Source of the DNA: Sumerlaeia bacterium
GTDB lineage: Bacteria; Sumerlaeota; Sumerlaeia; SLMS01; JAHLLQ01
Direction of reading: 5' to 3'
Length of the DNA: 64,000 nucleotides
NCBI GenBank assembly: GCA_040219255.1
Contig: JAVJSW010000001.1
Coordinates: 1-64,000, forward strand
Of this stretch, positions 1-64,000 are shown one piece after another; within the stretch, counting starts at the first letter, position 1, and each line of letters starts with the position of its first letter. Position numbers and translations under genes: made by a program. Below the pieces are notes generated by a model. The model was not told the origin of the DNA. It ran no database searches and saw only the letters and a program-made list of their open reading frames with translations.

Positions 1-293
1 CTTGGCGAGAAAAGGCTTGCAAAAAGCGAAGGATTGGAGAAAGAGGGGTTAGGCGTTCTTGCGGATTCTTAAATTTCACCGCTGAGGCGCAGAGAGCGCT
101 GAGTATGGGGTTCGGGAGGGGCGAGGCAGACCATCGAACGCCTCCACAGGAGCCCCCCGATGGTCTGCCTCGCCCCTCCCGAACCCCATACTCAGCGCTC
201 TCTGCGCCTCAGCGGTGAAATTTAAGAATCCGCAAGAACGCCTAACCCCTCTTTCTCCAATCCTTCGCTTTTTGCAAGCCTTTTCTCGCCAAG
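1..293. repeat. Perfect 136-bp inverted repeat (arms 1-136 and 158-293, 21-nt spacer)
   Basis: 1-136 is the reverse complement of 158-293, read directly. The left arm reaches the window edge. Confidence 0.93.
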
Positions 294-366
294 AAACCCC
301 CTTGATTGGGGTCGGCGTCGGGGGGCAATCTCGCGGCCCGTACCGACTCCCGGAGCCCCCGCCCCC

Positions 367-3300
367 ATGAACGCCGCCGACTTCAAGCCCAGCGACTTCG
401 TCCACCTCCACGTCCACAGCGAGTTCAGTTTCCTCGATGGCGCCAACCGCATCGGGCCGATGCTGGACTATGTGAAGAGCATGGGCCAGGAGGCGGTCGC
501 CCTGACCGATCACGGCGTGATGTGCGGCGTGCTGGATTTTTACGAGAAAGCGAAAAAGAAAGCGCTCAAGCCCATCGTGGGCTGCGAACTCTACATCACG
601 CCCAACAGCCGCCACACGAAAACCGGCGGCAACCTGGAAAAGAAAAACATCCACCACCTGCTGCTGCTGGCGGAAAACCTCCAGGGCTACCAGAACCTCT
701 GCAAACTTTCCTCCATCGCGCACCTGGAAGGCTACTACTACAAACCCCGCATCGATTTCGAGACGCTGGAGAAGCATAAGGACGGCCTCATCGCCACGTC
801 GTCGTGTCTGGCGGGCCTGATCCCGCAGTCGCTGCTGGCGAACGATGAAAAGAAGGCCCGCGATTACGCCGGTCAGTTCGTGGACATTTTCGGTCCGGAA
901 CGTTTCTTCATGGAGATCCAGGACCACGGCATCCCGGAGCAGCGCGAGACCAACCCCTACATCATCGACATCGCCAAGAAGCTCGGTCTGAAGCTGATCG
1001 CGTCGAACGATGCCCACTACATGCGCAAGCAGGACGCCAAGATGCACGACGTGCTGCTCTGCGTCCAGACCGGGTGCCGCCACGCGGATCAGAACCGGAT
1101 GCGATTTTCCGGCAACGAGTTCTACATGAAGTCGGCCCAGGAAATGGCCGCCGTCTTTGGCGACATCCCGGAATCGCTGCTGAACACAAAGCTCGTGGCG
1201 GAGATGTGCAACCTCGAGTTTCCGGAAAAAAGCTACCACCTGCCCCGCTTTCCCTGTCCCGACGGCATGGACGAAAAGTCCCTGATGCGGCAGAATGTCT
1301 GGGAAGGCGCGGCGATGCGCTACCGGGATGGCGTCACGCCGGAAATCAAGGAACGCATCGAATTCGAAATCGGTGTCATCGAGCGCATGGGCTTCAGCGC
1401 CTACTTCCTGATCGTCGCCGACTTCATCGCCCACGCCCGCGGCATCGGCATTCCTGTCGGTCCCGGCCGGGGCAGCGCGGCGGGCAGCGTGGTGGCCTAT
1501 TGCCTGCGCATTACCGAGCTGGACCCGCTCAAGCACGGGCTGCTGTTCGAGCGTTTCCTGAACCCGGACCGGCTCTCGATGCCCGACATCGATGTGGATT
1601 TCTGCTTCGAACGGCGCGGCGAGGTGATCGAATACGTCCGCCGCAAGTACGGCGCGGACTGCGTTTCCCAGATCATCACCTTCGGAACGATGAAGGCCAA
1701 AGCCGCCGTGCGCGATGTGGGCCGCGTGTTCGAAAACCAGAACGCCGACCGCATGGCGCGCCTGATCCCCGGCGGCGATCCGAAGATGACCCTCAAGAAA
1801 GCCTGGGACGATACGCCGGAACTGCAGCAGCTCGTCAACAGCGACCCCCAGGTCCACCAGGTCTGGGACTATGCCAACCAGTTGGAGGGCATGGTCCGCC
1901 ACGCCAGCATCCACGCCGCCGGCCTCGTGATTTCCGACAAGCCCCTGGTGGAATACTGCCCCCTGTACCAGGACACCAAGGAAGGCAGCATCCCCGCGAC
2001 CCAGTTCACCATGACCGAGGTCGAGGAATCCATCGGCCTGCTGAAGATGGACTTCCTGGGCATCAAGAACCTGACGATCATCAAGCGCGTCATGGATTGG
2101 GTGGAGGAGCGCGAAGGCCTCAAAGTCGAGTTCGACGAATCCAAAATGGACGACCCGGCGGCCTATGAAATGCTGCAAAAGGGCCAGACCCTCGGCGTGT
2201 TCCAGTTGGAAGGCGAGGGCATTACGCGCCTCGTGAAGAAGATGAAGCCGTCGAACTTCAACGACTTGACGGCCCTGATCGCGCTTTATCGGCCGGGGCC
2301 GCTGCAGGCCGGCATGGACACCATGTACGTCGAGCGCAAGCACGGCCGCCAGGAAGTCACCTACGACCACCCGGTCCTCGAACCCATCCTCGGCGAGTCC
2401 TACGGCACCATTCTCTATCAAGAGCAGGTCATGCGCATCAGCCGCGACCTCTGCGGCTTTACCGGCGGCGAAGCGGATACGCTGCGCAAAGCCATGGGCA
2501 AGAAGAAGCTCGATGTGATGGAGAAGATGAAGGTCAAATTCATCGACGGCGCCAAGGAGAAGCACGGCGTCGATCCGTCGCTGAGCGAGGCGATCTGGAA
2601 CAACATCGTGACCTTCGCCGGGTATGGTTTCAACAAGAGCCACTCCGCCGCCTACGCCGTGCTGACCTACCAGACGGCTTACCTGCGCGCTCATTACCCG
2701 ACGTACTTCATGGCGGCGCTGCTGACGAACGAACTGAACGGCACCACCGACGCCATCGCGAAGTACGTGTCGAACTGCCGCGAGATGGGCATCGAGGTCC
2801 TGCCGGTGGACATCAATCGCTCCATCGAGCTGTTCAATCCCGACGGCAACAAAATCTACTACGCGCTCAACGGGCTGAAGGGCGTCGGCGAGGGTTTCGC
2901 CAAAGCGGTCGTCGCCGAGCGCGCGGCCAACGGGCCCTTCAAGAGCCTACAGGATCTGTGCGTCCGAATGCCAAAGGAGGAGCTGAACAGCCGCGTGCTG
3001 GAGTGCCTGACCCGGGTGGGCGCCTTCGATCAGCTCCACCCCAACCGCCCCGCGCTGCTGGCCGTGCTCAAAGACATCATGGCGGTGGCGTCCGACAAAG
3101 CCCGCCAGGACGAACGCGGCGAGTTCGACATGTTCGACGGCGGCGGCGGCGAGAGCGAACTCTCAATCCTGCAAAGCGTCCAGATCCCCGCCAACCTCCC
3201 GGACTGGGACGACCGCGAGAAGGCGCTTCAGGAAAAGGAAGTGCTGGGGTTGTACCTGGCCTCGCACCCGCTCAATCGCTACCGCGTCGAGATCGCGTCC

Positions 3301-3981
3301 TTTGGCGACCACAGCGCCCACAAGCTGGAGAATACCGCCCTGGAAGCCGGCGAAAACGCCCGCACGCCGGTGACCATCGTGGGGATGCTGATCGACGTGG
3401 AAACCCGCACCACGCGCGCCGGAAAGATGATGCACATCCTGAAGTTCGAGGACTTCGACGGCCCCTTCGAGTGCATCGCCTGGGAAGAAATCTACGAGGA
3501 CCACCGCGCCGTGCTGGAGCTGGACACGGTGGTTCAGGTGGCAGGCAAGATCAGCCTGCGCAACGGGCGCTTGTCCTTCGCCGCCGATACCTTCCGGCGG
3601 ATCGAGGAGCTGCGCTCCTCGTCGCGCGGCATCGAAGTGGAGATCGACGCGGAAGCCTTGACGGAAAAGGGCCTGGTGGCTCTGCGCGAAACCTGCCAGA
3701 AGTGGTTCGGCGCCGACGCCAAACCCGTCCGCATCGTGATCCACCACCCCGGCCGCGACGGCCGCGAACCGGTCAAGGCGGGCTTTGTCGCCAGCGGCAG
3801 CATCAAGGTGGCGCCCAAGCCGGAAGCCCTGGCGGCCATCATGGCGCTGGACGGCAAACCGCGCGTGCGCTACATTCCCGGCCCCATGCCTCAACGCCCG
3901 AATAACAACCGCCGCCGCGAATGGGACAACGGCAACGGCCGGCCCTCTTCGTTCTCGCCGAGTTACAGCGGGACGGCGTAA
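367..3981 (+). CDS. dnaE: DNA polymerase III subunit alpha
   Basis: 1204 aa. PHP motifs HLHVHSEFS and NDAHY, GRGSAAGS, catalytic MPDIDVDF, KMDFLG, YGFNKSH, OB fold. No intein seen. Confidence 0.98.
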   Translation: MNAADFKPSDFVHLHVHSEFSFLDGANRIGPMLDYVKSMGQEAVALTDHGVMCGVLDFYEKAKKKALKPIVGCELYITPNSRHTKTGGNLEKKNIHHLLLLAENLQGYQNLCKLSSIAHLEGYYYKPRIDFETLEKHKDGLIATSSCLAGLIPQSLLANDEKKARDYAGQFVDIFGPERFFMEIQDHGIPEQRETNPYIIDIAKKLGLKLIASNDAHYMRKQDAKMHDVLLCVQTGCRHADQNRMRFSGNEFYMKSAQEMAAVFGDIPESLLNTKLVAEMCNLEFPEKSYHLPRFPCPDGMDEKSLMRQNVWEGAAMRYRDGVTPEIKERIEFEIGVIERMGFSAYFLIVADFIAHARGIGIPVGPGRGSAAGSVVAYCLRITELDPLKHGLLFERFLNPDRLSMPDIDVDFCFERRGEVIEYVRRKYGADCVSQIITFGTMKAKAAVRDVGRVFENQNADRMARLIPGGDPKMTLKKAWDDTPELQQLVNSDPQVHQVWDYANQLEGMVRHASIHAAGLVISDKPLVEYCPLYQDTKEGSIPATQFTMTEVEESIGLLKMDFLGIKNLTIIKRVMDWVEEREGLKVEFDESKMDDPAAYEMLQKGQTLGVFQLEGEGITRLVKKMKPSNFNDLTALIALYRPGPLQAGMDTMYVERKHGRQEVTYDHPVLEPILGESYGTILYQEQVMRISRDLCGFTGGEADTLRKAMGKKKLDVMEKMKVKFIDGAKEKHGVDPSLSEAIWNNIVTFAGYGFNKSHSAAYAVLTYQTAYLRAHYPTYFMAALLTNELNGTTDAIAKYVSNCREMGIEVLPVDINRSIELFNPDGNKIYYALNGLKGVGEGFAKAVVAERAANGPFKSLQDLCVRMPKEELNSRVLECLTRVGAFDQLHPNRPALLAVLKDIMAVASDKARQDERGEFDMFDGGGGESELSILQSVQIPANLPDWDDREKALQEKEVLGLYLASHPLNRYRVEIASFGDHSAHKLENTALEAGENARTPVTIVGMLIDVETRTTRAGKMMHILKFEDFDGPFECIAWEEIYEDHRAVLELDTVVQVAGKISLRNGRLSFAADTFRRIEELRSSSRGIEVEIDAEALTEKGLVALRETCQKWFGADAKPVRIVIHHPGRDGREPVKAGFVASGSIKVAPKPEALAAIMALDGKPRVRYIPGPMPQRPNNNRRREWDNGNGRPSSFSPSYSGTA

Positions 3982-4082
3982 GGCGGCGGCTCCTGAGAGT
4001 GGAACCCAACCAAGAGCGCGGGCGTCGGAAGGAGCTGGCTGGCCAAGGGCCGGACGCCCGTGGCACCTTGATTCGATAAGAC

Positions 4083-4838
4083 TTACTTGCCGAAGCGAAC
4101 CTTCACCAAGGTCCAGAGGCTGGCCACGCCGTCGCCCCAGTAGATTTTCTTCCCCTCGGTCTTGCCCCGGGGAAAGTAGCGGATGGGGATTTCGACGATG
4201 CGGTGGCGCTTCATGATGAAGCGGGCGGTCAGTTCGACGGTGAAGGCGAAGTGGTTGTTTTCGACGCGCAGGCCCTTGAGGCAGCGGCGGCGGAAGACCT
4301 GGTAGCAGGTCTCCACATCGGTGAGGCGCTGGCCACGCAGCTCCGGCGCGTAGAGCGTGTTGACGGCGATGTTGATGACCCGGTTGCCCCAGTATTGCAG
4401 AAACGTCATCTTGGGCTTTCCGCTGAGAAAGCGCGAGCCGAAGACCACGTCGGCCTCGCCATTCTTGATGGGCGCCAGGAGGCCGGGGTAATCGTCGGGG
4501 TCCAGCTCGAGGTCGGCGTCCTGGAAGATGATGACGTGGCCGGTGCATTGCTTCATGCCGACCTTCAGGGCGTTGCCACGCCCACGGCGCACGGATTGAT
4601 AGATGACAGTCGTGTCGTCGAATCTTTCCTGCTCGCGCAGCTTCTCCGCCGTGCCGTCTTCGCTGGCGCCGTCGATAACGATGATTTCCTTGCGAACCGG
4701 CGAGCGGCGCACCTTCTCGAGCAGCAGGTCGATGGTTCGGACTTCGTTGTAGACCGGCACGATGACCGACAGGAGGAAGTCCTCGTCGCTGGGAAAGGAA
4801 TCGGGATCGGCGGGGGTGACGATGGCGGTTGGGCTCAT
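4083..4838 (-). CDS. GT2 glycosyltransferase, DPM1-like polyprenol-phosphate sugar synthase
   Basis: SVIVPVYNE, FQDADLELDP, VFGSRF, TDVETCY, EGKKI. ATGA overlap with the upstream gene. Confidence 0.9.
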   Translation of the reverse strand: MSPTAIVTPADPDSFPSDEDFLLSVIVPVYNEVRTIDLLLEKVRRSPVRKEIIVIDGASEDGTAEKLREQERFDDTTVIYQSVRRGRGNALKVGMKQCTGHVIIFQDADLELDPDDYPGLLAPIKNGEADVVFGSRFLSGKPKMTFLQYWGNRVINIAVNTLYAPELRGQRLTDVETCYQVFRRRCLKGLRVENNHFAFTVELTARFIMKRHRIVEIPIRYFPRGKTEGKKIYWGDGVASLWTLVKVRFGK

Positions 4839-6616
4839 GGGTGAAGGGCGGATTCGCTGGGAAGTTCGAGGACGTAAGCGGTGGCGGGGGGCAGGAAGAC
4901 CCGGCCGCTGAGCTGGGCCTCGGTGATTTCCTCGGACGACAGGAGGAGTTTGCCCTCGAGCACGGCGAGGTTGTATTTAGACGCCAGTTCGCGCAGCAGC
5001 GCTCCGTCGCCCGTGGAGAGCACGACGGGGACCCGGCCGATGTTGGGGGCGATGGCGGTGCGGTCGAGATAGGCGGCGAATTCGCCGGGGCCGCGGAGGG
5101 GTTCGACGAGAGCCTCGGGCCGCAGGACGCGCCCGGCCTCATCGGGAGTTTCCGTCGGCAGAGACTCGGCGGCCCAATCGAAGCGCAGGAAGTTGCTGCC
5201 CACGACCAGGACGTCGGGGCGCTTGCCCTCGACCAGTTGACCGTACCAGACGGAGTAGAGGTCGGCGTCGCCGGAGGTCAGCAGCAGGGCATCCTGGGGC
5301 AGGTCGTCGAAGAGGCGTTCGAGCCAGACGGGGGCGAGGACTTCGCCGGCGCGGCCCGCCGTCTTCCAATTCGCCCCGAGCGCGATCAGGGCCACCAGGC
5401 CCATCAGCACCACCAGCCGGCCGGCCCGCGCCGGATCGACCGCGTAGCCGAGCCGCCGCGCCGCCGCCCGCAGGACAAACGCCCAGCCGAGCACAAAGAA
5501 CGGCAACGCCGACATCCAAAGGCCCAGAAAATAATCGCCAATGTCGGGAATGTTGTAGGTGAAAATGAAGAGGATCTGCAGATCGAAAGCCACCCCGAGC
5601 GCGATGCAGCCAGACCGCGATAGGCGCCACAGCTCACGCACCCCCAGCAGCATCACCAGGAAGCCCAGTGCCCCCGCCGAGAACAGCGCCACCACCATCG
5701 CGGCGGAGGCCAGGCCGGGCAGAGGCGCGCCGCCGATCCACTGGCCGCCGAGATCGGTCAGCACCTGGACGAGCCGCGCCAGCGCGAACTGGACGAACTG
5801 GCCGCCGGTCATGGGCATCCCGGGGGCGAGTTGGAGAAACTGCATCTGACCGTATTCCCCGCCGCCGACGAGCCACCAGAAGCCCTGCCAGGAATCGGCG
5901 CCGCCCCAGTTGATCGAAGGGTCCTTGGCGGCGCGCAGCGGCAGCGCCAGGTAGGGCAGCAGGCCCGCCACGCCCGCCAGCAGCGCAGCCCCGAGGCGGA
6001 CGGGCGATTCCTTGCCGGCGGAGTGGGCCTGGCGGAGGCGCCACAGGAGCAGCGGGGCGAGGCAGAGCGAGGTGAGATGATTGCTGGCGGCGAGGCCCTG
6101 GAAGAGGGCCGCCACAGCGAGGGCCTTCCAGCCGATGGGCTGATCGAGCCGGGGCACGAGAATGTAAAGCAGGCCCGCCATCAGCAGGGCGTTGAGGGCG
6201 TAGGCTTCGACCAATGTGGCGGCGCTCCAGAGACTGGCGCTGAGGCCTACCAGGAGCACCGTCGCCAAGGGCAGCCAGCGTTCCAGCACGCCGGCGATGA
6301 CGGAGGGTTCGGCGTCCGGCGCAGGCACAAGCAACCGCCCCGCCAGCAACCCCGCCAGCCACGCCGCCCCCGCCGCGAAGAGACTGCACAGGAGGGTGCT
6401 GAGGAAGTAGGCGCTCTTGCCCGCTGGCACCAGACTGAGCAGCAGCAGCAGCAGCGGATAACCAGTGGGGTGCGGGACGCCGCCGCTTTGCGCCGCGGCC
6501 ACGAATTCCAGGCCGTCGCCAAACTGCGGATAACGCGCCGCCGACAGCAGATAGACCACCAGCACGCCCGCCGCCGCCAAGCCGGTGCGGCCTTTCAAGG
6601 ACGCGAGCGGGCTCAT
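4835..6616 (-). CDS. DUF2723/TMEM260-like GT-C membrane glycosyltransferase
   Basis: GDGLEF...GVPHPTGYPL after TM1, EAYALN, SNHLTS, PLRAAKDPSINWG, YNIPDIGDYF; multi-TM. Start set at the ATGA overlap 6613-6616. Confidence 0.82.
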   Translation of the reverse strand: MSPLASLKGRTGLAAAGVLVVYLLSAARYPQFGDGLEFVAAAQSGGVPHPTGYPLLLLLLSLVPAGKSAYFLSTLLCSLFAAGAAWLAGLLAGRLLVPAPDAEPSVIAGVLERWLPLATVLLVGLSASLWSAATLVEAYALNALLMAGLLYILVPRLDQPIGWKALAVAALFQGLAASNHLTSLCLAPLLLWRLRQAHSAGKESPVRLGAALLAGVAGLLPYLALPLRAAKDPSINWGGADSWQGFWWLVGGGEYGQMQFLQLAPGMPMTGGQFVQFALARLVQVLTDLGGQWIGGAPLPGLASAAMVVALFSAGALGFLVMLLGVRELWRLSRSGCIALGVAFDLQILFIFTYNIPDIGDYFLGLWMSALPFFVLGWAFVLRAAARRLGYAVDPARAGRLVVLMGLVALIALGANWKTAGRAGEVLAPVWLERLFDDLPQDALLLTSGDADLYSVWYGQLVEGKRPDVLVVGSNFLRFDWAAESLPTETPDEAGRVLRPEALVEPLRGPGEFAAYLDRTAIAPNIGRVPVVLSTGDGALLRELASKYNLAVLEGKLLLSSEEITEAQLSGRVFLPPATAYVLELPSESALHP

Positions 6617-8184
6617 CGGGGGCCCTCGACGCGCAGAACGATGGTGCTGAATCGCTGCCAGCGATAGCGATACAGGAACCACGCCGGGCTCTGGTCCGTG
6701 CCGGGAACGCTCATATTGTCGGGGAAAACGGGCAGGAGGCTGGCCTGAAATTCGGCCACCGGCTCCAGTGTATAGAACCGCGACAGGTAATCCACATAGG
6801 CCGGGGCATTATACAGGTTCGACAGCACGACCAGCGACCCCGGCGGCAGAGCCTTTGACGGGGGCAGGGGGCGGCCGTCGTCGCTGAAACGGACGTAGGG
6901 ATCGTCGAGCAGGCGGGCGTTTTCCCGCGCGAAGAAATCGACCTTACTGGTGACGATCGGGTGCGGCTCCAGGCGGTAGACTTCGTTGGTGAAAATCATC
7001 GGCCCGTCGGCTTCTCCGGCGCGCTCCTCGCGAACGAGATCACCCGCCAGCCGCGACGCCCTCGCCAGATCGCCCCAGGCTTCGCGCTGGCCGATGAGGA
7101 CGAACAGCCCGAAGGCGGCGCTGAACGTGAACGTCCCGATCGCCAGGTAGGGAAACAGGCGGCGGCGCACGATGTAGCGCGCCCGGCGCCATCGTTCGCC
7201 CACGGCGTACATCCCCGCCCCCGCCAGCACCCAGAAAAACCCGTGGAGCGGCAGGAAATAGCGCTCCTGGAAACTGGAGAAGGCCGACTGGGCGATGAGC
7301 AGGACGACGCCCGTGTAGAGCATCATCCAGCCAAAGAACGGACCGCGCCGCATTCGAACCCAGTACATGCCGGTCAAGGCCCAGATGAAAACCGGGATCG
7401 TCAGGAAATAGGGCAGGTAGTAGATGAAGGGCTCGGCCATGGCCAGGATCACCTCCCACCAGCCGACGGCTGGGGCGGCGCCTAGGCGCTCGGTGAACTG
7501 GTCGCCGTGGATGAATCCGTTGAGCCAAATCCAGAGCGGCAAAATCGCCAGGCCCAGCGCCGGCGCCAACGGTTTCCAGATAAACACCCGAAAGCGCCGC
7601 ACCAGGATGCCGTAGCACACCAGGAGCGGCGGCAGCAGCATGAGTCCCTGCCACCGCGTCAGGCAGGCCAGCGTGGCGAAAAGGCTGGCGCCCGTCAGGG
7701 CGCGGCGGGCCGAGAACTCCTCGCGCTCGTCGCTGGCAAAGCAGAGGCGCTCGACCGCCCACCAGAACCACAGCGAGAACATCGCGTCGGTCATCATCCG
7801 CACGCCCCACCGCATGGCCACCGGCGCCACGATATAAAACACGCCGGTATAGAGCGCGGCGCGGGTGCCGAAGGCACGGCGCGCCATGCGGTAAAGCGGG
7901 TAAAGGGCGGCGGCGCTGGCAATGGCGCTAATCAGCCGGCCAGTCCACAGATAGCCGAAGAGGAATTTGAAGGGATAAACCACCGCCGAGTAGAGCGGCG
8001 GCCAGATCCCCGTCGGTTCGGTCAGCTGGGTCACCTGCAAGACGCCGTCAGTGTACTCGCCGACGTTCATCGGGGTCATGACAAGACGCACCACGAGGCA
8101 TATCGCCAGCAATACCCAAACGTCACGCTGGGGATAGGGGAGCTTTTCTTTAGCGAGGGCGGCGGCGGTTTTCAGCTTCTTCAT
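6613..8184 (-). CDS. GT-C (PMT_2/GT39-like) membrane glycosyltransferase
   Basis: EYTDG then WPPLY after TM1, GRLISA, MMTDAMF, LTRWQG, ERYFLP; about 11 TM plus a C-terminal soluble domain. Confidence 0.8.
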   Translation of the reverse strand: MKKLKTAAALAKEKLPYPQRDVWVLLAICLVVRLVMTPMNVGEYTDGVLQVTQLTEPTGIWPPLYSAVVYPFKFLFGYLWTGRLISAIASAAALYPLYRMARRAFGTRAALYTGVFYIVAPVAMRWGVRMMTDAMFSLWFWWAVERLCFASDEREEFSARRALTGASLFATLACLTRWQGLMLLPPLLVCYGILVRRFRVFIWKPLAPALGLAILPLWIWLNGFIHGDQFTERLGAAPAVGWWEVILAMAEPFIYYLPYFLTIPVFIWALTGMYWVRMRRGPFFGWMMLYTGVVLLIAQSAFSSFQERYFLPLHGFFWVLAGAGMYAVGERWRRARYIVRRRLFPYLAIGTFTFSAAFGLFVLIGQREAWGDLARASRLAGDLVREERAGEADGPMIFTNEVYRLEPHPIVTSKVDFFARENARLLDDPYVRFSDDGRPLPPSKALPPGSLVVLSNLYNAPAYVDYLSRFYTLEPVAEFQASLLPVFPDNMSVPGTDQSPAWFLYRYRWQRFSTIVLRVEGPR

Positions 8185-8322
8185 CCGGCGGGTTCCGTCG
8201 GGGAGTGAGGATCAGCGGGCACTCCCACACAGCGCCCCGGCGCGGCGCAACCGGGGAAAAGGGGCGCCCGCGCGTGGAGGGCGAGGGCGGCGGGAAAAAT
8301 CCGACAGGAAAAGTGGCGGCCG

Positions 8323-9267
8323 CTACAATCCGGTGGTGAAGGCTTCGCGCAATGTCACCGGATCGCGGCCGATGCGAACGTCGTAGATGGCGCCTTCGTC
8401 GGCCACGGGGATTTCGCTGTCCAGGTCCTCAATGTTGTCAGGGACGTGGATCAGGAGCATCTTGCGGCGGATCGGCGGGGGCAGAGCGAGCAGATCCTTG
8501 AGCGGCGTATGGCCGGCGCCGGGGCCGCATTCGTGCAGGATCAGGTCCGCGTCCTCGAGAAAGGCGATGTGCTCCGGGTCGAAGGCCGTGTCGCAGCTAT
8601 AGCCGAGCTTGATGCCATTGAACTCCGCCACGAGGCCGAAGCAGGGCAGGAAATGCTGGGTGCGGCGGATGCGGAAGGTCATGGCGGGGGCGTCCCGGTC
8701 GTCATGGCAGAGGGACAGTTCGCGGCCCGGCATCCAGGCGTGGGTGCGGAAGTAATCGCCCATACGCTGGGCTGCGGGTGCGCTCTCGCCGGGCGTCGTC
8801 AGAACGCCCATGCTGGCCATGAGGCGATGCTCCCACAGGCTTTCCAGGACCTCGGGCAAGGCGTACAGATCGGGCGGAGAATGGGGGCGGTTGCCGTGGA
8901 CGAAACGTTTGAAAAAGCCGAACTCCTCGACGCCATTGCAGTGATCGCCGTGCAGATGCGTCAGCACCAGGTGATCGAAATCGGGGATGTCGAGGGCGAC
9001 GCGGGCCTTTTTTTCCGCGTCGCCGAGTACCCGGCGGAGCGGCGACGGACAATCGACGAGCACGCCGCGGCCCTCGGCGATGAGCAGCAGGCTGGTGTTG
9101 AAGAAGCGCTTGGTGAAGGCGTTGCCGATGCCGAGGGGAATGACGAACAGCCGGTGGCTGTCGAAGTCGGCGATTCGTGTCGTTGGCGGTTCGGTGGGTG
9201 CCAAGGCTTCGGCGCGCCCGCGGGGCGTCCCCTTTCCACGATTCAAGACCCTAGGAAATCGCGTCAT
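8323..9267 (-). CDS. MBL-fold metallo-hydrolase (RNase Z/phosphodiesterase-like)
   Basis: LVDC, THLHGDH, H..PC, YSCDT, ILHEC, GHT, IH. Start uncertain. Confidence 0.85.
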   Translation of the reverse strand: MTRFPRVLNRGKGTPRGRAEALAPTEPPTTRIADFDSHRLFVIPLGIGNAFTKRFFNTSLLLIAEGRGVLVDCPSPLRRVLGDAEKKARVALDIPDFDHLVLTHLHGDHCNGVEEFGFFKRFVHGNRPHSPPDLYALPEVLESLWEHRLMASMGVLTTPGESAPAAQRMGDYFRTHAWMPGRELSLCHDDRDAPAMTFRIRRTQHFLPCFGLVAEFNGIKLGYSCDTAFDPEHIAFLEDADLILHECGPGAGHTPLKDLLALPPPIRRKMLLIHVPDNIEDLDSEIPVADEGAIYDVRIGRDPVTLREAFTTGL

Positions 9268-9452
9268 ACCCCGGATCCGCAATGGTTTTTGAAGCGGGGC
9301 GGAATTGGGGGCTGGCCAGTGAATAAGCAAGTTGCCCGCCCGTAGACATCGCAGCCATGAATGAGCGCGGCGAACCCCAGGGGTGCCTCATCTCCCCCGC
9401 GCATGCTCGCCTCAGGGCGCTGGAACCGAGACTGAAAGGACGCGAGCAATCC

Positions 9453-10325
9453 ATGATTTCGTCGATGAATCGCCGGATGGAGTGGCTCCGCGTCCAGGCG
9501 CGCACCAATCCGATTTATCGGCGACAGAGGAAGCCGGTCTTTTGGGCGAGCTTGCTCGGCTCCCTTATTCTCATCGGCTATGGCGTTCTTTATGGCTTGG
9601 GTTACTGGGGGATTTGGACGATGGCGACAACGGCGTATCCTGGCCTCAGCACGTCCACGACGGCCTCGCTCTCGCTCACCTTTTTCCATGTTTTCGTCGG
9701 CAACGCAGTGGTGTTTTTCATGCTGGCCGCGTTTCCACGCTGGATTTGGCGCCGGGTCTTCGAGAAGGAATCGAACTTGGCCATGTTGCCGCTGCCGCCT
9801 GCAGAAAGATTCTGGGGGCTCGCGTTGTTATTTCTACAAGCGACGAGCACCTACATAATCTTAACTCTTCTTATTTCTCTTGCCCATTTATGCTACTTCA
9901 TATTACAAAACGGATACTCTTTTCTTTTTGAGAATTTGGGATCATATTTCGTTTCCCTGTTCCTGCACAGCCTACCTTATTGGCTCCTCCTGACTTTTAT
10001 TGGATTGACAATCCTCCAACGATGGATAATCAGCGCGCTAGGCAACCGCCAGCTAAATCGCCTTTGGTTCCTTGCACCTCTTGGCGTGCACATTGTCTTC
10101 TTATTTATTGAGTCGCTTTCCAATAATTTCCTCATTCGAATTTTAGTCGGGACTCTGCCCCCGCAATGGCTCAACACCGCGCATACCTGGGTGTTGCGAT
10201 TGCTTTCGATCACGCTGTTCGCGGGTCAGCCAATGATCCTCTACAAGTTCTTCTGGCTCAAAGACAAAGCCGCCTGCTACGAGGCTATTTCCTCGACCGA
10301 GATCATGTCCCCGCCACGGCCGTGA
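9453..10325 (+). CDS. Hypothetical multi-pass membrane protein
   Basis: About 6-7 hydrophobic segments; AT-rich second half. Start uncertain (ORF open from 9357). Convergent overlap with the next gene. Confidence 0.6.
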   Translation: MISSMNRRMEWLRVQARTNPIYRRQRKPVFWASLLGSLILIGYGVLYGLGYWGIWTMATTAYPGLSTSTTASLSLTFFHVFVGNAVVFFMLAAFPRWIWRRVFEKESNLAMLPLPPAERFWGLALLFLQATSTYIILTLLISLAHLCYFILQNGYSFLFENLGSYFVSLFLHSLPYWLLLTFIGLTILQRWIISALGNRQLNRLWFLAPLGVHIVFLFIESLSNNFLIRILVGTLPPQWLNTAHTWVLRLLSITLFAGQPMILYKFFWLKDKAACYEAISSTEIMSPPRP

Positions 10326-12285
10326 CCGGGTTCGGTTTTTCCGAGCGCAGCACGCCTTGCACCATCAGGCGAAGAACGTGATAAACGCTTGTGTCGAGTT
10401 TCCGGCTCCTCCCTAGCGGTTGACTCAGGTGTGTTTCCACCACCGCGTGGGTTTCCGTGTCGAACTCGACCAAGAGGAACTCGTCCCGCAAGAACGCCCG
10501 ATTCCGCTCGCGCAGCATTTCGAACTCGTATTCGCGGCCCTCATAGCGCGCGAAGCACCAATCGGCATCCGCCCTTCGCTCCATAAAGAACCCGTCTTCC
10601 CGCGCCCGTTGCCACTCCAGACGGTCATTGAAAAAACGTGGTTTCACCAATTGCGGGCCGCCCGGCTGGGGGCAGTAGGTTTGGCAGTTGGAACACTCAT
10701 TGCACCAATCGGCGAAGTTCGCCAACTGATGCTCTTTCTTCACGTTCAGCACGCCATCGTCGTGCAGATGAAAGCCGAAGTCGGGGCTGTATTGGACTTC
10801 CTGGACTTTGAATTCGCCGGGGACGATTTCGAAGGAGAACATCGCGTCGTTCGGGCAGACGGGAATGCACTTATCGCAGTTGATGCAATCGAAGAATTCC
10901 AGCGGCGGCTTGATCTTTTTCGGCTCTTTGCTATTACGCGCGTAGCTATAGCGATCATCGGCCTGCACTGCTTCGGCGTAGGCGCGCCAGTTCTTGGCGG
11001 TGGCTTCGGCGAGGGACACATCGACCCCGAGGCCAGCCCGGTGGCGGATATAATCGGCAACGCAGCCAGCGCCCGCTTCGGCCATAGAGGCCTTCAAATT
11101 CTCGAGATACGCGGTCATGCGGCCGTAGCCACCGGGCTTCAGCAAGTCCGTGCAGGTCGTGATCGGCGTGCAGCCGCAGGCCACCATATCGGGGAAATTT
11201 GCTGCGTCGACGCCGGCGCTGAAGGAAAGCGGCGCCTGCCAATCCATCGCGTCGCGCCATTTTGCCGCCAGGGTGCTCGTGATCACGTGCAGCGGCGCGC
11301 CGGACAGGTAGATGACCCGCTCGCTCTTGGGCAGCACGCCCTCGTCGTTGATGACTTCCAGAGTGTTGCTGAACTTCGCGCCCACATGCAGGCCCAGCGC
11401 GTCGCCCTTTGCCTTCAGCCGCCGCATCATTTCGAGCGATTCATCGAACGGCAGGCCGACCTCGTAGGCGTGCGGGTTTGTGCGCAATTCTTTGTAACCC
11501 AATGTTTCGCGCAGCAGACCCTCGACCCCGTCGCGCCCGAGCATAGTCGGGTTCATCTTCACGATGGTGTGCAGTCCGATGTCCTCCAGCAAGAATTCCA
11601 CGATCCCCTCGATTTCCTTGGGCGGGCATCCATGGAACGTCGAAAGCGTCGCGCTGCGCGACAGCTTCGGGTCCGGGCGGTGCTTCTTCAGGTGGGCGAA
11701 CTCGGCCGGGATTTCCTCGTCCAGCCGGTCGAAAACCGCCGTGGCGTCCATCATCGTCTTCAAGAATTCCACGACCCGCCGGCTCTTGATGCCCTTCAGG
11801 TCGTAACCGACGCTGATGTCCCAGATGACCGGGTCGTCCTCAGGGGCAAGGGGGTTCTCGCAGCCCAGAATGTTTTCGCCGCGCAGAATGCTGATTAGAT
11901 AGGCGCCGACGCAGTATTCGTAGATGGACTCTTCGATGCGCAGTTCCTGGCTCCACTCGGCGTTGTAGCCGATGTTGCGCACGTCGATGCACGGCCGCGG
12001 GATCGGCAGGCGATCCATGATCTGCACGGTCTTCAGCTCGAAAATGCGCCCGCCGGCCACATAAGCCAGCACAATGTTCTGAGCCATCTGCGTGTGCGGT
12101 CCGGCCGCCGGGCCGACGGGCGTGCCGGCCTTCATGCCGTGCATGGAAACGGACAGATCCGGTCCGCCTTTTTCCGGTTTGTACCAAACGCGTTCCGGCA
12201 GATCGTAAATCGCCTGGTGCGTTTTCGCCTCGGACATGAGGCGGCGGAGCTGAGCGGCAAAGGGCTGGGGACGAAGTTCACGCAC
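10303..12285 (-). CDS. YgfK-like oxidoreductase (N-terminal flavin barrel + 2x[4Fe-4S]) lacking the central GltD-like FAD/NAD(P)H domain
   Basis: GPAAGPHTQMAQNI..AY..GGRIFELKTVQIMD, PRPCID, YNAEWSQEL, TLSTFHGCPP.EIE, KMNPTMLG, DLLKPGGY; CINCDKCIPVCP and CNECSNCQTYCP. Confidence 0.85.
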   Translation of the reverse strand: MRELRPQPFAAQLRRLMSEAKTHQAIYDLPERVWYKPEKGGPDLSVSMHGMKAGTPVGPAAGPHTQMAQNIVLAYVAGGRIFELKTVQIMDRLPIPRPCIDVRNIGYNAEWSQELRIEESIYEYCVGAYLISILRGENILGCENPLAPEDDPVIWDISVGYDLKGIKSRRVVEFLKTMMDATAVFDRLDEEIPAEFAHLKKHRPDPKLSRSATLSTFHGCPPKEIEGIVEFLLEDIGLHTIVKMNPTMLGRDGVEGLLRETLGYKELRTNPHAYEVGLPFDESLEMMRRLKAKGDALGLHVGAKFSNTLEVINDEGVLPKSERVIYLSGAPLHVITSTLAAKWRDAMDWQAPLSFSAGVDAANFPDMVACGCTPITTCTDLLKPGGYGRMTAYLENLKASMAEAGAGCVADYIRHRAGLGVDVSLAEATAKNWRAYAEAVQADDRYSYARNSKEPKKIKPPLEFFDCINCDKCIPVCPNDAMFSFEIVPGEFKVQEVQYSPDFGFHLHDDGVLNVKKEHQLANFADWCNECSNCQTYCPQPGGPQLVKPRFFNDRLEWQRAREDGFFMERRADADWCFARYEGREYEFEMLRERNRAFLRDEFLLVEFDTETHAVVETHLSQPLGRSRKLDTSVYHVLRLMVQGVLRSEKPNPVTAVAGT

Positions 12286-12480
12286 GGTCGGTCTGGGGCC
12301 TCGCTTTCGAATTCAAATGAGCCAACGCAAGAGCACAGCAAACGCCCGCCGGGCGCTCAAGTGCTTTTCGGCGCTGGAGCGCTCAAATGACAAGTCCGGC
12401 CGCTTCGAGCTGCGGCTTGCGTCCAAGGCGCCCCGGTGGGAGGCTGATTCTTTACTCCCCCCCCACGGACCCACGCCCCC

Positions 12481-12834
12481 ATGCTGACCGATGCTGAGCG
12501 CGCCGAAATCAAGGCCCTGATCGAATCGGAAATCGAGGACATGAAAAACCGCCTCGATCAGTTGAAGGAGCGCACCGGCCCCGTCGAGCCGGACGCGGCC
12601 ATTGGCCGGCTGAGCCGGCTGGACTCGATGATCAACGCGGGCACGGTGAGCATGGCGATGGAGGAGACGCGCAAGCGGCTCGGCAAGTTGCGCGATAAGC
12701 TGACCCAGATCGACGACCCGGATTTTGGCCAATGCGCCAATTGCGGCCAGCCGATCGCGATGGAGCGGCTGCGCGTGGCGCCCGAGCGGGGCGTTTGTAT
12801 GCCATGCCTGCGTCAGTTGCGCAAAGGCCGCTGA
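12481..12834 (+). CDS. TraR/DksA family C4 zinc-finger protein
   Basis: Coiled coil with AIGRLSRLD, then FGQCANCG...ERL..AP....CMPC. Confidence 0.9.
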   Translation: MLTDAERAEIKALIESEIEDMKNRLDQLKERTGPVEPDAAIGRLSRLDSMINAGTVSMAMEETRKRLGKLRDKLTQIDDPDFGQCANCGQPIAMERLRVAPERGVCMPCLRQLRKGR

Positions 12835-12854
12835 CGCAGGCGCGGTAAAGGCGA

Positions 12855-15800
12855 TTAGCCGCGGTAGAGCGGGTCGGCGCCGATGGTACCGACAAGGCTC
12901 CGGAGGTAATCGTAGGATTTGACGCGGTCGAGTTGGCGCTTGGCGGTTTCAAGGCGTTTCTGAATCTCGAGGCGCCGGGCCACTTCGGCGTGGCTGCGCA
13001 TCGCCAGGAAGTTCTGGAGCGAGGCGACATGGCGTGCCCAGAGTTCCTGGTCGCGGTGGGCCTTGGTGAGCAGCCGTTCCTGATACCAGTCGCTCTTGAG
13101 CAGGTATTCGCGCGTGAACATCTGGCGGACTTCCGGGTCGTGGGCAGTCTTGCCGTTCCAGGAGCCGGTGGCCATGATGTGGATCAGGGCCTGGATGGGG
13201 GGCACGGCGCCGGCGACGCTGCCGTCGTCGAGGTAGTTCTTGGCGACGCGTTGCTGGGCCTCGGTGATGTTCTTCACGCCATCGATAAAGGCTTCCATGT
13301 TCTGCTTCTCGGGGTGCAGCATGCGGTCGTCGAAAACGACGTCGGGGCTGTCAAAGATGCGGCCGAGGAATAGGCGGCAGAAGTTTTCGGTGATGCGCCA
13401 ACCGAGGCGGCTGGCGTGGACCGTCTCGCCGTTGACTTCCATATCGTCGATGCGTTCGAGGCAGCGGTTCTTGATCAGGAACTCGGGCTGGCGCTCGTGG
13501 GGAGCGAGGCGGGACCAGATTTCCGGCACCAGCAGGCTGATGTCGTGATCGACGCGGTATTCCTCGCCCACATAGCCAGCGGCCGTCGAGAAGCCCGCGT
13601 AGCCGGTGAGGATAAAGGACACAAGGGCGGAGTTGAGATCGGCGGTGGCATGGATGGCGTTGAAGGGTCCCTTGGTCAGGGCGCCTTCGCTGCCGGCGCC
13701 GGTGGTCGAGGGCGACTTGCCGGTGAGCGAGCAGATGAAATCCATGAAGAGTTCGGGAAGTTCCTGATAATGGATGGGGTTATAGACCGCCAGGGGCCGT
13801 ATGCCGGCCTTCACATCGACCGGGTTGTTGCGCCGGCCGGGAAGAACGGCGGTCACGGGATGAACGAGGCGCTGGTTGGCGGGAACGCGGCGGTTGAGGC
13901 GCACGCTGACATCGGCGAGGTAGGTGTCGCGGGCGTTGATGTAATCGGGGCGCACCTGAAGATAGCGGGGGTTTTTCGAGGGTTTGCCGTCGACGATGCG
14001 GGGATGGGCGCTGCTGACGACGAATTCGCCCTCCGGCCCATCGGCGGTGGAGGCGAGCAATTCCTGCATCAGCCGGGTGTATTGGGAATAGCCAAGGGCT
14101 TCATCGCGGATGTGGCGGGCGTCTTCCGTGGTGAGGGGCTCGAAATTCGACAGGAAGTTGTCTTCGCTGGCGATGTCGGCTTCGGCCTGATGATCGACGC
14201 CGCGGTTGATGGCTTCGTCGGGGCGCTGGAAGAGACGGTTCTCGCAGTTCACGGCGACCTTCAGGCATTCGAAGACCTCCTCCGGATCACGCGTCGCCAG
14301 CAGGTTCGCGGGCACCACGGTGGAAACCGTGATATCGTCCTCCATCTGGACCTTGGCGGCGGCGATGAAGTCCTGGCGCATTTTGAACGTGCGCCAGCCG
14401 CCATTGCGGGCGAAACCGATCCGCAGGAACTGGCCCACCAGTTCGCGGCCCTGATGCTTGAGCGCGTGACCCGGTTGCCCGTTGACGAGGTCGGCGGTGA
14501 ATTGGCTCTTCCAATCCGTGCCCCATTCCTCGCGATAGAACCGCTTGATGATATAAACCACGGCCTTGATGTAATCGGGGATCGAGCGCAGCCAGTCGTT
14601 GTAGTCCCGCGTGTACTCCTCGCTGGGGGTGAGAAGCTTGATGACGGAACCGACGGAACGGCGGCTGCTGAGCAACCGGCGCGAAGGCTCTTGTTTCTCG
14701 ATCTTCTCTTCGAAGCGGTCGCTGTAATCCTTGTCGATGATCTCTTCGACGAGGCGGATGTCGCGCTCGTAATCGCCGACGAAAATCGGGCCGTAGATCA
14801 CGAAATCCAGGATCGACTTGCTAATCTCGCTCTTGCCGCCACCCGAGACGGTACAGGGCTTGTGGCAGTAGGTCGCCTCTGGCGCCGTGCCCACCAGCCG
14901 CCACGAAGGCGCCGCCTGGTGTTTCAGCATTTCGACCCGGTAGCCGGAGGGATGGACGTAGACGTGGCCCTTGCGGATCGGCAGCGCGTGCTCCTGGCCG
15001 TTATGGACCCATTTCACGGTCTGCGTGCCCAGATCCATTTCCGCGTCTTCCGGGATGTAGAAAACCGAGTCCGGGAACTGCATGTCCACGCCATAACCCT
15101 CGGGCCTCATGGTGAAGAGGGTGCCTTCGTAGCTGTTCGCCTGCGCCTCGAATTCGAAACCCGGTGGCACGCGCGAATCGCTGCGGAACTGATCGCCCCA
15201 GTTGTACTGGGGGAAAACGAGGGCCCCGCCGGCATGCTCTTCTTCGCAGCCGCCAATCAGATTCGCCGCGTAGCCGATCTGGGTTTTGACTTCTTTCTTG
15301 CAGTAGCCGAAATAATTGTCGGCGATAAGCGTCACGACCAAACCTTCGTCCGTGCGGCAGGTGCACTTGAAGGCCGAGCCGTCGTTGTACAGTTCCGCCT
15401 CGTGTTCCCAGCACATGCCTTCGCGGCGCTGGCGGGCCGTGGCTTCGCTGATGTGGGGCAGGCCCAGTTCCTTCTTGGTCACATGATTGAGGTGCGGCGC
15501 CAGGATCACGCAGCCCGTGCAACCGACCCAGTGATCGGTGTCCAGTGCGGCGTCGTTCTCCGGCAGATGCGGATCGCCGCCGTTGCCGAAAATGCTTTCC
15601 ACAAAGTCCAGATTGCAGACCAGGCTGCCCGGCGCGAAAAAGCGCGTTTCCATGGTCTTGTGGGGCGACGCGCCGGGGACTTCGGGGCAAACCAGCGGCC
15701 GCAGCAGAAGAGAGACCCAGGCCTCCGCCTGCTCCTCTTCCTCGGCCAGAAAGGGAAGGCGCAGCATTTCCGCCGGCGCCTGGAAGGCCTTCGTCAGCAT

Positions 15801-16343
15801 CCGGGCGAAGGTCGCCTTGGGCACCGCCCGCTTGTCCAGCGGGATCGGCAGGCCGCCCTCGGCCACATGGAACACGCCCTTGGTCGTGCGGCGGTCGTGG
15901 CGCGGGTTGTGGAGCACGCCGTTCTTCACCCGGTAGGAATCGACGAGTTCGCTGCGGAAATGATTTCCTTCCACCGGCAGCGACAACTCGCGGGCCAGCC
16001 CGACGCGGTCCAGCGTCAACGTATTCCAAGGCAGACGGGGCCGAGTCACCGGCCGGCCATGGCTGTTGCCGTCCTCATTGATGACATCCTTCAGGTGGGA
16101 ATCGAGAAAAGCCTGGATGCGCTGATCCGCGGGGCAAAGCTGGCCCGCCAGTTGGCGATTCTTCTCCTGATGGTTGCGCACCAGTTCCTCGGTCATTTCC
16201 AGGAACTCGCGGCTCGCTTTGTGGTACGACGGCAAACCCATCGTCGCCAGTTTGAGGCTGATATATCGGATCAAGTGCCGGCGTTGTGCGCGATGGAAAA
16301 CCTGATCCGCGGTCGGGGTGGCCGTGGGCGAGAGGACAGTCAT
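12855..16343 (-). CDS. Pyrophosphate-dependent PEP carboxykinase (PPi-PEPCK)
   Basis: About 1160 aa. NGVLHNP..DRRTTKGVFH, ADNYFGYCKKEVKTQI, EEEHAGGA, HKPCTVSGGGKSEISK, LTGKSPSTTGAGSEGALTK. Confidence 0.88.
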   Translation of the reverse strand: MTVLSPTATPTADQVFHRAQRRHLIRYISLKLATMGLPSYHKASREFLEMTEELVRNHQEKNRQLAGQLCPADQRIQAFLDSHLKDVINEDGNSHGRPVTRPRLPWNTLTLDRVGLARELSLPVEGNHFRSELVDSYRVKNGVLHNPRHDRRTTKGVFHVAEGGLPIPLDKRAVPKATFARMLTKAFQAPAEMLRLPFLAEEEEQAEAWVSLLLRPLVCPEVPGASPHKTMETRFFAPGSLVCNLDFVESIFGNGGDPHLPENDAALDTDHWVGCTGCVILAPHLNHVTKKELGLPHISEATARQRREGMCWEHEAELYNDGSAFKCTCRTDEGLVVTLIADNYFGYCKKEVKTQIGYAANLIGGCEEEHAGGALVFPQYNWGDQFRSDSRVPPGFEFEAQANSYEGTLFTMRPEGYGVDMQFPDSVFYIPEDAEMDLGTQTVKWVHNGQEHALPIRKGHVYVHPSGYRVEMLKHQAAPSWRLVGTAPEATYCHKPCTVSGGGKSEISKSILDFVIYGPIFVGDYERDIRLVEEIIDKDYSDRFEEKIEKQEPSRRLLSSRRSVGSVIKLLTPSEEYTRDYNDWLRSIPDYIKAVVYIIKRFYREEWGTDWKSQFTADLVNGQPGHALKHQGRELVGQFLRIGFARNGGWRTFKMRQDFIAAAKVQMEDDITVSTVVPANLLATRDPEEVFECLKVAVNCENRLFQRPDEAINRGVDHQAEADIASEDNFLSNFEPLTTEDARHIRDEALGYSQYTRLMQELLASTADGPEGEFVVSSAHPRIVDGKPSKNPRYLQVRPDYINARDTYLADVSVRLNRRVPANQRLVHPVTAVLPGRRNNPVDVKAGIRPLAVYNPIHYQELPELFMDFICSLTGKSPSTTGAGSEGALTKGPFNAIHATADLNSALVSFILTGYAGFSTAAGYVGEEYRVDHDISLLVPEIWSRLAPHERQPEFLIKNRCLERIDDMEVNGETVHASRLGWRITENFCRLFLGRIFDSPDVVFDDRMLHPEKQNMEAFIDGVKNITEAQQRVAKNYLDDGSVAGAVPPIQALIHIMATGSWNGKTAHDPEVRQMFTREYLLKSDWYQERLLTKAHRDQELWARHVASLQNFLAMRSHAEVARRLEIQKRLETAKRQLDRVKSYDYLRSLVGTIGADPLYRG

Positions 16344-16672
16344 TCTTGTGAACCTTCTTCTTCTGCCAAGGGAGGGATTGGGTCGCGCCAAGGTCCCATG
16401 AGGCCCCGGACGCCGCCCCCTTCTACGGCGTGAGGACGGCGTCCGCCAGCGGAATCGGAGTTTGATGACAAAAAGGATGCATTTTGTCTCTCAATTGCCG
16501 CGCAGCCCCTCACCAAGGCCCCGAATAGTCCCGCTCCACGGCTCTGATGCCACCGGTCTCTCCTTCGAGAAATGCCTGACGACCCCTGCCCTCGGTCTTG
16601 TCAGGAGGTCGAAAAAAACCATGCCATGAAAAAAATTGCGCGCTTATCTCTCCTCGTCCTCCCTCCCGATTT

Positions 16673-17575
16673 TCATCTTCGGCGCCTGTAAACGCGAAAG
16701 CCGACCAATGTCATGACCAGAGAGAAGAAACCCAGGATGCCAGCCCAGAAGGCGACCGCGCCGCTATTTCTCTTCGGTTCATCGGTGCCACCGGACCGGT
16801 CGATCATAGGTGGCGCGACTGGCGGAATTTCCTCCCGCCCCTTCGTTGGCGCGGCCAATCCATCGACCTCGGACAAATCCAACGAATCGACGACGGACAG
16901 TGTTTGCTTTACATCGTGTTCCTGAACGGCTTGCCTCGCCCTCAGACCGGCCTTTGTCTGAGGAAACATCGCAGCAATCTGCCGTAACTCTTCCAGCGTT
17001 GAGTCCTCGATGATAAAAATAACCAATCGTTCATACTCCTTCTTTAAATTCTCAACGTGGAAGCTTCCAATCCGTTCTCTCTCCCAATCTTCCAACGGTA
17101 CGGGGCGGCCATCTATTACTCCTTGGATCGCCCGAATCCCAAACACATCTTCGGCACTCATACCGCCTTCGCAATATTGAGTTTCCTTCCCCAGGTATTC
17201 CAGCCGAAAATCCGTACGATCTTTAGCGCCAACTGCCAACCAACTCAAGACGGCAAAACTCATCGAGTTGTACTTGCCATCGAATTCTTTCCACGCCATG
17301 CGGTAATAGTGTTCCGCCAATTCCGAATCCCCCTCCTCCCGATGGTGATTGAGATTCGTAGAATACATGGAACCCAGGCGATAGTATATCTCCGCTTTCA
17401 GCGGGCTTTTCGGATTGGCTTCCAGCCAATCCAAAAAGTCCCGCTCGACTTGATCCCTGTCCCTGCCTTCCCAATCCTTGTAATGTTCATAGACATCTCG
17501 CAAGGCCTCCAAGTCCGATCCGTACAATGCCACTTGGGCGGTCAGAAAAAGCAGTAATAAAAAGGAGAGCTTCAT
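16673..17575 (-). CDS. Hypothetical exported helical (TPR-like) protein with C-terminal TM anchor
   Basis: Signal peptide MKLSFLLLLFLTAQVALYG; NPKSPLKAEIYYRLG; Pro-rich linker; TM followed by RRRR; lower GC. Confidence 0.7.
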   Translation of the reverse strand: MKLSFLLLLFLTAQVALYGSDLEALRDVYEHYKDWEGRDRDQVERDFLDWLEANPKSPLKAEIYYRLGSMYSTNLNHHREEGDSELAEHYYRMAWKEFDGKYNSMSFAVLSWLAVGAKDRTDFRLEYLGKETQYCEGGMSAEDVFGIRAIQGVIDGRPVPLEDWERERIGSFHVENLKKEYERLVIFIIEDSTLEELRQIAAMFPQTKAGLRARQAVQEHDVKQTLSVVDSLDLSEVDGLAAPTKGREEIPPVAPPMIDRSGGTDEPKRNSGAVAFWAGILGFFSLVMTLVGFRVYRRRR

Positions 17576-17921
17576 TGGGACCCGTTCTGGCCTCGGCGCT
17601 ATCGGAATTGCCCGAATAGAACATTTTAGAGTCGATGGCTGAGCGACAACAGAAAGTACAGCCATCCGGTCGTGTCAGGAGATTGTCAACGACCGACCGC
17701 TTATAAGCCATGCTCACAGCGCTCGCCCCTCCCGTCAACTGCGGCGACTGGATCCTCCTATTATGACGAAGTAAGGCCCTCATGCGCAAACCGCCCACCT
17801 CCATCCCGTGCGGACCGGTCGCGTTGCCAAGCGGCGGCCTTCTGGGGAGGCTACCGCTGCGGCGCCACTGGCGCGGGTCTTGCCACCCAGGAAACCGCAC
17901 CCACCCGGAAAGGCTCCGCCG

Positions 17922-18596
17922 ATGCCCCTCAAAGCCCTATTCTACGACCTCGACGGCACCTTGGGCGATACGCTGCCGGTGACTTACGTGGCGTTTCGCG
18001 CCACCTTCGAGCGCTTCCTCGGCCAATCGCCTTCCGACGAAGCGATTCACGAGTTGTTCGGTCCGACCGACGAGGGCATTCTGCGCGACCGTATTCCGGC
18101 GAATCGAGCCGACGAAGCCCTCGCCTTCTATCTGGAGCGCCAGGAAGCGGCGTTGCGCGAAATGGCGCCCGAGCCCTTCGAGGGTCTGCGGGAAGTCCTT
18201 GGCCGGCTCGCCGCCGCCGGTGTCACGCAAGGCGTCATCACCGGTAAGGGTCCGCGCTCCCTTGAGATGATTCTCCGAGAATGGAAGCTGGCGAATTTCT
18301 TCCGAACGTCCCTTCCTGGGTCTCCGGACGGCAACATCAAACCTCAGCGGTTGCGGGAGGCGATGGCCGAATGGGAACTCGAACCGGGAGAAACGGTCTA
18401 TGCCGGCGACTCGCCGAGCGACATCACCGACGCCCGCTCGGCGGGAGTCTTCGCCGTGGCGGCGGCCTGGGCCCCCGGTGCGCGGCGCGAGGATTTGCTG
18501 CGGCGCGAACCAGACAAGCTCTTCACCAACGTCCACGACTTCGCCGAGTGGGCCCTCGAGGCCGCCTCGGCGGGGAAGCCGTCGGTCGCCAACTGA
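17922..18596 (+). CDS. HAD family hydrolase (phosphoglycolate phosphatase-like)
   Basis: FYDLDGTL, VITGK, KP, YAGDSPSDI. Confidence 0.92.
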   Translation: MPLKALFYDLDGTLGDTLPVTYVAFRATFERFLGQSPSDEAIHELFGPTDEGILRDRIPANRADEALAFYLERQEAALREMAPEPFEGLREVLGRLAAAGVTQGVITGKGPRSLEMILREWKLANFFRTSLPGSPDGNIKPQRLREAMAEWELEPGETVYAGDSPSDITDARSAGVFAVAAAWAPGARREDLLRREPDKLFTNVHDFAEWALEAASAGKPSVAN

Positions 18597-18600
18597 TCCG

Positions 18601-20484
18601 CTAGAAGAACATCCAGCCGTCCGGGTCCAGGGGGCGTGCCGTGCCGTTGTAATAGGTCAGAGCCTTTTCCCAGGCCTTGCGCCCGGCGACGGCGCCCATG
18701 CGGCGCCCCGGGAAATCGTCGCCCCGCGGGTGGATCCCGCCCCAAAGGCGCGACAGCGACGCTTCGTCCGCCGCGTCGTAGTACGTCGCCCACTGCAACT
18801 GAAGCGATTCGCTCGGTCCCTGCTCGAACACCAGGAATTCGTCCTTGGGGCAATCAAACACGCCGAGGCCACCGGGAAAATACATGCTTCCGGTGAAGGC
18901 GGTCATCACCTCCGCGCCGGCCCGCGAGAAGGTCGAGTGGCCCGACACGTAACCGGCGAAGGGGGGCGTGACGAAGGTGTCACGCTGGTACGGAACCCAG
19001 TCCGCGCCCAGAATCCACGCGACACCGCTGTGTTGCGTATCCGGGTCCTCGGGGACGCCGGGCCAAGCCAGCACGGCGATCTCGCCAATGTGATCGGCCA
19101 GATGCGCATGGCGGCTTCCGCTGGTGGCGGAGTCGGCCGTGATGACCTCGATAACGCCGGGCTCCAGCAGGATCCCGTGCGGATCGTAGGAGGGGCCGCC
19201 GGGGTCGGAGGACTGACCGCGCGAGCACATGTAGCGAATCGCCGAAATAGGCCGCACATAGTCGTAGTACCCTTTGCACCCCCAAGCCGCGATGGCGGCG
19301 TCGTACATGGCTCCGTTGAGTGCGAGATAGAGTTTGGCGTCCCATTCCAGGGGATCGACGGCGAACCCCTCGCCGGTGATGATGAGCGATTGGGTCTGAT
19401 CGGTGACGTAATTCGCCAGCGTGTTCCAGTGGCCCGGCGGGGTCTCCGAATCCGGCCCGTCCGCCCAGAATTCGGCGATGCAGCGCGACCAATCGCCCAG
19501 CTTGACGAACTGGGGGGCATAGGACTGGCCGGTGACCGGATTTATCGGGTGGCCCGTGCCGTCGTTCGTGGCGAGGGGATTGTTGCCTCGGCTGGCGGGG
19601 CTGATGTCGATCGTTTCCGAAAGGTCGGGGGACATCTTCGCCTGAAGCCGAACGAGGTCCGTGAACATGTCGCGGAACTCCAGGTCTTCCGCGGGTTCGA
19701 TGGGAAAGGCGGCGGTGTTGAGGAACGGCGGGCGGCCGGGATCGAGAAAGACGTCGCGGGGGCCTTCGTCGCTCGCGGCGAGGGCGAAGGGCGGCAACTG
19801 GCCCCAATGGGGGCCGAGGAAGTTCTGAATGCCGCCGGGCAGCGGATTGCCGGACTGATCGATGAAGGAGTCGAGGGCCAGCGGTTGCCAGCGGTTCGGA
19901 TTGCTGAGGAACCCGACGCCCGTCTCCTTGACGATCATTGGGGGATTGATCGGCGCATAACCGTTGTTGGGAGCGTATTCGTTTTGCTCGTTCGACAGAT
20001 CGGCCAGACCGTAGGCCTGGATGGTGAGCGCGATCCGATTGCCGATCGCCGCCGGTCTCTGACCCACGATGCCCACGTAGTCGGGATTGTAGCCGAGTTC
20101 GATCATCTTGGCGCGCAGGGGCGGCAGGGTCGTCGCGCGGCCCGGCGAATCGGCGAAGCGCGAAGTGATGAGGCGGTAGCAGGCGAAGCTCATCGTTTCC
20201 TCGCGAGCGGCCTGCAAATCGAACGGTTCGGAGACCTCCTCGGTCATCAGGTAAGGGGTGGCCGTCACGTCATAAATCGCCCAGGAATCCCAAACGGCGA
20301 TGGAGAAATGGAACAGATTGCGCGCGTGCGTCGTGGGCCGGGCGAAATCGCGGCGGATGACGTCGAGGAGCAGGTCGTTCCATTGGCGCGCCACCGTGTG
20401 GGGCCGTTCGCCCGCCGAGGCGATCGCGGGCAGAGTGCAAAGGAGGAGCAAACACAAGAATAACGATGTGAGACGCCGAATCAT
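18601..20484 (-). CDS. Secreted vanadium-dependent haloperoxidase / PAP2 superfamily protein
   Basis: Signal peptide; K.YYDYVRP, TPPFAGYVSGHSTFS, SRLWGGIH vanadate/phosphate-binding motifs. Confidence 0.88.
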   Translation of the reverse strand: MIRRLTSLFLCLLLLCTLPAIASAGERPHTVARQWNDLLLDVIRRDFARPTTHARNLFHFSIAVWDSWAIYDVTATPYLMTEEVSEPFDLQAAREETMSFACYRLITSRFADSPGRATTLPPLRAKMIELGYNPDYVGIVGQRPAAIGNRIALTIQAYGLADLSNEQNEYAPNNGYAPINPPMIVKETGVGFLSNPNRWQPLALDSFIDQSGNPLPGGIQNFLGPHWGQLPPFALAASDEGPRDVFLDPGRPPFLNTAAFPIEPAEDLEFRDMFTDLVRLQAKMSPDLSETIDISPASRGNNPLATNDGTGHPINPVTGQSYAPQFVKLGDWSRCIAEFWADGPDSETPPGHWNTLANYVTDQTQSLIITGEGFAVDPLEWDAKLYLALNGAMYDAAIAAWGCKGYYDYVRPISAIRYMCSRGQSSDPGGPSYDPHGILLEPGVIEVITADSATSGSRHAHLADHIGEIAVLAWPGVPEDPDTQHSGVAWILGADWVPYQRDTFVTPPFAGYVSGHSTFSRAGAEVMTAFTGSMYFPGGLGVFDCPKDEFLVFEQGPSESLQLQWATYYDAADEASLSRLWGGIHPRGDDFPGRRMGAVAGRKAWEKALTYYNGTARPLDPDGWMFF

Positions 20485-20694
20485 TTTGAACCGATCCGAG
20501 TGGTTGAGGGTTGCAATTGAGTAAGAAACCCGCATCCCGAGGTCAAGTCAAGCCTGCCCGAAAGCAAAGCCGCTCTAATTCCGAAACGATGACGCGGCTT
20601 TCCCTTGAGCCTTTCGACCCGGTTTGCATGATCGACGGTTGACCTTGCGCAAGTACGCGGCAAGCCCACCCCTTCAGAGGATAGCCCCTTCCCT

Positions 20695-21684
20695 ATGCAA
20701 ACTCAACTCCGCGGCAAAGATTTCATCACCACCCAGGAGTGGTCCATCGACGAGCTGAACACGGCGCTGGAAGTCGCCCACGATCTCAAGAAGCGCTTCG
20801 CCCTCGGCGAAACGACCGATCTGCTGAAGAACAAGACCCTCTTCATGCTGTTCTTCTTCGCTTCCACCCGCACCCGCACCTCGTTCGAGGCTGGTATGAC
20901 GCAACTCGGCGGCCACGCGGTTTTCCTCGATCCCGCGAAGACCCAGATCAGCCACGGCGAAAACGCCAAGGACACGGGCACCATACTCTCCCGCTATGGC
21001 CACGGCATCGCCATCCGCCAATGCGACTGGGGCGTCGGCAATCAGTACATCCGCGACATGGCCCACCATGCCACGGTCCCGGTTCTCAATATGCAGTGCG
21101 AAATCTACCACCCTTGCCAGATCATGGCCGACTACATGACCATCCAGGAAAAATTCGGCAAGAACGTCAAAGGCATGAAAATCGGCGTGTCCTGGACCAG
21201 CGCCCCCAACTACGTCCGACCCATCAGCGTGCCCCAGTCCCTGATCCTGATGATGGCCCGCATGGGCATGGATGTGACGCTGGCCTATCCGGAAGAATTC
21301 AAGCTGATGCCCGATATCGAAGCCCAGGCAAAGGCCAACGCCGAGAAATCCGGCGGCAAGTTCGAAATCACCCACGACTTCAACTCCGCCTTCGAAGGCG
21401 CCCACGTCGTCGTGCCCAAGTCCTGGGGCCCGCTTCTCCACACGACCGACAAGACCGAGGGCATCCGCCTGATCGAGAAGTACCCCGAGTGGCGCACCGA
21501 GCAAAAGCACATGGACCTGTGCCACAAGGACGGCGTGTACATGCACCCCCTGCCCGCCGACCGCGGCCGCGAAGTCACCGACGAAGTGATCGACGGCCCC
21601 CGCTCGGTCGTGTACGACGAAGCGGAAAACCGCCTGCACGTGCAGAAGGCCCTGATGGCGCTGACCATGGGCGGGAATCCGTAA
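20695..21684 (+). CDS. Knotted-type carbamoyltransferase, YgeW-like
   Basis: STRT, NMQCEIYHPCQ, SWTSAPNYVRPISVPQS (cf. YgeW TWAYSPSYGKPLSVPQ), KSW, HPLP. Lacks the OTCase SMG motif. Confidence 0.82.
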   Translation: MQTQLRGKDFITTQEWSIDELNTALEVAHDLKKRFALGETTDLLKNKTLFMLFFFASTRTRTSFEAGMTQLGGHAVFLDPAKTQISHGENAKDTGTILSRYGHGIAIRQCDWGVGNQYIRDMAHHATVPVLNMQCEIYHPCQIMADYMTIQEKFGKNVKGMKIGVSWTSAPNYVRPISVPQSLILMMARMGMDVTLAYPEEFKLMPDIEAQAKANAEKSGGKFEITHDFNSAFEGAHVVVPKSWGPLLHTTDKTEGIRLIEKYPEWRTEQKHMDLCHKDGVYMHPLPADRGREVTDEVIDGPRSVVYDEAENRLHVQKALMALTMGGNP

Positions 21685-21956
21685 AGAGCGGTCGTTCCCT
21701 CCCCCGCTGCCCGCGAAGTCTCCAGAGCCGCCGGACCGCCCGGTGGCTCTGTTGCGTTGATGGCAGCCGGCCGGAAGCCCATCCAGCCTAACGCCGAACG
21801 TTTGCCGCTTCTCTACTCCGATAGAAAATCTCCCGCCAAGCGACCCAGTTCTTGAGTTTCCCGAACGAAGCCGTTCGATGAAGTAGCGCCAAACCTCTCG
21901 TTCATTTGATCTTGCCGGGCTGCTTGCCCTTTCCTCTGTCTAGCCTTACCAAGTAA

Positions 21957-21995
21957 TTCTGTGAAACCTCTGTCCGTTGAGACCTCTGTGGTTAA
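21957..21995 (-). repeat. ACCACAGAG-family dispersed repeat
   Basis: Reverse complement ttaaccacagaggtctcaacggacagaggtttcacag resembles the copy at 26146-26184. Confidence 0.6.
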
Positions 21996-22100
21996 GGAAG
22001 TCCGCTCCCTGTCTCATACCCGGAAAACGCCGGTTGCGGCACGCGCGGGCCTTGGCGACGAAAGGGCATCTTACGCCCTCGTAGAGGACCCCAGCCCGCC

Positions 22101-23027
22101 ATGAGCGACCTTTCCCAACGTGTGACTATCGTGGTAACGTCCTTCAACCGCCGCGACGACCTCGAGGTCTGCCTGCGGTCGGCCATCGCACAGCAGGGGT
22201 CACCCCGCGTTCTGGCCATCGACAACGGCTCCAACGATGGGTCCGGCGCCATGATCCGAGAAAAGTTCCCCCAGGTGGAGCTGAAGGAAATCGCCGTCAA
22301 CGAACCCCTCATCGTCATCCGCAACAAAGCCGCCGACTGGGTCCAGACACCGCTCATCGTCTCCATCGACGACGACGCGGAATTCACCGCCACAGACATC
22401 GTGGCCGAGACGGCCAAGCTCTTCGACGACGAGCGGGTCGGTGTGGTGGCGATTCCCTATGAAGACGTGAAAGTGGACCCCGGCAAGGTCCGCCAGAAAA
22501 AGCCCGACAGTGCCGGACAGTTCGCCACCTCGTCCTTTACCGGGACGGCGTATGCCATGCGGCGCGAGATTTTCAAAGACGTTGGCGGCTACCGCGATTT
22601 CCTGGTGCGCCAGGGCGAAGAGCGCGATTTCACGCTGCGCATGTTCCGCCGCGGATACCTGGCTCTGCTCGGCGATTCGGCGATCATCAAGCACTACGCC
22701 AGCCCCCGCCGCAACTTCCGCGAAATCGACATCTACGGACGCCGCAATGACGTGCTGTTCATCTGGTTCTTTTGTCCCATGCCGGAAATGCTGTGGCACC
22801 TGCCCGGCGTGCTGGCCAAGGGCGTGCTCCACGGCCTGAAGAAAAAGCGCCTCGGCAACAACCTCACAGGGACGTTCAAGGGCCTGGCCGACATTTGGCG
22901 CTATCGCGGCCTGCGCGAGCCCGTGTCACGCCGGCTCTACGCCATATACCGTCGCCTGCGCACGGAAGCCGTTCCGGCGGAGGAACTGGAAGCCGTCATC
23001 AAGGACGAGCCGAAGGCCCGCGTTTGA
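22101..23027 (+). CDS. GT2 family glycosyltransferase
   Basis: IVVTSFNR, IDNGSNDGS, RN, IDDDA, VGGY, GEERDF. Confidence 0.92.
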   Translation: MSDLSQRVTIVVTSFNRRDDLEVCLRSAIAQQGSPRVLAIDNGSNDGSGAMIREKFPQVELKEIAVNEPLIVIRNKAADWVQTPLIVSIDDDAEFTATDIVAETAKLFDDERVGVVAIPYEDVKVDPGKVRQKKPDSAGQFATSSFTGTAYAMRREIFKDVGGYRDFLVRQGEERDFTLRMFRRGYLALLGDSAIIKHYASPRRNFREIDIYGRRNDVLFIWFFCPMPEMLWHLPGVLAKGVLHGLKKKRLGNNLTGTFKGLADIWRYRGLREPVSRRLYAIYRRLRTEAVPAEELEAVIKDEPKARV

Positions 23028-23057
23028 TGACTTTGATTGGAAGCGCTAAAAAAGAAA

Positions 23058-23135
23058 TGGTGCCCCCAGCGGGATTCGAACCCGCGTTTCAGCCGTGAAA
23101 GGGCCGCGTCCTAGACCGGGCTAGACGATGGGGAC
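23058..23135 (-). tRNA. tRNA-Glu(TTC)
   Basis: Reverse complement GTCCCCATCGTCTAGCCCGGTCTAGGACGCGGCCCTTTCACGGCTGAAACGCGGGTTCGAATCCCGCTGGGGGCACCA: cloverleaf, TTC anticodon, T-loop, CCA end. Confidence 0.97.
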
Positions 23136-23387
23136 ACACAAGGCACCGACGCGGTCCACGGGTCCGGCATGAAGCCGTCCCGCCGTCGGGACGCAGAGAG
23201 TCATTAATGGCGCCTCGCAAGTCAAGGGGCGATTTGCACTTTTTTACGAATCCGGGAACATCCGGGAAGAGTTCGATCGGGGATCGGGAAATGCTGTGGA
23301 AAAGTGCCACGGGCGCATTTTGCCTCTTGACTCTTCCACTTCCGCGATGCCTACTGATTTCAGCCAATGAAAGGAGGTGGTCAATTA

Positions 23388-23426
23388 ATGAATCATGACT
23401 GTACAGGCGAGGTGGCCGAGTCCTAA
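23388..23426 (+). CDS. Candidate 12-aa small ORF MNHDCTGEVAES within a structured RNA
   Basis: AAGGAGGTG SD at 23371-23379, then ATG...TAA, followed by long stems and a terminator. Confidence 0.45.
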   Translation: MNHDCTGEVAES

Positions 23427-23545
23427 CCTCAACTCCTTGAGATGGATGACACGGGTAGTTTTCACCTAACTCAAATTCCCTCAGTGAGGTTAGGTAAATT
23501 CGACTCGGTCACCGCACACTGGCTTTCCCATTCTTGGAAAAGCGG

Positions 23546-23585
23546 CCCGCCATCGGTTTCCCACCGGTGGCGGGTTTTCTTCTTT
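23546..23585 (+). terminator. Intrinsic terminator
   Basis: cccgccatcggt-ttccc-accggtggcggg followed by ttttcttcttt. Confidence 0.8.
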
Positions 23586-23615
23586 AATTTCCCCCGCCGA
23601 CCCAAAGGAATCCCG

Positions 23616-24599
23616 ATGTCCCGTTCGCTACTATTTCCCCTACTCCTCGCGCCGCTGGCGCTGACTCCCGGTGCCACCCCCGCCCAGGAAAACCCCCAGT
23701 CCCCCGCCGTCACCATCATCCGCCACTCCGCCTGGAGCGACCAGCCTCCCCTCGGGGTCGAAGCCAACGGCATCCGCCGCAATCTGGGCGAGGGCGACTC
23801 GGTCACCTTCGAGCGCCTGACGGTGACCCTGACGACTTCGACCCTTGGGCTGAACGAGCCGGACCGTGCGCACTTGCGCCTCCAGACCAGCAGTTCCATA
23901 GGCACCCGCGCCGTCCCCGAAGGCGGCGCCTTCAACTGGAGCGATTACCACATCGCTATCCCCGCCATCTACGCCGAGAAGGGCGAGCTCGGCTTTCCCT
24001 ACACCGTCGTCGAAATCGCCGACGTGAACACCCTGCCCCCTCGCGTGGCCGAATCCACCTCCGCCAACGGCGCCGAAGACCGCCTGCGCGTGCCCCACAC
24101 CCTCGACAAGCTGACCCTGCATCACAGCGCCACCGTCCTGCGCGAGGAAGACGATCTCGCCCAGAAGCTGCGCAACATGCAGAGCTGGGGCGCCAACGCC
24201 CGCCAATGGTGGGACCTGCCCTACCACTTCATCATCGATGTGGACGGCACCGTTTTCGAAGGCCGCGACTACCGCTTCGTCGGCGACACCAACACCCAAT
24301 ACGACCCGACGGGCCACTTCCTGATCAATTGCTACGGCAACTATAACGAGCAGGAACCCAGCCCCGCCCAGCTCGACGCCATCGTGAACCTGATGGCCTG
24401 GGCGGCGATGGAGTACGACATCGACCCCAGCGAAATCTACGGCCACAGCGATCTCGCCGAAACCGAATGCCCGGGCGATGCGCTCGAAGCGCTGCTGCAC
24501 GACGGCACCATCGAACGCCGCGTGCGCGCGGTGATGGAAAAAGGCCAGCCCCGCCTTCGCTATGGGGACGAGGGCGGGGCCGGGGCGGAGGAAAAATAA
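23616..24599 (+). CDS. Secreted N-acetylmuramoyl-L-alanine amidase (Amidase_2/PGRP-like)
   Basis: Signal peptide; LTLHHSA, WWDLPYHFII, VFEGR, GHSD, TECPG. Confidence 0.88.
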   Translation: MSRSLLFPLLLAPLALTPGATPAQENPQSPAVTIIRHSAWSDQPPLGVEANGIRRNLGEGDSVTFERLTVTLTTSTLGLNEPDRAHLRLQTSSSIGTRAVPEGGAFNWSDYHIAIPAIYAEKGELGFPYTVVEIADVNTLPPRVAESTSANGAEDRLRVPHTLDKLTLHHSATVLREEDDLAQKLRNMQSWGANARQWWDLPYHFIIDVDGTVFEGRDYRFVGDTNTQYDPTGHFLINCYGNYNEQEPSPAQLDAIVNLMAWAAMEYDIDPSEIYGHSDLAETECPGDALEALLHDGTIERRVRAVMEKGQPRLRYGDEGGAGAEEK

Positions 24600-24600
24600 T

Positions 24601-24779
24601 TCACCACAGAGCCACAGAGGGCACCGAGGGTGAAGTTATTGGAGTGTTTCCTTCTATTATTGCCGGGTCTTCAGTCCACCTTACAACTCTGATAATAAAT
24701 GACATAGGGCGAAACTCAGGCCCATGATCGAGAGGAGCTGAACCAAGAAACCTCTGTGCCCTCTGTTGCTCTGTGGTGA
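24601..24779. repeat. Inverted pair of 28-bp CACCACAGAG repeats flanking a 123-bp lower-GC spacer
   Basis: 24601-24628 tcaccacagagccacagagggcaccgag versus the reverse complement of 24752-24779: 26/28 identical. Confidence 0.85.
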
Positions 24780-24802
24780 TAATATGGAGCCTCTCAGCGG
24801 CC

Positions 24803-25963
24803 TTACTTCGCCGGCTGGCTCACCGGCTGGGGCGCTTTCTTGGCCCCTTTATCCGACGCGTTGCTCGTCAGGTCATCGGTCTGGCGATCGATCGTGTCGC
24901 CGTCCCATTCGTTGTCTTCCTTGATGGCCTTGGCAGCGGCGCGGGCGGCTTTCGCTTCGTCTTGCAACTCGCCCAGGTGCTTATGCGTCGAGAAGAACTG
25001 GAGCGAGTGGCCGCGGAAGTCTTCGATGGTTTCGAAGCCGTGCTCCTCCATAAAGGCTTCCAAGCCCGAAATCATCTCCTTGACCATGCCGTAGCCCTGG
25101 AGCATGGCGGCGGTGCAGACCTGGACCGTGTGGGCGCCGAGCAGCATGAACTGGATGGCGTCTTCGGCGCATTGGACGCCGCCGATGCCGGAGAGAGCGG
25201 ACTTGGGATAGGCGCGGGCGATTTCGCTGACCATGCGCAGGGCGATGGGCCGCACCGCCTGGCAGGAGTAACCGCCGGGCACCGAGTAGCCGTAAACCGT
25301 CGGCATCGGCCGCAGCGTCTTCAGGTCCACACCGATCACGCTCAGGATGGTGTTGATGGCGGCGATGCCGCTCGCGCCGTTTGCGATGGCGGCTCCGGCG
25401 GGCTCGACGATATGGGTGATGTTCGGGGTCATCTTGGCCCAGACCGGCTTGCTGGTGGCGCCGCGGACCCAGGAGCAGACTTCGCCGACCATGTCGGGGT
25501 TCTGGCCCATGGCGCCGCCCATGCCGCGCTCGGGCAGGCCGTGGGGACAGGACAGGTTCAGCTCGAAGCCATCGACGCCGGCGGCTTCGCAGCGTTGCGT
25601 GATTTCCACCCAGCGGTCCTTCTCGAACTCCTCCATGATGGAAGCGATCAGGATGTGATCGGGGAATTCGTCCTTCAGCTCGCGGAACTCTTTTTCCCAG
25701 ATTTCCAGGGGCCGGTCGCTGATCAGCTCGATGTTCTCGAAACCGATCACCTCGCCCGTTTCCATGCTCTTCAGCTTGCCATAACGGGGGGCGACGTTCT
25801 TGATCTTCTCGGCTTCCAGGCTGACCGTCTTGGCGATCATGCCGCCCCAGCCTTCGTTGAACGCTTTGGCGATGACTTTCTTGTTGGTTCCCGGAGGCCC
25901 GCTGGCGATCACAAAGGGATTGGGAAAGGTCAGTCCGTCCACATGGACGCGAATATCCGGCAT
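24803..25963 (-). CDS. preA: Dihydropyrimidine dehydrogenase FMN subunit (PreA/PYD1-like), no C-terminal ferredoxin
   Basis: NPFVIASGPP, NIELISDR, ELNLSCPHG, KMTPNIT, AINT, GGYS, SGIGGV, VQVCT; SD GAGGAGGAG. Confidence 0.92.
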   Translation of the reverse strand: MPDIRVHVDGLTFPNPFVIASGPPGTNKKVIAKAFNEGWGGMIAKTVSLEAEKIKNVAPRYGKLKSMETGEVIGFENIELISDRPLEIWEKEFRELKDEFPDHILIASIMEEFEKDRWVEITQRCEAAGVDGFELNLSCPHGLPERGMGGAMGQNPDMVGEVCSWVRGATSKPVWAKMTPNITHIVEPAGAAIANGASGIAAINTILSVIGVDLKTLRPMPTVYGYSVPGGYSCQAVRPIALRMVSEIARAYPKSALSGIGGVQCAEDAIQFMLLGAHTVQVCTAAMLQGYGMVKEMISGLEAFMEEHGFETIEDFRGHSLQFFSTHKHLGELQDEAKAARAAAKAIKEDNEWDGDTIDRQTDDLTSNASDKGAKKAPQPVSQPAK

Positions 25964-26012
25964 GGGGCTCCTCCTCAAGGTCGGGGACAGATAGGATACG
26001 AATCGGGGCTTA

Positions 26013-26027
26013 GCAATGCCTCAACCA
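26013..26027 (-). promoter_or_regulatory. Putative sigma54 -24/-12 promoter for preA
   Basis: TGGTTGAGGCATTGC (GG-N10-GC, ends TTGCT), 50 bp upstream of the start. Confidence 0.55.
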
Positions 26028-26145
26028 GTCACCAAAACGGCGATGGCCCGTTCGGTCAACTGGAGAATGGTTCGAAAGAAGGCTTCCGCGCTCCAAGGTG
26101 CGGGGGAAGGGGATTCGGCGGGGAGCGCTGGCTCTTCGCGGTTTT

Positions 26146-26184
26146 TGACCACAGAGTGCCACAGATGGCAGAGGTTTCACGGAG
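26146..26184 (+). repeat. ACCACAGAG-family dispersed repeat
   Basis: tgaccacagagtgccacagatggcagaggtttcacggag. Confidence 0.65.
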
Positions 26185-26424
26185 AAGGGAATGAAGGGGA
26201 ATGGTGGGCGGATTCTCAACCTGCTTATTATCAGCCATCCATGGATCAAGAACAAGAACCGCCACCCTCCCGATTTGCTCACACACGAAGAAACTCCTGG
26301 GGAAATCTGGAAGCTTGCCTATTCTTTCTCCTTTATCCCCAAGACGCAACTCGGCTTCAACGATCACTCCGACAAGGTGCTGCGCTTCCTTCCTCTATCA
26401 CGTAAACTCCCTCGCGACAATCGC

Positions 26425-26455
26425 CTCCGTGCCTCCGTGTCTCCGTGGTGATTCT
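26425..26455 (-). repeat. CACCACGGAG-family dispersed repeat
   Basis: Reverse complement agaatcaccacggagacacggaggcacggag is 30/31 identical to 46254-46284. Confidence 0.85.
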
Positions 26456-26470
26456 CCCGTCGGTCAAGAG

Positions 26471-28087
26471 TCAGCCGCTCGTTTTCTCGACGGTTTTCCG
26501 CGCCCACCCAATCCCCCACCGCCGAATCCGCGAACTGAGCGTTGTCGGCGGCACGCCCAGGAGTTCCGCCGCGCCGCCGGGGCCGTAAATGCGGCCGCCG
26601 GTTTCGGCGAGGGCTTTTTCGATGTTGGCGATCATTTCCTGGCGCAGGTCGCGGTCGCGGCGCACCGTGGGTTTGGGGGCTTCGGCGGCGGGCGCGGAGG
26701 CACCGGGGGCGGCGGTGACGAAGGAAAAATCGGCCCGGCCTCCACGCGCCAGGATCACCGCGCGCTCGACCACATGGGCCAGTTCGCGCACGTTGCCGGG
26801 CCAGTCGTAGCCTTGCAGGCGCGCGAGTTCCGTGCGGCTGACGCTCGGCGCCGGCACGCCGAGACGCTGCGCCGCCTGGCCGATGAAGTGAGACAGCAGC
26901 ACCGGGATGTCGTCGCGCCGTTCGCGCAGGGGCGGCAGCGACACGGGGAACACGCTGAGGCGATAGAACAAATCCTCACGAAAACGCCCGGCCTCGGCTT
27001 CGCGCTTCAGGTCGCGATTCGTCGCCGCCACAATCCGCACGTCCACCCGCCGCGTGGTGGTTTCGCCGATGCGTTCGAATTCGCCTTCCTGCAGGACGCG
27101 CAGCAGCTTGCTTTGCAGCTCCAGGGGAATCTCGCCCACTTCGTCCAGGAACAGCGTCCCCCGGTCCGCCAATTGGAACCGCCCGACGCGGTCTCGGACG
27201 GCGCCGGTGAAGGCGCCTTTGACGTGGCCGAAGAACTCGCTCTCGAACAGCTCGCGCGGGATGGCGGCGCAGTTCACCTTCACCAGCGGCTTGTCCGCTC
27301 GTTTGCTGCGGCGGTGGATGGCGCGGGCGACGAGTTCCTTGCCGCTGCCCGATTCGCCTTCGATCAGGATCGCCGCGCCGGTGGGCGCCACCAGATCGAC
27401 CTGGCCCAGGACCCGCCGCAGCGCCTCGCTCTGGCCCACCATTTCCAGATCGTGGGCCGCGCCATCGCCCAGGAACTCCTCGCGCAGGAGGGCGTTTTCC
27501 TCCTCCAGTTCGAGCCGCAGGCGCTCGACTTCTTCGAACGCCCGCGCGTTCGCCAGCGCCACCGCCGCCTGATCGGCGAAGTAGCGCAGCCACTGGAACG
27601 CCTCGCCGTGGATGCCCTCGCGGCAGAAAATCCCGAGGACGCCCAGGACCTCGCCGCGAAACACCAGCGGTTGGCCGGCAAAGCTGCGGATGCGCTCGTC
27701 GCGCGCCCACTGCGGATTCACGATCCAGCGGCTGTCCGCGCCCACGTCCTCCAGCAGCAGGGCCTCGCCGGTGGCGCCGATGTGGCCGATCTTGCGCTGG
27801 CCCAGGGGAAAACGCGCGAACCGGCCCTCGGTGTTCGACCAGTCGGCGCCGGGATCGGTCAGCGACTGGCCCCGGCTGGCGACCAGGTGCAGGCACTCGC
27901 GCCGGTCCGGGCACTCGCGGCGCATCGCGCACCCCTCGCACCGATCCCCCGGCCCTCGCACCCACAGCCGCACCAGCGCATAGCCTCCGTCCGCCGACAT
28001 GCCCTCCACAATGGTTTCGAATACGCGTTGCGTCGAGCGCTCGCGCGTCATGGCGAGCAGGATGGACTGAAGCATTTCGAGCTGCAT
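26471..28087 (-). CDS. GAF-domain sigma54-dependent activator (FhlA-like, Fis HTH)
   Basis: GAF domain with a Cys-rich insert; [33 protein letters not shown]. Confidence 0.95.
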
Positions 28088-28129
28088 GGGCGGGGGTCCC
28101 GATCAAAGTTGCGGGCGGCATGGCGAGAA

Positions 28130-28185
28130 CAACGCATGTGCGTTGGAATACGCAACGCAAATTTATTTTCCACGCAATTGCGTTG
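28130..28185. promoter_or_regulatory. Putative activator-binding palindromes (CAACGCA-N2-TGCGTTG)
   Basis: Palindromic arms at 28130-28145, a half-site at about 28153-28159, and a near copy cacgcaattgcgttg at 28171-28185. Confidence 0.6.
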
Positions 28186-28252
28186 TGTTGCGAAGCAGTC
28201 TCACAAAGTCGCAACCTGTCTCATAGCAGCTATCTACGACAAAAATGCACCC

Positions 28253-28267
28253 TGGCACAAACCGCGC
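28253..28267 (+). promoter_or_regulatory. Putative sigma54 promoter for the AhpD/CMD gene
   Basis: TGGCACAAACCGCGC (TGGCAC, GG-N10-GC), divergent from a sigma54 activator. Confidence 0.65.
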
Positions 28268-28343
28268 CTTTGAGAGAGGCACCTGAGGATCGACAGAACT
28301 CCATCAGGACTCATTTCACCCTCTCAGAAGGAACTCCGCAATC

Positions 28344-28883
28344 ATGCCCCGCATCGCTCAAGTCGACCACGAAACCGCCACTGGCAAGACCAAGGACCTG
28401 CTCGACGCCGTGAAGGCCAAGCTGGGTTTTGTCCCGAACCTGATGAGCACGCTGGCGGTTTCGCCCGCGGCGCTCGAAGCTTACCTGCAATTCAACACCA
28501 CGCTGGGCGGAACGCTCGATGCCAAGACGCGCGAGATCATTTCGCTGATCGTCGCGGAAACGAACGGCTGCGGCTATTGCGCCTCGGCCCACACAGCTCT
28601 GGGCAAGATGGTCGGACTCTCGGAAGAGGAAATCCTGACGGTGCGCAAGGGCGGCGCCACCGACCCCAAGCACCGCGCCGTGATTGATCTGGCCCGCCGC
28701 CTGACGCTTAACCACGGCCGCCTGACGGAGGGCGAATACGCCGCCGCCGTGCAGGCTGGTCTGACCGAGCGGCAAATCACCGAGATCATCGCCAACGTGG
28801 CCCTGAACATCTTCACCAACACCTTCAACAACGTGGCCAAAACCACCGTCGATTTTCCGAAGATCGAAACGGTGAGCGTCTGA
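28344..28883 (+). CDS. AhpD/carboxymuconolactone decarboxylase family peroxidase-like protein
   Basis: LGFVPNL, REIISL..A..NGCGYC.SAH, N...N.FN. Confidence 0.92.
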   Translation: MPRIAQVDHETATGKTKDLLDAVKAKLGFVPNLMSTLAVSPAALEAYLQFNTTLGGTLDAKTREIISLIVAETNGCGYCASAHTALGKMVGLSEEEILTVRKGGATDPKHRAVIDLARRLTLNHGRLTEGEYAAAVQAGLTERQITEIIANVALNIFTNTFNNVAKTTVDFPKIETVSV

Positions 28884-29025
28884 TCGGCCCAAAACCTTCC
28901 CCCGGCGGCGCTCGGTCCGAATTCGGTGCTCACGAGCGCCCGCCGCGGGGAGTCGCGGAAACCCGGGGCGGCGGGCGGCAACAGCCGCCCCGGGACCGAG
29001 ACTCCTGGGTGATCCATGGATAGAG

Positions 29026-29122
29026 ATTAACGCAAAGCAGCGAAGCGGCAAAGGTGCAGAGAGGGGTGAGCAGACAGACACCCCTCTGTATAACCTCTGT
29101 TCTCTGAGTCCTCTGTGGCCAA
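29026..29122. repeat. Degenerate inverted pair of the ACAGAG repeat family
   Basis: ttaacgcaaagcagcgaagcggcaaaggtgcagag ... ctctgttctctgagtcctctgtggccaa. Confidence 0.5.
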
Positions 29123-29239
29123 GAGTCACAGCACCACCTCGCATCCTCAGCCAGCCTCATCCTGAATCACGTTTCCGGCATCCGGCAACGCCACCCTCGC
29201 CCTGTGCCTGCGGGCACCCTTGCAAAGGAAACTCCCCCC

Positions 29240-30124
29240 ATGTCCGTACAACGTTACCTTCCCCTGATTGTCGCCGCCGCCTTGATGGTTTGCGGCTGCG
29301 GCGCCCTGAACGCCCAATCCACAAACAAGACCATGGCCTCCGCAGAGACCACCATGGCCCCCGTCGCCCTCGATGGCTACAGCGTCGTGTCCTATCAACA
29401 GCGCGCCAAAGCCGAGAAGGGCAGCCCCCGCTACGCCACCGTCCACGACGGCCAGACCTATTATTTCACCGACGGCGCCGAGCGCGACGCCTTCCTGGCC
29501 GAGCCCAACCGCTACCTGCCCGCTTTCGACGGCTGGTGCGCCTATGGCATCGCCAAGAACGCCAAGTTCGAATCCAACCCCCGCACCTTCAAAGTCGTCG
29601 GCGGCCGCACGTTCCTCTTTCTGAACGACGGCGAGACGAACACCTACGACCTCTGGAACGGCGAGAACGAGCAGCGGCTCTGCCGCGCTGCCAATGCCAA
29701 CTGGGAAACCATGACCGGCGAAGCGCCGCTGGCCCATTACAACCTGGCCGCCGGCAGCACCGTCGGCATTCACGGCTACAGCCCCGTCGCCTACTTCACC
29801 CGCGGCAAAGCCGTGAAGGGCAACCCGGCCTACGCCGCCACTTACCGCGGCGTCACCTATCACTTCGCCAGCCGCGATGAGGTGGAAACCTTCAAGCAGA
29901 ACCCCTCGAAGTACGAACCGGCCTACGGCGGATGGTGTGCCACGGGGATGATGATCGAGCAAAAGCTCCAGATCGACCCCGAGACCTTCAAGATCGTGGA
30001 CAACCGCCTGTTCCTCTACAAGAACGACGCCGAAGTCAACGCCCTCCACGTCTGGAACAAGGGCGACGAAGCCGAGCAAGTCGCCAAGGCGGATGGGTAC
30101 TGGGAGTCGCTGCTGGGGGAATAG
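29240..30124 (+). CDS. Exported (possibly lipo)protein with two tandem YHS-like domains
   Basis: Two copies of GYS.V.Y...KA.KG.P.YA....G.TY.F.....F...P..Y.PA..GWCA.G...P.TFK.V..R.FL. Confidence 0.88.
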   Translation: MSVQRYLPLIVAAALMVCGCGALNAQSTNKTMASAETTMAPVALDGYSVVSYQQRAKAEKGSPRYATVHDGQTYYFTDGAERDAFLAEPNRYLPAFDGWCAYGIAKNAKFESNPRTFKVVGGRTFLFLNDGETNTYDLWNGENEQRLCRAANANWETMTGEAPLAHYNLAAGSTVGIHGYSPVAYFTRGKAVKGNPAYAATYRGVTYHFASRDEVETFKQNPSKYEPAYGGWCATGMMIEQKLQIDPETFKIVDNRLFLYKNDAEVNALHVWNKGDEAEQVAKADGYWESLLGE

Positions 30125-30203
30125 AGAAGTCTAGCCGCCACGTCAAAACCGAGTTGTGTCCGGCACACAGGCAAATCCTCGCCGCCCGATCAGCCTGACC
30201 CCC

Positions 30204-30842
30204 TCACCCCATCGGATACCCGATCGCCCCCAGCTCCGCTCGGACCTTGCCGAGTTTCACCCCGGGCGCCAGCGTCTCGGCCAGCGCCGCATCGAGCGGC
30301 GTCAGTTGAAAGATCGCCTTCAGAGCTGGCGGGTCCGGCTTCACTTCGTGGTAATTCATGGCGTGGATGTAGAAGGATTTGGGCCCGACGCATATCAGGT
30401 CGAGGAATGGCTTGCCCATCTCCTCGCTCGTCTTGTTGTCCACGCGGAAGGCCAGACTCTGCCAGGGCTGGCCGCCTTCGCTCCAGGCCAGGAACGACAT
30501 TTCCTGATAGCGAAGCTCGGGCTCGTTCAGCAGGCGCACGGCCAGTTCCGGCATCGGGACGGTCGGCTGGCGTTGAAACCGGCAGAGCATATCCGGCGAC
30601 ATCGAGAGGCGTAGCGCGCAGACCTTGATGGCGATGGTGTCGCCCGAGCGCAGAATGTAGTAATAGGACCCGCCGCCATCGTGGCGCCACGCGAGGGAAA
30701 TGCCGTCTTTCCAGCGTTCCACGAAATGATACTGGCGGAAATCCGGATCGTCCGACAGCAGCAGGTCGGCGGCCGCCGCCGCTTTCGACCGCGCCATGAT
30801 CACGTCGGGTTCGGGCAGCCAATCGATGGGGCAAAGCTCCAT
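30204..30842 (-). CDS. Hypothetical protein
   Basis: 212-aa ORF with normal globular composition; no family recognised with confidence. Confidence 0.7.
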   Translation of the reverse strand: MELCPIDWLPEPDVIMARSKAAAAADLLLSDDPDFRQYHFVERWKDGISLAWRHDGGGSYYYILRSGDTIAIKVCALRLSMSPDMLCRFQRQPTVPMPELAVRLLNEPELRYQEMSFLAWSEGGQPWQSLAFRVDNKTSEEMGKPFLDLICVGPKSFYIHAMNYHEVKPDPPALKAIFQLTPLDAALAETLAPGVKLGKVRAELGAIGYPMG

Positions 30843-30955
30843 GGGTCAAACCTTTCAGGCACCAACAGGCCCCTGCTTCGGGGAGCCCGGAAACTTTGTC
30901 TCCAAGTCGGTAGCGACCGCACTCACCCTAGCCATCCCGCGTCCGGTCACAACCT

Positions 30956-31435
30956 CTAACTCGCCGCCCCGTCCTGTTCTTTCTCCCGCCGCTGCTTCTC
31001 CAGCACCGCGTGCAGCGTATGCAGAAACCGCGACCGGTCCGCCTTGGTAAACGGCGGCGGCCCCGTTTCCGGCCCGCCCCATTCGCGGAGCTGTTCGGCG
31101 AAATCGCGCCGCGCCAGCGCTTCGCCGATGTTATCCGGCGTGAACGCCTTGCCGTTCGGCGCGATCGGCACCGCGGCGTTTTCCTTGATCAACTGGTTCG
31201 CCAGCAGAATGTCGTTCGTCACCACCACATCGCCCGCCACCGCCCGCTCGGTGATCCAGCGATCCGCCGCGTCCGCCTTTTTCTCCACCAGCACCAGCGA
31301 CACCCAATCGCGCTCCGGCACCCGCATCGGGCTGTTCGCCACCAGAATCACCCTCAGACCCCAGCGCTCCGCCACGCGGTACACTTCGTTCTTCACCGGA
31401 CAGGCGTCCGCGTCGATATAGATGGTCGGGGGCAT
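30956..31435 (-). CDS. yaiI: YaiI/YqxD (UPF0178) family protein
   Basis: IYIDADACPVK, DAADRWI, DVVVTNDILLA, GPPPFTKADRSRF. Confidence 0.92.
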   Translation of the reverse strand: MPPTIYIDADACPVKNEVYRVAERWGLRVILVANSPMRVPERDWVSLVLVEKKADAADRWITERAVAGDVVVTNDILLANQLIKENAAVPIAPNGKAFTPDNIGEALARRDFAEQLREWGGPETGPPPFTKADRSRFLHTLHAVLEKQRREKEQDGAAS

Positions 31436-31781
31436 GATACGACAAGCTCTCCAGCGGGATCGAAAAACCAAGCCTCGCCCGGCTCGCCTGGCGGAATCAA
31501 CGCGCAAGCTTCACCCTTCGCCCTCTCGCTCGTGGAGGCGGACATGCGGGCTTCAACGTCCGCTGGCTCCGCCGCGCCGGGCGAAGTGGTCGATCGGGCG
31601 CCATACCACCGCCGCCCGGTACCGCCGTCATGAGGGGGAAAATCCCGTTGAGGTGTGGTCCGAATCCTGATTGCTTGCCGGTACAAGGGCAACCGCAGCC
31701 CTTGAGACGGGCGGCGGGCGCAGGCCGGGCCGCTCGATTCTCTCAGTCACCCGGCGAGGAACGAGCGCGTTGAAATTCAAC

Positions 31782-33704
31782 ATGAAGTTGTTCAATCCCC
31801 CCCTCTGGGGCGTGTCCATTGCCCTGTCTTGGACATGGGGTTTAGGGCTGTTTTTCTCGGTCCAGATCGCGATCCAGTTCGGTCTGCCGGGCCTGTTGTG
31901 CTTCGCCATCCCGAACGCCATCGGGCTGGCGGCCTTCGGCTGGTTCACCGGCTGGATCAGTAAGCGCCAGAACTCGCCCCGCGATTTCGAGCGCCACTTC
32001 CTCACCACCGTCGGCAAACTGCGGTGGGTCTTTCTCTTGTATCAGATTATCGCGATTTCGCTGACCTTCTTCGCCTTGTTCAAGTACGTCTTCCTGCCGC
32101 TGAACGTGCCCTTGCCGATGGTGGGGCTGTTGGTTCTGGGCGCAGGGCTTTTGCTGGGAGAACAGTTCGACATCGACCGCATCAAGTGGACTCACTTGGC
32201 GTGGGGTCTTGTCATTCTCCTTTCGATCCTTCTGATCGGCTGGGGCGGGGCCTCATATTTTCGAACCAACATGCTCAGCGATATCGACATCCGGCGCTAT
32301 CGCGGGGTCGAGAGCGTCCTGAGCTGGAAATTCGCCGGGTTTTTCGTACCCATCATCATCGGCTTCCTGCTCGGGCCATGGCTTGATATTCAGCAGTGGC
32401 AGCGGGCCCTGCGTATCAACCGCGAGAAAACCAGCGTCGGCATTTCCTACACCTTCGGTGGTATCATCTTCTTCGGCATTCTGTTGTTCCACGGTACGCT
32501 GGCGCTGGCCATCTGGGGCGAGGGCGTGCGGCTCGGGCTGAACCTGGCGGAACCCACTACCACGGCGATTTTCCACGCCAAGGACGCGGTTGTCCGCTTC
32601 CTGTTCCTGAGCGAGGGCGTCAACGCTCCGGTCCTCTTCAAGGTCATGTACGTCGTCTTCCTGTGCCTGTGCATCGTGGCGACGCTCGACAGCGGCTATG
32701 TGGCGCTGAAGTGGTTCCAGAGCGACGCGGTGAACAAGAGCGAAAGCCTGCTTCTGTCGCTCATTCCCAAAAGCTTCCTGAATTCGCCCATTCCGCCGTT
32801 CCTGCTGGCGGCGGCGGTGGGGCTGGCGACGGCTCCGCTCGAGGTCGAGCTGGAATACTACATGGCTTTCTACGGCAGTTTCCTGGTCGGCTACTCGATG
32901 GTGTTCCTCTTCCGAACGGTGTTCGAGCCCCGATTCACCTCCTTCACCCAGACCACACTGTTCGCGCTGGCGGCCTTCAGCCTGGGCTCCTTCGGCATCG
33001 GGTACTTCAAGGAAATCCCCGTGCTGATGATGCTGGGTTCGATTCTGCCTCTGGTGCATGCCATCGTTTGCATCGCCACGCGCAAGGCGGTGGAAGAAAT
33101 CCGCCGCAGCGGCGTGATGGACAGCCTGGCGGAGGGCGACATCGCCGGCGCCGTGAAGAAAGTCCGGCCGCAGGGGGGCGGCGGGGAAAAGCCCCTCGCC
33201 AAAGAAGCGGCCCCCGAGACACCGCCCATGGTGGTCGAGAGCCATCCGGACCTCTCGCCGTCGATTTCGTCCGTCGCCTCGCAAGGGTCCGCCTGGATCG
33301 AAGGCAAATGGTTCGTCTATCGCTTCATGTCCACGTATCAGGACACGAACTCGGTGGGGAACGTGTATTTTGCCCAATACGGCATGTTCGTGGGCAAGAC
33401 GCGCGAGCTTTTCTTCAATCACGCCATGCCGAATTTCGATCTGCGGACGACGCCGTTCTACATTTTGACGCGATCTTATGAGCACAAGTTCCTGAAGGAA
33501 TCGCGGGAGTTCGAGGAAATCGAAGTCAAAATCCGCATCTCCGACGTGAACCGCAAGTTCGTGACGATGGAGCACAACATCTATAACAGCGCGAAAGAAA
33601 TCCTGGGCAAAGGCAAGCAGGTGCTGCTCTTCGTGTCGTCGAAAGACTACAAACTCCTCGACGTGCCCGCCGAATGCCAGCGGGCGTTCCTGCCCTACCT
33701 GTAG
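31782..33704 (+). CDS. Solute:sodium symporter-like membrane protein fused to a C-terminal hotdog (4HBT-like) thioesterase
   Basis: About 13 TM with SIALSWTW, LGPWLDIQQWQRA, ATLDSG; linker; then YQDTNSVGNVYFAQY...GKTRE. Confidence 0.75.
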   Translation: MKLFNPPLWGVSIALSWTWGLGLFFSVQIAIQFGLPGLLCFAIPNAIGLAAFGWFTGWISKRQNSPRDFERHFLTTVGKLRWVFLLYQIIAISLTFFALFKYVFLPLNVPLPMVGLLVLGAGLLLGEQFDIDRIKWTHLAWGLVILLSILLIGWGGASYFRTNMLSDIDIRRYRGVESVLSWKFAGFFVPIIIGFLLGPWLDIQQWQRALRINREKTSVGISYTFGGIIFFGILLFHGTLALAIWGEGVRLGLNLAEPTTTAIFHAKDAVVRFLFLSEGVNAPVLFKVMYVVFLCLCIVATLDSGYVALKWFQSDAVNKSESLLLSLIPKSFLNSPIPPFLLAAAVGLATAPLEVELEYYMAFYGSFLVGYSMVFLFRTVFEPRFTSFTQTTLFALAAFSLGSFGIGYFKEIPVLMMLGSILPLVHAIVCIATRKAVEEIRRSGVMDSLAEGDIAGAVKKVRPQGGGGEKPLAKEAAPETPPMVVESHPDLSPSISSVASQGSAWIEGKWFVYRFMSTYQDTNSVGNVYFAQYGMFVGKTRELFFNHAMPNFDLRTTPFYILTRSYEHKFLKESREFEEIEVKIRISDVNRKFVTMEHNIYNSAKEILGKGKQVLLFVSSKDYKLLDVPAECQRAFLPYL

Positions 33705-33798
33705 CAGGCGGTGTGGGATCGGCTTTCTTGAAGGCTATTCGATCCCCGGGCCCCATGCGCGCGGCCCGGAGTGTCTGCTATCACCTTCCCGTGTGCTT

Positions 33799-36756
33799 TC
33801 AACCTTCCGTGTGCTGCTCGACTCGCTTCTCGCGCAGGCGTTTCGCCATCGGGGTTTGCTTCCAGATCTGACCCAGGATCATCGGGATCAGCGCCAGCCC
33901 CACCACCATGCCCCAACCCGCGAGGGGGACGCCCTCGGAGGTGTTGAGAACCGTGTTTAGCCCTGGCATGTAAACCGCCAAGAGCAGTAAACTCGCGCAA
34001 ATGCCAACCGAACCCCAGACCCACGGGTTCTGGGTCACTTCATTCTTGATAAGCGGCGAACCGGCGGGGCGCATGCTGAAGACGTGAAGCAGTTGCGACA
34101 ACGCCAGCGTCAGGAACGCGATGGCCGATCGCTGGCTATGGCTGATGTCGAAGAGGGCGCCGCTGGCGAAGTAGGCAGTCAGCGTGACGGCTGAGATCAC
34201 CGATCCGTAAACCGCCAGCCCGATCCAGTCCGCATTGTTGATAATGGGGGCCTTGGGATTGCGCGCGGGCCGTTTCATGATGTCCGGGTCGCCCTCGCTG
34301 ACGCCGAGGGCGAGGGCGGGGAAGACGTTGGTGACGAAGTTGAGGTAGAGAATCTGGAGCGGCGTGATCAGCAAATCGCCGGCCGCCTCGCCGCCGCTGG
34401 CTTCCGCGCCAGTGCCTTCGCCGCCCCCGCCGGGACCGACAACCGCCGCGGCGAGAACGGTGATCACTGCGCTGCTGTTGACGCTCAGCAGGAAAATCAC
34501 GAAGTTGCGGATGTTGTTGAAAATCACGCGGCCTTCGCGCACCGCTTCCGCGATGGTCGTAAACGAATCGTCCTGCAGGACGATGTCGGAGGCTTCGCGC
34601 GCCACCTGGGTGCCGCGCTGGCCCATGGCGACACCGATGTCGGCCTTCTTCAGCGCCGGCGCATCGTTCACGCCATCGCCAGTCATGGCCACGATGTCGC
34701 CGTTTTCCTGGTGGGCGGTGATCAGTTCGAGCTTCTGCTTCGGGCTGACGCGGGCGAGGACCCGGGCGTGGACCAGCCGGCTGACCTCTTCGTCGGTCAT
34801 GTCGTCGAAATCCTGGAGGTCGCGGCCCACGAGGACCTCCGAGTCCTGATCCTCGCCTTCGGTGAAGAGGCCGCATTCCGCGGCGATCTGGCGGGCCGTG
34901 GCGGGTTGATCGCCGGTGACCATGACGACCTGGATTCCCGCGCCACGGCAGGTCTCGATCGCGGCTTTCACGTCGGATCTGGGTGGATCGAGGAGGCCCA
35001 CCAACCCCAGGAAGGTCAGGTCTTTATACGGCTCTTCTTCCACCGCGGCGACGCGTTTGCTCGCGAGGGCGAGAACGCGCAGGCCACCTTTGGCCAACTC
35101 CTTATTCTTGTCGTTCCATTCCTGCCGCTCGGCGTCGGAGAGTTCCGCCTCGCCGCCGTCCTCGGTGCGCTTACGGGTGCTGATGTCCAGGACCGATTCG
35201 GGCGCGCCTTTCACCGCGACGAAGTAGCCGTCGCTGTCCTTGTGGAAGGTTCCCATCAGAGCGGTGTCCGAGTCGAAGGGTTCCTCGCGCTCCTCCGGCC
35301 GCTCCTTGACGAGGGCCTCGCGCTTGAGGCCCGCCTTGGCAGCGGCGTAAAGCAGGGCGATTTCCGTGGGATCGCCGGACGGTTCGGCGACTTCGCCTCC
35401 CGAAGCTTCGTCTTTCCGCCTGTCCTTGGGCTTTTCTCCGGCCATGGAGGCGTTGTTGCAGAGCGCGCCGACAACCAGAAACTCGTGGAGCGGCGTGCCG
35501 TCCTTGATTTCGACGTTGTCGTTGTCGCGCCGGAAGCCCCCTTCCGTGTCATACCCCTGGCCGCTGATCTCGAAGTGCGCGCCGCTGGCCAGCATCAACG
35601 CCTTGGCCGTCATGCGGTTCTCCGTCAATGTGCCGGTCTTGTCGGTGCAGATGACCGTGGTGGAACCAAGCGTTTCCACCGCCGGAAGCCTGCGCACGAG
35701 AGCGTTGCGCTTGGCCATGCGGTACATGCCGCGGGCCAGGGCGATGGTCGCCACGATGGGCAGGCCCTCGGGAATCACGGCCACGGCCAGCGCCACGCCG
35801 GTCTTGACCATAAGCGCCAGTTCCCGCCCCGCCACCAGCCCGGCAACACCCACCACGACAGAGATGCCGATGGTGATCCAGACCAGTTTCTTGCCGAAAT
35901 CGTCGAGCCGTTTCTGGATCGGCGCCTGCTCGCTCTCCGCTTCCTCGACCATGGAGGAAATGTTGCCCAGTTCGGTGTGCATGCCGGTGCCGACGACGAC
36001 GCCTTCTCCCGTGCCGCGGCGGGCGGCGGTGCCTTTGTAGGCCATGTTCTTGCGCTCGGCCAGTTCGATGTCCGCCTCCACCGGCGCGAGCTTCTTGTCC
36101 ACCGGCACGGACTCGCCGGTCAGGGCCGCTTCCTCGATTTGCAGGCGATTGATTTCGATGAGGCGCAGGTCGGCGCTGACGACGTCGCCGCCGTCGAGGA
36201 TCACGATGTCGCCGGGAACGAGTTGTCGGGCTTCGACTTCCTGGGCCTGGCCGTTGCGCCGGACGCGGGCTTTCGACCCCCCCAGCTTCTTCAGAGCCTC
36301 CATGCTCTTCATCGCCTTCCATTCCGTCAAGAAGCCGATGATGGCGTTGACCAGCAGCACGATGGCGATGGCGCCGCTCTCGAGCCAGTCCTGCATGAAG
36401 AGCGTCACCCCCATGGCCACGATCAGGAGCCAGACGACCATGCCCTTGAATTGCGAGATAAAGATTTTCCAGGCGCTCGGGGGTTTGGTGGTGCGCAGCT
36501 GGTTCTCGCCGTACTTGTCGAGGCGTTCTTCGACGTCCGAGTCGCTCAGGCCCCGCTGCGGATCGACAGCGAGTTCCTGACAGATATCTTCCACGCCGCG
36601 TGCCCACGGATTGTCCACATAGGCTGGGTTGTCATCCGTGCGTTCGCGCGGCTTGTCCGGTCCCTGCTCCACCCGCTTGTCCTCCCGCCGCACCTGAGTT
36701 TCCGGGTTCGTGGCCGCCTGCTGCTTCTCGCGGGCGGCGGGTTTGGGGCTGGTCAT
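33799..36756 (-). CDS. Cation-translocating P-type ATPase (type II)
   Basis: LTGES, IPEGLP, DKTGTLT, KGAPE, DPPR, TGD, MTGDGVNDAPALK. Start set at MTSPKP after a GAGG SD. Confidence 0.95.
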   Translation of the reverse strand: MTSPKPAAREKQQAATNPETQVRREDKRVEQGPDKPRERTDDNPAYVDNPWARGVEDICQELAVDPQRGLSDSDVEERLDKYGENQLRTTKPPSAWKIFISQFKGMVVWLLIVAMGVTLFMQDWLESGAIAIVLLVNAIIGFLTEWKAMKSMEALKKLGGSKARVRRNGQAQEVEARQLVPGDIVILDGGDVVSADLRLIEINRLQIEEAALTGESVPVDKKLAPVEADIELAERKNMAYKGTAARRGTGEGVVVGTGMHTELGNISSMVEEAESEQAPIQKRLDDFGKKLVWITIGISVVVGVAGLVAGRELALMVKTGVALAVAVIPEGLPIVATIALARGMYRMAKRNALVRRLPAVETLGSTTVICTDKTGTLTENRMTAKALMLASGAHFEISGQGYDTEGGFRRDNDNVEIKDGTPLHEFLVVGALCNNASMAGEKPKDRRKDEASGGEVAEPSGDPTEIALLYAAAKAGLKREALVKERPEEREEPFDSDTALMGTFHKDSDGYFVAVKGAPESVLDISTRKRTEDGGEAELSDAERQEWNDKNKELAKGGLRVLALASKRVAAVEEEPYKDLTFLGLVGLLDPPRSDVKAAIETCRGAGIQVVMVTGDQPATARQIAAECGLFTEGEDQDSEVLVGRDLQDFDDMTDEEVSRLVHARVLARVSPKQKLELITAHQENGDIVAMTGDGVNDAPALKKADIGVAMGQRGTQVAREASDIVLQDDSFTTIAEAVREGRVIFNNIRNFVIFLLSVNSSAVITVLAAAVVGPGGGGEGTGAEASGGEAAGDLLITPLQILYLNFVTNVFPALALGVSEGDPDIMKRPARNPKAPIINNADWIGLAVYGSVISAVTLTAYFASGALFDISHSQRSAIAFLTLALSQLLHVFSMRPAGSPLIKNEVTQNPWVWGSVGICASLLLLAVYMPGLNTVLNTSEGVPLAGWGMVVGLALIPMILGQIWKQTPMAKRLREKRVEQHTEG

Positions 36757-36788
36757 GATGTGGTCCTCTTTGGGGTGGGTGTTGGGAC

Positions 36789-37751
36789 TTACGTGCGTTG
36801 CCGTTCTGTATTCAGAAGTTGCTCGTAAAGGTGCTCGGTATCCTCGCGGCGGCAAAGTTCGGTGCCGGGGGTCATGACACAGGCGGCCCCGGCGGCGACG
36901 CCGAAGCGCACGGCGTGGTGAAGGTCTTTGCCCCTGGCGAGGGCGAGCACGAAGCCGGCCACGGTGCTGTCTCCGGCGCCGACGCGGCTTCGGATCTGCA
37001 CGGTGGGCGCGGGGACGCGCTCGCACAGGTCGTGCGAGACCGCGAGCGCTCCCGCCGAGCCCAGCGATACGATGATGATCTCGGAAACACCCTTGCCGAT
37101 CAAGTCGCGAGCGGCTTTCACGATCGCGTCGTCGTCTTCGAGTTCTCGCCCCACCAGGGTCTGCAATTCCGCGAAGTTGGGCTTGAGGAGATAACAGCGG
37201 CCCGACTCGGATACGCGCCGCAGCGCTTCGCCCGATGTATCGACGATGACCTTGATCCCTTCGTCGGCGGCGCGGCGGGACATCTCGGCGTAGAAGCCGG
37301 CCGGCACGCCGGGGGGCAGGCTGCCGCTCGCCACCAGGAAGTCGGGTTTGTCGGCGCCTTCTTCGCGGCCGAGAACGGCGGCGATGGCGTGGTCGAGTTC
37401 TTCGCGGGTCATTTCCGCGCCGGGCGTGTTGAAGCGGAACTGGCGGTTGGTGGAGGTCTCCAGCACCGTCAGGTTTTCGCGGGTGAGGCCGTGGATGTCG
37501 ATGCGGTGCTTGTCGAGGCCCGCTTCCTCGAGGAGATTGGCGAGTAACTGGCCCGTCGGCCCGCCAGAGGTGTAGACGGTTTTCGATGTACCGCCGAGTT
37601 GCAGGATGGCGCGGGAGACGTTCAGGCCGCCGCCGCCGGCTTCGAAGCGGGGCTTGCCGCACCGCAGCTTCTTTTCGTCCACCACGTGGTCCACTTCCAC
37701 GGACTTATCGATGGCGGGGTTCAGGGTCAGGGTCAGAATGGATTGCTGCAT
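36789..37751 (-). CDS. pfkB: 1-phosphofructokinase family hexose kinase (6-phosphofructokinase II-like)
   Basis: TLTLNPAID, AGGGGLNVSR, SGSLPPG, DTSG, KPN, VGAGDS. Confidence 0.93.
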   Translation of the reverse strand: MQQSILTLTLNPAIDKSVEVDHVVDEKKLRCGKPRFEAGGGGLNVSRAILQLGGTSKTVYTSGGPTGQLLANLLEEAGLDKHRIDIHGLTRENLTVLETSTNRQFRFNTPGAEMTREELDHAIAAVLGREEGADKPDFLVASGSLPPGVPAGFYAEMSRRAADEGIKVIVDTSGEALRRVSESGRCYLLKPNFAELQTLVGRELEDDDAIVKAARDLIGKGVSEIIIVSLGSAGALAVSHDLCERVPAPTVQIRSRVGAGDSTVAGFVLALARGKDLHHAVRFGVAAGAACVMTPGTELCRREDTEHLYEQLLNTERQRT

Positions 37752-38248
37752 GGGACGGCTCTCGGAAAAGGGATCGGGAGGCACGGCGGCGCCACGGGGA
37801 CTCGCAACCGACAAGAAGACCGGCTTGACCGCCTCTAGAGAGCACTTTAGAGGAGAAGCCAAGCCGGACAACCGTAGGATTATGTTGGATAAGGATTCGT
37901 TCCTGGGTTCCCTCCCGGCAGACTGGGTGGCGCAACTCTGCGTCGCAGCGATCGTACGTTATTCTAAAGCGAGGAGCCGGGAACTGCCGGTTCTCGCGGC
38001 GCCCTCGACGGTTACTGAGAAGGGCTTCTCGGCAAGAGCCGAGCCATGCCGCAAACCGACCATAACTTCAGCAATAGCAAAGAATGACAGGTGAAGCCGG
38101 ATCCCACCCGGTGCCGAGGAACGCGGAATCTCGCCGAAATTGCGGCGTGATGTCTGGAAAACGGGCGCCTGCCGGCTTTCGAAGTTCGGCGGCATGATGG
38201 GTGCATAAGCTCCTCTCGAAAAAATAAACCTCTGACCGGAGATGACTT

Positions 38249-38953
38249 ATGCAAATCGCCCTGTCCCGCTTACGAATCCTGGTGACCGCCGCCGCAGCCG
38301 GATTGGCGGTGTCCTGCGCCAGTGGCGCCCGCTACGCCAAGACCACCGGCGATGGCTCCCAGCCCAATGCCCCGGCGGCGCCCTCCCCCGCCACAGCGCT
38401 GGATCCAGCGCCCCCGGAAAATCCGCCCGCCGGAGCCTTTCCCATCGACCCGGTTCACTCCAGCGCCGTGTTCCGCATCAAGCACCTCGGAACCGATTTC
38501 TATGGGCGCTTTGACCAAATGGACGGCTACGTGCTCTTCGACCCGCGAAACCCCGGCGGCGGCGAAATCTTCGTCACTATCCCCACCGCCAGCGTGGACA
38601 CCGACAAGGAAGCGCGCGACGAGCACCTGCGGTCGCCGGACTATTTCGCCGCGGACGAGTACGATGAGATGCGCTTCGTCAGTTCCGAGATCACGCCCTT
38701 GAGCGGTGATCGCTATCGCGTGGACGGCGATCTGACCATCCGAGGCGTGACGCGGCCCCTCTCGACCGAGTTCACCTATGGTGGCGAGAGCTTCGATCCA
38801 TTCATGGAAACGATGAAGAAATCCGGCTCCGCGGAGTTCACCATCAGCCGAAGCGCCTTCGGCGTCGATGGCACCCCGAGCCTGCTGAGCGACGAGGTGG
38901 ACGTGCTGCTCGGCATCGAGGCCAAAGCCCCGGAGGGCGCGTCAGAGGGCTGA
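38249..38953 (+). CDS. YceI family lipoprotein
   Basis: LAVSC lipobox; IDPVHSS..F.IKHLG, SVDT....RDEHL.S.DYF, GDLTIRGVT, SRSAFG. Confidence 0.92.
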   Translation: MQIALSRLRILVTAAAAGLAVSCASGARYAKTTGDGSQPNAPAAPSPATALDPAPPENPPAGAFPIDPVHSSAVFRIKHLGTDFYGRFDQMDGYVLFDPRNPGGGEIFVTIPTASVDTDKEARDEHLRSPDYFAADEYDEMRFVSSEITPLSGDRYRVDGDLTIRGVTRPLSTEFTYGGESFDPFMETMKKSGSAEFTISRSAFGVDGTPSLLSDEVDVLLGIEAKAPEGASEG

Positions 38954-41380
38954 GGCGCGCGTCGTCACCATGCGGTGCATGTCCATACCCAGCGCCCGCT
39001 CTGGCAACCCCGCCATCGTCATCAGGACGCGCTCCGGCGTCACTGGCAACTCATCGGAGCGATGGCCGGTGGCGTGGGCGATGGCATTGGCCAGGGCCGA
39101 CGCGGCGGGGATCAGGCTCGGTTCGCCGATGCCCTTGATGCCGAAGGGCCCGGCGGGCGTGGGGTCCTCGATCAGCTTGATGTGGATCTTCGGGGCGTCC
39201 AGGGCGCTCGGTATCAGGTAGTCCGTAAAGCCCGGGTTGCGGCACTTGCCGCGGTCGAGAATCAAGTGCTCCATCACGCCCCAGCCCATGCCCTGGACCA
39301 CGCCGCCTTCGATCTGGCCCTCGACCATGTTGGGGTTGATGGCGCGGCCGACGTCGTGGGCGCAGAAGAAATTCTTCACCTGGATGGCGCCGGTGGCGGC
39401 GTTGATTTCGACGTCGGCGATCTGCGTGGCGTAGGCGAAACTGTGATAGGCGATGCCCTGGCCGGTGGCCTTGTCCCAGGGCTGATCGGGCACGGCGTAC
39501 CAGCCCACCTCCGTCAGATTCTCGCGCATGGCGTAGCAACTCTTCACGGCGTCGATGTAATCGAGAAGCGCCTTGCCCGATTCCACGTCCACGATCCTGC
39601 CGTCGTGCAGGTCCAGGCTCTCCACGTCGCGGCGCAGATCCTCGGCCACGCGGTTGAGGAGAGTGCGGCGGAGCTTGCCTGCGGCGTCGATCAGCGGGAA
39701 GCCGCTCATGATGGTGGCGCGGCTGGCCACCGTGGGGCCGCTGTCGGGGACCATGGCGGTGTCGATCTGGTTGCAGAAGACGCGTTCGCTGGGGACGCCG
39801 AGGGCTTCGGCGGCCATCTGGCAGGCGGCCGTCAGAAGGCCCTGGCCCATCTCCGTCAGGCCGATGGCGATGGCGACGCTGCCGTCCTCGAAAATCCGCA
39901 TGTGGGCGCCGGAGCGATTGATGTACTGGCCCCCCGCGTGCAGGTTCACGCCATAGATGATGGTGGCCATGCCGAGCCCCTTAAGGAACAAGGGCTTGCT
40001 GGCGTTGTGGCGGTCGTACTCGGCGCGGCGTTCGGCCCAATTCGCCATGTCCACCGCCGTCTCGATGGTTTCCAGGCAGGGGACGCGGCCGGTCAGCTCC
40101 TGACCGGAAGCCATCGTGTCGCCGGGGCGCAGGGCGTTCTTGCGGCGGACCTCGGCCGGGTCCATGCCCAGCTCGGCGGCGAGTTCGTCGATGATGCTCT
40201 CGTGGCAGAACGTGACCTGGGGCGCCCCGAACCCGCGGAAAGCCCCGCCGAACAGGTTGTTCGTGTAAACGCAGTACGTATCGACGTGGATGTTGGGGAC
40301 GCTGTAGGGCCCGATGCAGGAGATGTTGGCGCGGTCCGCGACGATCTGGCTGAGCCCCGCGTAGGCGCCGACGTCGGCGAGGACCTTGTTCTGCACCGCT
40401 TTAATCATGCCGTCCCGGGAGGCGCCGATCTTGACGTAAGTCGAATAGCGGTGGCGCTTCGAGGACCATTCGACGTCCTCTTCACGCTCGTAGATGAGCT
40501 TGATCGGCTTGCCCGTCGCCCAGGCCAGCAGCGCGGCACAGCAGGCCGGTTCCGTCGGGTAATCTTCCTTGCCGCCAAAGGCCCCGCCGGTGGCGCTTTG
40601 CAGCACCCGCACCAGGTGCGCGGGCACGCCGAGCACCTGGCGTACGCCGTTCTGCACGTAGAACGGGCACTGGCACGAGCTGTGGAGCGTCATCTGGCCC
40701 GCGTGGCCCGGAACGGCCACCACGCCCTGGGGCTCGAGGTAGGCGTGCTCCTGGTAATTGACCTGATAGTGGCGTTCCAGGACGACGTCGCTTTCCGCCC
40801 ATCCGGCGTCCATGTCGCCGGTGATCACGTGCATCGTGTCCAGGATGTTGCCATGGTCGTGGATTTTGGGGGCTTCGGGAGCGAGGCCTTCCTCGGGGCT
40901 GAAAACGCCGGGCAGTTCGTCGTACTCGACCTTGATCAGGGCGGCGGCCTGGCGCGCGGCCTTCAGCGACCGGGCGGCCACGAGGGCGATGCGCTCGCCG
41001 TGCCAGCGAACCTTTTTCTCCGCCAGGAGCGGCTGATCCTTGATGATGATGCCGACCTGGTTGTCGCCGGGGATGTCCTTGGCCAGGAGGATCGCTTCGA
41101 CGCCCGGGACCTGCATGGCGGCGGCGGTGTCGATGGATTTGATGAAGCCGTGGGGGATGTCGCTACAGCGGATGTGACCATGCAGCATGCCGGTGAAGTG
41201 GAGGTCGTCGGCGTACTGGGTCTGGCCTGTGACTTTGCCCCGGGCGTCCACGCGCAGCGGGCTTTGGCCGACGCTCGCGAAGCCCTGCGCCGGCGGTGCG
41301 GTGGCGGGAAGGTCCCTCGTTTCCGCCTTCGCCTCGCGCGCGGGATTCGGAGCCAAACCGGGGGAAGACGTGGGCGCCAT
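38942..41380 (-). CDS. Xanthine dehydrogenase family molybdopterin-binding subunit
   Basis: KVTG...Y.DD, QEHAYLEP, GGAFGGK, AFRGFGAPQ, EMGQG, VASR, GQIEGG, KGIGEP. Confidence 0.93.
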   Translation of the reverse strand: MAPTSSPGLAPNPAREAKAETRDLPATAPPAQGFASVGQSPLRVDARGKVTGQTQYADDLHFTGMLHGHIRCSDIPHGFIKSIDTAAAMQVPGVEAILLAKDIPGDNQVGIIIKDQPLLAEKKVRWHGERIALVAARSLKAARQAAALIKVEYDELPGVFSPEEGLAPEAPKIHDHGNILDTMHVITGDMDAGWAESDVVLERHYQVNYQEHAYLEPQGVVAVPGHAGQMTLHSSCQCPFYVQNGVRQVLGVPAHLVRVLQSATGGAFGGKEDYPTEPACCAALLAWATGKPIKLIYEREEDVEWSSKRHRYSTYVKIGASRDGMIKAVQNKVLADVGAYAGLSQIVADRANISCIGPYSVPNIHVDTYCVYTNNLFGGAFRGFGAPQVTFCHESIIDELAAELGMDPAEVRRKNALRPGDTMASGQELTGRVPCLETIETAVDMANWAERRAEYDRHNASKPLFLKGLGMATIIYGVNLHAGGQYINRSGAHMRIFEDGSVAIAIGLTEMGQGLLTAACQMAAEALGVPSERVFCNQIDTAMVPDSGPTVASRATIMSGFPLIDAAGKLRRTLLNRVAEDLRRDVESLDLHDGRIVDVESGKALLDYIDAVKSCYAMRENLTEVGWYAVPDQPWDKATGQGIAYHSFAYATQIADVEINAATGAIQVKNFFCAHDVGRAINPNMVEGQIEGGVVQGMGWGVMEHLILDRGKCRNPGFTDYLIPSALDAPKIHIKLIEDPTPAGPFGIKGIGEPSLIPAASALANAIAHATGHRSDELPVTPERVLMTMAGLPERALGMDMHRMVTTRASAL

Positions 41381-41514
41381 GAACTGCGGGTCCTTGTGCG
41401 TGCGGGGATCGGCCGAGTTTCCGGCCAGACATTCAACGGAGCAGGCTAGGAAGGCCGCCCCCACCCGTCAACGGAGAAGGGCTTTTGAAGCGTTCCCACT
41501 CGCGAGCGAACCGC

Positions 41515-43026
41515 CTATTCGACCTTCGTGGACACCGAGATGGCCAGTTCGTGGATTTTGTTGAAGAGCGTTTTGTAGGACACGCCGAGTTGCTTGGCGG
41601 CTTCCGCTTTGTTACCGCCGCAAACCTTGAGGGCGCGGATGACGGCGCCGCGCTGGGCGTCGGCGGCGACGTCGCTCAGGTTGCGCACGGCTTCGTCTTC
41701 CGTGCCGAGGTTCACGATCATCTGGTGCTCGCCAATGATGGGACCAAAGGAGCTGGGAGCGCCGCCGGGGACTTCGGACTTTTTCATGCCCACGGCGCGC
41801 ATCGGGGAAATCAGGGCCGCCGGTTCCTGCATGACGATGGCCTGCTCCACGGCGTTTTGCAGTTCCCGGATGTTGCCGGCCCAGGGCCGTTGAGACGCCG
41901 CCTGGATCAATTCAGTGGCGAATTCCGGCTCCGGCATGCGGTGTTTCGCGGCGAAGCGCCGGGCGAAGTGCTGGATCAGGCGCGGGATGTCGGACTGGCG
42001 TTCGCGCAGGGGCGGCAGGTGAATCGGAATCACGTTGAGGCGATAATAGAGGTCCTCGCGGAAGGAACCCTCCTCGATGGCCTTCTTCAAGTCGCGGTTC
42101 GTGGCGGCGATGATGCGCACGTCGGTCTTGATCTGCTTGTCGCCGCCGACGCGCTGGAAGGTTTGGTCTTGCAGGACGCGCAGGAACTTGACCTGGAGGT
42201 CGAGGGGCATTTCGCCGATTTCGTCGAGGAACAGGGTTCCGCCGCTGGCCAGCTCGAACTTGCCTTTCTGCAAGGCGTGGGCGCCGGTGAAAGCGCCGCG
42301 TTCGTGGCCGAAGAATTCGCTCTCCAGCAGATTTTCCGGCAGCGCCCCGCAATTCACCGCCACGAAGGGCTGATCGCGGCGGTCGCCGTTGTAGTGGATC
42401 GCTTGGGCCACCAGTTCCTTGCCGGTGCCCGATTCGCCGGTAATCAGGGCGCTGGTCTTCAGGCTCGCGATGCGGCGGATGATGTCGAAAATATCGGTCA
42501 GGCTGTCGTCGTTGCCGATGATGGGCAGGGGTTTGTTGTCTGGCCCGAGGAAGATGTGGTCGGGCTGCTGGGGCAGGAGGACGGGGTTACTGAGTTCGGC
42601 GCGGGTCAGCAGGTCGCGGCTCTCGTGGGCGCGGCGGACAGCGCTGCGGATGCGTTTGTTGTCGAAGGGCTTGACCACGAAATCGGTGGCGCCGGCGCGC
42701 ATGGCCTTCACCGCGGCGTCGATGGTGCCATAGGCCGTCATGATGATGACGGCGGTGCGGACGTCGCGCTTGCGGAGCTGCTCGATGACCTGGAAGCCAT
42801 CCATCCCCGGCATGGAGAGGTCGAGGACGGTGACCGGCAGGGGCACCTCCGCCTCCTCGTGGGCGCGCAGCGCTTCCTCGCCGTTGCTGGCGGTGAGGAC
42901 CTGCCAGCCATCGTCCTCGAGGACGTCGGTGAGAAGCTGGCGCAGGTTTTTCTCGTCGTCGCAGACCAGGACGCGGCGAACGTCGGCGGCGGTTTCGGCG
43001 GGGGCAACGGGGGCGGCGGAAGTCAT
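41515..43026 (-). CDS. Sigma54-dependent response regulator (NtrC/AtoC type)
   Basis: REC domain (CDDE, D.SMPGMDG, KP); GESGTGKE, GAFTGA, GNIREL; HTH. Confidence 0.95.
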   Translation of the reverse strand: MTSAAPVAPAETAADVRRVLVCDDEKNLRQLLTDVLEDDGWQVLTASNGEEALRAHEEAEVPLPVTVLDLSMPGMDGFQVIEQLRKRDVRTAVIIMTAYGTIDAAVKAMRAGATDFVVKPFDNKRIRSAVRRAHESRDLLTRAELSNPVLLPQQPDHIFLGPDNKPLPIIGNDDSLTDIFDIIRRIASLKTSALITGESGTGKELVAQAIHYNGDRRDQPFVAVNCGALPENLLESEFFGHERGAFTGAHALQKGKFELASGGTLFLDEIGEMPLDLQVKFLRVLQDQTFQRVGGDKQIKTDVRIIAATNRDLKKAIEEGSFREDLYYRLNVIPIHLPPLRERQSDIPRLIQHFARRFAAKHRMPEPEFATELIQAASQRPWAGNIRELQNAVEQAIVMQEPAALISPMRAVGMKKSEVPGGAPSSFGPIIGEHQMIVNLGTEDEAVRNLSDVAADAQRGAVIRALKVCGGNKAEAAKQLGVSYKTLFNKIHELAISVSTKVE

Positions 43027-43341
43027 GGCGGAGGCCTTTTATTCAGAGGTGGCTTTTTGAGGAAATCCGTGAGGAAGCATAAGCGTTAAACGCTGGAAGG
43101 CCACGTCTCATTGCATTTCTAGAAAAAAATTCTTGGCCACGCGAGGGGTTTGACGGAGGTGGTGGGTAATTTTTTACAGGGGTGGGGAGGAAAAATCCAG
43201 GGGCAACCGAGAGGCGTAATCCGCCCTGGAACCATACTCCACGGACCCCTCCAGAATTCGTGGCGGAGACACATTTGTCTTGTCAGGAGCGGATCGTGAG
43301 GGAGGTTTAGCACATCTCAAGATCCAACTATTTTCGGACAA

Positions 43342-45129
43342 TTGCTGATGAATTCCAAAATTCTCTCCTGCGCTCTGTCGAGCGCACTGCTGATTCCTTC
43401 TTGCCTAATGGCCCAATGGCCCGGCTTCGCGACCCGGGTTCTCTATTCCACAGCCAACGATCCCACGGATATCGTGACGGCCGATTTCGATGGTGATGGA
43501 ATCCTGGATATCGCGACGGCCGACGCCGCGCTGTCGAATGTGAGCGTACGACTCGGCGATGGAGACGGGACCTTTGGGGGCCGCGCGAACTTTGCCACCA
43601 TCAACCTGCCGGTCTCGATATTCGCCGCCGATTTGGACGGGGATGACATCCTCGATCTGGTCACCGCCAACAACTCACAGGACGTTCTGTGCATCCTGAT
43701 CGGCAACGGCGATGGCACATTCCAGTCCTATTATACGGTGGCCACGGGGAATCTGGCGGCCGATGTGCAGGCTGGCGATTTCGACGGCGACCTGGTGATG
43801 GATCTGGCAATCGTCAATCAAACCGACAACGACATTTCCATCCGGCTCGGCAATGGTGACGGGACCTTCGGCGCAGCCACAGACTATGCGACCCAGACAA
43901 CACCGAGGCGGCTTTTCATCGCCGAACTGAGCGGCGACTCTGACCTGGATATCGCGGTTTCCAACGAAGTCGGAGACAGCGTGTCCGTCTTCATCGGCAA
44001 TGGCGATGGAACCTTCGCGAACGCCGTGAACTATTCCACCGGCAACCGCCCCTGGAATGTGCACGCGGCCGATCTGAATGGCGACGGCTTGCGGGACTTG
44101 ATCCTGCCACTGGTCGATCCCGACACCGTTTCTATCCTGCTGAACAATGGCGGCGGTGTCTTCGGAGCACCGACGACTTACTCCACCGGCAATGGTCCAC
44201 AGGGCGTTGACGCGGCGGACTTTGACGGCGATGGCAATTTGGACGTGGCGGTGGCGGTCGGCAGCGCCTCGTCGGTGTCGGTGCTCCTGGGCAACGGCAA
44301 CGGAACGTTGCAGGCCGCGCAGACCTTCGCCTCCGGAGCCTCCGGGCCACAGAACCTGGCGGTTGGCGATTTCGACGCCGATGGCTCAATCGATTTGGCT
44401 TCGGCCAATTCAGGCTTTGCCGATACATTTTCGATCTACATCAACCTGGCCGAGCCCAGCCTGGATTACTCGCCAGCTTCTCTCGCATTTGGTGGGATTG
44501 AACTCGGCACCGGACCCAGCACCGAGACCATGGTTCTGACCAATGATGGCTCGGCGCTGCTCATCACGACAGCGACCTTGACCAACGATGGCGGGGGCGT
44601 TTTCGCGCTGAGCGAGGTTCCCGTGTCTCCACTGACGGCGGGGTCCACCACCACTCTGGCAGTCACTTTCGACCCCGATGGTCTCACCACCTACACGGGG
44701 CAAGTGACCCTGGAAACGAATCTCGCGAGCAGCCCGACGATCACGTTGGCGATCTCTGGCGAGGGCATCGACACGATGCCTCCGAGTACTCAAATCACAG
44801 GGCCTTCTTCCGGCACCCTGACCCAGCCTTCGCCCACCTTCGATGTCACCTGGACCGGTGACGACACGCCCGGCGGCAGTGGTCTGGCGACGGTAGAGCT
44901 GTTCTATAACTTCAGCGCCGCCAAGGGTGCGCCGCTCACCAGCTATGGCGTCTTCGCCAGTTCCCCGATCGTTTTCGACACCGGCACCACCGGCGGCGAC
45001 GGCACCTACGAACTCTTCCTGGCGGGGACAGACGCCGCCGGAAACACGGAGCCGGTGACGGCCTCGGCGGAAGTGATCGTCACCTTCAACGATACGAGCG
45101 GCGTGGGCGGCTGGGACCAGTTGGAGTAA
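43342..45129 (+). CDS. Secreted FG-GAP/VCBS-repeat protein with Ig-like domains
   Basis: Signal peptide; about 7 ADFDGDG..DL...N repeats; Thr-rich Ig-like modules; ends SGVGGWDQLE. Confidence 0.9.
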   Translation: MLMNSKILSCALSSALLIPSCLMAQWPGFATRVLYSTANDPTDIVTADFDGDGILDIATADAALSNVSVRLGDGDGTFGGRANFATINLPVSIFAADLDGDDILDLVTANNSQDVLCILIGNGDGTFQSYYTVATGNLAADVQAGDFDGDLVMDLAIVNQTDNDISIRLGNGDGTFGAATDYATQTTPRRLFIAELSGDSDLDIAVSNEVGDSVSVFIGNGDGTFANAVNYSTGNRPWNVHAADLNGDGLRDLILPLVDPDTVSILLNNGGGVFGAPTTYSTGNGPQGVDAADFDGDGNLDVAVAVGSASSVSVLLGNGNGTLQAAQTFASGASGPQNLAVGDFDADGSIDLASANSGFADTFSIYINLAEPSLDYSPASLAFGGIELGTGPSTETMVLTNDGSALLITTATLTNDGGGVFALSEVPVSPLTAGSTTTLAVTFDPDGLTTYTGQVTLETNLASSPTITLAISGEGIDTMPPSTQITGPSSGTLTQPSPTFDVTWTGDDTPGGSGLATVELFYNFSAAKGAPLTSYGVFASSPIVFDTGTTGGDGTYELFLAGTDAAGNTEPVTASAEVIVTFNDTSGVGGWDQLE

Positions 45130-45289
45130 ATCGGATCGCGTCCAATGTCCGAACATTTTTGATGCCTCGCGAGGGCGCTGCTTGCGCCGCGGGGGCGAGG
45201 AGGCGTAAGTGGCTGACTCTCTCGCTGCGGCTTGCTCCTGGGGGCATGCGCGCGGCGTTGTACCTGTGACTTAGAAGGAACCTCTCTCC

Positions 45290-46237
45290 ATGCCTGATTT
45301 GATCTCAATCGCGGATTTGACCCGTTCGGACGCGGAGGACCTGTTGAAATTGGCCGCGAAGCTCAAGGCCGAGTGGCACGCGAGCCTGTCGGCCAACAAG
45401 GCTCAGAAGCCCCACCTGGCGGGCAAGACTCTCGCCATGATTTTCGAAAAGCCCAGCCTGCGGACCCGCTGCTCGTTCGAAGCCGGCATGTTCCAGCTCG
45501 GCGGCACGGCCATTAACCTCAACGCCAGCGAAGTCGGCCGCCTCGGCGAGCGCGAGTCCATCAGCGACACGGCGCGCAACCTGTCGCGCTGGGTCCAGAT
45601 CATCCAGGCCCGCGTCTTCGCCCACAAGAGCGTCGAAGAGCTGGCCGAGTGGTCCGACGCGCCGGTCATCAACGGCCTCTCGGATTTCGAGCACCCGACC
45701 CAGATCATGGCCGATTACCTGACCATCCGCGAGCACCGGGCGAATTTCACCGACGGCCTGCGCCTGGCCTGGGTCGGCGACGGCAACAACGTGGCCCACT
45801 CGCTGATGATGATGGCGTGCATTTTTGGCCACGAAATGCACCTGGCCGTACCGGCGGGCTACGACCCGGCGGACCGCGCCTGGAGCCTGTGCGAGAAGCT
45901 GAACCCGAAAGCCCGCGACCTGATCCGCGTCTTCCGCGATCCCAAGGAAGCGGTCAAGGGCGCCCACGTCCTCTACACCGACGTGTGGGCCTCGATGGGC
46001 CAGGAAGCGGAGAAGGAAAAGCGCGCCAAAGCCTTCGAGGGCTTCCAGATCAACGACGCCCTCCTCGACCTCGCCGAGCCCGGCGCCTTCGCCATGCACG
46101 ACCTGCCCGCCAAGCGCGGCCTGGAAATCACCGACGAAGTCATCGACGGCGACCGCAATGCGATCTTCGATCAGGCGGAAAACCGCATGCACACGATCAA
46201 AGCGGCGCTGTGCTGGTGCCTCGGGCTGGGGGGCTGA
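45290..46237 (+). CDS. argF: Ornithine carbamoyltransferase
   Basis: FEKPSLRT, HPTQ, GDGNNV, YTDVWASMG, HDLP (canonically HCLP), QAENR. Confidence 0.95.
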   Translation: MPDLISIADLTRSDAEDLLKLAAKLKAEWHASLSANKAQKPHLAGKTLAMIFEKPSLRTRCSFEAGMFQLGGTAINLNASEVGRLGERESISDTARNLSRWVQIIQARVFAHKSVEELAEWSDAPVINGLSDFEHPTQIMADYLTIREHRANFTDGLRLAWVGDGNNVAHSLMMMACIFGHEMHLAVPAGYDPADRAWSLCEKLNPKARDLIRVFRDPKEAVKGAHVLYTDVWASMGQEAEKEKRAKAFEGFQINDALLDLAEPGAFAMHDLPAKRGLEITDEVIDGDRNAIFDQAENRMHTIKAALCWCLGLGG

Positions 46238-46253
46238 GGCGACTCTTCCGCAA

Positions 46254-46284
46254 AGAATCACCACGGAGACGCGGAGGCACGGAG
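46254..46284 (+). repeat. CACCACGGAG-family dispersed repeat
   Basis: agaatcaccacggagacgcggaggcacggag, starting about 17 bp after the argF stop. Confidence 0.85.
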
Positions 46285-46361
46285 AAGCTTCCCGCAAGAG
46301 AGGTGGCGCAAGACCGCTTCCGCTGTGTTCAAGGATTGCCTTGCCGGGGCGCCTTCTCGGC

Positions 46362-46970
46362 CTATGGCGTTGCGGCGGCGAGGGCGGAGTCGAGATCGGG
46401 ATACGGAGCCAGGACCTCGCCGCTGGCGAAGGTGATGCGTTCGACTTCGCAACAGACCGTGAATTCGTCTGGGTTCAGCCGGGTGAAGTCTTCGAATGGA
46501 ATGGGGTCTTGCAGTCCGCTGTAGGGAAACGAGAAGTGGATCGGTTCTCCCACCGGAAAAGGCCGCAGGACTTCGTGGTAAGCAAGCGGGCGCCCGGTGA
46601 AATCGAACACCATCGTGGGGCTGTTCGGATCGGATGAACTCAGAAGGAACCGGCCGCTGATTTCCCGAATGGGTTCCTTGCTCCCATTTCTCAATTCCAC
46701 TGTGATGTAAAGATTGTCGCCCGGGGGATTGAGTCCCCGGAGTTGGGTCATTTCTTCAACTGCCGTAACGCGGGCGCTGACCAGCGCGGCGAGGAACGCG
46801 CGTCGCCGGGCGTTGATCTTCTCGAGGGAAGGGACAGCGGCTTGCGAGGCGGGGGCTTCGCCTACGGCGGTAGGAGCGGGTGGAGGGCTCTGCTTTGCGA
46901 GCACAATAAAAACCACGGATGCACCGAGGGCAGTAGACACGGCGAAAAGAGCGGCAAGACGTCGTTTCAT
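46362..46970 (-). CDS. Hypothetical N-terminally anchored/exported protein
   Basis: MKRR plus a hydrophobic segment; beta-rich domain; GGGAGG SD. Confidence 0.7.
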   Translation of the reverse strand: MKRRLAALFAVSTALGASVVFIVLAKQSPPPAPTAVGEAPASQAAVPSLEKINARRRAFLAALVSARVTAVEEMTQLRGLNPPGDNLYITVELRNGSKEPIREISGRFLLSSSDPNSPTMVFDFTGRPLAYHEVLRPFPVGEPIHFSFPYSGLQDPIPFEDFTRLNPDEFTVCCEVERITFASGEVLAPYPDLDSALAAATP

Positions 46971-47166
46971 GGTTGGCCCTCCCGTAGATGAGCAGGAGAA
47001 TGGAGGGTGAACCAGTGGTGCTGGGCCGTCAATCCGATCCGGGCTGACGCGGAAGGCGGATCGGTGGCGGGCATTTTCCGCGTGACCCTGCCGCCGGGCG
47101 CGTGACAGGACTTCGGCGCATTTTCTTGGCGCCCGGCCCGAACCGAGGGCTGGCGGGGAGTTTTGG

Positions 47167-50100
47167 ATGGATCAGGTGCTTCAACCGCTCTGGTGGCTCG
47201 AAGGGTGGGCCATGGGCCTTGGCTGGTGGCTGGTACTGGCGCTTTGGACGGTGCTGGCGCTGCCGCTGGCGCTGCGGGTGTTCCGGGGCTTGGCGGATCA
47301 GGGCGCCGGCCTGGCCCCGGGATTCGCCATCGCGGCGGTCAGCGCCTTGGCCTGGCTGATGAGCCTGCGGTGGTTCACTGACCCGACGGCGGCCAAGGTG
47401 CGGCTGCTCCTCCTGGTGGTGGCGGGCGGAGCGCTGGCGGCGCTGTTCTGGAAACGCAAAGCCATCCCACACGCCCCGGCCTATCTGGCGGTGGCCGGCG
47501 TGGTGGCGTTCTGCGCGTTCCTCCATCTGCCGCACGGTTTCCTGACAGTCTGGCTGGGGGCGCTGATGCTGGGGGGCCTGAGCGTCCTGGCCTGGTGGGG
47601 CGAGCTGGGGACCCTGATGCGGCGCTGGCGCCAGGTGCGCGTGCCGTTCCTCGTCTCGCAGATCGTTCTGCTGCTGGGCTTCGCGTTCTTTGTGCAGGTG
47701 CGGGCGATCATCCCATGGGCGACCTTCGACCCGGGCGAGTCGGGCGCCGAGAAGTTCGGCAACCTGACCCACCTGAACGCGGTGATGATGGCGAGCAGCC
47801 TGCCGCCGAGCGACCCCTGGTTCCACGGCCAGCCAACCAACTACTACTACGGCGGGCACCTGGTGGTGGCGACCATCGCCAAGGCGACTTTCACCGACAC
47901 AGGCGAGGCGTTCAATTTGGGGCTGGCGACGATTTTCGCCCTGACGCTTTGCCTGGGCTTTTCGCTGACCTACAACATGGTGCATTGCCTGCCGAGGCCC
48001 CGCTTGGGCGCCGTGCGATGGAGCCATGGGTTGGGCTGGGGCATGCTGGGGGCGCTCGCCATCGGGATGTTCGGGAACCTGGACGCGGTGCAGCAGGCGA
48101 TGGTTCGCAAGAGCGACGCCATCGAGCGCACGATCCGGACCGATTTCGAGCGCGAGTTGAAGCGCCAGCAGATGGTGGACGAGGAAGCCCTGACGGCGGC
48201 GGAGGCGGCGGCCCTGCCGAACCGCGAGGTGGATCGGCAGTTCATCGAAGCCTTTCCCGATCCGCAGAAGCAGCGCGAGTTGGCGGAGGCGCGGACGGAG
48301 CCGCTGGCGGAGGAGTTGGCGCGTGCGAGTCAGGGGGCGCTGATGCCCCAGTTTTCGGCGACATCGCTGGCCATGACCGATTTCTGGCGCAGCAGCCGCA
48401 CCTATAAGTCTTCGCCCCCGGGGATGAACCAGAGCGGCACGGTGACGGAGTTCCCTTACTTCAGCGCGATCCTGGGCGATCTGCATCCGCATCATATGGC
48501 GCTGCCGTTCACGCTGCTGGTGCTGTCGGCGATGGTATCGCTTTTGAGGAAAGCGCGCCGGTTCATCCCCACGCCGACCGATAGCGATTGGTGGCGCCGG
48601 TGCGCGATCGACGTGTGCGCCATGGGTTTGGGCATCGGATTTGTTTTCCCGGTGAATATCTGGGATGCGGTCGTGCTGGCGCCGGCGATCGGTCTGGTGC
48701 TGCTTGTGGCGGTGTACCGGGTGGGGCCGTTCCTGGAGCGAATGGAGCGTGACCTCTGGGGCGCGGTGGCGTTTGCCGGATTTGGAATTCTGCTGTCGCT
48801 GGGGTTGGCGCTTGTGCTGAACGCGCGGGCGGAGGCGGTGCCGGTATTCACGGTGGCGCCGCTGTGGTTGCTGGCGGTGGTGGCGGTCGTGGTGGCACTG
48901 GGGGTCTTTCCGCTGGGCAGTTTGTACGGCATCGCCCTTTTCGTGGGGGCGGTGTTCCTGGTTTGCGGCGGAGGATTCGCGGCAGGCATCTCCGCCGAAT
49001 CCAACGGCCTGCTGATCGGCGCCCGCGATGGGTTGCTGTTCATTGGCGTGATGGTGGCGGCCGCGCTTCTGACGGGCGAATTCTCGACCCGGCGCCGGGG
49101 GCGCATGCGGCCGATGGACGGCGTCCGGCGCTTCGCTCTGGCCGGTTCGGCGTACGCCCTTTGCGGCGGCCTGGCGCTGCTGACGATTCTGCCCTTCAAA
49201 GCCTACTTCGCTTCGCCCGTCGCCAAGACCGAGCCGATCATGGCCTCGGTGCTGCCGCCGGTGCCCGATCCCGGCTTGATGGAGAGCGGTGTGCGACTGA
49301 TGGACGAGTTCTGGAAGCGGTCGGCCATCAACCCCTTCCCCGCGAACCTGCGGACCGAGTTGAGGGATTACCTCGTGTACTGGGGATTGTTCCTGGTGCC
49401 GGTGATGGCGTTGATTCTGGTCCGGTTGTTTCGCGGCGCGCGCCGGGTGAACGGTGGCGTGGCCTTCGCCGCCTTTGGCGGGTTGATGGCGCTGTTCGCC
49501 TACACGCGCCACGCGCTGACGACATGGACCGGGCCGGTGGCGTTGGCGTTGCTGGCGGTGTCGCTGGTTATGGCGTTCCGCAAAGGCTCCCGCGCCCGCG
49601 ACGAAGCGCCCGTCTGGGCCTTCCTCGCGGTGGCGTTTTTCTTCCAGTGGTTCGTCGAGGGCCTGCACTTCGACGACAACATGAGCGGCGTCAACGAGCG
49701 CTACAACACGGTCTTCAAGATCATTTATCCGCTATGGCCGATGATGGCGGTGGCGGCGATTTTCGCGCTGGCGGGGCTGGGCCGATGGCTGACGAATCGC
49801 GCAGCGGGTTCGCGTGAAGGCGACGATTCGCTCCGCGGCCGCCTGACCGATCCCTATCTGGCGGGCGGGGTCTTCGGCGGGCTGGTCGCCGTGCCGTGGA
49901 TTCTGGGGGTGCTTGGCATGGGCGCGATTCAGGGGTTCTGGTATCTGCTCTGTGTCGTGGTGGCGGTGATCGTGATGGCGGCGCTCGCCCTGCAAGTCTT
50001 CGTTCCCGGCCTCAAGAGCGGCAACGGAGCGCTGGGCTGGCTGGCGCTGGTGGCGAGGACTTCGCCCGCGTGGCTGCTGGCGGCGGCGATGCTGCTGCTG

Positions 50101-50931
50101 GGAATGGTGTATCCCTATGGCGCCACGGCGAACCGGACGAACGATATGCAGGCCGGCGGTGCGCCGTTCTGGGTGCAGGAAAACGAGCGGGCGCGCTGGG
50201 AGGAAAAGACCCTGGACGCGATCGCTTACATGAAGGTCAAGGAGCGGGGCCGCTTTGCCGGCGACGCGGAAGCCATCGCCTTTGTCCGAGAAGAAATCCC
50301 CCGCGGCAGCGTTATCCTGGAAGCCCCCGGCATCGAACCCTACGGCCCCGGCGGGCGATTCGCCGCCACCACCGGGCGCCCGACGCTGATGGGCTGGATG
50401 CACCATGAACTGCAATGGCGCGGCTGGGGCATCCCGGCCCAGGCCCACCTGATCGAACGCTATGGAGCCCGGTTCAACGTCGACGAACTCGGGGTGCGGG
50501 AGGCCGTCAGGACGGCCCTCGGCGGCGGAGGCTACGACGCGGAAGTGGTCGCGAAGGTCAAGCGCCTCGCGACGCTGCCCGAAAAAGACCGTGAGAACGG
50601 TCTGGAGGAATCCTTTCCGGAGTTCGACGAGGACAAGCGCGAGCGCATCCTCGAAAACCTGAAGGACGCCAAGCGCCCCACAATGGTCGAACTGGGAGGC
50701 AAACTCTCGCAGGACGCCACGGACATCTATCAGGCGGAGACGCTGCCGCGCGATCTGATGGAATTCTACGGCATCGATTACGTGGTGGTGGGGGCGCTGG
50801 AGCGCGAGCGCTACACGGAGCGGCAACTCGAGAAGTTCGAGGCGCTGGAAAAAGTCTTCGAGCAGAAAAACGAGCAAGGGCTGCCGGTGAAAAACGGGAC
50901 CGCGATTTACCGCGTGGGAGGTGAGCAATGA
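47167..50931 (+). CDS. DUF2298 (YYY-motif) large membrane protein, probable GT-C glycosyltransferase
   Basis: GAEKF, PPSDPWFHG...NYYYGGH, FWRSSR, TEFPYFS.ILGDLHPH, N.WD, RYNTVFK, ILEAPG, PTLMGWMHHELQWRG, IDYVVVG.LE. Confidence 0.88.
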   Translation: MDQVLQPLWWLEGWAMGLGWWLVLALWTVLALPLALRVFRGLADQGAGLAPGFAIAAVSALAWLMSLRWFTDPTAAKVRLLLLVVAGGALAALFWKRKAIPHAPAYLAVAGVVAFCAFLHLPHGFLTVWLGALMLGGLSVLAWWGELGTLMRRWRQVRVPFLVSQIVLLLGFAFFVQVRAIIPWATFDPGESGAEKFGNLTHLNAVMMASSLPPSDPWFHGQPTNYYYGGHLVVATIAKATFTDTGEAFNLGLATIFALTLCLGFSLTYNMVHCLPRPRLGAVRWSHGLGWGMLGALAIGMFGNLDAVQQAMVRKSDAIERTIRTDFERELKRQQMVDEEALTAAEAAALPNREVDRQFIEAFPDPQKQRELAEARTEPLAEELARASQGALMPQFSATSLAMTDFWRSSRTYKSSPPGMNQSGTVTEFPYFSAILGDLHPHHMALPFTLLVLSAMVSLLRKARRFIPTPTDSDWWRRCAIDVCAMGLGIGFVFPVNIWDAVVLAPAIGLVLLVAVYRVGPFLERMERDLWGAVAFAGFGILLSLGLALVLNARAEAVPVFTVAPLWLLAVVAVVVALGVFPLGSLYGIALFVGAVFLVCGGGFAAGISAESNGLLIGARDGLLFIGVMVAAALLTGEFSTRRRGRMRPMDGVRRFALAGSAYALCGGLALLTILPFKAYFASPVAKTEPIMASVLPPVPDPGLMESGVRLMDEFWKRSAINPFPANLRTELRDYLVYWGLFLVPVMALILVRLFRGARRVNGGVAFAAFGGLMALFAYTRHALTTWTGPVALALLAVSLVMAFRKGSRARDEAPVWAFLAVAFFFQWFVEGLHFDDNMSGVNERYNTVFKIIYPLWPMMAVAAIFALAGLGRWLTNRAAGSREGDDSLRGRLTDPYLAGGVFGGLVAVPWILGVLGMGAIQGFWYLLCVVVAVIVMAALALQVFVPGLKSGNGALGWLALVARTSPAWLLAAAMLLLGMVYPYGATANRTNDMQAGGAPFWVQENERARWEEKTLDAIAYMKVKERGRFAGDAEAIAFVREEIPRGSVILEAPGIEPYGPGGRFAATTGRPTLMGWMHHELQWRGWGIPAQAHLIERYGARFNVDELGVREAVRTALGGGGYDAEVVAKVKRLATLPEKDRENGLEESFPEFDEDKRERILENLKDAKRPTMVELGGKLSQDATDIYQAETLPRDLMEFYGIDYVVVGALERERYTERQLEKFEALEKVFEQKNEQGLPVKNGTAIYRVGGEQ

Positions 50932-53579
50932 GTACGAAAACTCTGATCGCCTCCCTCTCCGACGACAAAGGACAACCGATGACCAACGCCCAGGAATCCC
51001 TCGAAATCAAGGAAGCGGCTTCGCCCCTGGCAGCCGCCCCAGCTCCGCCGAGCTGGTGGACGCCGTGGCGCATCGCCTTCTTCGTCCTCCTGGTGGCCAC
51101 CTGTTTCTTCACGCGGTTCTACGACCTGGGCACGCGGCCCATCATGCACGACGAGTCGCTCTTCGTTTACTACACGGAATTCCAGCTCCACCGCGAACTG
51201 AGCTACAAATACATGCCGATCCTCCACGGACCGGCCATGCTGCACATCCAGGCCCTGGTGTTCCACATATTCGGCGTCAGCGACTACACGATGCGCATCG
51301 GTGTGGCGGCGCTCGGGTTCTTCGGACTGTTTTGGATTTGGGCACTCAGGCGATGGCTCGGCAACGTGGGCATTTGGGTCGCGATGGCGTTCTATGTGTT
51401 CTCGCCGGCGCTGATGTTTTATCAGCGATTCTACCGGAACGACGCGCTCTTCGCGTTCACGACGCTGTGGATTTTCGCGTCGGCGGTGCGATGGTGGCAC
51501 AGCCGCGATGCGCGCTGGGCGGCCAGCTTCATCCTGGCCTGCACGATCCTGTTCTGTAACAAGGAAAGCAGCCTCTTCATCTACTTCACGGCTATCACGT
51601 TCTTTGTGATGCTGATCGTGCATGACTTGGCGGCGTGGTTGCTGCGCGATAAATCGACGAATCGGGTCGTGGAGAAGCCCCCCTTCATTCACCCCGCCAT
51701 CGGCGCCGGAATCGTGTTCGTGTTTGTGACACTGGTGCTGACGCGCGTGTTCGAAGGCATTGCCTACGAAGCCTCCGTGGTGCGGGCCATCGGAAAGGAT
51801 TTTGTCCTGAAGGACGTGCGCAGCATTCCCATGGCGCTGGGCTGGCAACCGGCTGTCGAAGACGTCGGCCGGGCCGGCGATCCGGGGACGTGGCGGATCT
51901 TCTACGTGGTGCTGGCGGCCGGGTCGCTGGCGCTGATGGTGGCGCTGAAGAAAGCCATCGACGGCGGCTGGGGCCGCAGCGCTTTCCTGAGCGATTACTG
52001 GGGTTCGGTCCGCAAGGCTCGCTGGTGGATTCTCGGCGCCCTGGGCCTTGGATTCTTCCTCTACATGGCGATTTTCACCACATACTTTCTCAACACCAAA
52101 GGCCCCTTCGAACTCTACAAGGACACGCTGGCGTACTGGATGGGTCAGAACGCCCAGCATCGCATCAAGGGCCCCTTCCACATGCACTTGGTCAATATGC
52201 TGATTTACGAACTGCCGATGATGACCACGGTGCTGGTGGCGGCGATCGTGGCGAGTTTGCGCATCGCCTGGAACCGCGTCACCCCGGTCAGTTTGTTCCT
52301 GGTGGCGGTGGCGTTTTTCGGGTTCCACGCGCTCTTTTTCCGCGGCTCCGAGCAGCCCATGATCTACTTCCTGGCGCTGACCATCGGATGCGTGGCGCTG
52401 GGCATCGCCCTGCTGCTGCGGCCGCATTGGGGCACAGTCTTGTATCCGCTGGGTTTCGCCCTGTTTCTGGTTTTCTCCGCGCAATACCTGGGCAGCACGG
52501 AAATGGACACTTACCTGACCGAGCCGCACGTGGTCGATGGCGTTCAGATCGATCCTTCGGGCCGGGTTCATCTGGACGAAACGCTGTCGCTGGAGCATCC
52601 CTTCCACCTGTTCCTCATCGCGTTCCTGGTGCTGGGCGGGACGGTGCTGACATGGCACAAGATCGACCGGGGCGAGCGCTTCCACGGGCTCGCCATCTGG
52701 TGGCTGATCACCAACATCGGCGCCGTGTCCTATGCGCGCGAGAAAGTGCCATGGGTGGGCATCCACCTGGCACTGCCGCTGGTGTTCCTGACGGGCCTCT
52801 GGGCCCAGAAATGGGCGGTGCGGCTGGCGGAGAAGAAAGGCACCTGGCGCGGCGTATCCGTCGGCCAGACGGTGGCCATGGCGCTGCTGGCGGTGGCGCT
52901 CCTGTGGCAGAGCAAAGCGGCCTTCCAGCTCTGTTTCCGCAACCATTGGGACATCCGCGAGCGACTGATCTTCAGCATGACCCCCGACGACCTGAAGCAC
53001 CACGCCGACATGGTGCAGCGCTACGCCGAAGTGGCCGGCATCCGCACCACGCCCCATCACTTCCAGGGAACCACCAATAACCCCACGGTGGCGGAATGGC
53101 TGGCCTTCTACAACGATCCGAAGCGCGAGAAGGACGTCCAGATCCTGGTCAAGGCGGAGGCCACGACCTGGCCCTTGATGTGGTATCTGCGCGACCTGGA
53201 CTACACCCAATGGGTCGATCCGAAAACCGCCGTTGAGCAGGACTACGAGTTTCTGTTCCTGGAGGCCGCGCAGGAAAACAACGTCCCCGGCCTAAAGGAC
53301 AAGTACCACGTCATCAAGGGGCGGGCACGTATGTTCTGGACCCCGAAGGTTCTGGAGTGGGACAAGCTGGTGGATGCGTGGAAGCTCCTGATTCCGGGCC
53401 ATTACCTAAACACATCGCCCCAGCGCGCCGAGGCCGACGCCGCCAAGCAAGAGTGGGACAAGCTGAAGAACTACGTCCTGCATCGCCACACGTTTGACCG
53501 CAATGACGCGTATTGGCCCACGGTTTCCAGCCAGGGCGATTACCTGTTCTGCATCCACAAGGACCTGCCGCCATTTTAA
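50928..53579 (+). CDS. TIGR03663/Agl23-like GT-C (PMT-like) membrane protein
   Basis: RFYDLG.RPIMHDES, Y.Y.PILHGP, RFYRND, KE, YW, EKVPW, WPLMWYLR. ATGA overlap with the DUF2298 gene. Confidence 0.85.
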   Translation: MSTKTLIASLSDDKGQPMTNAQESLEIKEAASPLAAAPAPPSWWTPWRIAFFVLLVATCFFTRFYDLGTRPIMHDESLFVYYTEFQLHRELSYKYMPILHGPAMLHIQALVFHIFGVSDYTMRIGVAALGFFGLFWIWALRRWLGNVGIWVAMAFYVFSPALMFYQRFYRNDALFAFTTLWIFASAVRWWHSRDARWAASFILACTILFCNKESSLFIYFTAITFFVMLIVHDLAAWLLRDKSTNRVVEKPPFIHPAIGAGIVFVFVTLVLTRVFEGIAYEASVVRAIGKDFVLKDVRSIPMALGWQPAVEDVGRAGDPGTWRIFYVVLAAGSLALMVALKKAIDGGWGRSAFLSDYWGSVRKARWWILGALGLGFFLYMAIFTTYFLNTKGPFELYKDTLAYWMGQNAQHRIKGPFHMHLVNMLIYELPMMTTVLVAAIVASLRIAWNRVTPVSLFLVAVAFFGFHALFFRGSEQPMIYFLALTIGCVALGIALLLRPHWGTVLYPLGFALFLVFSAQYLGSTEMDTYLTEPHVVDGVQIDPSGRVHLDETLSLEHPFHLFLIAFLVLGGTVLTWHKIDRGERFHGLAIWWLITNIGAVSYAREKVPWVGIHLALPLVFLTGLWAQKWAVRLAEKKGTWRGVSVGQTVAMALLAVALLWQSKAAFQLCFRNHWDIRERLIFSMTPDDLKHHADMVQRYAEVAGIRTTPHHFQGTTNNPTVAEWLAFYNDPKREKDVQILVKAEATTWPLMWYLRDLDYTQWVDPKTAVEQDYEFLFLEAAQENNVPGLKDKYHVIKGRARMFWTPKVLEWDKLVDAWKLLIPGHYLNTSPQRAEADAAKQEWDKLKNYVLHRHTFDRNDAYWPTVSSQGDYLFCIHKDLPPF

Positions 53580-53773
53580 GGAGTCATGGCCGTCGTGGCC
53601 ATGATCAGCGGGCCTCGGCCCACGCCGCGACGCCTGCTGGCGGGAGCGCATGAAAAAGGCGGCGGCGCCCCAAGATGCCCTTTGTAATCCGCGGCAACCC
53701 GGTGCAGCCTCTGTCCGGTTTGCGCCGGGCAGTGAATCGGCGCGCCATTTTTCATTTTTTCCAGGACTCCTAC

Positions 53774-55129
53774 ATGCCCACTTTCGCCGAACTCCAACTC
53801 GATCCCGCCCTCCTCGCCGCCGTGGAGGGCATCGGTTGGCATACGCCCACGGAGATCCAGCAGCGGGCCATTCCGCCCCTGATCGAAGGCCGCGATTTCC
53901 TAGGCCGTTCTCAGACCGGCACAGGCAAGACGGGCGCCTTCGCGCTGGCGCTGCTGCAAAGCATCCTGGCCGAGGGCGAGGAGCGCGATCACCGCATCCG
54001 GGCGCTGGTGATGGCGCCGACGCGCGAACTGGCGGCCCAGGTCCACCTGAACCTGAGCACCCTGGCGGCCCGCACGGAACTCAGGGGCCTGCTGGTTCGC
54101 GGCGGCGAGGACACCATGGAGGCCGAGGAACACGCACTGCGCCAAGGCGCCGCCTGGATCGTCGCTACACCGGGGCGCCTGCGCGATCACCTCACGCGGG
54201 GCAACTACGTCGATACGTCGGCGGTCCGGATCCTGGTGGTCGACGAAGCGGACGAAATGCTGATCCTGGGCTTCCTGGAGGACTTACAGGCCATCGTGTC
54301 TTGCCTGACCTGTCCCGAACGCCAAACGATTCTCTTCGGCGCCACGCTGCCGCCGGACTTGCAGCAGTTGGCGCATACTCTCCTCACCCGGCCGGTGCGG
54401 ATGGACGTCGGCGAAGCGGGCGCTGCGGAAACCGTGACAGAGGAAGCGTGGCCCGTGGCCCATGAGCAGAAGCTCGAATTCCTGCTGGCGCTCTCGGAGG
54501 CGGAGCAGATCGACCGGGCCCTGGTCTTCGTGCGCACCAAGGTGCGGGCCGAGAAGCTGGTGGCCCGGCTTCTCCGCAAGGATATCGCCGCCGTCGCTCT
54601 GCACTCCGACCGCCCCATGCACGAACGACGCCGGGCGCTGGAGACCTTCCAAAACGGCGAGGCGCGCTTTCTGGTGGCGACGGATCTGGCGGCGCGGGGG
54701 CTGGACATCCCAGGCGTCGAATGGGTCGTGAACCTCGACGTGCCATTGGCGCCCGAGGACTATGTCCACCGCATCGGCCGCACGGGCCGCGCGGGGCGCA
54801 AGGGCCGCGCCGCGACCTTCATGTCCCTGGCCGAGCAGGTTCTGGTCGCCAAGATCGAGCACTACACCCGCAAGCGCTTGCCCGAACGACGCCTCGAAGG
54901 CTTTGCCTACGAGGTGGAAGACGCCGACGCGGTGCGGGAAATCCAAGCCCGCGAGCGCGCCCCCGCCGATTACAGCACCCGCAAGACCCACAAGGACCGC
55001 AAGAAATCGCCCTTTACCAAGGGCGGGGAGGCCCGGCGCGGCTTTGAAGTCTTCGATGCGGACAAGCACTACAAGAAGAAGGCCAAAAAGCGCTTCAAAA
55101 TGAAGAAGCGCCTGCCGCACGAACGCTGA
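53774..55129 (+). CDS. DEAD-box RNA helicase
   Basis: Q motif, QTGTGKT, PTRELA, TPGR, DEAD, ARGLD, HRIGRTGR; basic C-terminal tail. Confidence 0.96.
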   Translation: MPTFAELQLDPALLAAVEGIGWHTPTEIQQRAIPPLIEGRDFLGRSQTGTGKTGAFALALLQSILAEGEERDHRIRALVMAPTRELAAQVHLNLSTLAARTELRGLLVRGGEDTMEAEEHALRQGAAWIVATPGRLRDHLTRGNYVDTSAVRILVVDEADEMLILGFLEDLQAIVSCLTCPERQTILFGATLPPDLQQLAHTLLTRPVRMDVGEAGAAETVTEEAWPVAHEQKLEFLLALSEAEQIDRALVFVRTKVRAEKLVARLLRKDIAAVALHSDRPMHERRRALETFQNGEARFLVATDLAARGLDIPGVEWVVNLDVPLAPEDYVHRIGRTGRAGRKGRAATFMSLAEQVLVAKIEHYTRKRLPERRLEGFAYEVEDADAVREIQARERAPADYSTRKTHKDRKKSPFTKGGEARRGFEVFDADKHYKKKAKKRFKMKKRLPHER

Positions 55130-55141
55130 GGCGGAACCGGG

Positions 55142-56914
55142 TCAGACCGCCATCTTGCGCTGCGAATCGCCACTGGGATGCAGTTCACGATCGATTTCAC
55201 CGTTCGGAATGGCGGAGGCGGCTTCCGGGTTGAGAGGAAACCACAGAGTCACCCGCGCTCCGCAGGGGTCGCGTTTTTCGAACTGGGCGCGGCCATTGTG
55301 GACTTCGACGTGGCTTTTCACGATCGACAGCCCCAAGCCCGTGCCACCGGGTTTTTCCGTGTAAAACGGCGTGAAGAGCCGCGCGAGGGCTTCGTCGCTG
55401 AATCCGGGGCCCGAGTCCTCCACGATGATGGCGACCCCCCGCACGCCGTTTTCGTCTTCCTGCACCTCCGTGGTCAGGACGATTTCACCCCCCAGGCCCG
55501 CCAGTTGAACGGCCTCGATGGCGTTGCGGCACACGTTGGAGATGGCTTCTTCGACGCGTTCGCGGCAAATCAGAACGTCTGGCAGGTGCGGCGCCAGGTA
55601 GGTCCGCACGACAGGCGCCCCGGTATCCGAATCGGCGCCCTCGGACTCGAACCGCAGCAGCGTCGCGGCCCGCTCGACCATGGCATTGATGTCCTCCGGC
55701 TCGAAGGTCACGGCGGGTTTCTTCGCCATGTTCAGGAGCTGCCGCACCTTGCGGTCGATGGCTTCCACCTCTTCCGAAATGATCTCCAGGTGGCGCAGGA
55801 ATCGGGTTCGATGGGGGAAATCCTCATCCGACATGTCGTCCAGCTTGTCGCGCATCATTTCCGTGTACCCCTTGATGGGGCCGAGCGGATTCTTGATTTC
55901 GTGAGCGATGCGGGCGGCGGTTTCGCCCACCACGGAGAGGCGCTCGGCGCGGCGCAGGCGCTCGCGCGTGTCGCGGAGCTGGAGCTGCGAGTCGCGGAAC
56001 AGTTCGCGGTACTCCGCCACCCGCCGGAACATCACCCGGTCGAACATCGAACGCACCCGCGGCATGCTGGCCGCGATCACGAACAAGACGATGGTGACGA
56101 AGATGGTTGCCTGCACCGTGCGGGCCAGCAGCACCTTGCCCGCGACGCCCTCGTAGGCGGTGTAGAGCAACACGCTGACCGCGAAGCCCACGAGGACCGC
56201 GGCGGTGTAGTAAATCCAGCGCGAGAGCGCCATGGGGCGCTCGATCTCCTCCTGGCGAATGACCGCCAGGATGCTGAACTGGGCGATGAAAACGGCCAGC
56301 AGGCTTGGGCTCGGGGCCAGGGTTTCACCGCTGGTCTTCGTCGTGACGGCGAAAACCGAGGCGAAGGCGATGGGGCCGATGATGACGATCGAGAGATGCT
56401 TGCAAAGCGTCCGCACCGGGCTGGGGCCGATGGTTTCGTAGCGCACCGCCAGAACCACCATGCACCCCAGCACCATCACGATGCCGTAGAAAGTGGGCCA
56501 GACGCCCCCGGCCTCGAAGAAGGCGCGCCACTGCTCGCCGGTGTAGAAATTGCTCGTCAGTTTTTCCTGAGCCAGGACCCGGTAGTCCAGCAGCGGCGTC
56601 AGCAGCACCGGCGGCAAGAACAACGCCGCCAGCACCCAAGGCTGGGTCCAGCCGGGGCGGAAAGGCTTGGGCCGAGTGCCGACGAAGTACAACAGGTTGG
56701 CGGGTACGAGAAGGAGCGCGAAGCACGCCAGGGCCAGGACACGGGACTCGTGCATCCACTCCCAGGCCTGAACCCCGGCGGACCACAGAATCAGCGAAAT
56801 CGCATTCACCACCAGGAAGAATCCCGACCGCGTCCGGTCCCGTTCCCGCACCACATAGGCGATGATGATCAGGTTGAGGAGGATGATGGCGGTGATGGGA
56901 ATCCAGTGTAACAT
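55142..56914 (-). CDS. Multi-TM sensor histidine kinase
   Basis: N-terminal multi-TM region; AHEIKNPL; N box; DSGPG; FTPFYTEK; GTGLGL. Confidence 0.93.
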   Translation of the reverse strand: MLHWIPITAIILLNLIIIAYVVRERDRTRSGFFLVVNAISLILWSAGVQAWEWMHESRVLALACFALLLVPANLLYFVGTRPKPFRPGWTQPWVLAALFLPPVLLTPLLDYRVLAQEKLTSNFYTGEQWRAFFEAGGVWPTFYGIVMVLGCMVVLAVRYETIGPSPVRTLCKHLSIVIIGPIAFASVFAVTTKTSGETLAPSPSLLAVFIAQFSILAVIRQEEIERPMALSRWIYYTAAVLVGFAVSVLLYTAYEGVAGKVLLARTVQATIFVTIVLFVIAASMPRVRSMFDRVMFRRVAEYRELFRDSQLQLRDTRERLRRAERLSVVGETAARIAHEIKNPLGPIKGYTEMMRDKLDDMSDEDFPHRTRFLRHLEIISEEVEAIDRKVRQLLNMAKKPAVTFEPEDINAMVERAATLLRFESEGADSDTGAPVVRTYLAPHLPDVLICRERVEEAISNVCRNAIEAVQLAGLGGEIVLTTEVQEDENGVRGVAIIVEDSGPGFSDEALARLFTPFYTEKPGGTGLGLSIVKSHVEVHNGRAQFEKRDPCGARVTLWFPLNPEAASAIPNGEIDRELHPSGDSQRKMAV

Positions 56915-57043
56915 GAAAACTTGACAGTCTCCCGGCCTGCACCGACGAGTGAAGCAATCGGGTGGCGCCTTAGCGAGACGAAAGTGCTCTGGAATGTGCC
57001 GTGAGAGCCCAATGAGACTTCGAAGCGGGAAGGAATTTCCCCA

Positions 57044-58060
57044 TTGCCGCCTTCAGCCCATTCCCCCCACGCTTTCAATTTGTTGGCTTCTATCGAAGAG
57101 GCTGACGTATTTGAGGTGACGCAGAGGTTTTCCGTGCCCGAACCGAACCCGGACGATACCGGGCCGTTCCAGCAAAACCTGATCGACGAAGATCTGGAGG
57201 CGCTCGATGAGGGCGCCCTGCGATCCCGGTTGCGCGAAGTGCAGCGTCAGCTCGAGGCCGCCCACAGCCAGGAAAGCGAACTGCAACGGCGCCTGAAAGA
57301 CGTCCTGAGCGCCAGCCAGCGCCAGCTCGGCGAGATCGCCCGCGTCCACTCCCGCTTTCTCCCCAACCGCTTTCCCATTCTCGGAGGCCTCGGCTTCGCC
57401 GCCAATTGCCGCCCCTGCGCCGATGTGGGCGGCGATTTCTACGATGTCTTCGAATTGCGCGATGGCCGCGTCGCTTTCTGCATGGCCGACGTCTCTGGCC
57501 ACGGCGCCATGGCCGCCATCAGCATGGCCACCACCCGCGCCCTGCTGCGAACCGCTCTGATCGAAGCGGAACCGGTCGATCAGCCCTCCGACGTCCTCGC
57601 CCGCCTGTCCTATTGGTTTGGCCCGCAGCTCGACGATGAGCAGTTCGTCACCATGTGGCTGGGCATTTATGACCCGCCGACGTGCCTGCTCTCCTACGCC
57701 AGCGCCGCTCATCCCTCAGCCATTCTCTGGCGCAAAGAAAAAGACGACCCGGAATACATCCCCGTCGAGCCCACCGTGCCCTTGGGCATCAGCGGCATCG
57801 TGCCGCCCCCAGCCGAAGACGGCATGCTCAAGCTCAAGCCCGGCGACCGCGTCCTGCTCTACACCGACGGATGGACCGAAACGCCGTCGCGCACAGGCGA
57901 GGTCCTGGACGGCGAACGCTTCCTGGAGTTCTTCGCCAACACCCAAGGCCAGATGCTGGCTCACGTGCCGCTCATGATGTTCATGGATTTCGAGCGCCAC
58001 GCCGTCGGCACCCGCATCCGCGACGATTTGAGTCTGCTGGTGATGGATCGGGTCCAGTGA
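57044..58060 (+). CDS. PP2C/SpoIIE family phosphatase with N-terminal coiled coil
   Basis: VGGDFYD, ADVSGHG, FVT, LYTDG, DDLS. Start uncertain (possibly GTG 57116). Confidence 0.92.
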   Translation: MPPSAHSPHAFNLLASIEEADVFEVTQRFSVPEPNPDDTGPFQQNLIDEDLEALDEGALRSRLREVQRQLEAAHSQESELQRRLKDVLSASQRQLGEIARVHSRFLPNRFPILGGLGFAANCRPCADVGGDFYDVFELRDGRVAFCMADVSGHGAMAAISMATTRALLRTALIEAEPVDQPSDVLARLSYWFGPQLDDEQFVTMWLGIYDPPTCLLSYASAAHPSAILWRKEKDDPEYIPVEPTVPLGISGIVPPPAEDGMLKLKPGDRVLLYTDGWTETPSRTGEVLDGERFLEFFANTQGQMLAHVPLMMFMDFERHAVGTRIRDDLSLLVMDRVQ

Positions 58061-58079
58061 CGCGAGGCAAGCCGCCCTC

Positions 58080-59051
58080 GTGAAGCCCTGGTTCGCGCGC
58101 AATTGGTTCAACGTGGGCCTGATCGCCGTGGTGATCCTCGGGTTTCTGCTGCCCCGCGAAATCGGCCAGTTCCTCTATCGCTGGTCCGCCTGGATCGCGG
58201 GGGGGGCGATTTTCGTCACCGGGCTCAAATTCGACGTGCGGACGCTCGACTTCCGGCGCTCCTTCGCCGTTGGCGTTGCCCTCTCCACTGTCATCAGCCT
58301 TCTTCTCGCCCCCGTGCTGTTCCGATACAGCGTTGGCTGGTTCTTCGACGGCGGCATGTTTCTCGGCCTCATTATCCTCAGCGCCCTGCCCACCACCATC
58401 GTCAGCAACATTGCCCTGTGCGACGCCGCGCGGGGAAACACGGCGATGTCGAGCGTCTCCACGGTGGTCATCAACACCGGCGGTCTGGTCACCATCCCTA
58501 TCGTGCTGGCCCTGTTCGCGGGCGAGAACGCGGGCGCCCAAAGCGTTTCCGCCGCCGATCTGCTCCAAACGCTCTTCTGGGTCGTAGTCCTGCCCAACGT
58601 CGCGTCGCAATTCATGCACCTCCTGGTTCCCGCCAAGGCCACGCAGACCCTCGTCAAGGCCACCGCCTTCGTTCCCCGGGGCGTCGTGCTGCTGTTCATT
58701 TTCCTCGGGGTAATCCTGAACGCGGACCGGCTGCGGGACGCCGCCCAGGACAAACCCCTCTTCTTCGCCGAACTGGTGCTCATCGTGGTCCTTCTGCACG
58801 CGGCGCTGCTGGCGATTTCCTGGGTCAGCGCCCGCCTGCTCCGGCTCGGCTGGGAAGACCGCGTCAGCGTCCTCTTCGCCTCCAGCCAGAAAACCCTCAC
58901 CATCGGCATCGCGCTGGTCTCCCAGCTCTTTCCCGACGTCACAGAGGCAATCCTGCCGCTCATCCTCTATCAGGTCACCTCGCTCTTCGCCGACGGAATC
59001 CTGGCCAACGGGCTGGCGAAGCGACACCCATCGCGCCGCGCCGAGCGTTGA
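58080..59051 (+). CDS. Bile acid:sodium symporter family protein
   Basis: LPTTIVSN, ARGN, SQKTL..G, LPLILYQ; about 9-10 TM. Confidence 0.9.
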   Translation: MKPWFARNWFNVGLIAVVILGFLLPREIGQFLYRWSAWIAGGAIFVTGLKFDVRTLDFRRSFAVGVALSTVISLLLAPVLFRYSVGWFFDGGMFLGLIILSALPTTIVSNIALCDAARGNTAMSSVSTVVINTGGLVTIPIVLALFAGENAGAQSVSAADLLQTLFWVVVLPNVASQFMHLLVPAKATQTLVKATAFVPRGVVLLFIFLGVILNADRLRDAAQDKPLFFAELVLIVVLLHAALLAISWVSARLLRLGWEDRVSVLFASSQKTLTIGIALVSQLFPDVTEAILPLILYQVTSLFADGILANGLAKRHPSRRAER

Positions 59052-59069
59052 CCACGCAGCCACAAGCCG

Positions 59070-61241
59070 GTGCCAGTTGACGAACGCGACCGGGAGACCG
59101 TTACTACAGTCCTGAATGGCGTTCGGAGGCCTCCCGCAATTTTCCCTCGTTCTCTGTCTCTTCTTCACTTACGGAAATTCTGCCTCCTGACTGCGACCGC
59201 TCTCCTGCCGGCTGCGGCGGCGTGGCCGGGCGAGGGTCTCACGGCCCAGGCGCAATGGACCGGCGCGACCAGCGGCCTGCAGCTCGGCATGGCCTTGGCC
59301 GGCGTCGGCGATTTCAACGGCGACGGCCTGATGGATTTCGCCGCCGGGGCGCCCGGCTTCGACGCCGATACGGGGGCTGCGGGTCTGATCCTCGGCGGCA
59401 CCAGTTCTCTTCCGAACCCCATCGGGCCGGATACGCTGACCGGCGCCAACGGCTTTTGGGCCCGCGCCAGCGACCCCCGCGAGCGGGCCGGAACCGACGT
59501 GGCCGCCGCCGGTGACGTCAACGGCGACGGCTTCGCCGATTTGCTCATCGGATCGGCCTACGCCCGGGGCTTCCGGGGCGCCGCTTACCTGATCTTCGGC
59601 AGCGCCGCCGCCTTTCCCCGCGCCTTCGAACTCGACCTCATCGGCGCACGCCAGGGCACCGCCGAAATCACCCTCGGCACAGTCATGCCGGGCGATACGC
59701 TGAGCGACCGCATGGGCACCGCCGTGGCGGGAATCGGCGACTTCAACGGCGATGGCTACGGCGATTTCGCCATCACGGCGGCACTGGCACAGGTGGGGGA
59801 CGAGATTTTCGCCGGCCGGACCTTCGTGCTCTTCGGCCGCGAGAACTTCACCGGTCAACTCTCGCCCTTCGACTTGCTCCCCGCCCGTGGCGGCGACGGG
59901 TCCGAAGGCTTCGTCCTCAATGGCGCCTTGTCTTACGATCAAGCCGGGCAAGCCATCGCCGGTCTTGGCGATATCAACGGCGATGGCTTCGCTGATTTCG
60001 CCGTGGGGGCCCCCTATACCGACGCCACCGATCTGGGCACGGAAGGCAAGGTGTTCGTCCTATTCGGCCGGCCAAGCGTCCTGATGCCCGAGTCCACCCT
60101 CGGCGCCCTCTCCCCCGCCGAAGGCTTTGTCGTCGCCAGTTCCATCCCCGAAGACCGCATCGGGTTCGCCGTCGCCGCTGCTGGCGACGTCAACGGCGAT
60201 GGGCTCGAAGATTTCCTGATCGGCGCCCCGCGCGCCGACGGACGAGACGGCGCCCTGGTGGCCGCCGGAAAGGTCTACATCGTCTTTGGCCGCAGCGTCT
60301 TTCCCTCGCGCATCGATGCCGCAGCGAGCCTGCTCAGCATGGAGGGCGCCAGTGATCAGGACTTCTTTGCCCAGGCCGTGACCGGAGTGGGCGATTGGAC
60401 CGGCGATGGTTTCGCGGATATTCTGATCGGCGCGCCCCGCGTGGACTCGCCAGATCGCCTGCTGCTGGAATTGGGGCAGACCGCCCTCATCCCTGGCGCC
60501 GCTTCGACCGGTGCTATTGGGCCAATCGCGTCCACCCTGACCGGTACCGCCGAGCGCAGTCTCCTGGGACAGAGCCTCGCCCTGATCGGCGATCACGATG
60601 GCGACGGCCGCTTCGCTTTCCTGGCCGGAGCCCCCACCTCCCCAGGCCAGAACGCTTTGCCCCAGGCGGGCGCCGTTATCGTCGTTAGCGAACCCGCAGG
60701 CCTCGCGGCCGACGGCCAACGCGTGCTCTCGCCCGCAAACGCCGCGTTCCTGCCGGTGGGTTTTGCTGGCGGGGCCAGCGCCATCGCACCCCGCACCGCT
60801 CTCCACGCCCGCGCCATCGGAGGAACGACGCCGGTAACCCTCAACGCCCGCCGCGAAGCCCAAGCCCCACGGAACCTGCCCGATGCGACGCCGGTGCGGT
60901 GGCGCCTGGAAGCAAGCGATCCGGCGCGGCGTCTGGAAATCCGCGTGGCGTTGACCGCCGCCGAAGTCGCCGGACTCCTGGAGTCGCGGCTGGCCCTCTT
61001 CTCGGCACCCGCCGAGGACGGGCCCTGGACGCCAGTCGCCGGAGCGGTTCGCGTCGGCGGCCGCCTGCAATGGCAGGGAACCGTGACCGCGACCCCCGTC
61101 TGGCTCGCTATCGCAGAGCGCCAAAGCGCCGTCGTGCGACAGGAAATCGTCCGCTTTCTCCTCGGCATTCAGGCCTACCGCGACGCCCTCGACGTAAACC
61201 GAGATGGCGTCGTGGACAGCGCCGACATGACCGGTTTGTAG
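59070..61241 (+). CDS. Secreted integrin-alpha/FG-GAP beta-propeller protein with C-terminal dockerin-like motif
   Basis: About 7 G.A.A..GD.NGDG..D...GAP repeats; ends DVNRDGVVDSAD. Start uncertain. Confidence 0.85.
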   Translation: MPVDERDRETVTTVLNGVRRPPAIFPRSLSLLHLRKFCLLTATALLPAAAAWPGEGLTAQAQWTGATSGLQLGMALAGVGDFNGDGLMDFAAGAPGFDADTGAAGLILGGTSSLPNPIGPDTLTGANGFWARASDPRERAGTDVAAAGDVNGDGFADLLIGSAYARGFRGAAYLIFGSAAAFPRAFELDLIGARQGTAEITLGTVMPGDTLSDRMGTAVAGIGDFNGDGYGDFAITAALAQVGDEIFAGRTFVLFGRENFTGQLSPFDLLPARGGDGSEGFVLNGALSYDQAGQAIAGLGDINGDGFADFAVGAPYTDATDLGTEGKVFVLFGRPSVLMPESTLGALSPAEGFVVASSIPEDRIGFAVAAAGDVNGDGLEDFLIGAPRADGRDGALVAAGKVYIVFGRSVFPSRIDAAASLLSMEGASDQDFFAQAVTGVGDWTGDGFADILIGAPRVDSPDRLLLELGQTALIPGAASTGAIGPIASTLTGTAERSLLGQSLALIGDHDGDGRFAFLAGAPTSPGQNALPQAGAVIVVSEPAGLAADGQRVLSPANAAFLPVGFAGGASAIAPRTALHARAIGGTTPVTLNARREAQAPRNLPDATPVRWRLEASDPARRLEIRVALTAAEVAGLLESRLALFSAPAEDGPWTPVAGAVRVGGRLQWQGTVTATPVWLAIAERQSAVVRQEIVRFLLGIQAYRDALDVNRDGVVDSADMTGL

Positions 61242-61247
61242 CCGATC

Positions 61248-61262
61248 TGGCACGGGTTGTGC
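61248..61262 (+). promoter_or_regulatory. Sigma54 -24/-12 promoter for dps
   Basis: TGGCACGGGTTGTGC(A), near consensus, about 75 bp upstream of the ATG. Confidence 0.75.
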
Positions 61263-61335
61263 ACCTCTTATCCGCACCCAAATCGACACCCGCGGCCTCC
61301 GCGCCGCTGCCGATCCCAACGGAGGACTCAACCAG

Positions 61336-61911
61336 ATGGCCACCAAGAAAAAAACCGACACCAAATCCGCCGCGGCCCCGACCAAGCCCCGCCGCGCCCA
61401 GACCGATATGGAAGAAAATCCGATCGGATTGCCGCAGGATTACTGCGAAGACATGGTGCCCGAGTTGGACAAGCTCCTCTCGACCGAATACACCCTACTG
61501 CACCAGTACCACAAGCATCACTGGCTGGTGAACGGCCCGCAGTTCCGCGATCTGCATCTCTTCTACCAGGAGGCCTACGAGGCGCTCTTCGCAAAGGTCG
61601 ACGACATCGCCGAACGCGTGACACACCTAGGCGGGTTCCCGACCTGCGAACCGGCCAACATGCAGAAGAAGTCGATCATCGACCACGAACCGGAAGGTCT
61701 CTTCTCGGTCCGCGACATGCTGGCTCGCGACAAGGCGGCGGAAATCACCGTCGCGCAGAATCTGCGCAAAATGATCGCCTTCGCCCGCGACCACCAGGAC
61801 TTTGGCACGGTCCGCCTGCTGGAGAAAGTTCTCCTCGGCGGCGAAGACCGCGCCCATCACATCGATCACTTCCTGGAGGAAGACTCGCTGGAAGAAGGCC
61901 GCGAGGACTGA
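61336..61911 (+). CDS. dps: Dps (DNA starvation/stationary phase protection, ferritin-like)
   Basis: QYHKHHWLV.GPQFRDLH, DDIAER...LGG.P; Lys-rich N-terminal tail; GGAGG SD. Confidence 0.95.
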   Translation: MATKKKTDTKSAAAPTKPRRAQTDMEENPIGLPQDYCEDMVPELDKLLSTEYTLLHQYHKHHWLVNGPQFRDLHLFYQEAYEALFAKVDDIAERVTHLGGFPTCEPANMQKKSIIDHEPEGLFSVRDMLARDKAAEITVAQNLRKMIAFARDHQDFGTVRLLEKVLLGGEDRAHHIDHFLEEDSLEEGRED

Positions 61912-61953
61912 CTCGCGGGGTTCGCCCCCCACAGGTTTCCCATAAAAATGGCG

Positions 61954-61985
61954 CGCCCGGTCAGATTGTCTGGCCGGGCGTTTTT
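61954..61985 (+). terminator. Intrinsic terminator after dps
   Basis: cgcccggtcaga-ttg-tctggccgggcg followed by ttttt. Confidence 0.8.
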
Positions 61986-62006
61986 CTAGCCTCCGCCATC
62001 GCGCAC

Positions 62007-64000
62007 TCAGCCCCCGCCCCCACCGACTTGCGCCAGCAAGCCGGTCGCCTTGCGGTGCGCGCCGTCCAACGCCGCGATGATCGCCGACAGCTCATTGCGC
62101 GTCAGGCTGGCGCCCTCGCGGCTTTCCACCAGCAGAAGCGTATCCTCGCGCAGGGCGAAGCTGACCGGTAGAATCTCGGAGTTGAAATCGAGCAGCACCC
62201 GGTACAAATCCGGCCCGGCGGCGCCGTTCAGCGCCCCCACCTCCGCCTCCAGATAGAACCGCTCGCCCTCGATCCGTAGCCGCACCGGCAGGCCGCCGTC
62301 GCGTTCCAGCAGGTACTCGGTGCGAGAGACTTCGCGGACGATAAACCCACTGCCTTCAAGGAACCGGCGCAGCGAACCGGCCTGGTTGAATTCGCCTTCC
62401 TTGGGCGACCAGACGAATTTGTTCTCGCTCGGCGCTGGCGGCGTGGGAGCGGACGCCGGGGCGCGCTCGGGAATCACGGCCATGGCCAGGCTGGTCAGGA
62501 TCTCGTGCAATTGGGCCAGGCTCTCCGGCGGGAACGTCGCCCGCAGATCGCCGGAAATCGGCGCGGGCGCGGCGGCCTGCGGCGCTTCAGAGCGCGTGGA
62601 GGCCGCCTCGGCGAGCGCCGCCTTCAAATCCGCCAGTCCCGTCTGCAATCCCGCCAGGGCCTCCGGCGCGAATTCCGCCCGCACCGGCCGGTCCGATTCG
62701 GACTGCGCCTGGCGCATCGCGTCCAGGGCCAACTTCAATTCCGCCAGCGCTTCGCGCACCGGACCGAGGCTTTCGCCCTCGAGCGTCGCCCGCACCTCCT
62801 GCGGCCCCGTCGGGCGGCTTTGCTCGACCCGGTCCGCCAACTGCGTCAGGCCCCCCGCGATGCCCGCGTTCAGGCCGCCAACGCCCTCCGACAAATCGTT
62901 CAGCACGCCCATGATCTGGGTCATGCTGTCGGCTTGGCCGCCGCCGATGCCGCGGAACTTCTGGTTCCGGCGGAAGGTGTCGCAGATTTCCGCCCAGCGC
63001 TCGCGATCGCCCGGCTGTTCAAAGCCAAACGTCAGCTTGAAATTCAGCAGGTTCGCCTCGGCGCCGGTTGTGAGCGTCTGCGCCTCCTGATCGTAGTGCG
63101 AGAAAATCAGCGTCTTCAGCTCCGCATCGTTCATCACCGGCAGCACCTTCTCCGCCAGCTTGTTCATGTTGCGATAGGAGCCCTGGAGCTTGAACGGCGG
63201 CTGGGTGCGGAATTCGTCGGCTTGGGCGGCGCTCTCGATGTACATTTCGTTGATGCGCAGAATGACGTCGCGCACCGCCATCAGCTTCTTCAGCACGTCC
63301 ACGTATTCGCTGATTTCGGTCGCGCTGTGGTTCGCTTCGAAATCCACGCCTTCGCGCGAACCGGTCTCGGCGATGCGCAGAATACCGTGCAGATCCTTGT
63401 GGCTCTTGGCCGACAACCGCGCCAGCGAGGCGTTCGAGGTCATGGCGTTTTCGATGTAGGACAGTTCGAACGCCGCCCGCGTGTCGCCAATGATGTCGCC
63501 CAGATTATACGTGTCGGCGCGGTTGGCCAGCATGTCGGGAATCTGGAACTTTTCGCCGCTCTCGGTGTAGGGATTGCCGGCCATGATGACGCAGACTTTC
63601 CGCCCGCGCAGGTCATAGGTTTTCGTGCGGCCCTTGTACACGCCCTCGATCTTGCGCTGGGCGTCGCAGAGGCTGATGAATTTCTGCAAGAATTCCGGGT
63701 TACAGTGCTGAATATCGTCGAGATAGATCATCACGTTGTCGCCCATTTCGAGCGACAGGTTCAGCTTCTCCAACTCCTGACGCGCTGTGGCGTTGGGGGC
63801 CTCCACCGGGTCCAGGCTGGTGACGTGGTGGCCGATGGCTGGACCATTGATTTTCATGAAGATAATGCCGAGCCGGTTCGCGATGTACTCCATCAGCGTC
63901 GTCTTACCATAGCCCGGCGGCGAAATCAGCAGCAGCATGCCCATCCGATCGGTGCGAGTATTCGCACCCACCGTCCCCATTTGTTTCGCCAGGTTGTCGC
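62007..64000 (-). CDS. Large AAA+ ATPase ('DNA repair ATPase'/DUF3686-type), 5' truncated, with C-terminal CesT/YjfI-like domain
   Basis: LLISPPGYGKTTLMEY, YLDDIQH, AGNPYTESG, ANRADTYNLG, PPFKLQGSYRNMNK. ORF runs off the window end. Confidence 0.85.
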   Translation of the reverse strand, partial: DNLAKQMGTVGANTRTDRMGMLLLISPPGYGKTTLMEYIANRLGIIFMKINGPAIGHHVTSLDPVEAPNATARQELEKLNLSLEMGDNVMIYLDDIQHCNPEFLQKFISLCDAQRKIEGVYKGRTKTYDLRGRKVCVIMAGNPYTESGEKFQIPDMLANRADTYNLGDIIGDTRAAFELSYIENAMTSNASLARLSAKSHKDLHGILRIAETGSREGVDFEANHSATEISEYVDVLKKLMAVRDVILRINEMYIESAAQADEFRTQPPFKLQGSYRNMNKLAEKVLPVMNDAELKTLIFSHYDQEAQTLTTGAEANLLNFKLTFGFEQPGDRERWAEICDTFRRNQKFRGIGGGQADSMTQIMGVLNDLSEGVGGLNAGIAGGLTQLADRVEQSRPTGPQEVRATLEGESLGPVREALAELKLALDAMRQAQSESDRPVRAEFAPEALAGLQTGLADLKAALAEAASTRSEAPQAAAPAPISGDLRATFPPESLAQLHEILTSLAMAVIPERAPASAPTPPAPSENKFVWSPKEGEFNQAGSLRRFLEGSGFIVREVSRTEYLLERDGGLPVRLRIEGERFYLEAEVGALNGAAGPDLYRVLLDFNSEILPVSFALREDTLLLVESREGASLTRNELSAIIAALDGAHRKATGLLAQVGGGGG

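Follow-up and report, generated by a model that had tools for sequence, protein, structure and literature searches.

Between a tRNA-Glu gene on the minus strand (23058-23135) and an Amidase_2 gene coding for an N-acetylmuramoyl-L-alanine amidase (ATG at 23616, on the same strand as the element), a Sumerlaeota genome contains a spacer with a strong Shine-Dalgarno (SD) sequence, a very short open reading frame, long-range stems and a terminator. Is this arrangement a gene of its own, or is it the leader of the amidase gene? The original prediction left both answers standing, i.e., an unannotated sRNA or micro-peptide gene of about 220 nt, or a translation-coupled attenuator of the amidase. All positions given here refer to the window, the whole stretch of 64,000 nucleotides that was analysed.

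The first answer is borne out by a conserved -35 box, covariation, a conserved mini-ORF, a terminator, the single copy in the genome and relatives in multiple phyla. As a whole, the element is best explained as an independent small-RNA gene with a conserved mini-ORF, a reading to which we assign a probability of about 0.8.

Promoter, terminator and limits of the transcript

The -35 box TTGACT, read in the sequence at 23327-23332 of the plus strand, is present as predicted and its position is conserved. In most of 29 Sumerlaeota loci TTGACn or TTGCnn is found ~40-45 nt 5' of the SD block GAAAGGAGG, often with an A/T-rich stretch upstream, and with a -10 like nnTACT downstream. The original prediction had seen no convincing -10, and it is correct that a consensus promoter scan of the region calls no full promoter. 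However, the hexamer CCTACT at 23350-23355 (plus strand), 17 nt after the -35 box, resembles the GATACT and CATACT that, together with CCTTAC, are found at the -10 position of the relatives. The transcript start of the element is predicted near 23362-23364, and we infer that the sRNA unit spans about 23362 to about 23586 on the plus strand. A search for sequencing runs containing this sequence listed one DNA metagenome run and two more of the same study, with no RNA run among them.

At the 3' end, a small hairpin in the fold, P3 (GCTTT.CCA/TGG.AAAGC, 23522-23543, plus strand), is followed by an intrinsic terminator at 23544-23586 of the same strand. Its 14-bp stem (23544-57/23563-76) closes a 5-nt loop and continues into the T-rich tail TTCTTCTTT, and the distance from the end of the terminator to the amidase start is 30 nt, as originally described. 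The Rfam family ctRNA_pGA1 scores 33 bits here, below its cut-off of 45, and the match is confined to P3 and the terminator. By a strict rule devised for this analysis, a terminator-like hairpin lies 3' of 55 of the 99 family members, a count that reflects the limits of the rule, as many high-GC terminators have no long T-run, and not an absence of terminators. In its own 5.3-Mb assembly the element is found once by both BLAST and the covariance model; a repeat or mobile element was also considered and is ruled out by this single copy.

Relationship to the Ms_IGR-5 family

The element is matched by the Rfam family RF02471 (Ms_IGR-5) at 23363-23531, with 21.1 bits and an E-value of 0.022, below the cut-off of 45 bits. 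The alignment is collinear and covers the full length of the model (positions 1-184 of 184), and the element is the top match of this model in the 5.3-Mb genome, the next one reaching 16.4 bits. Besides the tRNA, no Rfam family scores at or above its cut-off within 22800-24000, and among the other full-length matches RF02471 ranks first. For RF01867 (CC2171), which has a cut-off of 75 bits, there is no match in this region at E-values up to 10. In relatives of the window's genome, 23369-23433 is conserved at about 80% identity and, judged by eye, the whole layout is common.

A species-representative genome collection was searched with the pattern GAAAGGAGGTGGTC-N15-30-GCGAGGTG, giving at least 120 loci. 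Among the matches listed are Actinomycetota (Streptosporangiaceae, Nocardiopsis, Actinomadura and Nonomuraea), Binatia, Planctomycetota, Acidobacteriota, Sumerlaeota, Dehalococcoidia, deltaproteobacteria and alphaproteobacteria (Rhodobacterales). We scanned 18 of the pattern and related loci against Rfam. Six reach the RF02471 cut-off, four of them (L009, L078, L012 and L017) at 96-102 bits and two (L018 and L053) at 56 bits; six have sub-cut-off matches at 25-33 bits; and the other six show no match to RF02471 at E-values up to 0.1. One of the latter, the Roseovarius locus, instead matches RF01867 (CC2171) at 50.5 bits versus a cut-off of 75.

Two models were used, R1 and R2. R2 was trained on 38 members, none of which is from Sumerlaeota, and it matches the window at 23357-23517 over its full length with 68.3 bits and an E-value of 5e-19, while the next match in the genome scores 14.3 bits. 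The link to RF02471 runs through the intermediates at 96-102 bits and through R2. Within it, 22 nt of the cross-phylum similarity are fixed by the retrieval pattern, so the R1 and R2 scores, as well as the "invariance" of the blocks in pattern-derived rows, are inflated.

Structurally, the parts follow the order of Ms_IGR-5. A short 5' tail comes first, followed by GGAGGUGGUC, a hairpin around the start codon, GAGGUGGCUG, which forms the 5' strand of a long helix, an internal loop of the GAAU type, a 3' strand with CACC and, last, a terminator. The differences are that the organism is not an actinobacterium, that the score is 21 versus 45 bits, and that neither the apical part of the long helix (P2) nor the stretch connecting P2 to the terminator is alike. 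In particular, the terminator domain of the actinobacterial members is branched and carries a conserved UGUCC loop, unlike that of the window. A match to a known Rfam family had been named as grounds against the original prediction. Half of this came about, as RF02471 does match below its threshold, and the match names the element without refuting it.

We conclude that the element belongs to the Ms_IGR-5 family as a distant member that scores below the threshold. It is very probably the Sumerlaeota version of a multi-phylum single-copy RNA family in which Ms_IGR-5 is the actinobacterial branch. In kind, it is ordinary, an sRNA gene of a known family.

Fold and covariation

The plus strand folds at -93.8 kcal/mol, compared with -70.4 +/- 4.6 for 200 shuffled sequences (z -5.0), none of which equals it. 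For the minus strand the deviation is smaller (z -3.5). The main feature of the plus-strand fold is a long helix, P2, at 23411-23513, which emerges from both the fold and the covariation. Its outer part P2a (23411-21/23503-13) has 11 bp with one G.U, and its inner part P2b (23422-31/23485-94), which holds the stop codon, consists of 10 perfect base pairs. Both are part of the minimum-free-energy fold and correspond to the two long-range pairings first described as 23411-23422 with 23502-23513 and 23422-23431 with 23485-23494. Above P2b there is a variable apical domain (23432-23484, plus strand). On the 3' side of P2, an asymmetric internal loop, TAAATTCG, is located at 23495-23502 of the plus strand (alignment columns 204-212 and fold); its counterpart in the relatives is the conserved GAAT(N)CC (GAAU-N-CC) loop. 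Upstream of P2, the fold contains the 5-bp hairpin P1 (GGTCA/TGACT, 23379-23400, plus strand) with the start codon in its loop.

Two alignments were used, and they give the same structural picture. A1 is a plain MAFFT alignment of 37 members, 31 rows of which were retrieved by the search motif, and A2 contains 100 members fitted to model R1 and hence leans towards the model. In P2a, 85-87% of the cells are paired and six of the ten pairs have changed on both sides. In P2b two-sided changes are seen in 10 of the 11 pairs. Examples of compensatory variants of P2a are GGTGGCTGTC/GGCAGACACC, GGTGTCCGTC/GACGGACACC and GGTGGTTGTC/GGCAACCACC, where the window has GGTGGCCGAG/CTCGGTCACC. The covariation score is 0.33, versus 0.16-0.18 after shuffling of columns (reached in 0 of 500 shuffles), and it is at most 0.18 when the partner strand is slid. 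The covariation analysis that the original prediction had proposed thus supports both halves of P2, and that the predicted RNA is structured is shown by these compensatory changes. At the place of P1, a helix is paired in about 75-76.7% of the cells (97 distinct sequences) and its register differs between the clades, which lends P1 weak support.

Other contacts were also considered. Sequestration of the SD by the 3' strand of P2 does not rise above the level of shuffled sequences in the family (median z -0.05), the exception being the alphaproteobacterial variant. In the full-length fold of the window, the SD can pair with the U-tail of the terminator (8 bp with G.U). This pairing was dropped, as no equivalent was seen by eye in the relative L003. 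The P1 loop and the GAAU loop were also inspected by eye for tertiary contacts, with no consistent result.

The Shine-Dalgarno block and the mini-ORF

The extended SD is the block GAAAGGAGGTGGTC at 23369-23382 of the plus strand. It is complementary to the 16S 3' end, and the final 14 nt of the 16S rRNA of the same genome can pair with it, with one G.U. The 9-nt anti-SD match noticed originally, AAGGAGGTG at 23371-23379, is present; its true extent is larger, and it is part of the 14-nt match. The 16S 3' end ...GGATCACCTCCTTTC occurs once in the genome, where the SSU rRNA match ends. For members with GGTCC the predicted duplex with 16S rRNA is 15 bp long. The block is invariant in the 37-sequence alignment, where 31 rows were retrieved by that motif, and it is largely retained in members found by the model alone. 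Within the genome, both R1 and R2 have the antisense of the 16S 3' end as their second-best match.

The mini-ORF MNHDCTGEVAES, at 23388-23426 of the plus strand, has 12 codons and a TAA stop (ATG at 23388, TAA at 23424-26). It is found where it had been predicted, and the SD, the ORF, the position of the stop and the helix all recur in the relatives, so these features exceed what chance would give. A stop triplet occurs at one aligned position in 89 of 100 members (TAG in 74, TAA in 9 and TGA in 6), the remaining 11 being mostly the alphaproteobacterial form or poorly aligned rows. All 86 distinct stop-bearing members have an in-frame ATG, GTG or TTG 7-15 nt past GGAGG, compared with 17/86 and 0/86 in the other two frames. 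The start codon is ATG in 73 of the 86, the ORF is 11-14 codons long in 84, and the commonest distance from GGAGG to the start is 11 nt (30/86). Independently of the search pattern, 27 of the 29 listed Sumerlaeota loci found by the model have such an ORF (manual count). The two exceptions are a read-through relative and L146, whose row is shifted by one column; read by eye, it also has a 12-codon ORF. The alignments show that the start, frame, length and stop of the predicted ORF are conserved, with the start at SD spacing and the frame and stop kept across relatives, as in a translated small ORF.

Within the ORF there is an internal SD-like sequence, GAGGTGG, at 23409-23415 of the plus strand. 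The stop begins 11 nt after its GAGG, and the same distance is found in all 86 members. It equals the commonest spacing between GGAGG and the start codon. GCGAGGTG is invariant in the alignment, which for part of the set is forced by the search pattern.

Could the 12-residue peptide (..EVAES) itself be the functional product, with the RNA structure serving stability or expression only? The fact that all 86 members keep the start, frame, length and stop fits such a micro-peptide gene, as does the recurrence across phyla of a C-terminal x-E-V-x-x-x with a frequent Cys or Thr upstream. However, this motif is all that the peptides have in common. Glu-Val is encoded by the invariant GAGGTG within the conserved helix, without variation even at synonymous sites. 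The three residues that follow are variable (A/V/T/S/P/L, then V/E/G/D/T, then S/R/T/A and others); they change non-conservatively, for example from Ala to Val, Thr, Ser, Pro or Leu, with compensation on the opposite strand, so that the pairing is retained. The N-terminal half of the peptide is variable as well. Finally, in a close relative (the L006/L143 row), CTTG replaces the stop and the frame continues into a longer one, as read by eye. We consider a functional peptide unlikely. As only the helix-constrained Glu-Val is kept while its neighbours vary together with compensating bases, we read the ORF as probably selected for being translated and not for its peptide product.

A purely non-coding RNA, in which the "SD" would be a seed for the 16S 3' tail or for CU-rich targets and translation of the ORF would serve no purpose, appears slightly less likely still. 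The complementarity of 14-15 nt to the 16S tail goes far beyond the needs of translation initiation, and the block is invariant across phyla, both of which this explanation would account for. On the other hand, without translation it is difficult to account for a start in one frame only at SD spacing that is combined with any of the three stop codons at a single position. In addition, the available text of PMC4974804 reports ribosome footprints on members of the family, with "significant ribosomal reads" for the MS_IGR-5 homologues of M. abscessus and M. smegmatis, and it also cautions that ribosome footprints on sRNAs can be artefacts.

Distribution and genomic neighbourhood

The distribution was estimated with model R1 at E <= 0.001, the phyla being named after the record titles of the seed loci. 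In Sumerlaeota, the phylum of the window, 38 of 75 genomes have a match, one each, and among genomes that are at least 90% complete the fraction is 25/43. The phylum of a Nocardiopsis genome (G075) has matches in 78 of 151 genomes, one in 77 of them and two in the other. This count includes six genomes flagged as unpublished (G080, G097, G127, G161, G167 and G199), with one match each, and becomes 72/145 without them. Fewer matches are found in the phylum of a Bryobacteraceae genome (22/101), in Planctomycetota (16/101), in the phylum of a Syntrophobacter genome (6/101, four of them at 19-22 bits) and in the phylum of Roseovarius (4/151, all weak). These figures are lower bounds, because R1 was built from pattern-selected sequences and strict filters apply in large searches; a genome without an R1 match does not necessarily lack the RNA, and the weak matches of 20-25 bits may include chance or rRNA antisense.

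The genes around the element differ between relatives. Among the 16 downstream genes with a Pfam family in Sumerlaeota there is no amidase; nine are on the opposite strand and seven on the same strand. In Actinomycetota the element usually has a divergent gene on one side, of the FUR family or GCV_T, and a convergent one on the other, THAP4-heme-binding or DUF2470. A link to tRNA genes was considered and rejected, as the divergent tRNA-Glu is not conserved among the 29 Sumerlaeota loci, only one of which has tRNAs nearby (Leu and Asn). The Rhodobacterales variant is located directly upstream of a gene for an ArfB-like RF-1-domain protein.

These neighbours bear on the second answer of the original prediction, that the position of a ribosome on the mini-ORF selects between alternative stems and so decides whether the terminator forms in front of the amidase. 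In the window, parts of the arrangement fit: the element shares its strand with the amidase, 30 nt separate its terminator from the amidase start, and a promoter of the amidase's own was not identified. An alternative partner for 23485-94, at about 23464-74, does exist as claimed, at -9.3 kcal/mol. However, it is at chance level, the shuffled apical domains having a mean of -7.8 (z -0.78), and the same applies in the family, with a median z of -0.5 for 76 distinct members and 0.04 for 30 Sumerlaeota sequences, so it is no evidence of a switch. Furthermore, the terminator hairpin still forms when the region from the SD to 12 nt past the stop is held single-stranded, and the ORF contains no run of regulatory codons. 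The element is conserved in the absence of the amidase, and the downstream genes of the actinobacterial members are usually convergent. Neither a conserved same-strand downstream gene nor mutually exclusive folds beyond chance, as expected of a leader-peptide attenuator, were found. Because the downstream genes differ and are often convergent, the alternative stem is at chance and the terminator persists, control of the amidase by attenuation is not supported and seems very improbable. Read-through from the element into the amidase may still occur in the genome of the window.

That the motifs came together by chance in an intergenic spacer, for which only the missing consensus promoter call could be cited, is refuted by the conservation of the element, since the fold (z -5.0), the presence in 38 of 75 Sumerlaeota genomes and the covariation leave this explanation with a negligible probability.

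Comparison with known systems

The element can be compared with several known types of RNA. Like the trpL-type leader attenuators, it combines a short ORF, served by an SD of its own, with stems and an intrinsic terminator further 3'. However, it lacks runs of regulatory codons and a conserved antiterminator, and most relatives keep neither the identity nor the strand of the downstream gene. In the dual-function sRNAs SgrS/SgrT, RNAIII/hld and SR1/SR1P, which are confined to narrow taxa, the conserved peptides have 26-43 residues. The element shares with them an sRNA-sized transcript with a conserved translatable ORF, whereas its own peptide is only 11-14 residues long, poorly conserved and overlaps the main helix. 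The partly available literature on rnTrpL describes an attenuator-derived sRNA, i.e., a released leader RNA can act as an sRNA in its own right.

A possible relationship to CC2171 (RF01867), a Caulobacter sRNA, is seen in the motif-retrieved Rhodobacterales loci, which score 50.5 bits and share GAAAGGAGGUGGUCC...GCGAGGUG. This alphaproteobacterial form differs in its reading frame and ORF length (read by eye), and a CCACCUCC strand can mask its SD (-21.4 kcal/mol, z -4.2). Model R1 gives it only 25-29 bits. CC2171 has been detected by Northern blot in Methylorubrum, according to the accessible part of bioRxiv 10.1101/2022.01.24.477521.

Rfam lists Ms_IGR-5 (RF02471) as "Actinobacteria sRNA", first reported in Mycobacterium smegmatis. 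Expression of family members is documented in the available portions of two papers: in S. avermitilis MS_IGR-5 was matched by an sRNA transcription unit whose two ends had been mapped (PMC8780764), and in S. lividans the Ms_IGR-5 copy is marked as validated by RNA-seq (PMC8079986). In these portions, and in those of PMC4974804, neither a mini-ORF nor a complementarity to 16S rRNA is mentioned. The literature covered by our search, which did not extend to the original description of Ms_IGR-5 and many subscription papers, contains no report of the mini-ORF, of the 16S complementarity or of an occurrence outside Actinomycetota. Searches with five hexapeptides from the ORFs gave no relevant paper among the matches listed.

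Proposed mechanism and implications

We tentatively suggest that the RNA acts through ribosome engagement, although we hold this with less than even confidence. The 14-nt block near the 5' end of the RNA would capture a 30S subunit by a long SD/anti-SD duplex. The ribosome would then translate the 11-14 codons and necessarily melt P1 and the base of P2, as the 5' strand of P2, a helix that translation would have to unwind, is made up of the latter half of the ORF together with the stop codon. At termination, the ribosomal anti-SD would be positioned over the internal GAGGUGG, 11 nt before the stop, and could pair again. The output might be a translation-dependent remodelling of the RNA, its stabilisation by ribosome occupancy, or the titration or sensing of free anti-SD/30S. 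Selection would in each case act on the act of translation, or on ribosome occupancy, and not on the peptide sequence. A simple two-state switch is not supported, as no conserved alternative fold was found.

More speculatively, the family could be a riboregulator that spans phyla and has the ribosome itself as its target, sensing or titrating the free anti-SD/30S capacity, a proposal that we regard as rather unlikely in this strong form. The invariant 5' block would pair over 14-15 bp with the 3' tail of 16S rRNA, and the mini-ORF would park the terminating ribosome on a second SD-like site, whose spacing to the stop is that of the first SD to the start. This could shift the balance between SD-led and leaderless translation, or alternatively report release or rescue capacity. 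The Rhodobacterales variant upstream of the ArfB-like RF-1-domain gene might then be a cis-acting offshoot.

The interest of this locus lies in the breadth of the family, the conserved mini-ORF and the rRNA-complementary block. Ms_IGR-5, long listed as an actinobacterial sRNA, exists well outside Actinomycetota, with model matches in Sumerlaeota and in part of the sampled genomes of three other phyla (that of a Bryobacteraceae genome, Planctomycetota and that of a Syntrophobacter genome), and standard Rfam annotation misses it there. The most conserved features of the family are the block complementary to the anti-SD and the mini-ORF with its fixed stop. Streptomyces and M. smegmatis are tractable carriers of the family. 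An RNA that is present in single copy, addresses the ribosome and is conserved in different phyla is a candidate for a housekeeping regulator of translation.

Neighbouring genes of the RNA in other phyla

The variant RNA of the Rhodobacterales may be a cis-acting leader of the gene that follows it. In seven of the eight Rhodobacterales loci (L013, L021, L031, L036, L052, L054 and L087), a gene for an RF-1-domain protein lies directly downstream on the same strand; the domain was assigned by Pfam at five of these loci, and at L052 and L054 solely through clustering with those five. The open frames are 137-183 aa long, a size that would fit an ArfB-like ribosome-rescue factor. In the predicted pairing, the strand CCACCUCC is able to sequester the Shine-Dalgarno (SD) sequence of the variant (-21.4 kcal/mol, z -4.2). 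Its match to Rfam CC2171 reaches 50.5 bits, below the cut-off of 75.

The Actinomycetota loci, L009-L078, show a recurrent synteny around the RNA: the gene divergent from it codes for a regulator of the FUR family or for a GCV_T (folate-binding) protein, and the convergent gene for a THAP4-type heme-binding (nitrobindin-like) or DUF2470 protein. This arrangement may reflect function or just ancestry. In one actinobacterial MAG, a TnpB/OrfB_IS605 gene (L009, 105-1175) adjoins the RNA, and this gene is overlapped by a match to the Rfam antisense family Sernc389 (95.9 bits).

A Bryobacteraceae record (L069) has the gene for ribosomal protein L31 directly downstream of the RNA on the same strand (Pfam Ribosomal_L31, E 2e-33). 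In an Acidobacteriota record (L077, 1489-1644), the mini-ORF spans 19 codons with two GAGGTG modules and encodes the peptide ...SSEVSYRTREVAAT, which suggests that the SD-like block has been duplicated internally.

Complementarity of the 5' block and a predicted pairing of the SD

When the window's genome was searched with the two covariance models built from family members, the second-best match of both, at 14.3-14.4 bits, was the antisense of the 16S rRNA 3' end (G000:C56:102791-102852, minus strand). This locus (L164) has the gene order 16S - tRNA - tRNA - 23S of an rRNA operon, and the match mirrors the complementarity between the 5' block of the RNA and the 16S tail.

In the full predicted transcript fold, the SD AAAGGAGG (23370-23377) pairs with the terminator tail UCUUCUUU (23578-23585) over 8 bp, including G.U pairs. 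This pairing may be incidental, since inspection by eye of one relative, L003, found no counterpart.

Likely start of the downstream amidase gene

The longest amidase ORF in the window begins at 23442 and would run through the 3' half of the long helix P2 and the terminator of the RNA (23442-23615). The true start is likely the ATG at 23616: AAGGA lies a few bases upstream of it, and the N-terminus read from this codon, MSRSLLFPLLLAPLALTPGA, resembles a signal peptide by eye. Over-extension of the amidase gene by automatic annotation could hide the RNA.
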